Shown one piece after another: positions 1 through 64,000 of a DNA stretch of 64,000 nucleotides. How positions within the stretch are numbered: the stretch's first letter is position 1; every line of letters starts with the position of its first letter. The notes below the pieces were generated by a model, which was given only the letters and a program-made list of their open reading frames with translations, did no database searches and was not told the origin of the DNA. The position numbers were made by a program, and so were the translations under genes. Origin of the DNA: Andalucia godoyi And28 (lineage: Eukaryota > Protista > Jakobida); contig VRVR01000039.1 of NCBI GenBank assembly GCA_009859145.1, forward strand, positions 190,284 to 254,283, written 5' to 3'.

Positions 1-1
1 T

Positions 2-2539
2 ACCCTGAATCACGAATCCTGAGGACGGCGTGATGACCGGAGCTTCATTCAAGATATTCGAATACACACTGTATCCGCGCTGCAGAGACATGTACAGAAC
101 GGTAGAGGGGGCCAAGCTCGGAGCAGTTGGCTGATATGCCTCCAGTTCTGGAATGAAGTAGCCATTGTCAAGAAAGAATGCCGAGAGTGTACCCCTCTCT
201 ACTTGACAGGTTAGCAAACTCGGGTCCCATAGTGGTTTTGGACGCACCGCGGCCTGAAGAGAGCATTCGAACCAGCCAGAGAGACCTGCAGAGGCCGTCA
301 ACAAAAATGAAAAATTACTTCGCTGACTTGGCAGGAGGTACAGGAGGATAGCGGAATCATTTGTGGAAGGCACTCTCGCAGAAATGCCAGAGTTTGGGCA
401 AGCCAACGACACGTTGAACAATCCGGCTTCATTTCCAGAATTGTACAGAGAACCAGAGACCATCGCGGTTCTTTCCTGCAATTTCACGCGAGAAGGGGTC
501 AGCACCACATCGGATTGGGCGACTGTGGAGCAACGCGGTTGCTTGATACCAAAAGAAGACCCAAGCACTCTCACGCTAACCCAGGGGTCATTGCCACGGT
601 GCTTGTAATCCAGTCGCAGAGAGGCTGTTGGAGTATACGTAAACGCAGCACGAGCAGTGCGATCGGTCGTGGAAGGGCACAACGAGTCATTTTGCGGAAC
701 AAGGTTCCAGAAAGACAGCGATGAATTGCGCTCCAGCATGCTGAAGACATCCCGGAAGCAGCTGTGCACGGGTTGATCACAAAAATTTGCCTGACTGCGA
801 AGAGTACTCACATCCATGCCGATCCCGTGGCATCCAGAGGCAAACAGCGACTTTGGAACCAGGTAAAACAAGCTGGTGTCCACCGGCTTCGCTGCGGAAT
901 TTGCAATTCCTGAAAAGAACCGGTAGTTTTCGAGCGGAGAAAGATTCACCGTAAGAGAAGGATCGTGTAAGAGACGGATTACCTCGCCGACAACGTTTGC
1001 GGAGGACGATTGCGAAGAGGACATTACAGACAACGATTCCACGTTCTGCAGATCAGCACAGGACGCACAAACCAACGACACCGAAACCGCTTTGCTAGGA
1101 ATCGCATTAGACACATCCATGTCAAAATACGCATAGTTGGGGAACAAGTCAGCAGCAAATTGGTGCTGGATCCTCGAGCAGTTTGGGCAAAACGGAAGAT
1201 TTCTCACGGACCCTGCAGGGCATTCCACGACAAACGGCACATCAGCTTCTGCACGCCACGTCTTCGTGGATCGATCAAAGGTATACTCGATGTAAGAAGT
1301 TCCCAAAACGTCGTACACCCTGTACGCGGCGGTGCAAAGTGCATTCGCGTAGTGGAATTGTTCAATGCCGCGCACACTGCTTATGGCATACAATGATCCG
1401 CGCTGGCTGACCAAAGATGGAGACCAGGGCACATATTGAGGATAGCTGTTACTTGAAATCATTACATTGCGATTGTTCGAAACGGCTTGATCGAAGATTG
1501 CCTGCAGGTTTTCAGATGATTCAAAAGTCTTCCTTCCAACCTGCTTCTGCTGATTTGCAGAGTCAAACGGCAGATACATCGCTTCGTAGATGTCATTCGC
1601 TATGGAATGTATTTTGAGCGGGATCAACGTCCTCCTCACGGCACTCACACTGACCGTTATTGTCAGATTGTTTGTCAATTGATAAGCGTCATTCGACGCC
1701 GGGTCTAGAGGAAGCGAGGCGTTGAATGAAAATGCCGTATCTGTACCATTCCAGATAGCAGAATACATCGTATTCAACTCCAACAAAGAGACGTTGTAAT
1801 CCATGTACCACAAACAACCCTGAATTCCTGCTGTGGCGCACTCCCCTAAAGAGCTGGTGACGGAATACTGTTGGACTGGTCTGTTTGCAATGTATTGAAG
1901 CGGCGGATCGGGCAACACGACCGGCGGTTTCCGCAGCGACTGTGGATACAACGAGCACGACCGTGAAGATTGAGATTGCGTGGGCTTGGGCAGATTCGCG
2001 ACCGCGGCATCAAATCCTCCTGAGGAGTAAAAGTAATGGTACCGCGTGGGGATATTGTACACTTCCACTGCATTTCGAAGTATAAAGAATCGCGAAGAAA
2101 CGTGAAGCAGAAATGAAGACGCTCCAGAAATTCCAGTAAACGTCATGTTGATGTGCATCGCACCGAAGCTGCTTGGCTGCGAGGACGCGGACAACAATGT
2201 TGGCAGCAAACGTGCTGCCGAAACAGTGTTGACCAGATATGCAGCCGAGTCTCCTCCAAAGGTGTCAAGAAACATCCCTGCGTCTGCAGAAAAGAACGGA
2301 ACGAGACATCCTGCAACATCGGTTGGAACACAAGCACCTAATGAACCAATTAACAGTACATTGCTCGAAGCAAAACCAAGTGTTATAGTAAACGAGGATC
2401 CTGAGATCAGCGTGCCACTTTCAGGAAATACCGAAGGAGAAAAGCACTGCCGCACACTGATGCTTTTCAATGCTCCGCCCTGTGGAACGAGTTGAAACGC
2501 CCACAACGCAGTCAAAGCAAAGCACGCCAAGAAATTCAT
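2..2539 (-). CDS. HAP2/GCS1-like (fusexin) secreted or membrane protein, 3'-truncated by the window edge
   Basis: Absent from the ORF track because it has no stop codon in the window. My translation finds no stop from the ATG at 2539 (upstream in-frame TAG at 2561-2563) to position 2, 846 aa. N-terminus is signal-peptide-like (MNFLACFALTALWAF). At nt 835-749, GCHGIGMDVSTLRSQANFCDQPVHSCFRD resembles the HAP2 core motif (C-x-x-IG...QxNFC-x-x-P-x-x-SC). At about nt 470-250, TAMVSGSLYNSGNEAGLFNVSLAC...FSFLL...FECSLQA resembles HAP2 domain III. Confidence 0.6.
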   Translation of the reverse strand, partial: MNFLACFALTALWAFQLVPQGGALKSISVRQCFSPSVFPESGTLISGSSFTITLGFASSNVLLIGSLGACVPTDVAGCLVPFFSADAGMFLDTFGGDSAAYLVNTVSAARLLPTLLSASSQPSSFGAMHINMTFTGISGASSFLLHVSSRFFILRNAVEVYNIPTRYHYFYSSGGFDAAVANLPKPTQSQSSRSCSLYPQSLRKPPVVLPDPPLQYIANRPVQQYSVTSSLGECATAGIQGCLWYMDYNVSLLELNTMYSAIWNGTDTAFSFNASLPLDPASNDAYQLTNNLTITVSVSAVRRTLIPLKIHSIANDIYEAMYLPFDSANQQKQVGRKTFESSENLQAIFDQAVSNNRNVMISSNSYPQYVPWSPSLVSQRGSLYAISSVRGIEQFHYANALCTAAYRVYDVLGTSYIEYTFDRSTKTWRAEADVPFVVECPAGSVRNLPFCPNCSRIQHQFAADLFPNYAYFDMDVSNAIPSKAVSVSLVCASCADLQNVESLSVMSSSQSSSANVVGEVIRLLHDPSLTVNLSPLENYRFFSGIANSAAKPVDTSLFYLVPKSLFASGCHGIGMDVSTLRSQANFCDQPVHSCFRDVFSMLERNSSLSFWNLVPQNDSLCPSTTDRTARAAFTYTPTASLRLDYKHRGNDPWVSVRVLGSSFGIKQPRCSTVAQSDVVLTPSRVKLQERTAMVSGSLYNSGNEAGLFNVSLACPNSGISARVPSTNDSAILLYLLPSQRSNFSFLLTASAGLSGWFECSLQAAVRPKPLWDPSLLTCQVERGTLSAFFLDNGYFIPELEAYQPTAPSLAPSTVLYMSLQRGYSVYSNILNEAPVITPSSGFVIQG

Positions 2540-2934
2540 TCTCCCATGAACAACTCTTGTCTATTTTGGCAAATTTGCAATTGTATGTGTGTATGTGTGT
2601 GTGTGCGTGTGTGTGCCAAGAACATTGATAAGGAACTAAAGAAGCGAAAGGGAGGCGTCTCAAGGAAAAATTCTTCTCCTGAAACAATCTCTCGTAGGAG
2701 GCATCATCATTCCGAGAAAGGAAAATTCGAGAATCTCAAGTGGCAAGTCCGCAACGGATGGGGAATATTTTTCTCCCCTTCTTGACTAGACAGGTTCTGG
2801 GCAATAGCACGGGCGCATGCTACCAAAAAAGAGGGGGAGGGGAGGGGAGGGGGGTCGGGTCGAAGGGGAGGAAAAAAAAGTGTCGAATGTCAACTATGTA
2901 CCCTATAAACAGTATCATTATTGCGAGAAGAGAC

Positions 2935-3879
2935 TCACAGGCCCAAAGGTCTCGGAGTACGAAGAATTCGAGGATCGCTGCGGGAAGTACTGCCTTGCGT
3001 ATTTTTAACGCGTATCTCTGCTTTTGAATTGGCAGCGTCCAAAAAGAGTTCCTGAACCGCACGGACCACCATGTCGCCCCGAGGAACGTCCAACATTGCC
3101 ATGCACTTCTCGACGATCTGGATGGCACCCGAGTCGCTTGCGGCAACTCGTGTTGCAGCCTGAATTGCCACTAGCGCACTTTCCGGAGACTCGGCTCCAA
3201 CAAGCACACAGACCTTCGCCACCCACTCTTCCATGGCTCGCATCGGACCAAGCACACCCACAAGCCGCTCAATCGTCGGGATAATTTCCGACTCGGAGGA
3301 CACACCCAACAGTGCTCGAAGCTTTTCCGCACTGATGACGTCGTTTCCAGGAGATGCAGCATTGATCGACAGAGTTTGACGCAACGATCCTACTTCTGAA
3401 AGCAGACTCTGTCGCGAGTGTTCGTACATTTCCACAACCTGTCGCACGCTTGCTCCCCGCAAACTGGCCACCGTGGATGCAATTGCAGCCTCCTTCTTGC
3501 GAGCAGCAGCCTCTATCGCGCGCAGCTTTCCCCGCAGGAGCTCATTTTCTCTTGCAACTTCAGAAATCGTAGACCGAAGTACTCCTTCACGTTCTCGGCA
3601 TATCTCAAGCTTTCGCTCCAGCGTCGCGCGGTCGTACTCGGTGGTCTTGTTCGACTTTGTACTCGGGGGCATTGTGCTCGTTCCAAGAAGATCAGGTCCA
3701 ATAGGGCTCATAAGCAGATCTTCCGCGACCATAGCCTTCGCAGTCTTGCTCAGCTGGCGTTTGTGTGTCGTCGAAGGTGGAGTGGTACTGCTTTTGGAAT
3801 GACTCCACTTCATACGGGCTTGGTCAGGCGAGGTGGACACCAAAGGGGATGCAGACAACGGCCGTGTGATGCTCAGCAT
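2935..3879 (-). CDS. Coiled-coil protein, possibly CEP70-like centrosomal protein
   Basis: Long ORF with likely start MLSITRP at 3879. Low-complexity N-terminus, heptad-rich middle, and helical C-terminal repeats (IVEKCMAMLDVPRGDMVVRAVQELF) weakly resembling CEP70. Confidence 0.45.
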   Translation of the reverse strand: MLSITRPLSASPLVSTSPDQARMKWSHSKSSTTPPSTTHKRQLSKTAKAMVAEDLLMSPIGPDLLGTSTMPPSTKSNKTTEYDRATLERKLEICREREGVLRSTISEVARENELLRGKLRAIEAAARKKEAAIASTVASLRGASVRQVVEMYEHSRQSLLSEVGSLRQTLSINAASPGNDVISAEKLRALLGVSSESEIIPTIERLVGVLGPMRAMEEWVAKVCVLVGAESPESALVAIQAATRVAASDSGAIQIVEKCMAMLDVPRGDMVVRAVQELFLDAANSKAEIRVKNTQGSTSRSDPRILRTPRPLGL

Positions 3880-5096
3880 ATTTTGTTCTTGTTTTTTTGG
3901 ATGTAACTTTTGTTTTTGCTGAAGGTAACGAAAGCAACTGATTCCGAAAAACAAATCTGGAAAACGAGGAAATAAAACGAAAAGAATAAAGTAAAAGGTT
4001 TCCTTGATTTTCCCGCCACCTCAGCGCGTGGAGGGATATCGAGGGTCGATTACAGCAGGGCGGCATCCACCAATACTCCTGCTGATCATCATCATTTTGG
4101 ATTTTGTGCAGAAGCACCGAGACTGTCTTGAATGACTGCAACCGCGGATAGCTCTGTTGAATACATCCGGCCCCTCTGAACAAGATGGCCTACCGTCTTT
4201 GCACTTTTGCCGGTCTTTGCTTGGAGTTGCGTTTTTCTTACCCTTTGAAGACCAAATCTAAAAAGAAAAGGAATAGACTTTATCGCGCGTGGATATGTAA
4301 GCAACATGGAGGTTCCAAGAACTGCTGTGAGATTTCTGTGTTGCAGGTGTTCAACTGCCAGAGAAAGCGTAGCGCCAGGGAAAGGGATCTCTGCCCAAGC
4401 TTGAGAAGATACCAGTTCTGAGCAAAGTGTGGATATCGGGAGAATTCCCAGTTTTCCTGGAGACGGTCAAGGATTACTCTTGTTTTCAAAAAAAGACAAG
4501 GATGACCGAGAGAGCACCTTGGAAACTACAGACCAATCGGCTTGTTCTCTCATCACATGGAGATGCTGGGCTACTGCGCCAACCAGCCTCTCTTTCAACA
4601 CTTTGAGTCTCACAAGGACCAGAGCGGAAGACCGTTTCTTCCGAACTTTCAAAAGGGATTTACTGATGCGTGTTCGTTCTTGGATATGTCACCGTCAACA
4701 TCAAACTATCTTGAACGACACTCCAAACCACGTCAGTCGTTCTGGAGCCTGCGGCCGCGGAACTGGGGAAAACAAAGAATGTACGGACGAATCCAGCGCT
4801 AATGCTAGGCGATGAAGTGTGTTTGTGTTCTGTTGTGCATGAAACTCCAGTGTGTCTGTGCAGTACAAGCTCTGAGACCTCGTAGAGTTGTTGAAGTTAC
4901 GTATCTCGTTATTGTGCACAACACAAACCAAGGCAGCACGATACAATGGAACGTGGATGACACAAACGATCCATTTGAAGTGCAACTGCAAAAAATAAAA
5001 GAAAAGAAAAGAGGTATTTATGATTTTCAAAGTAAATAGACACAACAGCAATTAAATGGAAAAGAAGCAACTGCGCAACCAGCGAGTCAGCGAGAA

Positions 5097-5099
<3 letters not shown>

Positions 5100-5134
<35 letters not shown>

Positions 5135-5143
5135 TGTGTGTGT
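5100..5143. repeat. (AG)n(GT)n compound microsatellite
   Basis: Seen directly in the sequence. Confidence 0.95.
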
Positions 5144-5167
5144 ATGTGCGAGTGCAATGAAAGAAAA

Positions 5168-5350
5168 TTAGTCGTTTGATCCGGAGCTCTTCTTTCCGGA
5201 AATCAGTCCTTTGACCTTTCCAAAGCCCTTTTCGAGCGTCTGGGTGGCCTTCTTCGCGCCTTCTTTCGCAGCTAACCCCGCCTTGACCGCGCCCGCCTTG
5301 ATCTTGTCTCCAAGGCCATGCTCACCGCTTGCATTTGATCCACCCAGCAT
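5168..5350 (-). CDS. Small Lys/Gly/Ala-rich amphipathic peptide (LEA/CsbD-like)
   Basis: Isolated 60-aa ATG ORF with coding-like composition, flanked by pyrimidine-rich upstream sequence and a repeat. Confidence 0.5.
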   Translation of the reverse strand: MLGGSNASGEHGLGDKIKAGAVKAGLAAKEGAKKATQTLEKGFGKVKGLISGKKSSGSND

Positions 5351-5711
5351 GTTGCTAAACTATTTGTTCTTTTTCTTGCTTCCGTCCTTTAGGTTCGCAA
5401 TAAGTACTAGACTCGTTCAGGAAAGAGCTGACCTTCAAAAGCAAAACCACACACACCCACACACCTCTCCACCGGGGTCACAATGTCAACAAAAGATCCA
5501 CGCTTCAACTTTCTAGCATCACGTTGATGCCAAACGTTGCGAATCCCCCGCCAAAAAAACACCCCTTTTAAACCCAACATGCTGATAACAAAAAATTATT
5601 TCTTGAAAATATAAAGGATTGATTCCAGATTAGATAGCACTCTCTGTTTTATTCTCGTTTTGTCTTTACTGGCTCTGTTTCCATCGTTCATTTCGTGCGC
5701 AATTCCCCGTT

Positions 5712-5999
5712 ATGGCGCATGCTGTTCTCTCGGATGCACAAATCGCAGTGGATCCTGGCCAGTCTCTGCGGTCTCTTCTATCAAAGTTTGAATTTGCTGT
5801 ATGTGTCTTGTGTTTTTCTGCTCATGTGTAAACTGTGGGTTTCTCATGGTCGAGTTCTTTTGTTCACGGATGCTGATCATCATCAATTTCTTCTTGTGTG
5901 CTTTCCAGGATCTGTTGGAGTTTTCTGCATTGCATGCTCTCGACGTAGCAAATGAAAAAAACAAACGAAATCTTGTCGCCCAGATCGCAGCGCATTTTG

Positions 6000-6041
<42 letters not shown>

Positions 6042-7247
6042 TTGTTGTTGTCGCGCTTGGATTCAAAACAGCCACTCACGCACTCATTGTATTTTGTTGA
6101 TGTGCGAAAAAACAAAAAGCCTCGTGGATTGACGCACGGCGATTATTCAAAGCTGGACTTCATTGCATTTCGAGATTTCCGGGTATTTAACAAACAATGG
6201 AAAGCGTATTCCGCGAAAAAGTCACGATCGCCGCTGTTCTCGGAGAAATCAATGCAGTTTGTTGCGATGTTTGAGACGCACTTCACTCGCTTCATTACTT
6301 GCCACATGTCAAGGTCGAGCTGCTGTGTCCCCGACTCTGGATTGAACGGACTGTTGCTGCGAATTCATGTCCCTTCCACGAAAACAACAGTACTGCTCTC
6401 GTTTATACCTTCGACTCCGTATGTGTTGATTTGCGTTCTCCCGGCCGCCTCCAGTGCTGCGCGTGCCTCTGCAGCACTAAATGGACGAGGGGCAGGGTCT
6501 CTTATCCAGACTGTTCTGTCGTCGCTGTCCAACGCATTTGGCATCAGCGAATTAGAAGAGATGGTCTTGTTCGGAAAGGATGCGGCGAGCTTGTGGAAGT
6601 TGCTTCTCAGCAGCTCTCAAATGGGCTTGGTTTCGTCCTTAGTTGCCGGAAGTGCTGCGCTAGGTAACGTTCCTACGTCCATGATTGATGACGGGAAAAT
6701 GAACCACTGCTACAATGATGCTGCGGAACGTCAGTTGGATGGAGCACGATCTTCCAAACGGCTGAAGACTGCGCAAACGCAGTTTTCCGTCTCGTCTGCG
6801 GAAACTCCGGTATTGGAAAGAGTTGTTCTTCGAATAGAAAAGACGGTCGCAATTGAAGTCGACGGGAAGTCGGTGCTTGCAGGATTGAGACAAATGGTGG
6901 TGGACGGACTCATCAATGTGGATGAAGAAGCAAAGACTGTCCGCAGCGTGTGGTCAAAGTTGTGGTCGAGCAAGACAAATGTCGTTGCGGTCCAAAATGA
7001 TGATGAGGACGAGGAGGATATCTTGCTTAGCGACGACGGCGACAACGACGACGAGGAGCAGCATCAAATCGGGTTTTTGGACGAAAAGTCGTTGTCATCA
7101 CAACAACCCAACATGCTACAATCGAATATCCAGCAATCGGAATCGCAACTTCCGACGCAGACGCAGACGCCGATGCCAACTCTCACTCCAATTCACTCCC
7201 CACGCGCGGCGTTGGAAGCCGCAGAAACAGAAATCGTGTCGCAATAA
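5712..7247 (+). CDS. Three-exon gene, possibly kinetochore CENP-N/Chl4-like
   Basis: Model join(5712-5798, 5909-5998, 6072-7247). Both donors are GTATGT, both acceptors CAG, all phase 0, and the frame is kept. The segment IEVDGKSVLAGLRQMVVDGLI resembles the CENP-N C-terminal motif. Acidic and Q/T-rich tail. Confidence 0.55.
6004..6038. repeat. (CT)n microsatellite inside the predicted intron
   Basis: Seen directly in the sequence. Confidence 0.95.
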
Positions 7248-7294
7248 ACCATTTTCAAGCCACACTTTATGTTCAATGTCAACGTACCAGTGCA

Positions 7295-8134
7295 TCACTC
7301 TTTTCGAGACCGATCGGACTTCATTGCATCTTCAAGCAACGTCTGCCCCTGAGGGTCAATGCAAGACAGCTCACGGAATCCTGCGTCTCCAACCACGCAA
7401 ATTTCATAACCATCCGGATCCCCCAAGATGGCCACATGCACGGATGCTTTTCCTGGAGTGTCCAATTGGACAAACGGAGTGAGAACAGAGCCCCCATGCT
7501 GCACTGCTCGTTCTTCATACTTGCCCTGCTTTACATCTTGGACCGCAAACGCTATCCGACCATACGACTCTGCATGCCTCACCTCTTGCTTCTTATCAAA
7601 GGCAATGCGGAAAATCGGCTCCGACGTCGTAACCAACACCAGGGTCTCATCAGACTTGTGGTCCACATCCAAGTCCAACACCGCAGTCCAAAACGCAGCA
7701 GTCCTGTCCAGATCCGTTGCAGCAAGCGTGATTTTCCGCACCACGCGTTCCTCGGTCTGTTCAGGAAAAGATGACCTTGACGGGAGTAGGTTGAAGCGGA
7801 AGCCGTCAGGCGCATACAGTGCCATCTTGGAAGCCAGCGATTTGCACGAAATGTCAATCCCAACAAAGTCGTTGCCAAGGTCATAGTATGTAATCGGGTA
7901 GTTGTACGTGAGCTCAACAACAAAATGGTCGTCTTCAGAACCATACCCGATCATGGTCTTGCTCCAAGCACCATCGTACCGACCATTGCAAGCAGCTTCG
8001 CAGCCCTTTTGAAATTCTTCATGACGCAGCGTCTGCATCCTGAGGATGTCAGTGTAGAAAGGAATCGTCGCTTTCCGAGACGCAACTTTAAACACCCAAT
8101 GAAGCGCTCTTGGAGCCGCATGGATCGGCGTCAT
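7295..8134 (-). CDS. GLOD4: Glyoxalase domain-containing protein 4
   Basis: Motifs RALHWVFKV, LRHEEF..GCEAACNG.Y...WSKTMIGYGSEDDHFVVELTYNY, GRIAFA, LDTPGKASV.VAILGDPDGYEIC. Confidence 0.93.
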   Translation of the reverse strand: MTPIHAAPRALHWVFKVASRKATIPFYTDILRMQTLRHEEFQKGCEAACNGRYDGAWSKTMIGYGSEDDHFVVELTYNYPITYYDLGNDFVGIDISCKSLASKMALYAPDGFRFNLLPSRSSFPEQTEERVVRKITLAATDLDRTAAFWTAVLDLDVDHKSDETLVLVTTSEPIFRIAFDKKQEVRHAESYGRIAFAVQDVKQGKYEERAVQHGGSVLTPFVQLDTPGKASVHVAILGDPDGYEICVVGDAGFRELSCIDPQGQTLLEDAMKSDRSRKE

Positions 8135-8470
8135 CCTCCTCTGGAACTGGCTTCCTTCACGTAAAGAATATGCACAAACTCAAAATACCCAGAAGGAAAA
8201 AGAAGTGATGGAATCGAATGTACTCTCGACATCCTTTCCCCCCCAAATTCCCCTTCCTGCCGTTCTCGAGTGGTACTTGATGCAACTCCTCCACGCAATC
8301 CGTTACGGTCCACTACTGTAAGGAAACCATCTCATAATCCAGAGGTAAACATTTCGTAACGCATTGTTTTGGTTTTTCTTCCTGTATTTTCTCGTTCGTT
8401 TTTACTCCGAGTATGCATCATTCAAGAAATTGATCAAACCAGTGTTTTTCCCCCCCATTTTTTCTTCTTC

Positions 8471-8527
8471 TTCTTGTTCTTGTTCTTGTTCTTGTTCTTG
8501 TTCTTGTTCTTGTTCTTGTTCTTGTTC
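8471..8527. repeat. (TTCTTG)n hexamer tract upstream of IFT144
   Basis: Seen directly in the sequence. Confidence 0.95.
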
Positions 8528-8589
8528 TGCTGCTGCTGCTGTTGTTGTTTGTGCAGAGCATAGTTTTCTCGAGTAAAGGTCACAACGCT

Positions 8590-11500
8590 ATGCCGACTGA
8601 GCTGTTTTGTCTGGTGCCGGACGCGCTTTCGTCTGCCGTGCCGCTTGTCAAGTGGGACCCAACAGGAACGCTGTTTGCAGTGTCTCGAAGTCGGGGTGTT
8701 TTGATCCATGCTCGATCCGGCAAGCTTCTCCACGACCTCCCAATAGCCCCGAGTACAAAGGCAGTTGTCAAGTCGATGGAATGGGATTGTGACGGAGCCG
8801 TCTTAGCGGTTCTCTATGACGGCTCTTCAACAGTTGTTTTGTACGACATTCATTCGAAAAAGACAGAGACGTTGGATGTGAAGCTCAAGGACGTTACGTT
8901 GATTGTATGGTCGACTTCAGGCCCGCAGTTGGCGATTGGAACGGCAAAGGGTAACCTTGTGATTTACAACCGAAAGACAATGAGGAAGTACCCTGTCATA
9001 GGAAAACACTCAAAGAAGATCACGTGCGGCGCCTGGTCCAAGGATGGCAGACTTGCTCTGGGGTCGGACGACAAGGAGCTTACAGTTTCAAATGCAGAAG
9101 GAGATCTGATTTTCCAAGGCTCTGTTGCTGCTGAACCTTCCGAGATTCAATTCGCGCAGAGTAAGAATGCGTCGTCGAGCAATCAAGGGAACAGCAGATC
9201 CGTGGTCAAGTTCGACTCCACGGTTTCGGTGAATGTTGGAGGAAGATCGTTGCTGTTACATGAGATTGGTAGTCAGACACAGCCGACGGAACTGGTTTTC
9301 CAAGCGAGGTACGGACCTATTGTCTCCCATTCGTGGTTCGGAGATGGTTACATTCTTGTCGTCTTTGCAGGAGGTTTTGTCGCACTGATGTCTACACACA
9401 GGGCGGAGATTGGACAAGAAGTGTTTTCAACGAAAGTCCTCGATTCTGCGTACGTGATGTGCGTCCACCACGATCTGGCGAAGGTTGCCATTTGTGGTGA
9501 CGGCGGCATCCGGTTCTTGAACCTTTCGGACCTGCAGAACATTCATGAAGAAAGGTCAGATGCCATTGTTGTGTCAGCGAGAGTCGAATCGATGTCGTGG
9601 TCTCCAGATGGGCAAGTGCTTGTGTATGCCACTGGAGATGGGAAAGTGCGGGGGTCGCTGACGCATGTTTCGAGCGTCAGCGCTCTGTGTGTCTATCCCG
9701 AATCTTCCATCCTGAATTCTCTTTCCATGCTGAATTCCGTCACTGCAGGGTCCAATTCCAGTTTGTCGTGGAAGCTTGGTGCAAACGGGGGACTTGCGGT
9801 TTCAGTTGCAGTCATGGCATCTTTGCGGCAAGTCGCTGTTTATTTTCTTCATCCCAGTCAAATGGTATCCGGTGCTGAAGAGCCGCCGTCGAGCGCAAAA
9901 CTCTTGCAGGTGGATCTGGAGCCCTCGATGCTTGCTCTTGGACCAAAGCATGTTGGAGTTGCTGCTCACTCACGGGTTGATTTCTATTCTTTGACCGGGA
10001 AGCTGGATGTAATTCGAAAGGAATACAACTCGGTTGTCACCAGCGTCTGCATTAGTGATACGCATGCCTCTGTACTGACAGATTCCGGCCAGCTAGTGCT
10101 GCATTCTCTTTCCGGGAACGCTCGAGAAATGGAGTCAGACGAACGGTCATTTCCAGATAGCGGAGTGTCCTCCTCCGAAAGCAGTGGTCAGACAGGAATC
10201 TCTGCCCACTGCCTTGTTGCAGGATACCTTGTGTTTGCTACGAAAAATGGCGTACTGTGCATGTATTCACTTGCCGACCGAACGGTTGTTGCTGAAACTC
10301 GTGTCGAAGGATCTCACGTTGTTTCTCTGAGCGTGCATCCGTTAGCAGCTTCTCGAATTGGTCTTGTTCTTGCTTCGGGGGATGTTGCTGTCTACTGCCC
10401 GTTGGAGGATCGACTTATTTTTGCTCCTAAATTGGACGATGATCCTCAGGGCATTTCAAGTTCGACAACCGCAAGCGTGAGTTCGTCAAGCATTGCGGGA
10501 CGGCGAGTGAACGTTGGGTCTCCTCGGATGGTTTGCTGGCCGTATCCGGACGTGATGCTGGTGTCGACAGATTCCCATGTTTTTTTATATACTGTATATC
10601 CATTTTCACGAACTGGCACTCGAGTGGATCTCGTGCGTGATCCCTCCGACCAGTTTGTGTCCGTGTATGCCACGAAGCGCCCGAGCTCGTTTGGGCAATT
10701 CCTGTCTGCAAATGGCCATCTTGTATACGGCCTGTTGAAGGCATCTGGTCGCGTTGCCACGTATCCTGTTGATATCCTGTCCCTCATGACTTCGTCGTCT
10801 TCTTCGTCTTCATCATCATCATCATCATTATCATCGGTATCAGCAGCAGGAACGATTGTCCATTCTGCAAGCAGTGTGGCAGGCATACAAATGCAGTGCA
10901 TGGCCAGCTTGGCAGTGGGACGTGTTGACGAAGCCTTTGAATTTGCCGATCGTATTGTTGGACCAACCTCGTCGACGGTTCCGTCCAGTTCCTTCAGTCC
11001 AAACTCTTCTCAGCCGTCTCCGGGATCCAGTGAAGCAATTCGAGATGAGCTGCTACGAAGAATTGAAACGAGGGCACTTGGATTGTTGCAGGTTCCCCTG
11101 GCACGTAGATGCATGATTCGTCGTGGTGATTTCGCGTCTGCTGGTGCCTTGGATCGCATGCTTGGCTCGCAACACGGGGTTGGGGACGAACTGCGACTGA
11201 TCTCCGGACATCTGAGCAGGTGGAATGATGATTACGATCGAGCGCACGAGGCGTACGTGGCATCTTCCAATCCGCAACTTGCGCTGGACATGAGACGACA
11301 GATGGGCCAGTATGATCGAGCAATCCAACTTGCAGAGACTCACGCGCCCGAGTTAGTGCCGCGTGTGCTTGTTGACTGGGCACAAGCTCTGGAGTTCAAA
11401 GGAGAGGCACGGCAGGCATTAGAGTGTTATGAACGTGCTTCTCGCGAAAAGGAGCACATTTCCACTATGAATGAATTAGAGGGCGTTGCAGATGCTCCGG

Positions 11501-13617
11501 TTTTAAAGAAATCATCGACTCAGACTGTTTCGGCGAACAAGCAAAGTTCTGCAGGAACGCTTCCAGCGGACTCCGTGGGCGATTATGAGATTGCCTCCGG
11601 AATGGCGCGTTGTTTGTTGCGCACCGGGGATGTACGCGCCGGGCTTGGGATTGCCTCGCAGTGGGCCACTGGGACCCTGTATGCTGAACTTGGAGCAATT
11701 CTGGAAGAGTCAAAGCAGTACGCAGAAGCTGCAACGTGTTTTGAAAAGGCCGGGTTGTTGGATCGTGCTGCTGCGATTCATCTCGCGGCAAAGAACTACG
11801 CTGCTGCGAAACCCTTGCTATTCTCCAACACACCGTCTGCTGCTAACAGTTCTTCGAGTAATACGCGGTTGCTGTTGCAGTACGGTCGTGCTCGAGAGAG
11901 CGAAGGCAAGTTGAGCGATGCAGCCGAGGCATTTGAAAGAGCTGGAGACCTTGTATCGTGGGCGCGATTGCTTGCGTTCTCCGTATCCGGTACTGCGGGG
12001 CTTGGGGGTAACGTATCCCAATCCATGTCTTCGTCAACTGCGTCGCTGTCCATGTCTTCTGCCTCTCCGCTGCCTCCAACTTCTGGTTCGAGCCGTGGGG
12101 AGACAGTGGAGAAAGGATGTGTGCAACGCTGTCTTGCAGCGGTCCGGAAAACTCCGATCGCAGAAGCTGCCCGACACGTTGCCTCTTACTGCCGAGCAAC
12201 AGGCGACATTCGTGGAGCCGTCGAATTCCTGCTGCTCGCAAGGGACACGGTGTCTGCCCTCGAAGTCGCTCGTACTCACCATGTTGTGGATCTGTTGGCT
12301 GCTCGAATCGGATCCATGGGTTTGGAAGATGATGATAATCTTTGTCGGTCGATGGCACGATATTATGAGGAACGTGGAAAGAAGCGACGCGCGGGCCGGT
12401 GTTGGGAACTGGCTGGGGAGCACGAGCGAGCATTGCAGCTTTATATCTCCACTGTTTCTGCATTGGGTGGAAGCACCACGAACAACAAGGGCAAGGCAAC
12501 GGAGACATTGGATGAAAATGGCGGAGGAGCCTCGACAGGCTTCGGCGTTGATGTTCGTGCAGTTATGCTTGCCGACGACTCGCTGACATCCTTTGCAACG
12601 GATGCTTCGTACTGGGATGATGACTCGACGGACGCCTGCCTTCGATCAGCTGTCGCGCTCGTTGGCCGGGCACGTCGCGATTCGCTGACGTCAGCACTTG
12701 TTGATTTTCTGTCTGGCGAATCCGACGGGCAGCCCAAAGACGCTGCATATATCCTTGCGCTGTACCTTGCTCTTGGGTCGTATCCACAGGCATCGCGCAC
12801 TGCTGTCTTCCTGTCGCAGAAGGAGCAGGAACTCGGCGCATATCGCAGAGCGCATGACATCCTGCAACGAACGTATGTTCAGCTGAGAACTGCACGAGCG
12901 CACATTCCCCGAGAACTGCGACAGTCTCTTGCCCTGCTTCATTCGTACATTCTTGTCAAGCCCGTAGTGAAATCGCAAGACCACCTCCGTGCAGCAAGAC
13001 TGCTTCTGCGTGTTGCTCGCTCAATCAGCAAATTCCCGGCTCATGTTGTTCCGATTTTGACGTCGACCGTGGTGGAGTGTCAGCGTTCGAATCTGAAAAA
13101 GGCAGCATTTGAGTATGCATCTGTGCTGGTGCGTCCGGAATATCGAAACCAGATTGCGGAGGCGTACAAGCGCAAAATCGAGTCCATTGTCAGAAATGCA
13201 AAGAAGGAAGACTTGGCGATACCGACTGACAGCTCGGGGACTGCCGGGGTAGGTGAGGATGAGCAAGAAACGCTTCCTTGCCCCGCCTGCAATTATGACA
13301 ACGTCCCAGTGTCCAAGCTCGACTGTCCCTCTTGTCGAGCCTCGCTGCCGTATTGCAGTGCTTCTGGTATGCATTTGTGCGGTGATGCCCATGCAAAGCC
13401 TCTTGGAGGAGTTACGTTCTGTCCTCACTGCCGTTTTCCTGCCTTCCGAGACGAGTTGTGCAAGTACCTCGATGCAGAAGATAGCCGGTGTCCAATGTGC
13501 AATGAGGCTGTCAGCAAGGGTGATCTGGAGGCTGTGCAGGACGTGATGTCTTGGCTAGCCGTCGAAGAGAAGGAGCAAGAGGAAGTTTCCGAGAACAGGT
13601 CTGCTACGGACTCTTGA
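8590..13617 (+). CDS. WDR19: WD repeat-containing protein 19 / IFT144 (IFT-A complex)
   Basis: N-terminal WD40 region (LAIGTAKGNLVIYN...PVIGKHSKKITCGAWS), TPR-like middle, C-terminal ARLLLRVARSISKFPAHVVPILTSTVVECQR...YRNQI...YKRKIESIVR, and terminal CxxC zinc-binding motifs. Likely start ATG at 8590. Confidence 0.95.
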   Translation: MPTELFCLVPDALSSAVPLVKWDPTGTLFAVSRSRGVLIHARSGKLLHDLPIAPSTKAVVKSMEWDCDGAVLAVLYDGSSTVVLYDIHSKKTETLDVKLKDVTLIVWSTSGPQLAIGTAKGNLVIYNRKTMRKYPVIGKHSKKITCGAWSKDGRLALGSDDKELTVSNAEGDLIFQGSVAAEPSEIQFAQSKNASSSNQGNSRSVVKFDSTVSVNVGGRSLLLHEIGSQTQPTELVFQARYGPIVSHSWFGDGYILVVFAGGFVALMSTHRAEIGQEVFSTKVLDSAYVMCVHHDLAKVAICGDGGIRFLNLSDLQNIHEERSDAIVVSARVESMSWSPDGQVLVYATGDGKVRGSLTHVSSVSALCVYPESSILNSLSMLNSVTAGSNSSLSWKLGANGGLAVSVAVMASLRQVAVYFLHPSQMVSGAEEPPSSAKLLQVDLEPSMLALGPKHVGVAAHSRVDFYSLTGKLDVIRKEYNSVVTSVCISDTHASVLTDSGQLVLHSLSGNAREMESDERSFPDSGVSSSESSGQTGISAHCLVAGYLVFATKNGVLCMYSLADRTVVAETRVEGSHVVSLSVHPLAASRIGLVLASGDVAVYCPLEDRLIFAPKLDDDPQGISSSTTASVSSSSIAGRRVNVGSPRMVCWPYPDVMLVSTDSHVFLYTVYPFSRTGTRVDLVRDPSDQFVSVYATKRPSSFGQFLSANGHLVYGLLKASGRVATYPVDILSLMTSSSSSSSSSSSSLSSVSAAGTIVHSASSVAGIQMQCMASLAVGRVDEAFEFADRIVGPTSSTVPSSSFSPNSSQPSPGSSEAIRDELLRRIETRALGLLQVPLARRCMIRRGDFASAGALDRMLGSQHGVGDELRLISGHLSRWNDDYDRAHEAYVASSNPQLALDMRRQMGQYDRAIQLAETHAPELVPRVLVDWAQALEFKGEARQALECYERASREKEHISTMNELEGVADAPVLKKSSTQTVSANKQSSAGTLPADSVGDYEIASGMARCLLRTGDVRAGLGIASQWATGTLYAELGAILEESKQYAEAATCFEKAGLLDRAAAIHLAAKNYAAAKPLLFSNTPSAANSSSSNTRLLLQYGRARESEGKLSDAAEAFERAGDLVSWARLLAFSVSGTAGLGGNVSQSMSSSTASLSMSSASPLPPTSGSSRGETVEKGCVQRCLAAVRKTPIAEAARHVASYCRATGDIRGAVEFLLLARDTVSALEVARTHHVVDLLAARIGSMGLEDDDNLCRSMARYYEERGKKRRAGRCWELAGEHERALQLYISTVSALGGSTTNNKGKATETLDENGGGASTGFGVDVRAVMLADDSLTSFATDASYWDDDSTDACLRSAVALVGRARRDSLTSALVDFLSGESDGQPKDAAYILALYLALGSYPQASRTAVFLSQKEQELGAYRRAHDILQRTYVQLRTARAHIPRELRQSLALLHSYILVKPVVKSQDHLRAARLLLRVARSISKFPAHVVPILTSTVVECQRSNLKKAAFEYASVLVRPEYRNQIAEAYKRKIESIVRNAKKEDLAIPTDSSGTAGVGEDEQETLPCPACNYDNVPVSKLDCPSCRASLPYCSASGMHLCGDAHAKPLGGVTFCPHCRFPAFRDELCKYLDAEDSRCPMCNEAVSKGDLEAVQDVMSWLAVEEKEQEEVSENRSATDS

Positions 13618-14004
13618 TCACTACCATCACCACCACCAATAACAACAAGAAATGATAATGATAATACGAAAAAAAGGACTCCATTTGTCTATCACATTTA
13701 TCGAGATGCGAACACGCGTGAGCGGGGAACAAGGGAATGCCTCCGAGAACCGTGTGCGAATGCTATGCGTAGGATGCGTGAGAAACGTTCACATCGGACG
13801 GAAGAGACCAAAGACGAATGACGGTCGCATGCCCCCTGGGGACATGAGGAAAGCTTGATCTTTGAAAAGGCCGCCGAGCACCTCCAAGCATTTCGTATCA
13901 AAAAGTCCACTTGTTTGATGTTTCCAGCAGTAAATTAACAACAATTCAGCGGCAGAGCACACCATAGTCAATTCAATGACCCCGAGAGTTGGCGACGATG
14001 GCGA

Positions 14005-16063
14005 TTACAATTCGTCTGGTGTCGGTGCATGCTCTTTCCACCAACTTTTGTGCACATACAGGCGGCCGCCTCTCCCAACAAATCCAATGGGACGTTTCCG
14101 AAGCCCGCCAAGCCTTTGTGTGGCCACAAGCGACTGCACTGTTTTTTCGACAATTGCTTCATATCGATTTCCGCGCTCAAACTGCATCTTTGTGTACTGC
14201 AACCGCGGTGCACCAACCCGCCATGGATGCGCATGCGGCGCCTTCTCCTTCATCACAGCATCCAGCAAGTCACGCGGCTCTTCGTAGCCACGTATTTGCC
14301 GCGAATCCAAAAGTCCCTGCATTGCATTTTCCGGATCATCCATCGTGTCAAAGTATGCATCCTCGTCCAGAGCGGAAAACGCGTCTTGAAACTCGGAAAT
14401 GCATTGTGACTTGAGGGACCGGTTGCACTGCGACGCAGAGGCAGAGGCAGAGGCAGAGGCAGAGGCAGAGGCAGCACCGTCATTGAGCTTATGAGCTCGC
14501 GATCCTTTTGATCTATGATGTTTCGACGATGCAGGCGCCGGTGGTTGAAGAGACGTCAAACAGGAGTCAATAATGGCCTTCTTCTCGTCGTCAAGCAGTC
14601 GAAAAGAAGGACCAAGACCAAGACCCAATTCCACGTCCGCGTCTGCTTCTGCTTCTGCTTCTGCTTCCGCATCCGCGCGCGAAGACGCACCCTCTTCGGG
14701 CCGACGCAGCAGTCCATTGGACTCAAGTATGTTCTCCGACCGATCAACCAGCGCCATCCGAAATGCAAACAACGGCACAATTTGCGAACCTCGAATCATC
14801 CACAGAAAACGAAAAGCAGCCATATAGTATGCAATCTCCAAGATCTTGAACGGATCCTTTTGTGACATCCCACTCCGCGCAGCATCGGCAGCACCGTCAT
14901 CATCAGCACCCTCTTCGTCCTCATCTGCATTCTCCGTCTCGACAGGCTGCAAATTGTACTGCGACTGGTATACAGCCGACGATGTCGACACGCCCGGAAA
15001 GTGCTTCTCAAGCTTCTCAAGCAGCTCGCGAACCTGTGCTTCCAATATTTGCGCACTCGTCACAACGTATTCCTTCTTTGCAATCTCGCGCTCCTTGACT
15101 TTGGCCATGAGTTCGCGCAGAACCTCCATGTCTTCGCGCACCTGCTTCAGAGCGAGCAGCGCCTCGCCATTGTTCTTCCGATCGACTCGCTTCCGCTTGT
15201 AGTCTTCATCTTCCACTGGCCGAAACGCCGCATACGGATCATCGTCCTTCTCCGAAGGCGGCATGAAAAACGCCCGCAACAGCGGCTTCCCACATGGGTA
15301 TTTTGTCGTCCTTTCATCCTTATCCCGCTGTGGAATCCGGCTTATTCGCTTAGATTTCCAGTAGTGATACACGGCAACGTTCGCAGGTGTCTTTGAAGCA
15401 ACAGTCTCCAGCGAGATCCACGACGTCTGGAACGCCTGGCTCTTCTCCAGCTTGTCCATCAGCTGCTCGGCACCATCGACCGTCAGACCCTTCACAGTCT
15501 TGCACTTCGCGTCAAGCCACACTTCATCCTCATCGTCAAAATCATACTCGACCCGCGATGAATAAGGATCATACTCCGTCTCTGCCCATCATGCACAAAA
15601 ACGTCCCAGACACACGCCCCCCAGACTTTCTGTTTAGTCTCCCGATTGCCACACAGAACAAACACAAGCCAATGACAAGAAGAAAGATTTTGGCGATGGT
15701 AGTGAAAAGAAAGCGTGCATACCTTGAGGATGGATGTAGTGTTTAGGAGGGTGAAAGGGATCTCTTGGGACCTCTACGCTGATTTCGTGGACAATAGGAA
15801 CATCGATCTCCACCTTCCTCCGGGGTGCGTGGATCGCGTCCAAAACCGCCAAATGCTAAAAAAAACCAAAAAATCCACTGTAAGCAACTACGACAGGCAA
15901 CTTCCTCAAGAAAGACAAAAGCACAAGAGAGAAAGACACATGCTTCTTTGGTTTCCGGGTCGACGGTCTCGAGCGCTGCTTGCTCGGCGTCCGTGTCGAA
16001 GAAAAGCACCGGAATAGGCCTTTCAGCGTCAATTCGTCGCTCTCGAAACGAACGAGAAGTCAT
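14005..16063 (-). CDS. EPC1: Enhancer of polycomb-like protein (EPC/Epl1, NuA4 complex)
   Basis: Model join(16063-15944, 15855-15723, 15581-14005). N-terminus MTSRSFRERRIDAERPIPV, then VEYDFDDEDEVWL, VYHYWKSKR, DDPYAAFRP and GFVGRGGRL, all EPC hallmarks. Frame is kept across both introns. Confidence 0.85.
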
Positions 16064-16423
16064 TCGCGAATTTTTGTTTTTTTTTAATAATAATAAAATA
16101 TAGTCATTCAATTATATAGAAGTGTCCTTTCTTCCTTGTCCCGCTCGACCGAACACACCATCGTGAAACCGCATTGTCCATCGATCCAGCCATCATCGAA
16201 GGGAAATCAAGCACAAGTCAAAAAAACAAAAAAACACCCCGGCAGCATCAATTGATAGTAGATTTCTTTCCACTCCGTTTCCCCCTCTTCCCAAGTCCGG
16301 ACCTTCCATTGTTATTTGAATGTTTTTCCACCTCCAAAGGAAATTCAACATTCAGTTCGACTAATAGAAGCAGTAGTAGTGGTACTCGGTGCACTGTGGG
16401 TTTAGGGGTGGTTCGCGTCGTCC

Positions 16424-17827
16424 ATGGAAAAGGCAAAGAACAAGCTGCTGATTCGAAATGCGGCTCAGCTTGTGTGTGTCGCAAACAGTCGGGAGATAAT
16501 GAAGATTGGTTCTGAAATGTCCGACGTATGTCCTCAGTTTTAGTCTTTTTGGATTCTATATAATGAATTGTTTATGGAAGACGACGGTTGGGTCGTGATG
16601 TTCTTGGGTGGGACTTACAACGACGATGACGACGAAAAGGTTTGTATAATTGAGGATGGTGCGGTAGTTGTGAATGAGCTTGGGCGGATTGAAGCTGTGG
16701 GACTGACGAGCGCTGTGTTGGCGCGATACTCGATTGGAGAGTTTGAGACGGTGTTGGATGCGACGGGGCTCTCGGTGGTTCCTGGGCTTGTGGATGCACA
16801 TACGCATCCTGTTTGGGCGGGAGACCGCGTGAGTGAGTTTGCGATGAAGCTTGCAGGTGCGACGTACATGGACATCCACAGGGCGGGCGGCGGCATCCAC
16901 TTCACGGTGCGGCACACGCGAGAGGCTGCGTTTGAGGAGCTTGTGAGGCTTTCTGCAGGGAGGTTCGACAAGATGCTGTCGCATGGAACGACGCTTGTGG
17001 AAGCGAAGTCTGGGTATGGTCTGGAAGTGGACACCGAAGTGAAGATGCTGAGAGTACTGCACGAGATTAAGAAGAGCCACCAGATTGATGTTGCGGTCAC
17101 GTTCCTTGGGGCACACTCGGTTCCGCACGATCTCACGGAGCAGCAAGCGACTGAAAGAGTGGTACATGAGATGCTGCCTGCGATCAATGGTCTGCGAAAA
17201 GAAGGGAATCTCACTGTGGACATGATTGACGTGTTCCATGAACAGGGCGTGTTTGGGACTGACTCCACACGAGAGATTCTCGAGGCCGGCTGCGAGTGTG
17301 GACTGAAGGCTAATTTCCACGGAGACGAGCTGCATGCGATGGGCTCGGGAGAACTCGCAGGTCATCTGAAGGAATGCTTGGCGGTCTCGCATCTCGAGTG
17401 CATCTCTGGCCAAGGAATTTCAACTCTGGCGATGAAAAAGATTGTTGGCGTCATTCTGCCTACCACCATCTTTGTCCTTCGGTTGTCTCCACCGCCTGTG
17501 CGCCAGATGATCGAAAGTGGGGTACCCATTGCGCTGGGTTCTGACTTCAATCCAAATGCGCACTGCTTCAGTATGCCGCTCGTGATGAACTTTGCTTGCG
17601 TTCTGTGCAAAATGTCGATGCCAGAAGCGCTGGTGGCTGCGACGTTGAATGCAGCGGCGTCCATTGGAAGATCACGGGAGCACGGGTCGATTGAAGTTGG
17701 GAAATGGGGCGATTTTGTCATTGTCAACAGTCCACGCTGGGAGCATCTTGTCTATCAAATGGGAGATGTTCCAATTAGGGCGGTTATCAAGAAGGGAGTT
17801 GTTGTGCGGGATGCTTTGAAACGATAA
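16424..17827 (+). CDS. AMDHD1: Imidazolonepropionase (HutI/AMDHD1)
   Basis: Metal-binding motifs DAHTH, HGDE, SHLE, GSDFNP and EAKSGYGL. Model join(16424-16525, 16640-17827) with a GTATGT donor; exon 1 (KLLIRNAAQLVCV) matches the AMDHD1-type N-terminus. The acceptor position is approximate. Confidence 0.93.
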
Positions 17828-17982
17828 AGGATTTTTAAAAAAATCCTTCCACCCAATCGAGTGGGAGGCGAGGCGAAGCGAGGTGACGTACCTGTTTTCT
17901 CGTATTTTTTTAATTAATTAATTAATTTCTAAATTGATAGGTTATTTGTGCTCCATGGTAGTGAATTGGTGTCGTAGGGAGG

Positions 17983-20415
17983 CTAAGACTGCTGCGCAAA
18001 TCGGCGATTCGGGGAACCGGAGAGCGGCCGTGTTTGGTATGCTGTGGGAGACGTCGTCGCGTGGGAATGGCTTGGTGATCGTGGGCCTGCAGAGGCATGG
18101 GATGCCGACCGAGAATGTCCTCTGGGAAGGCTGGTCATGTCGATCTCGGACTTTGTGAGGATTTTTGACGCGCTGGAAATCTCTGCTCGCAACGATCCCA
18201 GCAGATGCGACGTTGTGGATTTGTGGCGCTGGACCTTCTGCAAGTGGTTTTGCAGCGTGACGACCTCACGCATCAGCCGTTCGATGTGTTCCTGCTCCGG
18301 AGTAAACTGCAGCGACAAGAAGGTCTGCGTGTCTCTGTTTTCTGTTTTCCGAATTTCCTCCACGAATCGCTTCAGTTCGTCCTGCGACTGTTTTTCCTCT
18401 GCTTTCTTGAGGATGCTTGCGATGCACGCTTCAGCATGTTCCTTTGTCGTTTCCCATCTCTTCACAACGTCCAGATCTAGAATCTGATGTCGTCCGTAAA
18501 TAATCCGATCTTTCTCTCCCATCAGAAGGTCTGTTTTGGACCCGAGGTCGATAATCCGCTCTGCACGCGTCACGGAGTCCGGGCCGGTTTTCCACTTTGA
18601 CGTCTCTTTGAGCAAATTGGAAATTCGGTTTTCAAGTTGCGTTACCAACTTGATGTCCTCGGCTGAAAGCGAGGACATGATGGACGGCAGTCCGCTGGAA
18701 AGAAGCTCGCGCGTTTTCAGTCGTGCGGCAGACTTTCCAGCGTCGGAGTTCCATTCTCCGGGATACGCCTCCCCTTCGCTCTGCAAGTTCTCCAAATACT
18801 TGTCGCACACAATCGACATGCTCTTCAGTACCGTAAGATGCTTGCGGACCGTCTCGTCCATTCCTCCAAACACGGACTCTTTGATCACGCTTTGGACCAG
18901 CACTGCAAGCTGGCTGACTTCCAGTTGTTGAACCGTCACGACCTGCCCCTCTGTGTTCTGGTTGCTGGTGCTGCTTTGGAGGGATTTCGTTGCAGGTTCG
19001 ACGGCCAGGGTCTTTTCGACGCGTGTTTGGTCAACTGTCCGGGTGTCGTGTGGACGGGAAAACAAGGGCTGTGACGGTGGGCGGACGCCGCAGAACAGCG
19101 CATCATCATACCGCTGACTGTGTACTCCGAACGTCATGTCGATCCATCGGGGAAGATAACATGTGGCCTCCTCACGTTCCATGATTCGCTGAAACTCAAA
19201 GAACTGCTGACTTCCACTTCCGAATACCGACTCCTCGGAGACGAGAAACCCTGTCGAAGAGATGTTTTCGATTGCGATCTCGAAGCCGTGTGTGGCGGCG
19301 AGGGCGGCAACATCGGGGGCGACCTCGAAGTTCATCGCGACGAATACTTGAGCATCGGACACTGGGCGAGGGGTCATCCATGTGCTCACGGCTTTGGGAT
19401 CTGGGTACAACGGAAAGTAGTCCAGGAAGTTTCGGTTTCGTCCACTCTTATGATTTAGAATGCGCAGGTAGGCGAGGTTGGTGATGCTATGCAATTTCCA
19501 CAGCTTTGTAGCCTCCTCAAGCGATACGTCTCGTGACTGCACCGTCGCACATATCCTAGACATACCGTCGGTGAACGCGCCACTTGATTTTGGAAACTTC
19601 AGACAATATGACCCGTCCTGCGCAGTTTCAAAGGATGCTACAAGGCTCAGCTGTCGAGATGCATGGTCCATGATGCACATTGCTGTGATTTTTGTGGTTG
19701 GAATTTCCACGGAGTCGAATATAGGATTGGGCACGTGCGCTGTGATCCGCAGTCTATCCTGCGTTGTCGTCGTCGTCGTCGAGACAATTGTGGCCCAACA
19801 GCTGATTTCCACCATTGGAAACAAAAGGCAGCAATCGACAACCTGGCACTCCGGAGCAAAGATTCTTCGATGCCGCTGGACGTTTTGCGCAATGGCCTCG
19901 ACGACTTCATCCAGCTCATGCTTCTTCTCACGCACTAGACTGAGTTTGGATGCCAGACTTCTGAACTCACCGGAGTCGTCGCAGACGAACACGAACTGGA
20001 CGTCGTGCAACTGGCTGATTTCCTTTTGCTCCCATTTCAGCATTTTTGGCTCAAAGAGAAATGCCACGACAGCCGACGTAGACAATACGCACGACAGCTG
20101 CTCGTCGCTGCAGACCACGCCCTCGAGCGCATCCAGCGGTATCTGCAGAATCGCAAGCTGCCGGCTCGTTGGTTCGAGATACACGTTCAAAGTAGTGAAC
20201 CACAGCCAGCATTCCAAAAGCGAGCTGCGCTCTTTCCAGTCGGGATTCATCGTCCAAACTGCAGAATCTGGCTGGAGCCATATGCGCACACACTCCACAA
20301 CAGTCTCTTCCGTCGACATGAGCACCGAGTGAAGCCGGGTTCCAAAGCACTCGTTCATCCTCCGTCTCTGCACGTTATCAACTGTTCCCTCAGTTTCACA
20401 ATGCCAGTCGGCCAA
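17983..20415 (-). CDS. PH-BEACH-like domain protein with C-terminal coiled coil
   Basis: ITNLAYLRILNHKSGRNRNFLDYFPLYP and LPRWIDMTFG resemble BEACH signatures (SNFEYLMxLNxxAGRS..YPVFPW; LHxWIDLIFG). Heptad-rich C-terminus. Confidence 0.7.
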   Translation of the reverse strand: MADWHCETEGTVDNVQRRRMNECFGTRLHSVLMSTEETVVECVRIWLQPDSAVWTMNPDWKERSSLLECWLWFTTLNVYLEPTSRQLAILQIPLDALEGVVCSDEQLSCVLSTSAVVAFLFEPKMLKWEQKEISQLHDVQFVFVCDDSGEFRSLASKLSLVREKKHELDEVVEAIAQNVQRHRRIFAPECQVVDCCLLFPMVEISCWATIVSTTTTTTQDRLRITAHVPNPIFDSVEIPTTKITAMCIMDHASRQLSLVASFETAQDGSYCLKFPKSSGAFTDGMSRICATVQSRDVSLEEATKLWKLHSITNLAYLRILNHKSGRNRNFLDYFPLYPDPKAVSTWMTPRPVSDAQVFVAMNFEVAPDVAALAATHGFEIAIENISSTGFLVSEESVFGSGSQQFFEFQRIMEREEATCYLPRWIDMTFGVHSQRYDDALFCGVRPPSQPLFSRPHDTRTVDQTRVEKTLAVEPATKSLQSSTSNQNTEGQVVTVQQLEVSQLAVLVQSVIKESVFGGMDETVRKHLTVLKSMSIVCDKYLENLQSEGEAYPGEWNSDAGKSAARLKTRELLSSGLPSIMSSLSAEDIKLVTQLENRISNLLKETSKWKTGPDSVTRAERIIDLGSKTDLLMGEKDRIIYGRHQILDLDVVKRWETTKEHAEACIASILKKAEEKQSQDELKRFVEEIRKTENRDTQTFLSLQFTPEQEHIERLMREVVTLQNHLQKVQRHKSTTSHLLGSLRAEISSASKILTKSEIDMTSLPRGHSRSASHASAGPRSPSHSHATTSPTAYQTRPLSGSPNRRFAQQS

Positions 20416-20585
20416 ACCGTCAGAAATGGGAATTTACTTCATTTCATTTTTCCGTTGATGCCTTCTGTTTTTGGTCCGATAAGCGAGGCAGCTCGATTCC
20501 ATCTGTCGTAGACAGTCTTCGGAAGTAATTACGGCGGTTAGGTTTGGATGTCCCTGCGGCCGTTCCGTTTTTCCCAATTTTTTAA

Positions 20586-20634
20586 TTCATTCTTCATTCT
20601 TCATTCTTCATTCTTCATTCTTCATTCTTCATTC
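20586..20634. repeat. (TTCATTC)7 heptamer tract just upstream of the ATG at 20646
   Basis: Seen directly in the sequence. Confidence 0.95.
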
Positions 20635-20645
20635 TAATCAAGAAG

Positions 20646-23600
20646 ATGTCGTTGTTGAAAAAGGCACTGAAGGGTGCTGCAGAACATACGGCTGCAGCTA
20701 CAACGGCTTCCGGGTCGTCGCCATTGAGCAAACGTTCCGAGACGGTCTCAAGTAGTGCATCAGTTGTTCAAAGGCCGGCTGTGGCTTCGAGCTCAGCGAC
20801 ACCGACATCCACATCTCCCTCAGCATCCGCAACTCTGGCTGCGTCGGCGTCTGGGTCAGGTGGAGCCAAGAAACTGTGGCAGAAGGCTCGGACTGCAGCA
20901 AAAACAACCGCGATCTTATCCGATGCAGCTTGTATGATGTTACATGCCATTCATCTGGTCATGCGATATTATGACCGTTATTCTTTTCTTTTTTTTTCCC
21001 CCTTCTTTTTTTTTTTTTTTCACGCTCCGCATGACGGTGACTGTGAACGTGACTGCGAATACAACAATGAGAGAAGCTGTGCTAATGTTACGTGTTGTTG
21101 TATGAACAAATGAACGGTTGCAGTGGTTCCCGGGAAAATATATTCGTGGGGGCTAAGTGATTTTGGACAGCTTGGACATGGGTCGCGAGAGAACCTTCAC
21201 ACACCGCGCGTGATTGATGACATGCGAGGATTGATTATCCGGCACTTGTCTGTGGGATCCAAGCACTGTGTCGTTGTATCGGAGAACGGCGACTTGTTTT
21301 CGTTTGGGCTGAACGAGTATGGGCAGCTTGGAGACGGGACAGTGCAAGCCGCGATGCGACCCGTTCACGTTGGTGAGAAGCTCGGGAAGAAGTTCGTGCA
21401 AGCAGCGTGTGGTGAGATCCATTCGCTTGCACTGACCGACAGCGGGCAAGTGTATGCCTGGGGAGGGTCTTCGCTTGGCCAACTTGGACTTGGGGACACG
21501 GGAAACCAGCTCTCGCCGCGGCTAGTAGAGCCGCTGTCACACGTGTTCATCACCTCGATTTGCGCGGGATCTGGACATTCGGCAGCAATCTCAGATGACG
21601 GGCGGGTGTACATTTGGGGCTGGGGAGAGCATGGCCAGCTCGGCCTCGGGGATCTAGGAAATCAGCTCACTCCGCGGTGGATCGAGTACTTGCAGGGCAA
21701 GAACGTACGGGCTGTTGCATGCGGAGAAGCCCACACTATGGCTCTTACGGAGAGCGGTGAGCTGTTTTCGTGGGGAAACGGAGAAGATGGACGACTTGGA
21801 CATACCGCATACGGCAAATCGCTGTTTCCCGGACTTGTCCAGTCGGCTTTTGGCCGGGCCCGAGTGTCCGCTGTTGCTTGCGGGGATGAATTTTCAGTTG
21901 CAGTTACGGAGACGGGAGAGGTCTGGTCTTGGGGCCGGGGGTTGGAGGGACAGTTGGGAACAGGAGCAATTCGAAACGAGACATTACCGGTACTAATCGC
22001 GGGTCTCAAGGAGCAGTTCATCACCAACGTCTGCTGCGGATATAAACATGCCATGGCCGTGACCGACAAGGGAGCGGTGTATTCGTGGGGCTTGAATTTG
22101 AACAGCCAGCTTGGAATCGGCGCTTCAAAGGACGAGTACCGCGATACACCGCAGCTGCTGAAATCTCTGGAGGGAAAGTGCATGCGGCTCATCTCAGCAG
22201 GAGGAGACTCCTCTGTTGTCGTCGCCGGAGGATCGATAGTGCTGCCTACCAATCTGTTTAGTGCGGGCGATGGATCGGCTGGTGCCCTCGGATTGGAAAG
22301 CATGGAGACCGAGCAGGTACTGCAGCCCGTAAGTTCGCTGGATGGCAACAAGATCTCTTATGCGGCTGCGGGAGTAGCACATTCTGTGGTCGTCATGGAA
22401 GACGGCACTGTATATAGTTGCGGAAGGAATGATGCCGGGGCACTGGGAATCGGAATCAAGCCCAATGCTGACGAGCGTGGCCAAGAGAGCATACTCCCGT
22501 CACCACAGCTTATCCAAGAATTTGTGTCCAAGAAAAAGGTCATCCTGCGGATTGCCTGCGGAGCAGGCCACACACTTTGCCTGTCATCGACTGCGAACGT
22601 CTTTGGATTCGGTTATAATTTCAACGGGGAACTCGGACTCGGCCACCGTGATCACGTTGCATCACCGGAGTTGATTCGACATCTGGAGGGCCGCGGAGTC
22701 ATGGATGTGCAGTGCGGTTGGAACTCTTCTGCTGCCGTTACCGACACCGGAGATGTGTATACCTGGGGTTCGAACGGATTCGGCCAGCTGGGCCACGATT
22801 CGACAAACGACGAAAACCTTCCGCGGCTTGTCAAATCCATTGTATCCAAGCAGATTGTTGCAGTGAGCTGTGGCCGCTGTCATATGGCGGCCATCTCCTC
22901 GGATGGAGTTGCGTACACCTGGGGTCTCAACAACAACGGCCAGCTGGGCCACGGCGACACCACAATCTGCCTGACTCCGCGCGTTGTTTCTGGATTTGTC
23001 GGCAGAAAAGTCGTCGCCGTGGCTTGCGGTTCGTCTCACACCTGCATGATTCTCGACACCGGGGAACTCTACACTTGGGGCTACGGAAATTCCGGTCGCC
23101 TGGGTCACGGGGATTCGAAGGATGCCTTAGAACCCAGGCTTCTCGACGGATTTGCATCCCGCAGGATTACCAAAGTGTTCTCCTCTTCTGTTGCCTTTCA
23201 TACGTTTGCAGTTGACGAAGATGGGACGCTGTATGGATGGGGAGCCGGGAAACACGGCCAACTTTCGTCCGCCAAGTTCGAGAATGAAAAGGTTCCGATT
23301 CCCATTCGTGTGCTCGGTACCATGCAGATCACCCACGTCGCGTGCGGCGCCAAGCATTCGTGTGTCGTAACAAAGCCTTCTCTGCGATTCGAGCGGTTTC
23401 GTTTTGATTCCATCCCTTCGGGTTCATCATCATCATCATCATCCGCATTGTCGGATTCCAAGCGAGCAAAGTCACCAGGGTCGATGTCGGTTCGCAGCAG
23501 AGCAACGACTCCGGAGCGTGGTGGGGCAGGGAATCTGAGCAGCCGTGGACCGGGATTGAGCTCTGCTGCTGAAATTTCCTCTCTGGTGCAAAAAGAGCAT

Positions 23601-24356
23601 CAGAAAGACACGGAGATGCTTCGGGACCAGCTTGATCGCATGAAACTTCGGAATGCGGAGCTTCGAGAAGAGATTGAAGGTCTTCGTGTATCGAATCTGC
23701 ATCTTTCTGGAGCCAAAGTGGATGATCTGCAACTTGATGCGCTGGATCAACTGAAGGAGCAGTTCATGAGGAACTTTGGCAAGATCGAGTCGGCCAAGGA
23801 AGCGATCATCAAGACCGACATGAAGGACAAGGAAAAAGCACAGCTCCAAGAAATGGAGCGCATCTACACGGAGATTCTCAAACGTGCAAAGACAAAAGAG
23901 AAGCATGTCCAGGAAGCGCTCCTCAAGCTGCGCGATGTCACGCGATCTCTGGAAGAAAAAATACGCATTCTTCGAGAAGAAGTCGCCAACATCCAAGAGC
24001 AGAATCGTCATGTCCAGCTGCTGCGCGACGAAATCCAGGCGGATTCCGCACGATGCTCTGCCGTGGAAGACCACCAGCAGTTCCTTACGGCGCTCGAGAG
24101 CCAGCTGCGAGACAAGATCGCCTCGGAGCAGAATGCGAACACGTATCTCTCTCGTCGATACGAGACTCTGCTATCAGAATACGAGCAGCTCCGAGAGGAA
24201 GTCGAGGTCGCAACAGGAAAATACCGACATGACAAGAGTCTTGTGTTCTATCCCTCCGTCGAACGACTTCTCCTGCTCTCACTCCCCGAACTCGAAGAAC
24301 TCGAAAAGCGACACGTCCAGGCCTATCTCGCAGCAGCAACCGCACCAACCCCGTGA
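20646..24356 (+). CDS. Double RCC1 beta-propeller protein with Ser/Ala-rich N-terminus and coiled-coil C-terminus
   Basis: About 14 RCC1 repeats (GxVYxWGxNxxGQLG). Model join(20646-20931, 21124-24356) with GTATGA donor and CAG acceptor, phase 1, in frame. Confidence 0.9.
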
Positions 24357-24601
24357 ATCACAAATTCGTCATCGCAACAACATGTGCGATTTTTCAAGCA
24401 GTGAGCCACCCGTCGTAGTAAAAAGCATGACCCACTGCAAGAGCAAAGTACGCCCAGCATCAAGTTCGGTAATAGGCACTATGCAGCCATCAAGTCTTCA
24501 AATCCATTTCCGGGTTTAGAAAGGCGTTTCCTTTCCTCTTTTATATATATTTATTTTAACAGTTTTATTCCAATTATCAAGCAGAGCGGAAGATAGGAAA
24601 A

Positions 24602-24712
<111 letters not shown>

Positions 24713-24783
24713 GGAAAACAAGAATCGTATCATATAACACCTCCCACACATACGTACATAGACGCACGTAAAAGGAAGAAAGG

Positions 24784-26061
24784 ATGATGCAACCGAGTTC
24801 TTCGACGCCGTTACCGTTATCCATACTATCCGGTTCGCAACCATCAGGGCCACCGTTATCTTCAGGGTCCTTAGTATCTGCATCGGCTGTTGTACCGCCG
24901 GTGCATTTTTCGTTCTCCTCGTTTGTGGCGCACTGTGCGCAATCCTATGCGGTCCATGCGCTGGCGCTACTATCGTTTTGGGTGAGTTGGATGCATCCGA
25001 CTACCGCGGATGCGCTGGTGCTTGATCCCGGCGCACTGTATCTTTCGTCGCAGGGCTGGTGGACGTTTGTGACAAATATCGTGTGTGCACCGGGATTGTC
25101 GTCGTCATTATGGAGTGTTTCTTTTCTGGCGTCCTGCGCTATGCTCTTGGCTTCAAGCGCGGTAGTGAATGGAGTGGTGCGCGGGCTGGGAGAGGGCGTT
25201 GTTGGGGCAGTGTCGCGCGTGCGGATGCTGGGGTTCCTGGCGCTATGCCATGTGCTTGCATCTGGTGTGACATTTGCCGTTGTTCTGGTTCTGTTTGGCA
25301 AGAGGAGGCACATGGTCGTGGGCGGGATGGCCGGGATGCTCGGGGCGGCGTGTGTAGTTTGGAGAGCGGTGATGGGACCGGATGGCGGCGCGGGATCGGG
25401 GATCTTCCTTTTCCAATCTGCGTCTGCCTCGGCGTTTCTCCCGCGATTTCGGCATCTCCCGCCGCTTTTCCTGGCTGGGCAATTTGCTCATTCCATCGTG
25501 TTTGGCGCGCCCTTTGCGTCCACCGTCTGTCTCTTTCTCGCAGGCGCATCTGTCGCTACCTTTCTTGTTCCCATCCCCACCGTCTCCTCTTCTGCACTCG
25601 GATCGTCAGCTTCGTCGGCAACAGCAGCAGCGGCAACGACCGCTACCGCGGCAACAGCACTCGGGTGGCGAGATCTTGTTGGGCTTTTCATGCTCCCGAT
25701 TCGGGCTCCCGACGCAATGCCGCACATCCATGCAGCCCATACCCCGCTTGCATCGGCGGCAACGTCGTCACGAACTGCAAAACTGCGCGCATTTCTCACC
25801 CGATTTGTCATTCCTTTCCGTCGCAGCCACAGCCACAGCCAGAGTCAGAGTCAGAGTCAGAGTCAGGGCCAGAGTCAGGGCCAGAACCAGAACCAGAGCC
25901 AGGGCCAGTACGCAAACGCCGAGGAAGAAGAGATGCGAGCAGTGGAAGAGGCCGAGCGACGACGCAGGCTTGCGATTCGTGCCCTCGACCAGCGACTCGC
26001 CGATGTTGCTTCCCCGGATGACGAATACGAAGACAATGACGATGACTTTGACTATGCTTGA
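24784..26061 (+). CDS. TMEM115: TMEM115-like rhomboid-superfamily pseudoprotease
   Basis: Several hydrophobic helices, LVLDPG..WWTFVT, and C-terminal AERRRRLAIRALDQRL, which resembles the TMEM115 tail. Confidence 0.75.
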   Translation: MMQPSSSTPLPLSILSGSQPSGPPLSSGSLVSASAVVPPVHFSFSSFVAHCAQSYAVHALALLSFWVSWMHPTTADALVLDPGALYLSSQGWWTFVTNIVCAPGLSSSLWSVSFLASCAMLLASSAVVNGVVRGLGEGVVGAVSRVRMLGFLALCHVLASGVTFAVVLVLFGKRRHMVVGGMAGMLGAACVVWRAVMGPDGGAGSGIFLFQSASASAFLPRFRHLPPLFLAGQFAHSIVFGAPFASTVCLFLAGASVATFLVPIPTVSSSALGSSASSATAAAATTATAATALGWRDLVGLFMLPIRAPDAMPHIHAAHTPLASAATSSRTAKLRAFLTRFVIPFRRSHSHSQSQSQSQSQGQSQGQNQNQSQGQYANAEEEEMRAVEEAERRRRLAIRALDQRLADVASPDDEYEDNDDDFDYA

Positions 26062-26198
26062 AACGCGAAAACAGACTCTTGAGTAATTATTCATTAAAAG
26101 GAAAACAGAAAATAAGAAGAGCAAGAAAACGAAAACGACGTTGTACTTGTATTGCTGTTGCTGGTCTCCTGGAGGCAGACGAGTGCTTCTGGGGGGCA

Positions 26199-26672
26199 TC
26201 AGAACGTCTTGGGAACGGGTGCCGCGAGCTGTCCGATTGCTTTTCTGTGGGTGATCTCGCGTGCGTTCTGGCAAACAGCGCACGGCAAGCAGCAGCAAGA
26301 GACAAGGCAGTCGCCATTATCCGGGAATCCAAACTGCTGTCTCATTTGCTTGCGTTGCTGGCACTGAACGTACACAGGGATGGCGAAAGTAACCCACCAC
26401 ATCCCGGCTGCCCAAAGCAAGCATCCAAGGCACCAGTCCATGCCTTCCATGGGACGTTTTTCCAAGGCTGCCTTGGTCTCCATCATCGAGCAGCCAAAGC
26501 AGCACCAGCCGTAGCAGCACACTCCAAAGTCCTCCATGCACGAGCACAGCCCAGACGAGTAGTCCGACATCGGAGCCTGGGCTACCACAGCAGGAGCTCC
26601 CATCGCGGGTGCCGAGGCATATGGGTTCGGTTGCGCTTGCTGCGCGGGCGGGGCGGCATACGGTCCTGACAT
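26199..26672 (-). CDS. PLAC8 (Cys-rich) domain protein, tandem copy 1
   Basis: YSSGLCSCMEDFGVCCYGWCCFGC...DCLVSCCCLPCAVCQNAREI. Start MSGPYA at 26672. Confidence 0.92.
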   Translation of the reverse strand: MSGPYAAPPAQQAQPNPYASAPAMGAPAVVAQAPMSDYSSGLCSCMEDFGVCCYGWCCFGCSMMETKAALEKRPMEGMDWCLGCLLWAAGMWWVTFAIPVYVQCQQRKQMRQQFGFPDNGDCLVSCCCLPCAVCQNAREITHRKAIGQLAAPVPKTF

Positions 26673-27041
26673 TTCCCCTCTGCTCTTCGTACTCGGATCA
26701 CGGAAGCAAACAAGTAACTCCAACAAACGAATCAGGAGAGGGAAAAAATGAAATAGAAAAAATGAAATGGAAAAAATTCAAAGACAAAAACATCTATGAG
26801 AAGAAGAGCGCTTCAGGTCTTGCCCTGGTTGTCATGTTGTCATGTTGTCATGTTGTCAGTGTCGGTTTGTCACTTGTCTGCCTCGGTCGTTCGGGGTACG
26901 TCCGCAGCCTCCAAAAAACAAAAGCAAAAACAAACTTCTGTAAAGAATGGGGATTTTTCCTTTTCCTTGCTTCTTTGGTTCCCGATGTTTTGGGTCTGTT
27001 TTACAGTCGACAGCAAGAAAGCGAAATACAAGGAAGGGAGC

Positions 27042-27503
27042 TTAGAGGGGTTTAGGGATGGGGACTGGGAGCTGTCCGATAGCCTTTCTATGTTTGATCT
27101 CGCGTGCGTTTTGGCAGATGGCGCATGGCAAGCAGCAACAAGATGGCAGGCAGTCGTTGGCCTGTGGGAAGTTGAACTGCTGTCTCATTTGTTCTCTCTG
27201 TTTGCAGACGACGAACACGTGGATAGGGCACGTAAAGATCCAGCCTGTAGCGGCCCAGAGCAGACATCCAAGGCACCAATCCAAGCCCTCCATCGGTCGC
27301 TGTTCCAGCGCAGTTTTGTTCATCATCGTCACACATCCGTTGCAGCACCAGCCTGCACAGCACAGCTCAAAGTCCTCGAGACACGAGCACAGTCCAGAAG
27401 AGTAGTCCGACAGTGGCGCTACCGTCGATGCAACAACAGGTGCACTCGCATAAGGGTTCGGCTGCGCTTGGGCAGGAGGCGGAGAAGCATAAGGTCCAGA
27501 CAT
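27042..27503 (-). CDS. PLAC8 domain protein, tandem copy 2
   Basis: YSSGLCSCLEDFELCCAGWCC...SCCCLPCAICQNAREI. Start MSGPYA at 27503. Clear paralogue of copy 1. Confidence 0.92.
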   Translation of the reverse strand: MSGPYASPPPAQAQPNPYASAPVVASTVAPLSDYSSGLCSCLEDFELCCAGWCCNGCVTMMNKTALEQRPMEGLDWCLGCLLWAATGWIFTCPIHVFVVCKQREQMRQQFNFPQANDCLPSCCCLPCAICQNAREIKHRKAIGQLPVPIPKPL

Positions 27504-28030
27504 TTTTTTTTCTTCCTTTTTTTCTTTTTTGATTTTCTCTTGACGACTATCAGACAATAAAAAATAAAAAATAAAAAATAAATAGATAAATAAATAAATA
27601 GATAAATATAATATATATAAAGAAGAACCCAGACAAAAGGGAAAAGGAAATCGAAAAGGAAAAGGAAAAGGAAAAGGAAAAGGAGGAAAAAGGAAAACCA
27701 AAGAAAAGAGAGTCCTTTTGGGGTTGTTTCAGGACAGGGGAAGCTATGGGGCACGCTGCAGCACGATTCGTTTGGGCTGCGCAAGGATGGATCGCTTTTC
27801 TCTCTCTTTTGTGTTGTTCTTTCTGATGAGCTGTCGACGATTGGCGATTTGATAAGACGCTGAGAATTGGGCAAACCTCGTGTCTCCTCCATAAGGGTTT
27901 TCTTTTGCCTATTTTTTAATTTTGTTCTGGCTCGTTTCATTTCGTTTCTTGTTTTTGTTGTTCATATGCATATAAATATATATATACTTGGGGGAGGATA
28001 CCATACAATTGCTTTGGGGGGAGGTACCAG

Positions 28031-29098
28031 GTGCTTGGGAAGAGGGCCAGGACAGGGCGCGAAGGGCGCAGAATGGATGGGATTGACCGCGTGTTCCGGA
28101 TGGTTCGAGAGGGCACGGCATTGTTATGTGATCTTTTGAAGGCAGAGAGGACGAGGGTTGAGGAGGCGTGTGTGCGGCAACGGGAAGAGACTGCGGCGCT
28201 GGAAAAGGAGTGTTGCGAGCGGGTCGCGGAACTGCAATCTCAAATCAGCAAGAAGCGTTCGGAGCATGTTTGCTTGCTGAACACTCGATTGGCAAAGACT
28301 CTGCGCTGGGATCCATCTGCATTTCTTCTCCATGGCTCTTCTGGTGTTTCCTTGGACGGCGCAGACAGCAACTGTGGTCAGAAAGCGGAAGAGGCACAGG
28401 AGATTGAAGAGGAAGTGGAGATAGTGGGGGTAGAGAAGGGAAAGAAGAAGAGATCTGATGGCGCGCAGATAGACTTGTCGAGTTCGCAAACGACGATTGG
28501 GACGATCCAGGATGATGAGGATACACAGTCATTCCCATCAGGACCAGTGTCACTCTATAACCCCCCACCGCCATCGTCGGAGGCAGTGGTGGCGCTGCGG
28601 CTGTCAATGGGTCTTGGGACGCAAACGGACTTTTCATACAGTCCGAGCATGTTTGTCGAGAAGCAAGAACCATATGATGATCAGGGTAACAACAACAACA
28701 ACAACGACGACGACGACGATGATGATGATAGACAGCCATTCGCAAAGAACAGGCGACTGGCAGTTGAAAGTGCCAAAGGTACTGAGGATCAGGAGGAAGA
28801 GGGAGAGGAGATGATGCAGCACACCAGAGGGACGACGTTTTTGCGGAAGAGGACGGTTGATGTTGATGCCGGTGCTGAAAGAGAGTCGCTGTGGACAGCA
28901 AAGAGGCAGACAGCAAAGAGCAGCTCGGTATCGCAGGCGAAAATCACATCATTTATGAGCAGTGACACTGTTCTGTCGTCGCCACACACAAACGGGAAGC
29001 CCAGTCCCTCAACGACTCCGGGATCCGCAAATGAGTTTTTCGATACTGACGAAAACCAATGCTTGGTGTTTCTGCAAGCTTCCATGCACCGAAGTTGA
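28031..29098 (+). CDS. Hypothetical low-complexity protein with N-terminal coiled coil and a PIP-box-like motif
   Basis: 355-aa ORF with coding-like acidic composition; QAKITSFM resembles a PIP box. The real start may be the ATG at 28075 (MDGIDR). Confidence 0.55.
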   Translation: MLGKRARTGREGRRMDGIDRVFRMVREGTALLCDLLKAERTRVEEACVRQREETAALEKECCERVAELQSQISKKRSEHVCLLNTRLAKTLRWDPSAFLLHGSSGVSLDGADSNCGQKAEEAQEIEEEVEIVGVEKGKKKRSDGAQIDLSSSQTTIGTIQDDEDTQSFPSGPVSLYNPPPPSSEAVVALRLSMGLGTQTDFSYSPSMFVEKQEPYDDQGNNNNNNDDDDDDDDRQPFAKNRRLAVESAKGTEDQEEEGEEMMQHTRGTTFLRKRTVDVDAGAERESLWTAKRQTAKSSSVSQAKITSFMSSDTVLSSPHTNGKPSPSTTPGSANEFFDTDENQCLVFLQASMHRS

Positions 29099-29911
29099 GC
29101 ACTTCTTTTCCCTGGTGTGCCTTCTGAAAATCCAAAGAATTGTCTGTGCAGTTCTTGCTCGGCTTCGACGGTTTCTCTCCCATGGTGGACGGCTGTGGGT
29201 CGGCAAAAAGCGGGCTGTCGAATGCCAGATCAGACGATGCAACGGTCTCAACAGAAAGGGGTTGTGTGTGTGTGTGTGGGTTGTCTCTTGAGCGGCTGCC
29301 GCAGCGCCTACATTATACACTGAACATGCATATCTACGAATAGACATGCATATTCAATCTTGCATCCGATCAATCGGTGAGCAACACGCGGGACATGCAA
29401 ACACTTTGCTTCCGCCGTTCGCGATACTCGGTCGCCTTATGGAACAACGTTGCTGGAATTGGAAGGTCTTGCAGCGGATTCGACGATGATGTTTTTGAGT
29501 ACCGTCTGAGAGGTCTCAAACTGGTGTCACAGGCGGAATTTTGGCCGAGCGCGCGTAAGCATGAATTCCTGTGAAACAAAAAGTGCTAGTGTCGGCCAGT
29601 TTGACCGTGCCTGTTTATGTTTACTCTCGCATGCATGACAATAGCGTGTTTTTGTTCAACGGCATCGATTCGTTTCGGTTCCCCTATATTCTTGCTGCCT
29701 CTTTCTTTCTTTCTTTTCTTTTCTTTTCTTTTCTTTTTTGATTCTACTTTTTTAATGTATTTTAATATTATTTATATTCTGTATTTTTGGTTTGGAAAGT
29801 TGGAATCGTTTTTATTCTATTATTCTATTTCCCCCGCCCTTTTCCAAAAAGCAATCCCAGATCTCTTTTTTAAAAGATAATAATACTAATCAGCGGTTGG
29901 AATGGGCAGCC

Positions 29912-31510
29912 ATGGCCAGCTATTGGGATCGGTTTCACGCCACAGGCAAGTTCTTGTGGTCTGACGTGCCCGGGGATCGCGAAAAAGGAATTCAGGAAAT
30001 GGAGGAGCTGTGCACATTAGACCCCAATCAGTATTGGTCGTATTATAATCTTGGACTTGTTTATTTGTGGCGGTGCAAGCCACCCAGAACGGAAGATGCG
30101 GAGCGGTGTGTGACCATTGCGTGCAAGAACGGAAAAGGTCATGCGGACTTTGACGAGAATGCAGATGTGCAGACTGGTATCCGCGATGCGCTGGCCGAAT
30201 GCAGGAAACGGCGCGAAAACGCAGGAAATCTGCTGATTTGCGACCCGGACTTCGCAGAGAGGTTCTGGGCACTTGTAAAGCAGGCGAACGAGTTGGCGTG
30301 GATGCAGAAAGACTACCGTGAAGCGTGCGTGCGGTTTGAGACGCTGAACAGCATGTACGCCGGACACTGGATACCGCATTACAATCTCGCTGTTCTTAAT
30401 CTGTATCACTGCAACCCCCGCAATGTTCTCAAGTCGTTGGCGGCAGTGGAGAAGTTTTTTGCCTTGCTGCCAACCTTTGGGACGATTGACGACCACGATC
30501 GCGTGGTTCGGACTTGTCGAACTGTTCAGTGCGCATGCTATCTGCTGACCGGAGATGTCGCAAGGGCTGTCGAGCATTGCAGATACGGAGAGCCCTCCGA
30601 CAGTGCTGGATGGGAGTTTCTGTGTCGACGCAAACGTCTGACCATCAGGATGAACCTGGATCTGGAAGCGTTGTCGAAAAAGTACGGGTTCGCTGCGGAT
30701 CAAGTCGTTCGCATCTCCTTGCCGCTGGAGCACGGCACTGCAGGCATCACGCTGGAAAATTATGCGGTCTCATCAACTGAATTGAACACTCTGTTTTCTG
30801 CGAAGAGGGCTCCATCCGGCCATTTGGAGATTCGAAAGACTGCTTCGGCGACTCGGTTTCCAAAGTCTATCACGCTGACCATGCAAGTCATTGCGGTTCC
30901 CGTCAGCTTTCGGAACAAACAGGCACTAGTAGACTTCCAAGAAGTGACGGATCGGAACGATCCGCTGTGGAAGTTCGTTGATCCATCCGAGTATGCGGCC
31001 CTCAAAGACGATGTCGCGTTTCACCAACTCGTGCGCGACGTCACAGCCCCGTTCAACACTCTTTCTGAAAAGGTAGAGGCGATTCTGACACACATCCGTT
31101 CCAACTACACATGGGATGCACTGCAAGCGCTGTGCAAGCCAAGCGAAATGTTGAAGCGCGGAAAAGGCGACTGCTTCACGTTCTCCCTGATGGGAATGAG
31201 TGCGCTGCGGGTTCTTAACATTCCGGCTCGATGTGTGTACGGCATTGTTGTACAGGATCCACCATGTGAGCATCCGACTCACTTCATATGCTACGCGTAT
31301 TCTGTCCCGTTGAAGAGCTGGGTCCCCATTGAAGTGCAGTCCCCCAACTATGGTATATCCACTGCGTTATTCGCCGTACCGTTTACCTGGTCCAAAAATA
31401 CGGATGTTCTGTATCGCGATGACGACAGTGTTCTGTGCTACGACACTACCATGGAGTTCTTTCCAAATGTTCCTCCGACGTCCTCACGTACCGTGGAATA
31501 TCTTGACTAA
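29912..31510 (+). CDS. TPR repeat plus transglutaminase-like (papain-fold) domain protein
   Basis: Two TPR-like blocks (SYYNLGLVYL, PHYNLAVLNL). Core motif GDCFTFSLMGMSALRVLNIPARCVYG, followed by His (HFICY) and WVPIEVQ. Likely start ATG at 29912. Confidence 0.85.
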   Translation: MASYWDRFHATGKFLWSDVPGDREKGIQEMEELCTLDPNQYWSYYNLGLVYLWRCKPPRTEDAERCVTIACKNGKGHADFDENADVQTGIRDALAECRKRRENAGNLLICDPDFAERFWALVKQANELAWMQKDYREACVRFETLNSMYAGHWIPHYNLAVLNLYHCNPRNVLKSLAAVEKFFALLPTFGTIDDHDRVVRTCRTVQCACYLLTGDVARAVEHCRYGEPSDSAGWEFLCRRKRLTIRMNLDLEALSKKYGFAADQVVRISLPLEHGTAGITLENYAVSSTELNTLFSAKRAPSGHLEIRKTASATRFPKSITLTMQVIAVPVSFRNKQALVDFQEVTDRNDPLWKFVDPSEYAALKDDVAFHQLVRDVTAPFNTLSEKVEAILTHIRSNYTWDALQALCKPSEMLKRGKGDCFTFSLMGMSALRVLNIPARCVYGIVVQDPPCEHPTHFICYAYSVPLKSWVPIEVQSPNYGISTALFAVPFTWSKNTDVLYRDDDSVLCYDTTMEFFPNVPPTSSRTVEYLD

Positions 31511-31654
31511 GCAGCAAATCTTCTCCCCTTGTCTTCACGCCCTCTTTCCTTCTTCAATTTCATTTCATTTCATTTCATTTAATTAAAAAAAATAATATAT
31601 ATATATAAGAGATTAGAAAGGCAGCAAAGAAGAGATTCGTCAGCGGGGGAAAAG

Positions 31655-34600
31655 TCAACTTCGATATCCATCCGAGTAGTCTTGAACCACGTGCATGAAT
31701 CGAAGTCGCAGCTCTTCGTTGTAGGTTGCCAAATAATAGATTCGATTCCCATTCTTGAGGGAGAACGGGAATCTCGGCACATCAGGTTCGTCGATGTCCT
31801 TGGGAGACATGTAGACATAGCAGCCTGGTTCGAGGATCACGGTGTTTCGAGGCGTAAACACACCTCCGCTGGTTTCTCGGAAGTTCAGGATTCTGTTGTT
31901 GGAAAGATCAAATTCGAATATCCTTTCCTGCCATGATTTCCCTGTCATTCCCCCGCGTTTCCACACGGGCACTCTCGTGACAGTTGGACCTTCGAGCAAG
32001 CTGACCGACGACGGCCAGACCGCAGGCCCAATGTCTGCTTTAGAAGCGCTGCTGGATTGCGCAAACGGAGCCACAATGCGCTTCAAAATGGCACTGCACA
32101 GAGTTTCGAAACCCCACTCTGACGAAATGCAGTGAATTTCAGAGACATACTGGCACTGGCTTCTCACCGCAAGATCCTTCAAAGTCGCGTAGTTCGCGAC
32201 GGCGTATTCGGACTGACAAGACAGCAGCATTCGAGGGCAGCAAAAGTCTCTGAAGGACGCCAAGCCTTCCGCCATCGCTACTTCCACAAACGACTGGACG
32301 TCCGCAATGTTCCCCATTCCTTGCATGAGCATAATGGCCAACAAGGGTTCGCAGTTTCGAGGGAGGTCCTTGGCAAGAACAAATCTGAACTGCTTCGCAC
32401 AAGAGTTCTTGTACGGCGACGACTCCATCGCGTCATGAACGAATGCTGATGCAAATGCAGAATCCATGCACGACACCAGCACATACTGGATATCCGATTT
32501 CGCCGGCGGTCGGACACTGCCGCCCCGCAACGGAATCAAGCTGGATCGCAGTGCGTTGATATTGACAAGAAGTCGGGAACTGCAGACTAGAAACGACGCG
32601 GCCGTCGCTTCTGACATTTGTCGAGCAACTTTCCACGAGGGAGAAGAAAAGGGGACCTGCTCACAGCGACTAAATACGAGGCACGAGGACTTGCCAAAGC
32701 GGCTTGTTGCCTTGAAATCGGACACAACCCGATTGAAATCTTCGCTCAGTATATTCTCCAAGTCGACTACGTACAGGACAACGTCAAACGTCTTTGGACA
32801 GAAGTCGGCAGTGTTGTCCAAACTGTAGCAGGAAAAGAAGCACAGATGATTCTGATACAGCAGACTCGACGCTGCAAATTTTTCGTTTGCCGTGGATGAC
32901 CGACCGGTCAGTGCTTGCACAACCGCTTCCTTTTCCGAGTCTGCACTGCCAAATACTCCAAAAGACTTCATCGTGGAGTCTGTTTGGACTAGCCGGGCAT
33001 TTGGCAGAACCTTGCCCATCCGAGCCCCATTTTGACACAACACCAAACCGGGATCCTCGTCCTGTCTCGAATATCTGCAGAGAAGAAACGACACGTTTCC
33101 GGAAAAAGAACGAAAGAACGGCGCAGATGCATTCGCATAGTCATATTGAAACGAAACTCGTTCTATTCGAGCACGGTGATCACCAGGCAACGAAAACGAA
33201 AAGAAGCCTCCCGTATTCGATGTGCGGAAGGTGGCATCTTGGGAAAACAAGTCTGATCCGCAGATCCGCAGAGACTTTTTGATTTCGATCACCTCGTTCA
33301 GATCGTAGACACCGGTAGAGAACAGCAGCACGTCGCCGTCGCCAAATGCGCCAAACCATTCTTGCTGATTTTCGCGTGGGAAGCTTGCCGGATCGACCCG
33401 GATGCACCGGCCTCCAAGTTCGTACCCGGGGACACACGGAAGGCCGTGCTTGAACCCAGTACTTTGGGATGCAAGCAGTTGCCACACCGGGATGGGTTTC
33501 TGGGTAGAAAACTTCAAGACACCAAAATGGGTCTGGATCTCGCAACCTTTCACGAATGCCAAAAGAAAATGTAAATTGTAGAAGCACTCACCCAGATCGG
33601 AGCTTGCATCCAGAAAATCAGAAGCCGACCTCTCGAATACGTCTTCGGCCTGCAGCAACACAGGCAACTTTCTGAACAGACCACCGAGACTTTCCCAAGA
33701 CACTTGCAACAACGACTTGGCCGACGTCGAGCTTTCGGACAGAACATCGCAGACTGCACGAAGCAACGTTACCGATGCACAACGGTGGATCATAGAATCG
33801 GAAATGACATCGAACAGAGGAACGGATGGCGTTTGCAGAAACGCAACATCCAACAGCAGATCACCAGAATCCGTAAATTGGACGCGTACCTGAAACTGGC
33901 GGTCTCCAAACAAGTAGAAGCACAGCGTTTCTACAAGGCACTGCAGCGTTTCCAGACCATAGTCCAAACTCAGAGCTGGAGACGGATTTGCAAACGTGGT
34001 GCACACGCGAAACAAGTTGCCATCCAGTGCACACATGACCTTTGGTCCGGTTGCAATCGTGACGGATGCCGCAGTGTTCGGAGCACTCGGGTTCCACACC
34101 GACTCGAGCGACATGAAGCATTGCGGAACATCATGTTTGGTCGACGCTAGGACGGGCACATCCGCGAGAGGCGCGGGTGCCGTTGACTCATGATCCTTTT
34201 CCGAGACGTTCCGCACCGATTCATCGACGGTTGCATGACCGTACACATGCATATCAGCAAGAGTGCTGTGCAGAGTATGTTTCTCGAGAGGTTGGCACGG
34301 CTGGAGGTTCGAGCCGAGTGGACTGGATTTCGCGGGCAAGGGACTCGTTGCACGGGATGCATTCTGCAGCTTGCTAAACACCATAGACAGCTGGGCAACG
34401 TCCAGCTCCGTGAGGGTATTCGGCGGTTCCACTGGCTGCATCTTCTCGTTGATAACGCTACTCCAAGTCGCAGCAATGGACGTCGGATCCACTACGTCAA
34501 ACACAGCATCCACATCAGTACTGTGAAAGATGGATCCGACGCAAAACACGGTACCACAGTTGCGCGTCTTCAGAACACACTCAGATTTTGTGGACTGAAT

Positions 34601-35590
34601 GAAAGCAATGGACTCGACGACAACCTGGCACTCTTCAATCGACAGCAGCGGCCGTTGCGCATCCCGAACTCGCAAAACGACATCTTCCGTTCTCAATCCG
34701 CATCCTCTCAAAATCAGATCCTTTTGCTGGATGGAGATGTTCACCTCGTACGTGCCTGGATTCAGCAAGATCACATCTCCAGCACACGATATCTGCAGAG
34801 CCTTGTCGAGCTCATCTGCACTACTCACATGAATTGGTGCGGCCGTTTCCACGCTCCACACGTCGGGGAAAAAGATGGAGCGAAGCGAAGCATTTTCCTG
34901 GATGGTAGTGCTTCGAAAGCACACAAACGACGACGCAATCTCAAAGCTCTCAAGTGCAGGAAGCAAGCGCATAAAGTCCCAAACGGCGCTAGATGAGAGA
35001 GCGCCGCCTTGCTGCTTCCATGCGTTTCTCGGAAGGTTCCACTGCATGCCCAAGAACCGGAGTGCATAGCCAGACTGGACCATGTCTCGGAATGCCTCAT
35101 GCAGCACACGGATCGCAAACACACGCGCATCGCCGCTCTCCGCTCCGTCTTCCACAGCAATCAGATGTCTCTTCATCGCGTACAGCGTCTCTACAGACGG
35201 CCCGCGTCCCGACACAATCAAGTCTGTGGCACTCGACACAATACCCTTGTGATGGAGCGTCACTTCCACTGCACACGTTCTGCAGCACGCCGAGAACGAG
35301 CACTGCGGTTCCGTAAACACCGCGTCTTGCGAAGACACGACATTACGCTGGAACAAGTGTCTGCACATCATCTTCATCACGCTCGATAGTTTGTGCTCAT
35401 AATCCCGCAGAACGTCCGCAGCAGGACGAGATGATCCACCCGTCAGCTGGAAAAGCGTATGAAACGTAATTCGAAGCTTCAGCTCCCCATTTGCCACTCT
35501 CAGTTCCGAGTTCTGCGGCCGTCGGTATATTCGACAGTCAAAGTCAAACGGATCGCTCTTTGACTTTCCCAAGAACTCACAAACCAGCAT
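31655..35590 (-). CDS. Large multidomain protein: two parallel beta-helix-like regions, degenerate small-GTPase-like folds, C-terminal PH domain
   Basis: [13 protein letters not shown] and [13 protein letters not shown] are typical beta-helix starts. [16 protein letters not shown]...[10 protein letters not shown] is Ras-fold-like with a degenerate P-loop. [16 protein letters not shown]...[16 protein letters not shown] is PH-like. Confidence 0.7.
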
Positions 35591-35593
<3 letters not shown>

Positions 35594-35679
<86 letters not shown>

Positions 35680-35780
35680 TCGCACACTCGCACACTCGCA
35701 CACTCGCACACTCGCACACTCGCACACTCGCACACTCGCACACTCGCACACTCGCACACTCGCACACTCGCACACTCGCA
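35594..35780. repeat. Compound (CT)n(CA)n(CACACTCG)n tract
   Basis: Seen directly; about 13 octamer units follow the dinucleotide runs. Confidence 0.97.
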
Positions 35781-36179
35781 GATCTTGTATGCAGCAGTCG
35801 CTCTTGAAGAACGAAAGAAAAAATAGCGGGAGTTTAAAGTGAATAGTAATCAAATTAAAAGATATAACCAAGCACACAAATAAACAAAAACGAAAAGCAA
35901 CAGGGAAAAAAGAAAAAAGGGGTCGGGGCTGCGGGATTTTCAAATGCTTTCAACGGCGGAGGTTTTTTACGGTTTAGGACTCAAAGGCGAGCAAAACCCC
36001 CGACTTTATCCTTCTTCTGAAACACACGCTGAGACTCGAGTTTTAAGATGAGGCTGCGATCGTTAATGAAACGGATTGTGCTTCGTTATCGGATTCGGTT
36101 CTTTTTGTTGAGGGATTGGCGTTTGAGAGTTGACGGGTTCTTCGTTGATTAAGAGATTTGTGGGGGGAAAGACGAGGAG

Positions 36180-37208
36180 ATGGACGACGAGGAGAATCAG
36201 ATATGGCAAGACCGGGAAATCCGATTTGATATCTCACCTTCGTATCTAAAGCTTCGTCGAGGCGAATTTGACATTGATGCGCTTGACTCGATTGAGGATA
36301 CAAAGGGAAACAATGGAGAGAAGGGGAGCTTGTACGTGACGAATCTGCGAATGATGTGGACTAGCAGTCGTAATCCACGGATCAATCTGAGCATTGGGTA
36401 CAATGCAGTTGTGAACATCACGATCCACGGTGTGCAGTCGCGGCTGCGAGGCCATACACAGGCACTGTACGTGTTGACGAAGTTCAACGGGTCTCGGTTT
36501 GAGTTTATTTTTACAAATCTTGTGAAGAATTCGCCCCGGCTGTTCACGACGGTCCAAGCAGTTTTCAAGAGCTATGAGTCCACACGTCTGTACCGGGATC
36601 TCAAGCTCCGGGGAGCGATTATCCGCGACAAGGAGCTTATTCTGCTTCCTGACGAGCAGATCTATAGTCGTGTCAATGGTGTTTGGAACCTCAGCTCCGA
36701 GCAAGGGAACCTTGGTTCGTTCTACATCACCAATGTACGAATCGTGTGGTTTGCGAACCTTGCCGAGAACTTCAATGTCTCGATTCCGTATCCGCAGATC
36801 AAGGCGATTGGGGTGCGCGAATCAAAGTTCGGGCAGGCACTGGTGATTGAGACTCTGGCTGCTTCGGGCGGCTACGTCCTTGGCTTTCGAGTGGACCAGC
36901 CAGACAGGCTCAACCAGGTTTTCAAGGAAATGGCGTCGCTGCACAAGCTTTTTTCGCAGAATCCAGTGTTTGGAGTAAAGGCTTCGTTTGAAGACAGGCC
37001 TGCGGCACTCGAGGCTGTCACCGTTAAGCGAATCACAGACGACGTGCAGATCGTCGACGAAGGCGCAGAGTCCGATGCGTTTGCGGCATACTTTGCAGAG
37101 GGCTCAAAGGCATCGGATCGACCGGTTGTCTATTCCACCGAGCTTGGTCTCGCGGTGGAGAAGCCCCGTGATGGCTGGACAATTGATAAGCTGTGGTCTG
37201 TCCTATGA
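36180..37208 (+). CDS. BBS5: Bardet-Biedl syndrome 5 protein (BBSome)
   Basis: WQDREIRFDI, IEDTKGNNGEKG, NLSIGYN, GVWNLSSEQGNLG, ESKFGQALVIET...GGYVLGFRVD, ELGLAVEK. Confidence 0.98.
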   Translation: MDDEENQIWQDREIRFDISPSYLKLRRGEFDIDALDSIEDTKGNNGEKGSLYVTNLRMMWTSSRNPRINLSIGYNAVVNITIHGVQSRLRGHTQALYVLTKFNGSRFEFIFTNLVKNSPRLFTTVQAVFKSYESTRLYRDLKLRGAIIRDKELILLPDEQIYSRVNGVWNLSSEQGNLGSFYITNVRIVWFANLAENFNVSIPYPQIKAIGVRESKFGQALVIETLAASGGYVLGFRVDQPDRLNQVFKEMASLHKLFSQNPVFGVKASFEDRPAALEAVTVKRITDDVQIVDEGAESDAFAAYFAEGSKASDRPVVYSTELGLAVEKPRDGWTIDKLWSVL

Positions 37209-37464
37209 TTCTGTTTTTTAAATTTTTATTGTGCTATTGCGCAGGTGCACGTGCGTGAATGCGTGATTCTCATTTCCTTTCTTAAATACCTAATCTCATT
37301 CTTACAGTGGTATATAGAAATATTAAAAATGCCGTTTTCACAGTCAAGCGTGATCGAAAGAGAGAAGACGGATGGAGAGCTCGATGAGAGGGGGAAAAAA
37401 CCAACCCATCGAGGGAAAGAAGCTGCACAAAGTTTTTGGAAGCAAACACGGGGGGAAAAAAGCG

Positions 37465-38988
37465 CTAGTCAAGCTTTGAGTCCAGTCCGAGGATTTCACG
37501 AGCTTGCGACACACGCACGGGCCGATTGAAGAATCGCTTCCACACCAGCAAGGCCAGCGATACGACACAGAACGACACACAGGTCGCCACGACGACGACA
37601 ATGGCATTGACCAAGACACCGAATCCCCAGCTTGAATACGCGCTGTCTACACAGGCTCTGGCGATGGGGCCGCACAAGATGGAGACTGCATACGACACCC
37701 CAAGCGCCGAGACGGCATGTGTGACGTCATCCACGTGCCATCTCTCCTCGATCGCGATTCGGAGTTCGGTGAGCACCGGTGCGTACAGCGCAGAAGCGAC
37801 CAGCATTGCGTACGGTGGAAACCCAAATGCAGTGCAGCTCGCGAAGGCCGGGCCAGCAAGGAGAGCAGACAACAGAAACGAGTCGATGACTGGTTTACTG
37901 TCGTGCCGAAGACGCAGCAGCGTAGTGTAAAAATATGTGGTCAGCGTAAGTGCGGCCATCGCAAGCAAGCTGTTCAGCAGGATCGAGTACGGGACTCCGT
38001 GCTTTGTGGAAGTGAGTGATGAGTCGGACGTGCTGGAGCTCGACGACGGGGGGAATGCTAAGAGCGGCATGCACGATGCCGACAAGAGCGACAGCAGAAG
38101 AAGAAGTATGCCAAACGAAGACGTGGAAAAGGACGATCCCGGAATAAGACCCACTTTCCCAGCACGCGCCGTTTGCTGCTCGCTCTGTTCCGAAAGCTCG
38201 GACTCTTCGGAGTGCTCCGAGTGGTCCGAATTGTCGGGTCGCCGTCCTCGTCGCTGTATATCACTGTCCCTTTGGGTGTCATTGTCATTGTCGTTGTTGT
38301 TGTCGTTGTCACCGATGTGGTGCTCCTGTTCGGAGCGGACGAGGGCTGCCGAGTCCGACGACCGAGTGTGATGGGATCGAAGGACCTTTGCATAGCGGCC
38401 CATGCGAGGGCCGACTTTCGCCGCCGTGGTTCCGGCAAGGCAGAGCGCAGCAGTCATGAACGCTAGCGCCACAAACTGTAGATTTCCCGCCTCGACGTGG
38501 ATAATATTCTGGATTTGGAATCCGATGATGCGAACGACAGGTAGCACGACTCCCGCCAGCAAAAACGCGAGCACAGGATGCAAGAACGGATCCATGCGCT
38601 CGGCCACGACGCTTGATGTTACCAGAGCTGCACTTGAGACAATGATCGCTTCGAGAGAGAACACCGCAAACGACGCGTCGTCTGTCGCGTCACTCGTCAG
38701 CAAGAAGGCCGACGAGGTCGAGTCGCCCGTGAACACGCGGGGCGCAGCATACCCGTACAACAGATGGAAAACTCCCGCAATGGACGCCAGAAGCGCATTC
38801 TTGGCGAGTACAAACTGCGTATTCTTATCGCGGACACAGCCGATCTCCCACAGACTCACCCCGACAAGCGACAGGGTAGTCAGCGTCAGCGAGAGAATGA
38901 CGCGTGTTGTTTCCAGCGACGCCGACAGAGATGTGTATACAGTCGCGAGCTCATCGGCCCCGATCAAGGTTGCATTGTACGCGGACAT
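37465..38988 (-). CDS. Divergent ammonium transporter (Amt/Mep/Rh family)
   Basis: About 11 hydrophobic helices. Amt-like motifs GLSLWEIGCVRDKNTQFVLAKN (cf. EAGxVRxKN), SSVVAERM, VGPRMGRY, IDSFLLSALLAG, VDD and VRVSQAREILGLD (cf. RVxxEEExxGLD). Confidence 0.8.
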   Translation of the reverse strand: MSAYNATLIGADELATVYTSLSASLETTRVILSLTLTTLSLVGVSLWEIGCVRDKNTQFVLAKNALLASIAGVFHLLYGYAAPRVFTGDSTSSAFLLTSDATDDASFAVFSLEAIIVSSAALVTSSVVAERMDPFLHPVLAFLLAGVVLPVVRIIGFQIQNIIHVEAGNLQFVALAFMTAALCLAGTTAAKVGPRMGRYAKVLRSHHTRSSDSAALVRSEQEHHIGDNDNNNDNDNDTQRDSDIQRRGRRPDNSDHSEHSEESELSEQSEQQTARAGKVGLIPGSSFSTSSFGILLLLLSLLSASCMPLLAFPPSSSSSTSDSSLTSTKHGVPYSILLNSLLAMAALTLTTYFYTTLLRLRHDSKPVIDSFLLSALLAGPAFASCTAFGFPPYAMLVASALYAPVLTELRIAIEERWHVDDVTHAVSALGVSYAVSILCGPIARACVDSAYSSWGFGVLVNAIVVVVATCVSFCVVSLALLVWKRFFNRPVRVSQAREILGLDSKLD

Positions 38989-39185
38989 GCATTACCTCTG
39001 GGTTTCGGGGGGAATGCACGGCGCTTTTTTAATTAATTTTTTTCCTTCCAAAAAAAGCACGCGATGACGGCCCTGATGTCGGACTGATCTAAAATTCACG
39101 AGGTTGAAGCCAACCCAAAAATGGAAGGCTGTTCACCAATCTGACATTCGGTAAAAAAGCAGAAACCAGGAACGGCGAACTGTAG

Positions 39186-39258
39186 TCGCCCATAGTTTAG
39201 GTGGCTATGACACATCCCTCTCAAGGATGAGACCCGGGTTCGAGTCCCGGTGGGCGAG
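39186..39258 (+). tRNA. tRNA-Glu (anticodon CTC), intronless
   Basis: Acceptor stem TCGCCCA/TGGGCGA, anticodon arm CATCC-CTCTCAA-GGATG, T arm CCGGG-TTCGAGT-CCCGG, and a T-rich Pol III-type terminator downstream. Confidence 0.93.
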
Positions 39259-39484
39259 TATACTCTCTTTTTTCTTTTTGCCCCTCTCTGTTTTTTTTCT
39301 TTTCCTTTTCCCGCGGCCCCGCCCCTGTTCTCCGGCGGGAAAAGAAACAGTCTGCGGCTTGGAGTATTACTCGAAGATCATGAGAACAGCGCTTTTGCTT
39401 GCACACCGAAGCGCAGCGTGGAATGTCGGCTGCGCCAAATCGACTTCGACCCGAGAGGAAAAACAGCCGCCTTACAGGGCTCTG

Positions 39485-39485
<1 letters not shown>

Positions 39486-39542
<57 letters not shown>

Positions 39543-39550
39543 TGTGTGTG
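39486..39550. repeat. (CT)n(GT)n microsatellite upstream of the ALS gene
   Basis: Seen directly in the sequence. Confidence 0.95.
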
Positions 39551-39645
39551 TACAGAGAACAGGAAGGGAAAAGGAAAGGAAAAAAAAAACAGGAAGAAGG
39601 AACACACGGAACGGAAGGGAAGAAGTACAGAGTATACAGAGAAGC

Positions 39646-41493
39646 ATGAAGGCTACAGAATGCTTTGTGCAGACGCTTGAGCGACTTGGAGTACAGCGGA
39701 TCTTTGGGGTGCCCGGAGAGGATGATCTTTTGCTGCTGGATGCGATCCGAGCGAGTTCGCAAATCGAGTATGTTGTCGCCCGGCATGAAAATGCGGCGGC
39801 GATCATGGCCTCGTGTGCAGGTCGGCTGACTGGACTGCCAGGGGTGGTGATGACGACTGCTGGGCCAGGTGCCACGAACGCACTCAATGCGTGTGGCCAG
39901 GCATTGCAGTGCGGATTTCCAATGGTGATCATCACTGCGCAGAAGCCCGAGCGCTCCGAAAAATACCAGCTTGCTCAGATTCTTGATCTGAACGCTCTTT
40001 TCCGACCGGTGTGCAAGGACTCGTTGGCATGCCATGATGGTGAGATGCTATGTCCAATGCTCATCCACGCGTTCCGACTCGCAGTTGCCCAGCGCCCAGG
40101 GCCTGTGCACATCGTCATTGCCGAAGACATCCAGGCGACAACCGCAGACGAATCGGCGATGGAAAATATGTGGGATCGACTCGAAGGACGGCTCTCGTCA
40201 GACACGGCAAATGCTGCGTGCTGTCCAAGCTCGCATCCGATGTTTCAGAAGGCCGTGGACACGATCGCACACGCCTCTCGTCCGCTGGTTGTCGTGGCGC
40301 AAGGAGCACACGAGGGCTGTTTGGATGCCGAGTATGGAGACATGCTTTCGGATGCTCTTGCATCGCTGGTTCGGTCGCTCGGTCTGTTCTTCATTTCGAC
40401 TCCTATGGGAAAGGGCTCGATTAATGAGAAGTCTCCGCGCTGGCTGGGGTCAAGTGTGTATGAAACCGGCGATGTCATGCATCTCGCACTCCAGCAAGCC
40501 GACGTCATTATTGTCATTGGGCTCTCGCCTTATGAAAGGCCGCTGTTTCGGACAGACACGGCCGTCCTCGCTCACTTGAAGGTCGTCCACGTTACAGCGT
40601 GTGCGATGCCGATCATGTCGATGTTCTGTCCTCACGTCGAAATTGTGGGGAACTTGTCGTTGACGGTCGCAGCATTGACGCGAGACGTTTTGGCCAAAGT
40701 GAAACGACCCAACAATGCGGAGGCTGGATTGTTCCCCGAGCTGGCGACGTTCCACAAGTTCAAAGACGCTCTGGAGTCACCATTCCATGCGTTGGGAATT
40801 CATGATCGACTGTCAACTGCAGCATCCGTGTCGTTGTCCGAGCCAAGGCCCGGAGGCGCGGCACGCTTGCTTGGTGTTCAGGAGTTCACGCTTGCGGTTC
40901 ACGAGGTAGCTCCGTTGTTTGACCCGATTGTCATTCTGGATGAAGGCCAATACAAGTCCTGGATGGTTCGAAATTACGCGGCTACAGATGCGCGCTCGTT
41001 TCTTGTGGACCATGCTTATTCCACGATGGCATGGGGTCTCCCGGCCGCGATCTCCTGCTCGCTTTTGTACCCGCATCGAAAAATCATATTGGTCGTCGGC
41101 GACGGCGGCCTTCAAATGTCGCTGTCGGAAGTCGAGACTGCCGTTCGAACGAAATGCAATCTCAGCGTACTCCTCCTGAAGGATAATGAATTTGGCGAAA
41201 TCGCAACGAAGCAGACGGAGGTGTATCACGTCGAGCGTTTTGGGGTCCGTTTCGGAAATCCAGACTTTGCAAAACTTGTGGATGCGTTCGTGTATGTCGG
41301 AGCTCAAGTCCGGACCTTCCGGCTGCCGAGAAATGAAGCGAGTACGAGTGCGACCCTCAAAGAAGCCATACGCTCTTCCTGCGACCACGTCGGCTTTTCG
41401 CTCCTCGAGATCCCAATATCGTATGAAGAAGGCAACGCCGTTCTGTTCGGGAGCTCCATTCTTCATGATCTGAAGCTCAAACTCGCCATTTGA
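39646..41493 (+). CDS. Thiamine-diphosphate-dependent acetolactate synthase large subunit-like enzyme, prokaryotic type
   Basis: MKATECFVQTLERLGVQRIFGVPGED, RHENAAAIMA...GRLTG.PGV..TTAGPGATN, TPP motif GDGGLQMS...ETAVR...LLLKDNEFG, FGNPDFAK. Start ATG at 39646. Confidence 0.92.
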   Translation: MKATECFVQTLERLGVQRIFGVPGEDDLLLLDAIRASSQIEYVVARHENAAAIMASCAGRLTGLPGVVMTTAGPGATNALNACGQALQCGFPMVIITAQKPERSEKYQLAQILDLNALFRPVCKDSLACHDGEMLCPMLIHAFRLAVAQRPGPVHIVIAEDIQATTADESAMENMWDRLEGRLSSDTANAACCPSSHPMFQKAVDTIAHASRPLVVVAQGAHEGCLDAEYGDMLSDALASLVRSLGLFFISTPMGKGSINEKSPRWLGSSVYETGDVMHLALQQADVIIVIGLSPYERPLFRTDTAVLAHLKVVHVTACAMPIMSMFCPHVEIVGNLSLTVAALTRDVLAKVKRPNNAEAGLFPELATFHKFKDALESPFHALGIHDRLSTAASVSLSEPRPGGAARLLGVQEFTLAVHEVAPLFDPIVILDEGQYKSWMVRNYAATDARSFLVDHAYSTMAWGLPAAISCSLLYPHRKIILVVGDGGLQMSLSEVETAVRTKCNLSVLLLKDNEFGEIATKQTEVYHVERFGVRFGNPDFAKLVDAFVYVGAQVRTFRLPRNEASTSATLKEAIRSSCDHVGFSLLEIPISYEEGNAVLFGSSILHDLKLKLAI

Positions 41494-41807
41494 TCCCCGT
41501 CCGTCAAAATGTGCAGACGAACAGGGGACGCGCCCTGCCGAGAACGCCAAACAGTATGTATACATTAAAGCTGAGAAACAGCGCATGCCCAATGAGACAC
41601 TATCAAATTGTAAAGGTCACTTTACGCAGAAAAATCTGTCTGAGGCGCAGCAGGCGAGCCAAATTTTTGGGAGAGGTTTTGGGTTGGAGAGTAAAAAAAA
41701 AATTACTTACATTTCGATCAAAAAGAAAAAGAAAAAGAAAAAAAAAAGGAAAGAGGAGAGAGCGACACAAGCATGCCGACCAAGGCGCAGAGGAAAAAAC
41801 AGGACAC

Positions 41808-44753
41808 TCAGTTTAAGAATCCTGTGAACAGCTTGCCATACAACGCATCGTCCTCCATCTTTCCGGAACCTCCCCACGGCGAGGAAGAACCGTTTCCGCT
41901 GCCCGAGGTGTTCGGACCGGTACGATTTCGCATACGCGGACCATCCATTGTGTTGGGAGACGTGAGAGAGAAGTCTTCCGCGGAAGCTTGGAAAGGAGGA
42001 GACTGCAAAATAGACACTCGCCTTCCACCGAGGCGCTTGCCACCTCCAAGAATCGGAGTAGTAGGCTCATCTGTTTTTTGCCCATCGCCTGATTTGAGCG
42101 CACCATCCTTTCCTAGATCTCCCTTTTCGCCTTGATCATCATCGTCGACATTCGCATCCCCAGAATGGGCGTCAAGGGGAGGTGGCGCGAGTTTGAACGC
42201 ATTTTCCATCGTAGCAATCAGCGCTTTCATTTCTGCATCGTCGTTCGGGATAGGTTTCCCCAGGAGTCTGTACACACCATGCTTTCCTTTAAGCTTCAAA
42301 AGACCCAAGAACGGAATCACCCACGACACAATCACCAAGATGTAAGACAGTGTCCAAATGGCATACTCTTTGAAACGCCACCGAAGTCGCTCTGCAAGAT
42401 CCACGGCATCTCTTTCGACTCTCTTCAGGCCGGATTCCGTGCGGTCCAACCTCTCTTCCGTTTTCTTGCGCAGCTGCTCAAATTGGTGTGCCTGTCGCGT
42501 CCACCAAGGAAAAACGGATGGATCGCGGAGCGAGGAATCAATGTGCGAGATGGACAGTTCCAGATCCATCACCCGGTTCTCCAGTTTCATGATTTCCTCG
42601 GACATGCGGGATGTGATTTGCTCGGCACGATTGTTGAACGATCTTTCCACCTCCTCGACTTTGCGTGCCACCAGCGCTGCGGCTGTCGCGGAAATGACTG
42701 CTTCTCGCGCGATGGTCTCCGCCTTGTTCTTTTCCACTGCCTTGTCAACCGCAGACTGGATCATCGACTCTACTTCCTCCTTCTTCACGTAGACGGGGAG
42801 AATCGCCGCAGCAGTCGGAGTTGAGAACTGCGCATCGCGCTCGCTTCCAGACGCTCCCGGCGAACTCTTATCCACAACAAGCTGTTTGAGAACGTCCGAA
42901 AAATTTGTTCGGAAATCCGGAGACGACAGCGCCTCCCCGGTCGCGGGAGTAGAACTGGAGAAACTTGCCGTATTCGTCCGACTGACAGGAGGATTTCCAA
43001 CGCTCATTGGCCGTTGCACGAACGTGGTGGGAGCAAGCAACGACGTTCCAATGGACGACGGTGTGTAGCTCAACGGTCGCTGTCGACCGGCGGACTCGTT
43101 AGTTGGAGATCCTACATTGCTGCTTGCAGCTGAAGACGGCGCCGTTGACGCAGCCGAAGTTGTATTTGCGGCGGTGGCGGTGGTGGTGGTGTTAAAAATG
43201 GCAGGATTGCTGGTGGCACTAGTCACAGACAGCGCGGGTGGAGCGTTCGACAGATTGCTGGAGGACGGGGAAAAGGAGATTGCATTTTCAGCAGGCCGGA
43301 CGGACACCCGAAGTTGCAACGACCCGAAATCGCCAGACGCCGAATTTCCGATCGCCGGGTCGTATTCGATCGGGATCCAGCCCTGCCACTGCCCAGCACC
43401 GGTCAGTTGCAACAAATCAAAGAGGTTAATTTTTGCACAGCCCATCCAGCGATCCGCACCAATCACGTCTGCATCGTACAGATCGACGATTAGAATCCGT
43501 GGGACCGACGAATCCGCAGATCCCACCAATGCGTACTGGAACGATTCTTGAAAGACCGGGTGCAGGGTTTTGTACGCAGTCCTTGTTCGACAACACTGTC
43601 CGCTCAGCATGCAGAAGCAAAACGTGTCTGACGTGCCTCCACGATCCATGGCAAGTACGCCGGCAGCTTCTATGATGTCCACTGTAACAATTGCAAAGAG
43701 CTCACTGGACGAGATGTTTTGATTCCACAACTCTTGCTGCTTGGAAACCAGTCTCACTTCAATCTTCTTCCTCTCCGATACTTCATTCGCAATGTTCGAT
43801 GCAGGACCCTTCATTCGATATGCTTTCAACGAGCTCCTTGCTGTCGGAGCCAGTGCGGCGTGGTTCAGCGAACCGAGCAACGACGTCGACTTGCTGATCC
43901 CCATACCGGCATCCGCGCCACCGGACGATGCAGTCGATGTCGACGATGTGAACGGATGCGCGGACAAGCCATTCACGTTGGTCGACGACGGATTGGGAGC
44001 ACGATTGGAAGCAGAGGAATGGGCACTGGGCGTCTGACTCGGCGACAGATTTGTCGTCACAGGCTTGTTCCTCTCCGTCGAGCCGGATGAACCGTTCATC
44101 GCACTCGAGCTTGCGCCATACTGCATTCTTACAGACTGAGACTGCCGCAAAAAGCTCGACGATTTTGCCCGTAGATCATCTTCCGACTGCCGCGAAGCAG
44201 GAATGAACGGGTTGGACCCAACGCTCGATCCACTCCGAACATCCGGCTCGTCATGGATGATCACCGACTGTGTGTCCAATGAGTCCGAAAGTTCGTCAGG
44301 CTCATTCACGTCAGACGCACCCGGAAACGAGACTGTGTGTCCAATCTCGGGTGGATTCGACGCCTTGACCGACCGTTTTCTCCTCTCATAGTATGACCGC
44401 GTAAGATCCTTTCCTTGCAAAACCTGCCTTGTCCGATCGCGCGTGCCAATCTCTGCATACTTGCGCATCATTTCCGCCTTGAAATCATCCGCCTTCTGCT
44501 TCGTCACATTCGAGACATATGTGGACGACTCTCCACCCTGTCCATTCCCAATCGTTACTGACGACGCGGGCCCATTCGGCGCACCCAAGCTGCCAGAAGA
44601 AGCAGACGCCGAGGATAGCGAGGAAGAGGACGTCTGTGGCTGTGCAGTCGAGGGCGCTGTGACGGTGCCGAGGTTCTGAAGCTGGCTCAGAAGCGCAGAC
44701 GACAACGACGAGTCGGTCTGGGGTGGATTGACACGGCCCGATGCATGAGACAT
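41808..44753 (-). CDS. C2-domain protein with Ser-rich linkers, coiled coil and a probable C-terminal transmembrane segment
   Basis: C2 motif VDIIEAAGVLAMDRGGTSDTFC...YDADVIGADRWMG; hydrophobic IWTLSYILVIVSWVIPFL. Start MSHASG at 44753. Confidence 0.8.
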   Translation of the reverse strand: MSHASGRVNPPQTDSSLSSALLSQLQNLGTVTAPSTAQPQTSSSSLSSASASSGSLGAPNGPASSVTIGNGQGGESSTYVSNVTKQKADDFKAEMMRKYAEIGTRDRTRQVLQGKDLTRSYYERRKRSVKASNPPEIGHTVSFPGASDVNEPDELSDSLDTQSVIIHDEPDVRSGSSVGSNPFIPASRQSEDDLRAKSSSFLRQSQSVRMQYGASSSAMNGSSGSTERNKPVTTNLSPSQTPSAHSSASNRAPNPSSTNVNGLSAHPFTSSTSTASSGGADAGMGISKSTSLLGSLNHAALAPTARSSLKAYRMKGPASNIANEVSERKKIEVRLVSKQQELWNQNISSSELFAIVTVDIIEAAGVLAMDRGGTSDTFCFCMLSGQCCRTRTAYKTLHPVFQESFQYALVGSADSSVPRILIVDLYDADVIGADRWMGCAKINLFDLLQLTGAGQWQGWIPIEYDPAIGNSASGDFGSLQLRVSVRPAENAISFSPSSSNLSNAPPALSVTSATSNPAIFNTTTTATAANTTSAASTAPSSAASSNVGSPTNESAGRQRPLSYTPSSIGTSLLAPTTFVQRPMSVGNPPVSRTNTASFSSSTPATGEALSSPDFRTNFSDVLKQLVVDKSSPGASGSERDAQFSTPTAAAILPVYVKKEEVESMIQSAVDKAVEKNKAETIAREAVISATAAALVARKVEEVERSFNNRAEQITSRMSEEIMKLENRVMDLELSISHIDSSLRDPSVFPWWTRQAHQFEQLRKKTEERLDRTESGLKRVERDAVDLAERLRWRFKEYAIWTLSYILVIVSWVIPFLGLLKLKGKHGVYRLLGKPIPNDDAEMKALIATMENAFKLAPPPLDAHSGDANVDDDDQGEKGDLGKDGALKSGDGQKTDEPTTPILGGGKRLGGRRVSILQSPPFQASAEDFSLTSPNTMDGPRMRNRTGPNTSGSGNGSSSPWGGSGKMEDDALYGKLFTGFLN

Positions 44754-45561
44754 GTTTCTCCTCGTCCACACCAACGACGTTCTCAATAACGCACGCGCAA
44801 GGAGAAAGAAGGGACGGCGCAAACAAACAAAACAAAACAAAAACAAAATAAAGCAAACAAACTATGATACTGAAAATACTGTTATGATTTCATATATTAC
44901 AGTCAGAGAAGCATATCAAAGAAACCACGGATTAAATACAAATGCAAAAGACGAGACGTGATGATTGAGGGTTGAGAGAAGGGGGGTTGCGCAGGTGGGG
45001 TGCTTCTTTTTGTTTACGACAGGCAGAGTCAGGCATGGTTGGTTGAGACGAGCTGAGGGCTTGAGACTTCAGTGTTTTTTTTTTGTTCCCATCCGAAAAA
45101 GGATACGGAGCGGAGGGGGAAAGGCCGAGAGAGCACGAGAAAGTCCGCGATTCACCCGCCAAGGTCAAATTGGAAACTGCAAAGTGAAAACAGCGCCCAA
45201 GGGTCCTGCTGCTGCGCAATATTTTAATACCCAAGAGCGTGCTTCAACAGTCAAGAGCCACGCAGGGTGTGAACGTCTAGTGCATTTCGACTCTGGTTTT
45301 TTTGTTCCTGTGCGTTGTTGCTGTGCGCACCACCGCCGTTCACCAGCAAATATATATATGATGCGTCCTCCTCACGTTTCTCATCGTTTCGTTTGGCTCG
45401 TTGCTTGTGACATCATTTTTTCAAATACATATTTCTTAAAACTTTAACTTTCGAGCACGAGCAGGGCACCTCAGCAAGGTAACATTAGTCATTTTTTATT
45501 TATTTATTTAATTTAATCATTTTGCCTTTGCTTTTGCTTTCTGTGACAGAGATTAAAGGCA

Positions 45562-46749
45562 ATGAAAATCTGGTGCATCGGCATGTTGGCTGTCGTGTTG
45601 GCCATCAGCTTTGGAGCCCGCGTTGCAGAGACGGGCAGTAGTGCGTACGTATTTGACATCGACATCGACTATATCCCAGCGCCGATTGTGGTTGGTGCAA
45701 AGACGCGGATCATCGTACTCGTAAGAGATTTCAATTCGACAACATTCAATGTTCCTTCCAGTCGCTTCATGAAGTCATTCGGCGGCCACATGCTGCATCT
45801 CTTCATCATATCCTCGGGTCTGGATCAGATGATCCATGCAACGCCGGAGGATATTGAAGGGTACAATCCAGGGGATACTCCCGGAAAGTTCTTTGTGGAT
45901 GTTGTGTTCCCTGCACCGGGAGAATATACCGGGATTGCAAGAGGCATACTGTATGATGAAAAGGGCCGTCGAGTGCGATTCCAGCGGTCTTTTCCGCTGC
46001 GAGTCCCCGATCCTCAAACGGGCCTGGTTCCGTACAGCTCGCTGTCGAGGCTCTTTGACGAGTCGGAGCTTGCTCAGTCGGTTTCTGTGGCCTCCTATCC
46101 TCTCCTGCCTGGAGCAACCAGCACCGGAGGCGTGATGTGGTACAATGCGTCGATCGATAAGAACGGAACCGCCCTGGATCCGAATTCTCCACTGACGGCA
46201 AACTACTCGTTCACGCTGCCGCCGTCCCACACTTACATCAACAACGAGTACTGCTATGACGTGGAGTTCTCCTTTGCGGACCGTCAGACTGGGGCGCCAT
46301 ACACGGGTCTTACAAGCAGGTTTCTCGAAACTCCGGTGCATCTCGTCATGGTCCATCAGTCTGCCACTGCACTGATGGTCACCTACGGAGACTTTGCAAA
46401 GAACTGCGCTGATGAGTACTGTGAAGCCGTCTGCGAAAGGAACCATCTCAATATTTTTGAAGCTCCTGCATTGTATGGCCGTTCGCTGAACGGTTCGTTC
46501 TGGACACAGGCACAAGATCCCCGAGCAGGAACGCCCGGCGCCGTTCATGCTGCTCTCTCATTCCAGTTCAATGGCATCTGGAGAGTCTTTGCGATTTCAG
46601 CTTCGGAAACCGACGTCCTCGTCGCTTCTTGGGCGATCCGCATCGGTCCTGCTCCCAATTTAGTTCCATCTCCAAGCTTTGCGCTTCCTGCCAAGCAATC
46701 AGGTGCCGTCGCCGTTCTCGTTGCGCTCATCGCCATGCTTCTCCTCTGA
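45562..46749 (+). CDS. Secreted or GPI-anchored Ig-fold-like protein resembling a bacterial secreted family (H-L-x-I-I-S-x-D-L motif)
   Basis: Signal peptide; the motif appears twice (GHMLHLFIISSGLDQMIHATP and PVHLVMVHQSATAL); VVFPAPGEY; hydrophobic C-terminus. Confidence 0.65.
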   Translation: MKIWCIGMLAVVLAISFGARVAETGSSAYVFDIDIDYIPAPIVVGAKTRIIVLVRDFNSTTFNVPSSRFMKSFGGHMLHLFIISSGLDQMIHATPEDIEGYNPGDTPGKFFVDVVFPAPGEYTGIARGILYDEKGRRVRFQRSFPLRVPDPQTGLVPYSSLSRLFDESELAQSVSVASYPLLPGATSTGGVMWYNASIDKNGTALDPNSPLTANYSFTLPPSHTYINNEYCYDVEFSFADRQTGAPYTGLTSRFLETPVHLVMVHQSATALMVTYGDFAKNCADEYCEAVCERNHLNIFEAPALYGRSLNGSFWTQAQDPRAGTPGAVHAALSFQFNGIWRVFAISASETDVLVASWAIRIGPAPNLVPSPSFALPAKQSGAVAVLVALIAMLLL

Positions 46750-47126
46750 TGAAAACATTCTACCCCTCCCCACGCCTTTCCCCCGTTTTTCCATTTTCAC
46801 TTTCACATAGTCGTCTTCTTCTTATCACATTTATTTTTTCTTAATTAATTTTTTAAAATTTTTTTACTGTAACATGTCTTCCTTTTTTCTCGTGACTGCC
46901 TGTCGTAAACAAAAGCACTCTTTTTTTTCGCGTTTACTTTCCTTGCGAGTTAGCGTCCTAATGGCTTTTTGGCTTTCTTGGCTTTCTCTGTCTCTCTGTC
47001 TCTCTCTGCGTGTCTATTCTTTTCTTTCTTTTCTTCTCTCTTTCTGTTTCTTGTATTGTGATGTGTGATTATTCCCACTGCAACCACTCTCACTCTTCTC
47101 AACCTCATCTGATCCGCGAAGAAGTC

Positions 47127-47984
47127 ATGGCGACGTTTTATGGAATTGTGGTCAACAAGGGAAAGCAGTACAAGATCGAGGCACCCGAAGGGACTGTTTT
47201 GCGAATCACGCAGGCTGCTCTTGACACCTCTGATTTGAGCGTCAAGGCAGGCACTCGATGCACGCTGACGGTTACGATTGATGAGCGCAAACTTGTTTTG
47301 CTGACGCTGGTCGCTGGAAACACCGAGCAGACACACCTCGATCTTCCGTTTATCCATGGCCAGGAGGCATTTTTCGCGGTTTCGAACGGATCGGTCCATC
47401 TTTCGGGAACCATCGAAGCAGACGTTGAAGACGAAGACGATGAGAATATGTTTGGCGAGTTCGATGATGAGGAAATCGACTCGGAGGACGAGGAGGTCGA
47501 GTCGGAAGAAGACGAGCACGAGCAGAAGCTGTCGCAGAAGAACAAGGCCATCTTGAAGAAGATTGCCGCAGAAGCACACGCTGCAAATGGACAGGACGAT
47601 GAAGATGACGAGGACGATGAAGACTTTGATGACGAAGAGGACGTCGACGAGGAAGAGGAAGAGGACGATGAGGAGGAAGAAGAGGTTGCTCGTCCGGCAA
47701 AGAAGGCAAAGGTTGATCAGCAGAAGCCGAAGCCGCAGCAGCAACAGCAGCAAGGCAATAAGCAGCAGCAGCAGCAGAAGGAGAAGGACAACAAGGGTCC
47801 CAACGACAAGCAGAAGGGTCATAACGACAAGCAGAAGGGTCACAACGACAACAAGAACAAGCAGCAGCAGCAAGGCAACAATAAGCAGCAGCAACAGCAT
47901 CAGCAGAAGGGTAACCAGCAAAAGAGCCCTCAGCAGCAGCAGCAGCACAACCACCAAAACAAGAAGAACAAGAACAAGCATTAA
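47127..47984 (+). CDS. Nucleoplasmin-like (NPL) domain histone chaperone, HD2/FKBP-type N-terminus
   Basis: MATFYGIVV...LRITQAALD...LLTLVAGNTEQTHLDL...VHLSG, followed by an acidic tract and a K/Q/N-rich tail. Confidence 0.85.
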   Translation: MATFYGIVVNKGKQYKIEAPEGTVLRITQAALDTSDLSVKAGTRCTLTVTIDERKLVLLTLVAGNTEQTHLDLPFIHGQEAFFAVSNGSVHLSGTIEADVEDEDDENMFGEFDDEEIDSEDEEVESEEDEHEQKLSQKNKAILKKIAAEAHAANGQDDEDDEDDEDFDDEEDVDEEEEEDDEEEEEVARPAKKAKVDQQKPKPQQQQQQGNKQQQQQKEKDNKGPNDKQKGHNDKQKGHNDNKNKQQQQGNNKQQQQHQQKGNQQKSPQQQQQHNHQNKKNKNKH

Positions 47985-48150
47985 GTGGCATTCCCATTTT
48001 TAATAGCTCGGTTTTTTTTTTTTGGAGGTTTATCATTGGTATAAAAAAAAATCAAGTTTCAACTGTGACGCTTTCGCTCGCGCGCGCTCTCTCTCTCTTC
48101 CTCTCTCTCTCCCCAGCCCACTTTGTTGTGTGGGAAGTTACTGACGTTAC

Positions 48151-48975
48151 TTAGAGAGCAATGTCAGACATCATCTGGGGGACCACGGTCTGGCCTGGAG
48201 GGATTCCAGCTGTGAACTTCTTCTTTGCTCCGTCGAAAAACTTTGGTTGCGCAAAGACCTGTGTCCGGAACACACGAGGAATGCTGGCGAGGAAGTCAAG
48301 GACGTCATCGCAGGACTTACCGTCACACGAAACGGCCACCGACGTTTCCGACTGGCAAACGACGCAGGCTTCAACGTTTTTTTGCTTGTACAACAGCCGC
48401 GCAATTTCCACACAGCACTGGGGGCCGGACCGCTCGTGACGATGTCGACACAAGTGCGCCACGATCGTGACCTCTTCAAGATCATGCTTCTTTGAGTGGT
48501 AGTTTGCTGGTTTCTTGGACTGGCGATCAAGAAGGCCAACCCACGAATACTGCATGGGGTTGCGCGCTAGACGCTTGGCTTTCTTGTAGGAACAATAAAC
48601 AAGGAAGATGCCCTCTGCAACTTGCTCAATGTGCCCCGAGCGAGTTGCAATCTTGATGTCGTTCATCTGGGTTGTGGCCGACGCGTGGGTGTCCGCCGAC
48701 ACGACTACAAACGGAAAGCGATACTTTAGGATGCCTGCAGCGGTTGTCTGAAGCCTCTTGGTGTTCTTCGGATCAAACTCCTTTCTCGCAGCTTGCAAGA
48801 ACGCCTCTCTGCCCCGGCTGAGCCCAAGGCTATCTTTGACATCAATCCGACAACCGCTGTGTTCCAGAGAAACGATAACCGTCTCGCTGCTTGCGCCCGC
48901 ATGATCTGCACCATCCGGATGTGACTTGTTTGAATTCCATGAAGAAACAGACGAAGAACGACTCTGGTCCGCCAT
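48151..48975 (-). CDS. Hypothetical protein, 274 aa
   Basis: Long ATG ORF with globular composition and AT-rich flanks; no family recognised. Confidence 0.6.
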   Translation of the reverse strand: MADQSRSSSVSSWNSNKSHPDGADHAGASSETVIVSLEHSGCRIDVKDSLGLSRGREAFLQAARKEFDPKNTKRLQTTAAGILKYRFPFVVVSADTHASATTQMNDIKIATRSGHIEQVAEGIFLVYCSYKKAKRLARNPMQYSWVGLLDRQSKKPANYHSKKHDLEEVTIVAHLCRHRHERSGPQCCVEIARLLYKQKNVEACVVCQSETSVAVSCDGKSCDDVLDFLASIPRVFRTQVFAQPKFFDGAKKKFTAGIPPGQTVVPQMMSDIAL

Positions 48976-49535
48976 TTGAAAAGAAAGACAAACAGTCGCG
49001 CGCTTTCCTCTCCCGTCTCAGCGTGCGAACTAAAGCGACAGAAAACAAAAAACAAAAAAACAAAATTATATAAAAATAAAGCACAATACAACACGCTGGC
49101 TGCGAATAACACTTTTTGCAAGGCACGCGCACAACTCCCACAGAATGGAGAATACCAGTGATCTTTGGAGGAAAACAAAATAATAATATACAGTTACGTA
49201 CAGAAAAGACAACTTGCATAGAATCGACTATCCAGCTCGTTGGAATTGCATTGTGTAACGAATTCGGAAACCCACTTCTCTGGGCTTGTTCTTCTTTTCG
49301 ACAAGCGTTCTATTATACTTCCAGTACTGTTCTTCTCCAGGAAGCAAGAGAAGAACAAAAGACACCGGAAGAAACAATGTTGCCGCCTCCTTTCTCTCCC
49401 CTTCCCCTCCCTCACACAACCAGTTCTGCAGAACTTGACCCTACTGCTCATACGCGCATGTCACGTACATAAACACGGACAGTCGGAAGAGAGAGGAGGG
49501 GGACGGGGGGGGGGGGGACCGGCCCTAGTCGGTCA

Positions 49536-51347
49536 CTAAACCGATTTTGCAGCGAGTGTCTTCAGCTTGAAGAGCAAGTCGTTTCTCTGCTGCATATTCA
49601 TGAACAGCTTTTCCATAAGTGTCTGGTGATCAAGCTGCAGCAGAAGTTCACCATTGATCTGCGCAGCCTTAAATGCATCGACCTCCGATCGCAGACCAAC
49701 GGACTCCAGCCACACAGCGACGTCATTCTCGTTCCACGCCTTGGGACTTGCGGGCAGCGCAGGAGGCTCGACAATGACTAGATTGTGCGCTTCTTTGCAG
49801 TACACTCGACTCACATGTCGGCCATATAGAAGAGGCAGATACTCCGGATGGTAAATGCCGCCTTCGTACTTTCCGTTGTTCAGAATCGGGGTTCCACAGC
49901 GCCCGTCTGCAGGGCTTCCAAACACAATCACCTTGTGGTTTTCATCCACCAGCATCGAGTAGTCATGTCCTGCAGCAATCCAAGTGATTTTGGGAGCGCG
50001 GCTCTTCTCACCGAGTGCTTGGCGCTTCAAATCTTCTTTTGTCGGCTTCAAACCGGTCACTATGTCGCGCAGATCGACCATCGTTGGCACGAAAATTCTT
50101 TGGTCCTTCTTGTTACCAAGGCACCCACACACTCCAGAGCCACATGAATACACATTGCCCGATGCATCAAGCACCAAGGAGTGGTCGAAGCCCGCGGAGA
50201 CCTGAACAACCTTTTTGCCAACCAGTCCTTCAATGAGCTTGGGTGTTGGGGAATTCTCGGGACCACCATGGCCAAGCTTCCCAAACATTCCTTCGCCGAA
50301 CGAAAACACTTCGCCTGAAATGGAGCAGGCAAGAACATGGCGGTGGGAGCAGCTCACACTTGCAATCGGAACATCGCCATCGAGAATCGCGAGCCAATGG
50401 TCAATTGCTATTTGCTTGCGCCATTCCAATGTCTGTTCTGGGCTCATGTATCTCGAGGCCTCGGCCGCCGCCTTCTCCTCTGCGCTGTAACTCTCCTCTT
50501 CGATCGCGATTCGTTCGCGTTCTTCCTGACTCACCTCCTTTCTCTCCGGAACAAACTGGAGGTAATAATCCAAGTCAGCGCATACCTTGTCCCTCAAGAA
50601 CAATCTGATCTGATCTGCGGTAAACGACGATTTGAATCCTCTGATTCGCGTAGGAGTCATGAAATCGCAGTCGACTCCTCCAGGTACTGCCATCATGTCC
50701 TTGAGACCGTTTCCACAGCCCCGAACCACGCCCCACTTGTCCACGAACAGCGAAAAGTCAGAAGATGCCGCTGCCTGAACAATGAATGCACTCCTCCCGG
50801 GCTGTTGCTGCGGCTGCTCCAATCTGTGCAGCTGCTCAAACACAAAGACCTGTTTGGGAACGCCGAACCCGAGCTGATGCTGCATCGATGAGCCGGACGC
50901 CAAGACAGTGCCTCTGCGAGTTGTCAGCAGCATGTGTTCCCATCCACACGAGACACCCGCAATATCCGAAACTCCTGGAATAACAAGTGGTGTGGACACG
51001 GTCGAGATCAAAGGACCAAGCCCCAGTGCGCCATACGAGTTGTCACCAAATACAAACACATAACCAGCATGATCGACCAATGCAGAGAACTTCCGTCCTG
51101 CATCTGCGGCCATTACGTGAATTGCTGTCGAGTGGTTCAGAAACCGTGGAACAAACGCCTGCTGCATATCCGAATCCGCAAGCCCTATCGCTTCCTTTTG
51201 CCCAAACACCAGCACTCCGTATTCGTACAAGCTGTACGCAGTCTGTGGAGGAACAACCATCACGCGTCGAGGCGGCGGAGGCGGAAGTGCCGCAGGGGCC
51301 TTTTCCTTTTTTTTCCCTCCTTTTTTCTTTCCCTTCTTAGGAGGCAT
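49536..51347 (-). CDS. RCC1-repeat protein with C-terminal SAM domain
   Basis: RCC1 repeats (GEVFSFGEGMFGKLGHG, GNVYSCGSG..GCLG). SAM-like WNENDVAVWLESVGL...FKAAQINGELLLQLD. Start MPPKKGKKK at 51347. Confidence 0.85.
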   Translation of the reverse strand: MPPKKGKKKGGKKKEKAPAALPPPPPRRVMVVPPQTAYSLYEYGVLVFGQKEAIGLADSDMQQAFVPRFLNHSTAIHVMAADAGRKFSALVDHAGYVFVFGDNSYGALGLGPLISTVSTPLVIPGVSDIAGVSCGWEHMLLTTRRGTVLASGSSMQHQLGFGVPKQVFVFEQLHRLEQPQQQPGRSAFIVQAAASSDFSLFVDKWGVVRGCGNGLKDMMAVPGGVDCDFMTPTRIRGFKSSFTADQIRLFLRDKVCADLDYYLQFVPERKEVSQEERERIAIEEESYSAEEKAAAEASRYMSPEQTLEWRKQIAIDHWLAILDGDVPIASVSCSHRHVLACSISGEVFSFGEGMFGKLGHGGPENSPTPKLIEGLVGKKVVQVSAGFDHSLVLDASGNVYSCGSGVCGCLGNKKDQRIFVPTMVDLRDIVTGLKPTKEDLKRQALGEKSRAPKITWIAAGHDYSMLVDENHKVIVFGSPADGRCGTPILNNGKYEGGIYHPEYLPLLYGRHVSRVYCKEAHNLVIVEPPALPASPKAWNENDVAVWLESVGLRSEVDAFKAAQINGELLLQLDHQTLMEKLFMNMQQRNDLLFKLKTLAAKSV

Positions 51348-51437
51348 CAGTTCTTCTTCTTCTTCTTCTTCTTCTTCTTCTTCTTGATCTACGGTTCTTT
51401 CGCCGTCGATTTCCCCAAAGCCAATAATAATAATAAT

Positions 51438-51503
51438 GAATGAATAAGTGAATGAATGAATGAATGAATGAATGAATGAATAATTAAATGAATGAATGAA
51501 TGA
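51438..51503. repeat. (AATG)n tetramer tract
   Basis: Seen directly in the sequence. Confidence 0.9.
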
Positions 51504-51739
51504 AGGAGAAATTTCGGTTTTCACAAACGGACTTTTCGGTAGCTTTCGGTGAGCCTTTCATCTTTTTGCTGACTGTAGCCGTGGGTTCGAAAACGCACAA
51601 GAACCGTTTTCCCTCGTCATCGAGAAAGACTCACCTTGCTTCTTCTCCGTTGTCTTTGTGAAACGCCGAGTCAGAGCAAGAACAAAGGAAAAAAGGTAAA
51701 CAGCGAGCGAACGAGCGAGCGAGAGAGAGAGAGAGGAAG

Positions 51740-52336
51740 ATGGCTGCGGATTCGATTGATTGGAATAATTTGTTGCATGCGGAGGCGGTACTTGAAGAGC
51801 TAAAGAGTGAAAAGACGGCGATTGAGGAGTTTCTTTGCGGGTTGGAAAAGGACATTGAACAGACTGCGTTGATGCAGCTGCGCTATGGATCTGCGGTTGT
51901 TGGTCCTGTGAAGCTGGAGATGCATGCGATCAAGGCAAAGAAGCAGGACGAGCTGAAGACTGTGGGCAGCAGAATAGAACTGCTGGACGATGCGATTCGC
52001 AAAAACACGGTGCGTGTCCGTGCACACTTTGTCCAAGCAGGAACAGGAGCAGGAGCAGGAGCAGGTGCAGGAGCAGGTGGAGACAGTAGCAGTAACGGTA
52101 GCGCTAGTTGGACTAATAGTGTCCCGCTTACTGCTGCGCTCTCTGGATCACCTACAAAACCGCCTGTCGTTGGAAGCCTTTTAGAAAAGTCACACAAGGA
52201 AGCAATCATCCGAATTCGTGCACAAAAACACCAGCGAGCGCACCAAGGCGATGGTCCAGTCGTCATCGTTTCGCAGTCTCCCATTCTTCGGCATTCTCAA
52301 CACCGGTTCGACAAACCCAATGTCATTCCATATTGA
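51740..52336 (+). CDS. Hypothetical coiled-coil protein, 198 aa
   Basis: ATG ORF downstream of a GA-rich leader, with a heptad-rich N-terminal half. Confidence 0.55.
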   Translation: MAADSIDWNNLLHAEAVLEELKSEKTAIEEFLCGLEKDIEQTALMQLRYGSAVVGPVKLEMHAIKAKKQDELKTVGSRIELLDDAIRKNTVRVRAHFVQAGTGAGAGAGAGAGGDSSSNGSASWTNSVPLTAALSGSPTKPPVVGSLLEKSHKEAIIRIRAQKHQRAHQGDGPVVIVSQSPILRHSQHRFDKPNVIPY

Positions 52337-52443
52337 TTCTTCTGGTGGACATGGCGACGTTGTGTACATATTTGTGTGTTTAATAAATGGTTGAGAGAGA
52401 GAGAGAGAGAGATGTCATGTTTTATAGCTGGCAGCTGGTTGGT

Positions 52444-54285
52444 TTACTTCCGGGCGCGCTTGCGAGGAACAGGTTCTTCCTCTGCCTGTCGCAGGATTTC
52501 TTCATCTCCCGAATTGTCATCGACGACCTCTTCGTCTGTGTCTGCATTCGACCCTTCAAAGTCGTCGTCGTCGTCGTCGTCCTCCTCCTCGTCTTCCGCA
52601 GGACGCAGAGTCTTGACAGGCTTCTTGGACTTGCTCGACGACGATTCGGGCTCTGGTCTCTTCCGACTGAACTCCTCTTTCGCGCTCTTGCTGCCGCTGA
52701 CCATCTTCGCCGGTGCCTTTGTCTTTTCCTCTCTTGGTTTAGACGTAGGCTTCTTCTTTGGCGCCTTCTCCTCCTCTGCGTCTGCGTCTTCGTCGTCGGG
52801 CTGCTCTGCCTCGCCCTTGTCGCTATCCTCATCAGCGGATCCAGCAAAGTCCTCGTCGTCCTCTTCGTCGTCGTCGTCCTCCTCTTCCCCAAGATCAAAG
52901 TCCTCCACAGCCGCTTCATCGCCAGCCTGCGCAACAGCGTCCTCGACTTCCACCTGCTTCTCGCGGAAAAACTTGACAAGCGCGTCCTTCAGCTCCGGAC
53001 TGATTTGCGAAAACTGCAAGGATGCTCTCTTGTCCAGGATAAACGTAATGTCAAATGACGACCGACCCACGCGCTGGATTTTGATGAGAGAGATTTCCTT
53101 GTGGTATGCAAACTGAGGCTTCGGAACAAACAAGATTGAGCGATCAAGGGGAAACAAGAATCCTCTGTCATGCTTGTGCGCGCACGCAACACAGGTTGTC
53201 TTTGCATAGTCCTGGAACGAACCGGAACCAATGACCTTGTGTTTCGACAACCCTTTAATGACAGACACGAAAACCTCCCATAGTGCACCGACCATGTTCT
53301 CCTGCAGTCTCGAATCCGGATACTCGCGCTTGATCTCATCCTCCGTGATGTTCAGCGGAAACGGACTTGTCTCGTTGAACATGTCGTCGCGATCAAACTC
53401 CGCCACCAAAATGTTGTATGCAGACTTTCCTTGGCGCAGAGGAGGCTGGATGACCATGACAAAGTACATTGCCTTTGCATCCTCCTCATCAGGGCCGATG
53501 CAGAACATCTTTTGAATCATCTCAAAGTCCACGCGATGCGAATGGGACTTTCCAATGAGACGCATGAAACCCTTTCCGAAATCGATCTTGAAGTTGGAGC
53601 GCGGATGGTGGAACTTGACATCGTCAAACGAGCAGATGATGTCCTTGTTGTCCACAATCTCAGCTCGATCCACAACAACGCGCTGGAACTCATCCGGTCC
53701 TTCTGCGGGATCCTCGCCGTCCTTCAGCGAGACCTTGGCAGCAAGCGGAATATTGAATCGAATCTCGCTCAGCACGTGATCCGACGCATTAAACGCCTCT
53801 TTCGACAAGCCGTTCTTGGAGCCAGGCTTGTTGAATTCAAGCGAAACCTCCGACTTCCCCTGAACAATCGCGCCTGAGATCTCGCCCAGCGGAACAGAGA
53901 GCAACAGTTTCTCGTCAGACCCCGTTACCACAATCTCGGTGCCCGGAATCGAGACAGTTCCCCAGTTGCGGCCCGTCACAGACAGTTCCACGTTTTCGAC
54001 TTGCACATTGAACTTTTCCCGGATCCAGCTCGAGATGTTCTCACGGTCCTTTTCCAGCAGACCTTGGAACCGAACGATTCCTCCAGCCTTGATGCGGCAT
54101 CCAATCTCGTAGAGAAGAGACGAGCGCGACCACGTCACAGACCGCAGATCCTGCTTGAACACCGCCACCTGGTTGTCCTTCTTCTTGGAGTCCCACTGAA
54201 TCCGGTCGTCAAACAGCGACAACAGTCCTTCAGGCATCCTTCCGCCAGCACTCAACAGAGTCGCGCGATACTGCAAATTCGCCAT
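52444..54285 (-). CDS. SSRP1: FACT complex subunit SSRP1/Pob3
   Basis: LSVTGRNWG, QGKSEVSLEF, VLSEIRF, HPRSNFKID, PPLRQGKSAY, GFLFPLDRS, RSSFD, acidic/basic tail; no HMG box. Confidence 0.96.
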   Translation of the reverse strand: MANLQYRATLLSAGGRMPEGLLSLFDDRIQWDSKKKDNQVAVFKQDLRSVTWSRSSLLYEIGCRIKAGGIVRFQGLLEKDRENISSWIREKFNVQVENVELSVTGRNWGTVSIPGTEIVVTGSDEKLLLSVPLGEISGAIVQGKSEVSLEFNKPGSKNGLSKEAFNASDHVLSEIRFNIPLAAKVSLKDGEDPAEGPDEFQRVVVDRAEIVDNKDIICSFDDVKFHHPRSNFKIDFGKGFMRLIGKSHSHRVDFEMIQKMFCIGPDEEDAKAMYFVMVIQPPLRQGKSAYNILVAEFDRDDMFNETSPFPLNITEDEIKREYPDSRLQENMVGALWEVFVSVIKGLSKHKVIGSGSFQDYAKTTCVACAHKHDRGFLFPLDRSILFVPKPQFAYHKEISLIKIQRVGRSSFDITFILDKRASLQFSQISPELKDALVKFFREKQVEVEDAVAQAGDEAAVEDFDLGEEEDDDDEEDDEDFAGSADEDSDKGEAEQPDDEDADAEEEKAPKKKPTSKPREEKTKAPAKMVSGSKSAKEEFSRKRPEPESSSSKSKKPVKTLRPAEDEEEDDDDDDDFEGSNADTDEEVVDDNSGDEEILRQAEEEPVPRKRARK

Positions 54286-54672
54286 TCTTTATTTTTCTTC
54301 TTCTTCTTCTCCCACTCCTCCCTCTTGTCGCTCAGCCCAGTCGCTGTCAATCCAAAAAATGTCAATCACGGCAAACAAAGTGGAGATAGATGAGAAAAAA
54401 ATTAAACTAGATTTAAATAAAATAAAAAAAACGTGAAGAAAACGAAAAAGTAAAATAACAATAATAAATGAGAGACGAAAAGCAGCAGAAAGAGTAAGGC
54501 TCAAATCTGTCTTTTCGTGAAATGAATTGGCGCCAAAGAGCGGGTGAAGGGCTCAGTGTTGCACTACGAGCGGCGGTTTTCTCTTCGAGTCTAGTATTGC
54601 GCTCATTTTATCGACATCCACCGTGGTCGGCGTCTACCGGGGGGGACATGCATGCATGAAACAAGCAGGGGG

Positions 54673-55971
54673 CTATGCAGAAGAGAGGCTTTCCATCTGC
54701 GCACGCAAGTCGTCCAAAGACAGGTCTTCCGAGATTTGGACGGTGGACGAAACATCAGCCAAAGACTCGGCAGCAGACGTGTCAACAACCTCCAACCCCC
54801 AGTCGTTGTCGTCGTGCACGACACCTTCCTGCTTCCTACTTCGGTTTCTCTCTTCTTCTTCTTGCTGCTGTTCGTCATCTGCAAGACCCTGTGCCCTGCG
54901 AACCCGTACCTTCTCAAGGTACTCTTCCTGACGTTTCCTGCACCACCCAAACACACATGTCGGGTTCGGCTTGAGCGAAAACCGCGGGAAGAAATCGGTC
55001 ATTGCCGAGTATCCAAGATAGTCAGACACTTGTCCAAAGTGAAGCATGTACTTGAGAGCGTTTTGCACAAGAAGGCCAGCCACCGTTCCCATGGTCGTCG
55101 GCAGCGAGGCTGCGCACACACCATCTCGCTTGAGCTCCTTGCGCTCGTCTCCCTCTGCAGCAACAATCAGCGGCGGCGCACACTCGAAGCACGCAAGCTT
55201 CCCAGGAATCATAAGCTGGATATGGCCCGAAACTGCATCTTCGGACACCCCGCTTTCCATCCACACTTGCTGCAACTCGCCGCACACTCGGTTAATGGTT
55301 ACGCGTGCTTCATAGTTGTCTACACATGCAAGAACGAGCGTCACCGCCGTTGGGCTTGCAGCTCCGCACTCAGAGTTTTCCTCCTTTTTCCCTTGCTCCT
55401 GCTGCTGCTTGGGAATGCCGCCAGTCTTGATTGCATGCAGGAAGAGGTCGTAGTTCGAGACGGTTGCAATGTTGCAGTGGAAAGGCTCGATCTGCACATC
55501 GGGGTTAATGGCTGCCAAGGTAACGGCTGCAGCATCGACCTTGGACATTCCCTGGTGCTCTGGTCTGAAAAATAGCCTGTTCATATTTGCGATTTCCACA
55601 GTGTCGTAGTCGAACAGAAGAAGCTTCCCCACACCGCATCGCGTCAGCATCTCGGCAGCAACAGACCCAACTCCACCGACACCAACAATCGCAACCGAAC
55701 ATTCGCGAATGTGCTCATAATCTTCCACAACACCCATGCGTTTCAACGCAAGCAATCTCGAATACGGATTATCGCTGCGGACTTCAGAGCTCCACTTTTC
55801 AATCCGACCGCGCACATACTTGCATCCTTCCTCCTCCTTTTCTCCTTCATTCCTGTTCCGCCGATCTCTCGCATCCACCATCTTTTCCAGCTCGGAAATG
55901 CGCTGCTTCAGCCGTCGAAGTTCCGCAAGATGCTCTTCTTCTTCCATGTTTGCAGTTGCCGCGCTCTCCAC
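54673..55971 (-). CDS. UBA5: UFM1-activating enzyme UBA5
   Basis: [82 protein letters not shown]. Confidence 0.98.
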
Positions 55972-56289
55972 TCCCTCTAGCCCTTCCTTTCTTCCTTTTT
56001 GGTTTTGTCCCTCCGTCCCTCAAAACTCACCAGCAAGAACGTGCAAAGAGAAACTCCAAGTCTCAAAAAAAGAAAAAAGAAAAAAGAAAGAAAGAAAAAA
56101 GGCAAGCTCAAAGGTGACAACAAGCAACACATGCATGAACGTACGTACAAACAACAAGCAAACGAAGCGAGAATCCGGACTGCTCGCTTAGCAACCTTTG
56201 GTTCGAGGCTGTTTAGGTTGAATAGCCGGTTTCACGTTTCCTTTTCTTTTTCCCACGCGATGCCAATGTACATGACCCCCTGCCACGCT

Positions 56290-56655
56290 AGGCAAGACGC
56301 ATGGCATTTCCGCCGCAATCTAGCGACGGAGATGCATAGCAAGCTTGCAAAATGGCTGTGTGAGGGCGTATGACTGCATTCTACTTTCGAAATTCGCCCC
56401 CGTCTCGTATGGTGCGGAGGGAGCCGGCAGCAGGGAAGAAACGCCGCATTGGAAGGTGTTTGCATGTCCACAGTGTGCATGCCGGATTGATCGCAATTAG
56501 AATGATGCGCGCAACGTTTATCTTTAGAAAACACCTGCAAGACGCCTTGGGGGCCTACCTCCCTTCCCGTCCATGGCGACATGACCCGGGTTGCATCATT
56601 TGATTACGGCATGACTAGCGATGGTCATGCATACTCGGTGTACAATGTTAGCGAA
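56290..56655 (+). mobile_element. Decayed TnpB/Fanzor2-type element, copy A (internal deletion, frameshifts and stops), with putative omegaRNA/right end
   Basis: Across frames reads RNLATEMHSKLAKWLCE / YDCILLSKF / SRMVRREPAAGKKRRIG, then jumps to KVFACPQCACRIDRN*NDARNVYL (zinc finger plus RuvC-III, cf. DRDxNGARNI). The conserved non-coding tail follows. Confidence 0.8.
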
Positions 56656-57119
56656 CCAATGCATGCATCCAAGATGTGAAGAAGATGAGCTGCTGCAATC
56701 GATTCAGCATTCAAAAATGAACGTTGGAGGAAACAGAATGTAGTCGGCGAACGACGACGCGCCTGACGACGCTTTTGCATCTGATCCTTGTTGTTCTCTG
56801 ACCTGAAAGCGCATTCCGACGAGAGGGGATTAACGGGTTTCTTGGTTCTCGGTATCTTCGGGCATGGTCGGTTTGAATTTGCTAGGAAGAACCCTCTTTG
56901 GAGCCATGGGATGTTTTGTCTCTGACGAGGAGGTGCTGCTTGACGGTTCGATGATAGAAAACACAAACAACAGAAAATAATGGAAAGAGAAAAACGCGAA
57001 GAATGAAAAAAATGCTAGACTGATCAACAAAACGGTCAACCGCTGAACAATAACACGTCATTCTCATGCATACGCATTTTCGACACTCTTTAACGCAACA
57101 TCCGTAGCCACCTATCATT

Positions 57120-57440
57120 CATTCAGCGCACTGCCAAGAGGCGAACTTCCAAGACACGATCTCGTATCTCCAGGTGCATCAATCGCGCTACAACTGAGGA
57201 CACGAAAGCGCCTGCTGCTAGGGCCGTCAGAATCAAAATGCACCCTTCTCAGGAACCACGTGTCACGCTGAGAAAGTGGCTCACAGATTGATCGAGATTG
57301 GGAACGGAGCGCGGAACATCTATCTGAAGAGCGCCGTGAGGTGTGTTGGGGCCCTATCCCTTCCCGGCGACAGGATGCAAGATTGAATATGCATGTCTAT
57401 TCGTAGACATGCATGTTCAGTGCATAATGTAGGCGTACAA
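57120..57440 (+). mobile_element. Decayed TnpB/Fanzor2-type element, copy B (N-terminus fused to the C-terminal end), with putative omegaRNA/right end
   Basis: RAVRIKMHPSQEPRVTLRKWL (57220-57282) resembles the TnpB N-terminal K-I-R-I-Y-P-T-x-E-Q...K-W motif. It abuts IDRDW/NGARNIYLKS (from 57287, with a 1-nt frameshift) and the conserved tail. Confidence 0.8.
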
Positions 57441-57760
57441 CAGGGAAGACTTTCACGACATTTTACTAAAGAACCTTTTTTTTGTTTTTTCTCCTTATTA
57501 TGCTGAATTTTTTCACATCGATTTTTTTTTCCTGCACATTTCATTCCAAATGGTCTCTCTTCATACAAGATAAGCTTCCAGCCAGCCCCGGCAAGTGACA
57601 GCACCCCACGCACAAAAAAACATAATAAACAGTATAAAGTAAAATAAAAAGAAGAAAGAAGAAAGAAGAGAAAAAGACAAGCCAAACTGGTGCGAGAGAT
57701 CGAGGGGTTCACTTTGGAATACTTACAGGTACTTACCGTTCCTTACTTACGGGAGCTTGG

Positions 57761-58204
57761 TTAGAAGCCGCGTCCGTAGACTGGAGCAGGTGCGCCCTGC
57801 TGGGGGTGCTGCTGCTGGTGATAATGAGGCTGCTGTGCGACTTGACCGACGGCTCTGTTGACCTTTCTTGTCGTGACTTCTCTGCGCATTTGGCAAGTAG
57901 TGCAGAAGAAGCAGCAGATGGCAGCGCAAAAGTCTCCGCAGCCCGATCCTTCGATTCCAAACGCATTGCGGACCGCGGTTCTTGCGGCGCACGTTGCACA
58001 GCATGGACAGATCAGATCAAAGAGACAACACAGACAGCACGATTGGTCGTCCACGTCGCGCCGAATCGTCCCGAGCTGGATGCAAGGGCAGCAAAGCCCC
58101 ATGATGCACGACCCAAAGTCCTCAAAGCACGAACATGTGCCTGAATCCCAGCCGCCAAGCGCTGACTTTCCAACAGTGTTTGCAGGTGCAGGTTGACCGT
58201 ACAT
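57761..58204 (-). CDS. PLAC8 domain protein, divergent copy 3
   Basis: WDSGTCSCFEDFGSCIMGLCCPCIQLG...RTAVRNAFGIEGSGCGDFCAAICCFFCTTCQMRREV. Confidence 0.93.
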   Translation of the reverse strand: MYGQPAPANTVGKSALGGWDSGTCSCFEDFGSCIMGLCCPCIQLGTIRRDVDDQSCCLCCLFDLICPCCATCAARTAVRNAFGIEGSGCGDFCAAICCFFCTTCQMRREVTTRKVNRAVGQVAQQPHYHQQQHPQQGAPAPVYGRGF

Positions 58205-58623
58205 TTTCCTCCTTCTTCTTCTTTGCCCCCCTTTAAAAACAAAAACAAAAACAAACTACAAGTCCGTTAGAAAACCAAAGAAAGAAAAAAAAAGAAATTA
58301 CAGAGAAAAAGAAAAAGAAAAAGAAAAAGAAAAAAGAAAAGAAAAAAAAACCGAAATGACAATAACGAGGCAAAAGAGAGAGTAAAAGCGAAGGAGAAGA
58401 ACGCAAAAGGCGTGTGGGAAGATGAAAGAGAACAGCTGAACGAGATTACAAATCGATTAGGATTTTAGGATTCAGACCGGGCAGAAGAGGCAAAGGTGGA
58501 TCAACGTCGAATAGCCGAATCCCTCTTTTTCTTTTGGGTGGAAAAGGGGATTGGATTGTAGATTGTGGTTGCTGCGGTTTTGCCGCAATCAATTGATACT
58601 AGAGACAGGGAAATATTTTACTT

Positions 58624-59350
58624 TTGAGCGCCTACAGTGTACACTATCCACGGCTAATCATCGCTGATCACCCATAATCCATGTTGCAACCCAACAACAT
58701 GCATAGCATGATTGGGAAGGGGGGCAGGCCCCAACACGCCCCCTCGGCATGAGAGACGCTCTTAAGAGAGATGTTGCGCGCGCCGTTCCAATCGCGGTCG
58801 AGCGTGCATTTGCACGATGGCCAACAAAACACACCTTGTTTCCACACACAACTTGCGATGCATGAGCAATTAAAATAAAGAAATGAAATGAGCGTCGCCG
58901 TGCGAGAATGCAACGCGGGGGCGTGTGTTATAGGGATTTCATGATCAAAAATGGGGAGAAACGAATCGGGCATCGTGTGACGGAGTTGCTTAAGATACCG
59001 TAACAAACGCATGCGCATGGCGCGTGGCAGTGTTTTTTTGTTTGCGTGCGCTTTAGATTGCTTCATCATATCGCAATAAGTGGCAGCGGCCTGTGTCTTC
59101 CGCAATCTGCAAAGAAATGGTACTGTTGCTGGTGGTGGTGTTGTTGTTGAAAAGAACAAAAAAGGGGGAGAAGAGAATCAAAAAACTTATATGTTGTACA
59201 CAAATGATGACGAGCCGAAACAGCGCAGGATTTCGCAACTGTTAGGAGGGGTGGTTCAACTGGATAACAGGTAAATACTGCGTGTACACCAGGAATCATC
59301 GTCGTCGTCTAGGTTTAACGGGAAATAGATGATACTCGTGTCGCTTCGAT
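58624..59350 (-). mobile_element. Decayed TnpB/Fanzor2-type element, copy C, with putative omegaRNA/right end
   Basis: D/PGVHAVFTCY (RuvC-I-like, cf. DPGVRTFxTxY, with a 1-nt slip), KKTLPRAMRMRLLRYLKQL...FLPIF, then GVFCWPSCKCTLDRDWNGARNISLK. The tail is homologous to those of copies A and B. Confidence 0.85.
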
Positions 59351-59680
59351 CGGAAGCAAAACAAGGGAGTGACTGACAACAGACTGATTTTGCATCCTCA
59401 ACATGATGATGATGATGATGATGATTGTCATCGTTGTTGTTGCGAATGCTGTCAGGCACAAAAGAAAGGAGAGGATCCCTGTGTGTGGAAATGCCATTCC
59501 AGAACAAATCTCGCAATCTGCTTCTTCTCATCAACAGCAGGAGAGTGCCAAAGAGATAGGGACAGCCAATCCACCGCTGCAGCTGAATGTGCAATAACGA
59601 TAGGCATTGGGAACGTGGAGGGAAAGCGAGAGACACGGCACACGGATTCGCGGGCGTGCCTTCAACGCGCGGATCAAAAG

Positions 59681-60040
59681 CTAGCTCGAATGCGAGGCCG
59701 ACAACGACGAGGAAGAGGACGACGCCGAGGACGAAGAAGAAGAAGAAGAGGCGGAATAAGAAGGATGATACTTCTGATTATCGAAAATGTCGCATTTCAC
59801 CTGGTCAAACAATGGATTCGTGTGCATAATCCAGTCAAAGAACGACTGGTCTTTCTCGGGCATTGTGACGATTGCATTCTGCCAGTAATCATGCAGTTCC
59901 TTCAGCCAATCCGGCTCCCCTTCTTCTATTTTCCCGTCTGCCGAAGACATACTACCATTCGTATCCATTTCCATTTCCATTTCCATTTCCATTTCGTCGT
60001 TCACCACCACCACCACCACCACCGCCACTTCCTCCGCCAC
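59681..60040 (-). CDS. Possible small hypothetical protein
   Basis: Non-repetitive core (PDWLKELHDYWQNAIVTMPEKDQSFFDWIMHTNPLFDQV) between simple-repeat-derived ends; may be one exon of a larger gene. Confidence 0.3.
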   Translation of the reverse strand: MAEEVAVVVVVVVNDEMEMEMEMEMDTNGSMSSADGKIEEGEPDWLKELHDYWQNAIVTMPEKDQSFFDWIMHTNPLFDQVKCDIFDNQKYHPSYSASSSSSSSSASSSSSSLSASHSS

Positions 60041-60437
60041 TACTTCTTTGTCTTATTCTTTAGCAATCCGGCAAACCGACAATGACACACACACACACGC
60101 AAACACACAAAACAAGAAGAAAACTCGCAGCGACTCAGTTCACGAATACCGAGAGTCGAGCAACTGTTTCGATGGAGTTTCTTTTTCTTTGTTTTTTTGG
60201 TTTCTTTGTTTTGGAAACCAGATGGCCGATAAGCGCTGCACCAACCATACGAAAGAGGAGGATAGAAGAAAGAGAAAAATGAAACAAACAAGAAAAAAGG
60301 CGTTGGAGCATTTTCCATTTCTTTTTTTTACAGTCGGAAAGGTTTTTTTACACTTCTTTTTCGGTCATTTCTGTTCTTCTTCTTCTTCTTTTACTGGGGG
60401 AAAAAAGCAGCCACGGGAATGTATGATGTCGCTGTTT

Positions 60438-61199
60438 CTAGAGGGATCCATTGTTCTTCTTGACGACGATGACGATGACGGCGACGAGTCCTCCGATGAG
60501 GATCACAGTACACAAAAACATGCTTCCCATTTTCGACTTGGAGAGAACGCGTTCCGTCTTTTTAGTGACTGCCTTCATTCGATTATTCGTTCGATCCATC
60601 AGCACCGTGGTTTCATCAAGCATTGTGTTTTGGATTCCAATCTCATCCGAGATTTGCTGCCCGACGGCCTTTTGCCTCTCAATGACCCTGGAAAGCGCAT
60701 CGAGATCATCGTCTTGTTGGCTCATCATCTTTTGCTGTTGCTGCAGCGTGTCCGAGACGGATCGGTCATCACCCTGACCAATCGCTGATGCTCCTCCTGC
60801 TCCCGCACCTGTACCTGCTTGCTGGTACCCGTTCCCCGTTGCATTTCCAAGAAGTGTGGTTCTCTGCATCGTCGTCTTTTTCCCGCCGCCTGTCGTGCTT
60901 CCAGACCCGAACTCCGACTGCACCGACTCGGCCTCCAGCTTCAATTGCGAAAGAAGTTCTCGCCGCCTCCGGACCTCGCCAGCCGTAACCTTGAATTCCG
61001 CAGGCGCCTTCTCGTGCGCTCCAAGATGCCCTTCGAGATCCGAAATCCCCTTCTCTACTCGCAACAGTCGACGACGTGCCACCGAGTGCTGTGTCGGCCC
61101 TCCATCCACAACCAGCGCCCGGATGTCAGAGCACTCTCGCATGAACCCCCGGTACCGCGTCATCCAACTTGCGCCATCAGGAACCCCACTTTCACTCAT
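60438..61199 (-). CDS. STX8: Qc-SNARE, syntaxin-8-like
   Basis: EVRRRRELLSQL; SNARE motif QQQKMMSQQDDDLDALSRVIERQKAVGQQISDEIGIQNTMLDE; C-terminal transmembrane helix. Confidence 0.8.
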   Translation of the reverse strand: MSESGVPDGASWMTRYRGFMRECSDIRALVVDGGPTQHSVARRRLLRVEKGISDLEGHLGAHEKAPAEFKVTAGEVRRRRELLSQLKLEAESVQSEFGSGSTTGGGKKTTMQRTTLLGNATGNGYQQAGTGAGAGGASAIGQGDDRSVSDTLQQQQKMMSQQDDDLDALSRVIERQKAVGQQISDEIGIQNTMLDETTVLMDRTNNRMKAVTKKTERVLSKSKMGSMFLCTVILIGGLVAVIVIVVKKNNGSL

Positions 61200-61517
61200 C
61201 TAAATCCTCTTTCCTTCTTTTCCCCCTTCTTTTCCTACCCCCTTTTCTTTTTAAATTTAAAACGCTCGTGGGAGAAAAAAACAACAACAAAAAACCACCA
61301 AAAGAACACCAAACCACAAAACACGCAGGCCGAAACAAGACGAAGAGAATAGGTAGAATTGCGGGGGACGAGAAGCCCAAAGAGCCCCAAAAATGAGAGA
61401 GCCACGCCCTCATGGAAAAGAAGGAAGGCGGAAAAACATCATGATAATTCCGTTAGTATCACGTGATGCTGGGGCTCATGCTGACGTCTTCGTTCTTTTC
61501 ATCTTTTCCCTCCATTG

Positions 61518-61520
<3 letters not shown>

Positions 61521-61561
<41 letters not shown>
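61521..61561. repeat. (CT)n(GT)n microsatellite upstream of the ADA3-like gene
   Basis: Seen directly in the sequence. Confidence 0.95.
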
Positions 61562-61562
<1 letters not shown>

Positions 61563-61637
61563 CAATATCTGTGGTTCTCTCTGTGCGGTTGGTTGGTTTT
61601 GACTCGGCGTGGTCCGTTGTTTGCGAGTCGAGCACAG

Positions 61638-63899
61638 ATGAGTGGAAATCGTCGGAAGCGGAATTTGCCAGAGGACGATCCGGAAGTTCCGGACGATGCA
61701 AACTCTCCGGCTCCGTCATCTCTGTATGAGCTTGGTGGCAGTGGAGGCGGTGTCGGAGGTGGCGGAGGTGGGGCTGGTTCTGGGTCTGGGTCATCGATGG
61801 TGACGAATCCTGCGATGAGCGGCGTCAATACGACTCTGGCGTCACTGACACAAAAAGAAAACAAAAAGAAAAAAGTGGACGAGAAGCCGAAGCCAAAGGA
61901 AAAGATCCAAGAGGTGAACCGGGAAAGCGAGAAGATGGTCCAGGATTTCTGGAATGTTGTTGGTGCGTTTTTCCAGCCGATTCAGGAGTCGCTGCTGAAG
62001 CAAATGGTGCCGTCCGACATACCAGACGACGACGACGTCTTTAAGATCCCAAGCCGTGGCAGGCACTACATTGACAGGTGGAGACGAGAAGACGACGTCT
62101 TTCAGAATGACGTCAGACAGAAGCTTGCCGCAATGGATGGGTCCGCCTACCTCTCGAATGACCCTTCGCTGTATGCTCCTTCTTCTGCCTCCGGCTCTGG
62201 TTCCGGGGCTGCGTTTGGGACGGGAACGGGGTCGGGATCGGGGTCGAGCACGCCATTTGGGTCGACGTGCAGCACAATCACTGCCAAAATGCAATACCTA
62301 GCTGACGCCCATTCTCGCGCAAGCAAAATCCTCGAAACGGCCTCCGATGCAATGGACAGATTTCGTTCCAATTGGGTTGAGGCCGACTTGTCCGCCGCAG
62401 CATACGGTTGGCACTCTCTTCCCCAACGGCTTCTGGCAGGCATGGTTCCTGTGCGCATTCCCACAGCCTCTTCTTCTTCTTCTTCTTCTTCTTCTTCTTC
62501 TTCTTCTTCTTCTTCTTCTTCGTCCACCTCGTCATCCTCGACTGGGCCTGCTGAGTCCGGTTTGGTGGGTTCTAGCTTGAGGGCTAGTGCACCCGGTTCT
62601 GTTGTGAATGGTGCGAGCACAATGTCCGATTCTCCTTCCGCATCGTCCGTTACCTCGGCACAGACCATGCACGAGGACGAGGAAGATACCTTGGTGTTTC
62701 CATTCTCTGGGTTCACCGATGATGCTTCCGACGCCAGGCTTGTGTCTTTGGATTTTCTCCCTCCTGTCATGGAGGACTTTGCTGCGAATCTGCAATCCAT
62801 TTTGAAAAGGGACGATGTAAATGTGCTGCATTCAGACGACGAGTTTGATGCGTACGAACGGGATGACGATGAAGTGTGCGCGGAAATCATGGACAAGCAA
62901 TACCAGCTGCGAGCGTTGGTTCGACGCAACATCCAGGTGCTAACCGAGCTACAAGAACGAGCTCGACAACAGATGCGCAATGATATGGCGAGAAAAGATG
63001 AAATGAACAGGTACAAGAGAGTGGAGGTAATGTGGAATGCCCGTCCGGATGCAGCAGCTGCGCGCAATGCAAAGGACAAGAAGAAGACCAAGGCCAGCAC
63101 AGCGTCCAACATGCCAGGCGTACCGAAGGACGCAGACAAGCGTGTGCTGTCGCACATTCCCACAGTGCTTGCGCGGTATGAAGAGCTTCTGAAGAAGCAC
63201 AAGAAGGACTGGCTGCTGTCGACGGATTCGTCGTCGTCGTCGTCGCAGCAAGAAGGACAATCGGGTGCCGGGCCAGCGAGCGGCCCTGCTGCTGGATCGG
63301 GATTGGGGGCCGGCGGAAGCATGGGAGCGCAGTCCAGCAGCCTTGGTGGATCACTGCAAGTCGGTGACACACCAGGATTGCCTGTTCTTGGAGAGTTTGC
63401 CGACGATGACGCGAGTGGAGCGAACAATGCGGAGGCTGTTGCAGGAGTGTCCACCGCAGGCATGGATCCGAGCCGCCTGGTTTGCCAGCAGTCTGAATCT
63501 TTCGATTCGGATCTTGCAGACGCGCTGAAGCAGCTGTCCGACTGGTTGTTGCTCAACAAGTCTTGCAAGGTTGCACCGCGTGCGCATACGCGGTGGCGCA
63601 AGTTACTGTCATTGCTGCGCTCTGTTCTTATCTTGTATTCACCACCTGCCCTGCCTCCTGTTAGCACGGAGGATGGAGATGCCTCAATGTCATCGGTGAT
63701 TCCGGGTCCCTTCGGGCTTGAGGATCTGACCGATGACGAGCGCGCAGGCCTTGCGGACGTTGCCAAGTTGCTGAAGAGCTGTGAAGAAATTATGGAGTCG
63801 GGCCGTGCGTGGGATGCCTTGAAGGAGGCCCTCAGAGAGTGCGAAGTGGCATTTTCTCTTGTAGAAACACTCGGATCCGAAGACCTACCAGACGTGTAA
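61638..63899 (+). CDS. TADA3: ADA3/NGG1-like histone acetyltransferase complex subunit
   Basis: FKIPSRGRHYIDRWRRED (cf. IPPLGKHYxxxWAxED), SLPQRLLAGMV, DDDEVCAEIMDKQYQLRAL. Start ATG at 61638. Confidence 0.7.
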   Translation: MSGNRRKRNLPEDDPEVPDDANSPAPSSLYELGGSGGGVGGGGGGAGSGSGSSMVTNPAMSGVNTTLASLTQKENKKKKVDEKPKPKEKIQEVNRESEKMVQDFWNVVGAFFQPIQESLLKQMVPSDIPDDDDVFKIPSRGRHYIDRWRREDDVFQNDVRQKLAAMDGSAYLSNDPSLYAPSSASGSGSGAAFGTGTGSGSGSSTPFGSTCSTITAKMQYLADAHSRASKILETASDAMDRFRSNWVEADLSAAAYGWHSLPQRLLAGMVPVRIPTASSSSSSSSSSSSSSSSSSSTSSSSTGPAESGLVGSSLRASAPGSVVNGASTMSDSPSASSVTSAQTMHEDEEDTLVFPFSGFTDDASDARLVSLDFLPPVMEDFAANLQSILKRDDVNVLHSDDEFDAYERDDDEVCAEIMDKQYQLRALVRRNIQVLTELQERARQQMRNDMARKDEMNRYKRVEVMWNARPDAAAARNAKDKKKTKASTASNMPGVPKDADKRVLSHIPTVLARYEELLKKHKKDWLLSTDSSSSSSQQEGQSGAGPASGPAAGSGLGAGGSMGAQSSSLGGSLQVGDTPGLPVLGEFADDDASGANNAEAVAGVSTAGMDPSRLVCQQSESFDSDLADALKQLSDWLLLNKSCKVAPRAHTRWRKLLSLLRSVLILYSPPALPPVSTEDGDASMSSVIPGPFGLEDLTDDERAGLADVAKLLKSCEEIMESGRAWDALKEALRECEVAFSLVETLGSEDLPDV

Positions 63900-64000
63900 A
63901 CTATTCATCTGCAGAGCTCGGAAAACCTTCTCGAATCTTTGCGGATCCTTGTTTTGCAGTTGTCGGTTCTGTTCCAGTGACGACTCTCGTCTGATCCCTC

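Follow-up and report, generated by a model that had tools for sequence, protein, structure and literature searches.

Four intergenic tails in Andalucia godoyi are probably the right ends of degenerate Fanzor2/IS607-type elements

Short sequences lying directly 3' of broken TnpB/Fanzor open reading frames (ORFs) in Andalucia godoyi share a series of hairpins, which raises the question of whether they are guide-RNA genes kept at work after the loss of their nuclease or the ends of dead transposons. The original prediction, made for three such tails, proposed maintenance and named inheritance from diverged subfamilies as the alternative. In the window, that is, the whole 64-kb stretch of DNA that was analyzed, we find that the tails are very probably the right ends of four degenerate Fanzor2/IS607-type TnpB elements, whose insertions sit in intergenic DNA of a compact eukaryotic genome. 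On this best explanation, taken as a whole, copies A, B and C come from three diverged lineages and copy D belongs to the lineage of B. Upkeep of the tails by the host as working guide-RNA genes is not supported. The features are as follows (SL, stem-loop; scores are for the R2 covariance model).

56314..56524, plus strand: copy A ORF remnant, two Fanzor2/TnpB fragments (PF07282, E 0.019).
56547..56653, plus strand: copy A putative ωRNA scaffold and right end (10.8 bits, E 1.7); SL1 56550-56561 with loop GCCUAC 56553-56558, SL2 56566-56590, UGCA 56592-56595, SL3 56609-56630 with a GCGA loop, 3' pseudoknot strand GUUAGC 56647-56652, end at G56653.
57193..57345, plus strand: copy B ORF remnant (pairwise E 1e-6).
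57346..57435, plus strand: copy B putative ωRNA scaffold and right end (21.7 bits, E 3.5e-3); SL1 57348-57360 with a 7-nt loop, GCCCUAU, shortened SL2 57363-57374, UGCA 57376-57379, SL3 57385-57418 with a UUCG loop, 3' pseudoknot strand GUAGGC 57429-57434, end at 57435.
58739..58868, minus strand: copy C ORF remnant (E 4e-5 by tblastn; PF07282, E 7.7e-5).
58629..58738, minus strand: copy C complete putative ωRNA scaffold and right end (25.7 bits, E 3.7e-4); SL1 58732-58721 with loop GCCUGC 58729-58724, SL2 58716-58690, UGCA 58688-58685, SL3 58676-58649 with a GCGA loop, 3' pseudoknot strand GUAGGC 58635-58630, end at 58629.
29305..29668, minus strand: copy D ORF fragments and tail (tail 29305-29367); what remains of the tail is UGCA, SL3 29355-29322 with a UUCG loop, and a terminal GUAGGCG ending at 29305.

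All three predicted tails are real, lie at the coordinates given for them and have the common architecture ascribed to them. Their shared motifs are not due to chance, with three matches to the head TTGGGG..CCCTTCCC against 0.09 expected, and four to GTGYAYAMTGTWRGCG against 0.35. The fourth match to the terminal motif comes from copy D, which the prediction had missed. In this copy, a deletion took the last codons together with SL1 and SL2, and the pseudoknot is thereby gone; the remaining tail is identical to that of copy B at 61 of 63 positions. Hairpin 3, as claimed, differs in sequence among copies A, B and C and keeps its pairing: it reads GCATGACTA-GCGA-TGGTCATGC in A, with 9 pairs including one G.U, has 15 pairs including one G.U in B, and 11 of 12 pairs in C, where the GCGA loop lies at 58661-58664. 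Single-sequence folding recovers all three. The R2 model was built from relatives only, the window copies being left out. It also matched 25011-25159 (13.1 bits, E 0.47), within an ORF for a hydrophobic protein of 425 aa; we took this for a chance match.

The ORFs are dead in all copies, as predicted. They survive as C-terminal TnpB/Fanzor fragments, interrupted by stops, frameshifts and large deletions, with the tails directly 3' of them, and the intergenic gaps are too small for a full-length Fanzor gene. Copy A retains MHSKLAKWLCEGYDCILLSKF (56314-56391) and KVFACPQCACRIDRN*NDARNVYL (56453-56524); it has two stops and one frameshift, has lost ~65 internal codons by deletion and carries Asn in place of the catalytic Asp. 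Copy B illustrates how large deletions removed the ORFs, its DRDWNGARNI being joined straight to a match to residues 64-87 of the relative L006. This N-terminal core-start fragment, AARAVRIKMHPSQEPRVTLRKWL, is fused directly to IDRDW(+1 frameshift)NGARNIYLKS, which amounts to an internal deletion of ~330 codons; a Pfam search with the fragment gave no match because it is too short, and its TSKT was rejected as a zinc-ribbon motif, being part of the basic N-terminal region. Copy C consists of the final ~55 codons (..VFCWPSCKCTLDRDWNGARNISLKSVSHAEGA, then a frameshift ahead of VGACPP), with nothing recognizable upstream of them, while copy D holds the fragments FETSQTVLK.., KHHRRIRCKT.. and, at 29416-29366 on the minus strand, GGSKVFACPACCSPIDR. 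The codons surviving beside the tails retain the invariant residues of the family, and a profile of the window remnants matches one protein, P0001 (E 5e-10). By tblastn, the 64-kb window contains no intact Fanzor and no Fanzor sequence beyond the four relics. Among the host genes, a UBA5-like protein reached at most ~60% identity in a homology search, with matches in red algae, animals and green algae.

What the tails represent is best seen in their relatives. Covariance models find ~50 full-length tails in metagenomes of soil and aquatic origin and on contigs of giant viruses, all on the plus strand and at ORF ends. Intact ORFs of these relatives read through the head motif and terminate in ..GVGAYPLG, so that hairpin 1, which the original prediction listed as a separate element, lies within the last codons. 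In L029 the same bases are read in another frame (LRPTS), which argues for a constraint on the nucleic acid rather than on the protein. Moreover, when independent insertions are compared (L006 with L037, at 99.6% identity, and L029 with L044), homology ends within 1 nt of GTAGGCG, and the tail is thus the right end of the transposon. The best match of a full-length relative among solved structures is mimivirus L79 (ApmFz2; E 1.7e-23), with ISDra2 TnpB at 2e-7; P0029 carries part of a serine recombinase as a fusion, and the relatives' elements have HTH remnants at their 5' ends. By sequence, the associated protein falls in the Fanzor2/IS607 TnpB clade. Position at the ORF end, the right-end boundary and covariation all support the predicted identity of the tails as ωRNA scaffolds of TnpB/Fanzor type.

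The relatives also reveal what hairpin 1 does. This hairpin, GGG-GCCUAC-CCC, has a 6-nt loop that forms base pairs with GUAGGC at the 3' terminus, just ahead of the guide, and the first and last elements listed in the prediction are therefore a single pseudoknot. Its helix is paired in 94.7% of cells, with five of six pairs changing on both sides, and 27 distinct combinations of SL1 loop and 3' end occur among the relatives. An alternative global fold obtained with RNAalifold from a narrow subgroup (CGYU/GGCG plus UGCA/UGUA) was rejected because it is paired in only 89 and 72% of cells; it shows almost no both-side changes. In the ~50 relatives taken together, pairing holds in 92.7% of cells, compared with 65.6% after shuffling, and both sides have changed in 241 cells against 71. 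Covariation across the family is thus very strong, bearing out the claim that the helices are kept through compensatory changes. The check proposed with that claim, a covariance model on a larger alignment, also finds copies C and B.

In an active element, we propose, a segment of ~90-120 nt would be transcribed as an ωRNA (reRNA) scaffold comprising, in order, SL1, SL2, a UGCA linker, a long SL3 and the 3' pseudoknot strand. SL1, whose 3-bp stem carries a loop of 6 nt, would lie within the final codons of the nuclease ORF, and the 3' strand would pair with this loop to form a pseudoknot immediately ahead of the transposon's edge, the point at which the guide would start. The nuclease would bind this RNA and cut DNA matching the flank. 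A role for the RNA as guide of a Fanzor2 nuclease is suggested by homology with ISXfa1 (Yoon et al. 2023, PMC10711439) and the cryo-EM structure of ApmFz2 (PMC11832414). The nuclease genes in the window would have been destroyed mainly through large deletions that left a 3'-terminal piece, and the compensatory differences among the copies would have arisen in lineages that were still active and then been inherited.

Whether selection continued after the ORFs were lost can be judged from the copies themselves. Pairwise identity among A, B and C is 66, 62 and 59% in the tail, and 56, 59 and 64% in the adjacent ORF remnant. The two are equally diverged, at ~60%, and the tail and the codons that survive next to it have been preserved to about the same degree. 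Equal decay is the outcome that the original prediction had itself set against maintenance. Two of the four copies, furthermore, have no functional pseudoknot: in A it is broken, with four of six positions paired and two central mismatches, and D has no SL1 or SL2. The pseudoknot of B has five pairs (one G.U) plus a bulge, and that of C is paired at six of six positions, one pair being U.G. The proposal that selection kept the structure after ORF death is therefore unsupported, and the alternative offered beside it, in which the covariation is older than the decay and stems from the divergence of subfamilies, fits better. At present, we infer, no selection acts on the copies.

It could nonetheless be that these ORF-less relics are kept because their RNAs are loaded in trans by a Fanzor2, intact or domesticated, that is encoded elsewhere in the genome and either serves the host or spreads the relics to empty alleles by homing. 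Stand-alone, trans-acting ωRNAs are documented in prokaryotic OMEGA systems, as recounted in PMC10691335, which cites Altae-Tran 2021. In the window, C and B have every part of the scaffold but no effector ORF beside it. They score like genuine distant members of the family (25.7 and 21.7 bits with the relatives-only model) and, on that basis, could still fold and be bound. Retention of the last ~63 nt, and with it the 3' end, in 4/4 recognizable relics might hint at preferential retention, but a relic that had lost its tail would be recognized less easily. The tails of B and D, identical at 61/63 positions, stand beside non-homologous interiors, a pattern that gene conversion or selection might have produced. 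Against trans-loading, tail and neighboring ORF remnant are equally diverged, copy A scores below threshold with its pseudoknot broken, and D has lost SL1 and SL2; in ISXfa1, mutation of one pseudoknot base pair cuts activity >10^4-fold (PMC10711439). Nor are the copies near-identical ORF-less units, A, B and C being ~60% identical and B and D having only terminal blocks in common, so there is no sign of mobilization as ωRNA-only elements. No effector was found within the 64-kb window by tblastn, and the flanks at the guide position have no other match within it. We consider maintenance of the relics through trans-loading improbable. That B and C in particular are functional eukaryotic stand-alone ωRNA loci loaded by a Fanzor2 encoded elsewhere, serving either host-directed targeting or the homing of nuclease-less "guide-only" selfish elements, seems to us very doubtful; if true, they would be the first eukaryotic counterpart of the prokaryotic stand-alone ωRNAs.

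A retained right end might instead serve transposition rather than guiding, the copies being non-autonomous, MITE-like elements with an internal deletion and both ends kept, mobilized by a serine recombinase (TnpA) acting in trans. All four copies measure ~350-400 bp and have the right end, and the internal deletion in copy B clearly unites the ORF start with the ORF end. In addition, a ~42-nt 5' block is common to B and D and contains AACAA[AT]AAC, a motif that resembles repeats in the left end of L006; as a left end, this block is only suggestive. The shared upstream "CACG..CATGCA" block was set aside as a left end common to the copies: the similarity of ~42 nt between B and D is real, and that between A and C could have arisen by chance in the MAFFT alignment. 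Enrichment of the motif TGCATG is only ~2-fold and uninformative. On the other hand, left ends are not definable within the window, an intact TnpA is absent from the window and from the relatives examined, and the internal breakpoints differ among the four copies, which therefore do not derive from one deletion derivative. This origin is rather unlikely. As for exaptation of the hairpins by the host as a regulatory RNA, Dicer substrate or promoter element unrelated to Fanzor, B and D do carry a near-perfect hairpin of 15-17 bp, and all copies lie in short intergenic regions adjoining host genes. However, the transposon family accounts for the full architecture, the copies have no positional regularity relative to host genes, and Rfam searches at gathering and permissive thresholds returned one tRNA and chance-level miRNA/snoRNA matches, none significant for the tails. 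Such a role is extremely improbable.

Degenerate right ends of Fanzor2/IS607-type elements thus remain our preferred reading. The relatives provide a previously unmodelled ωRNA family of ~50 members for this clade, guide-adjacent pseudoknot included. The pseudoknot architecture is the already known Fanzor2/IS607 ωRNA design. The copies also show that this compact eukaryote carried no fewer than three diverged lineages of such elements. In annotation, tails of this kind can serve as reliable markers of dead Fanzor2 insertions, and the engineering of guide RNAs may profit from the 27 pseudoknot variants found in nature and from a scaffold as short as 90-120 nt.

Known systems place these tails as follows. 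The published IS607/Fanzor2 reRNA has three stem-loops and a required pseudoknot beside the guide (PMC10711439, PMC11832414). Like it, the family described here extends over the 3' end of the nuclease coding sequence, terminates at the transposon right end and combines three stem-loops with a pseudoknot that links an apical loop to the pre-guide nucleotides; the relatives' protein is, among solved structures, closest to ApmFz2. In contrast, it is a different sequence family that no Rfam model matches, its scaffold is ~90-120 nt rather than the known ~150-205 nt, and the window copies have no nuclease gene and are partly damaged. With prokaryotic stand-alone ωRNAs, copies B and C share a scaffold at a transposon end and no adjacent effector. 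The prokaryotic loci, as far as PMC10691335 describes them, are evidently mobilized near-identical units that act in trans with a compatible effector in the genome; the window copies, by contrast, have unlike interiors, two of them carry damage, and the window has no effector. Finally, as in deleted transposons of MITE/PATE type, coding sequence was lost internally and terminal sequence kept, as in copy B, where the two extremities of the ORF have been brought together, but unlike them, the copies do not form a family of identical short elements, and their left ends are undefined in the window.

Four relics of Fanzor2/IS607-type transposons, copies A to D, lie in the window, each with a TnpB/Fanzor C-terminal fragment directly 5' of its right-end tail, the ωRNA scaffold, which when complete comprises three stem-loops (SL1 at the head, SL2 and SL3) and a terminal motif ending in GTAGGCG.

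Tails, third stem-loops and ORF remnants of the four copies
Copy A: tail 56547-56653, plus strand; SL3 56609-56630, plus strand, 9 bp, GCGA loop; ORF remnant KVFACPQCACRIDRN*NDARNVYL and, farther upstream, MHSKLAKWLCEGYDCILLSKF
Copy B: tail 57346-57435, plus strand; SL3 57385-57418, plus strand, 15 bp, UUCG loop; ORF remnant IDRDW(frameshift)NGARNIYLKS
Copy C: tail 58629-58738, minus strand; SL3 58676-58649, minus strand, 11/12 pairs, GCGA loop; ORF remnant VFCWPSCKCTLDRDWNGARNISLKS
Copy D: tail 29305-29367, minus strand; ORF remnant GGSKVFACPACCSPIDR

The original prediction had placed the tails of A, B and C, and described the pairing of their third hairpin, as we find them. The terminal motif matches the window four times (0.35 expected), and the fourth match belongs to the previously unlisted copy D (29305-29668, minus strand), whose tail is identical to that of B at 61 of 63 positions and in which a ~80-nt deletion took the last ORF codons, SL1 and SL2. 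The first hairpin is present as predicted (head motif, three matches vs 0.09 expected). In the closest clade of relatives the ORF C terminus ..GVGAYPLG is encoded by GTTGGGGCCTACCCCCTGGG, so that this hairpin falls within the last ORF codons. In one relative, L029, the same head bases are read in another frame (LRPTS), which indicates that conservation acts on the nucleic acid rather than the protein.

These relatives were reached through a profile built on the remnant peptides of all four copies, which retrieved one protein, P0001 (E 5e-10), whose homologues led to loci L002-L004; two collection scans added 159 loci from metagenomes and viral contigs, including giant viruses. Each element has one long ORF (456 aa in L006, 629 aa in L029), and those of L029 (76-1962), L044 and L006 (735-2102) are Fanzor2 ORFs with Ser/Thr/Pro-rich and Lys-rich (NLS-like) N-terminal extensions. 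The ORF of L029 crosses the entire ωRNA in another frame, with its stop right before TGTAGGCG. Among solved structures, the L006 protein matches mimivirus L79 (ApmFz2; E 1.7e-23) best, far better than ISDra2 TnpB (only ~2e-7), which assigns the family to Fanzor2/IS607-TnpB. The earlier reading of the tails as ωRNA scaffolds is supported. At the 5' ends, an IS607-type TnpA helix-turn-helix is seen only as out-of-frame remnants, and protein P0029 carries a fused serine-recombinase fragment. When independent insertions are compared (L006 with L037, 99.6% identical, and L029 with L044), homology is lost within one base of ...GTAGGCG; the elements are ~2 kb long and have the tail as their right end. 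One metagenomic contig, L082, has two convergent ωRNA-like matches ~500 nt apart, at 608-706 (plus strand) and 1206-1313 (minus strand), of which the latter (16.9 bits, pseudoknot 6/6, ACCTAA/TTAGGT) may represent either a solo tail or another element.

The ORFs are dead, as had been claimed: only C-terminal fragments persist, and the intergenic gaps holding the relics (0.4-0.75 kb) leave no space for a ~450-aa gene. With four full-length relatives as tblastn queries, no further Fanzor-family sequence was found in the 64 kb; a weak match to the L044 Fanzor2, in its C-terminal half (40954-41211, minus strand; 29% over 90 aa, E 0.012), overlaps a long plus-strand ORF (39250-41493) and is probably spurious. 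Deletion was the main route of loss. In B, a stretch aligned to residues 64-87 of a relative (core start RIRLFPTQEERLKLKRWM; pairwise E 1e-6) abuts the DRD motif; A misses ~65 internal codons; C has just its last ~55-70 codons, in which NGARNI, the DRD motif and the second CxxC survive. The surroundings look like a compact eukaryotic nuclear genome, with ~50% GC, long ORFs tightly packed on both strands and long microsatellites, among them (GA)n at 24600-24710 and (CT)n(CA)n at 35590-35790, which runs on into ~14 tandem copies of the 8-nt unit CACACTCG. Host genes encode a UBA5-type E1 enzyme, SSRP1/POB3, a PLAC8 protein, a transglutaminase-fold protein and a syntaxin. In a collection of 5.8 billion proteins nothing exceeds ~62% identity to the UBA5-like protein (54673-55947, minus strand), and the closest named matches come from red algae, animals and green algae. 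A single tRNA gene lies at 39186-39258 (plus strand; Rfam RF00005, 57.7 bits). Across the window, TGCATG and GCATGC occur at ~2x the base-composition expectation, and CATGCATG occurs five times (1.1 expected), several of them inside tails and near gene starts.

Inspection by eye revealed reverse complementarity between GCCTAC in the head loop and GTAGGC at the terminus, and in relatives both sides change together (L009 GCTTAC/GTAAG, L085 ACCTAG/CTAGGT, L047 ACTTGA/TCAAGT). This long-range helix, enclosing two hairpins, is already found in unconstrained minimum-energy folds of several relatives. A covariance model built from seven close relatives (R1) gave 44 matches across the window plus 97 loci; ~38 of the matches are full-length plus-strand tails at ORF ends. 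Pairs were counted on this alignment for four helices: SL1 (3-bp stem), SL2, SL3 and the pseudoknot, defined as the SL1 loop pairing with the six bases preceding the last G. Covariation is strong and family-wide: 92.7% of cells are paired, vs 65.6% when shuffled and 34-49% with partners slid by 1-3 columns, and 241 cells show both-side changes, vs 71 in shuffles. The pseudoknot helix, already part of the model to which the alignment was fitted, is 94.7% paired, with both-side changes at five of six pairs; at one pair, for instance, 20 sequences have CG, 17 have UA and one has GC. Realignment cannot be the source of this pairing, since invariant flanking bases anchor the head and end of the alignment and 48 of 51 complete tails (two rows ending before the 3' strand excluded) pair at 5-6 of the six positions, through 27 different loop/end combinations. 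A rival fold from RNAalifold on a narrow subgroup was rejected, its own helices being 72-89% paired with almost no double changes.

A second model (R2), trained on 36 relatives and no window sequence, matched ~50 tails, with members outside the training set at 20-44 bits. It was run across the window with filters off.

State of the four scaffolds
Copy C: R2 25.7 bits, E 3.7e-4; scaffold complete, pseudoknot 6/6 with one U.G
Copy B: R2 21.7 bits, E 3.5e-3; 7-nt loop, five pseudoknot pairs (one wobble), SL2 shortened
Copy A: R2 10.8 bits, E 1.7, not significant alone; SL2 and SL3 intact, pseudoknot 4/6 with two central mismatches (GUUAGC)
Copy D: no R2 detection; without SL1 and SL2, so pseudoknot impossible

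In ISXfa1 the pseudoknot is needed for activity, and one mismatch in it cuts activity >10^4-fold (PMC10711439); A and D are thus predicted to be dead as guides. A weak covariance-model match at 25011-25159 (plus strand; 13.1 bits, E 0.47), with perfect 6-bp loop/end pairing (GCTTGA/TCAAGC), sits within a hydrophobic 425-aa ORF without a Pfam match and is probably due to chance.

The original prediction held that structure was maintained after coding capacity was lost, and named relative decay of tails and ORF remnants as its test. Pairwise nucleotide identities of tails and of the ~100 nt before them are equivalent among A, B and C: 66 and 56% for A-B, 62 and 59% for A-C, 59 and 64% for B-C, and 172/277 and 149/250 when pooled, which argues against such maintenance. 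Codons surviving beside the tails retain the family's invariant residues, so point decay since insertion has been small in both compartments. Divergence of ~40% with near-perfect stems indicates that structural constraint applied as the differences built up, in lineages that were still active, and the same diverged-but-paired pattern exists among 50 relatives still having ORFs. B and D share, besides their nearly identical tails, a 16-nt junction block, and their interiors are not homologous, which fits two derivatives produced by separate deletions from closely related parents. They also have in common a ~42-nt block, CCGYTGAACAAWAACACG..TCATGCATRCG (B 57038-57078; D 29668-29625, minus strand), that precedes the right end by ~360-400 nt; repeats similar to its AACAA[AT]AAC motif occur in the left end of L006 and L037, and the block may be a left-end remnant. 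There is a small chance that C and B are still transcribed and serve a nuclease whose gene lies outside the window. Selection on the RNA is not needed to explain any observation, and with A and D predicted dead, maintained stand-alone guide genes are not supported. The best explanation is the alternative first offered beside them, covariation inherited from diverged subfamilies: compensatory differences would have arisen under structural constraint in active lineages and then passed to the relics.

The fourth copy and the pseudoknot extend the initial observation of conserved hairpins. No Rfam family matches the tails. Their architecture is like that published for IS607 TnpB and Fanzor2, in which three stem-loops are accompanied by a pseudoknot that joins an apical loop to ~5 nt flanking the guide (PMC10711439, PMC11832414), a pseudoknot also seen in the ApmFz2 structure (PMC11832414).
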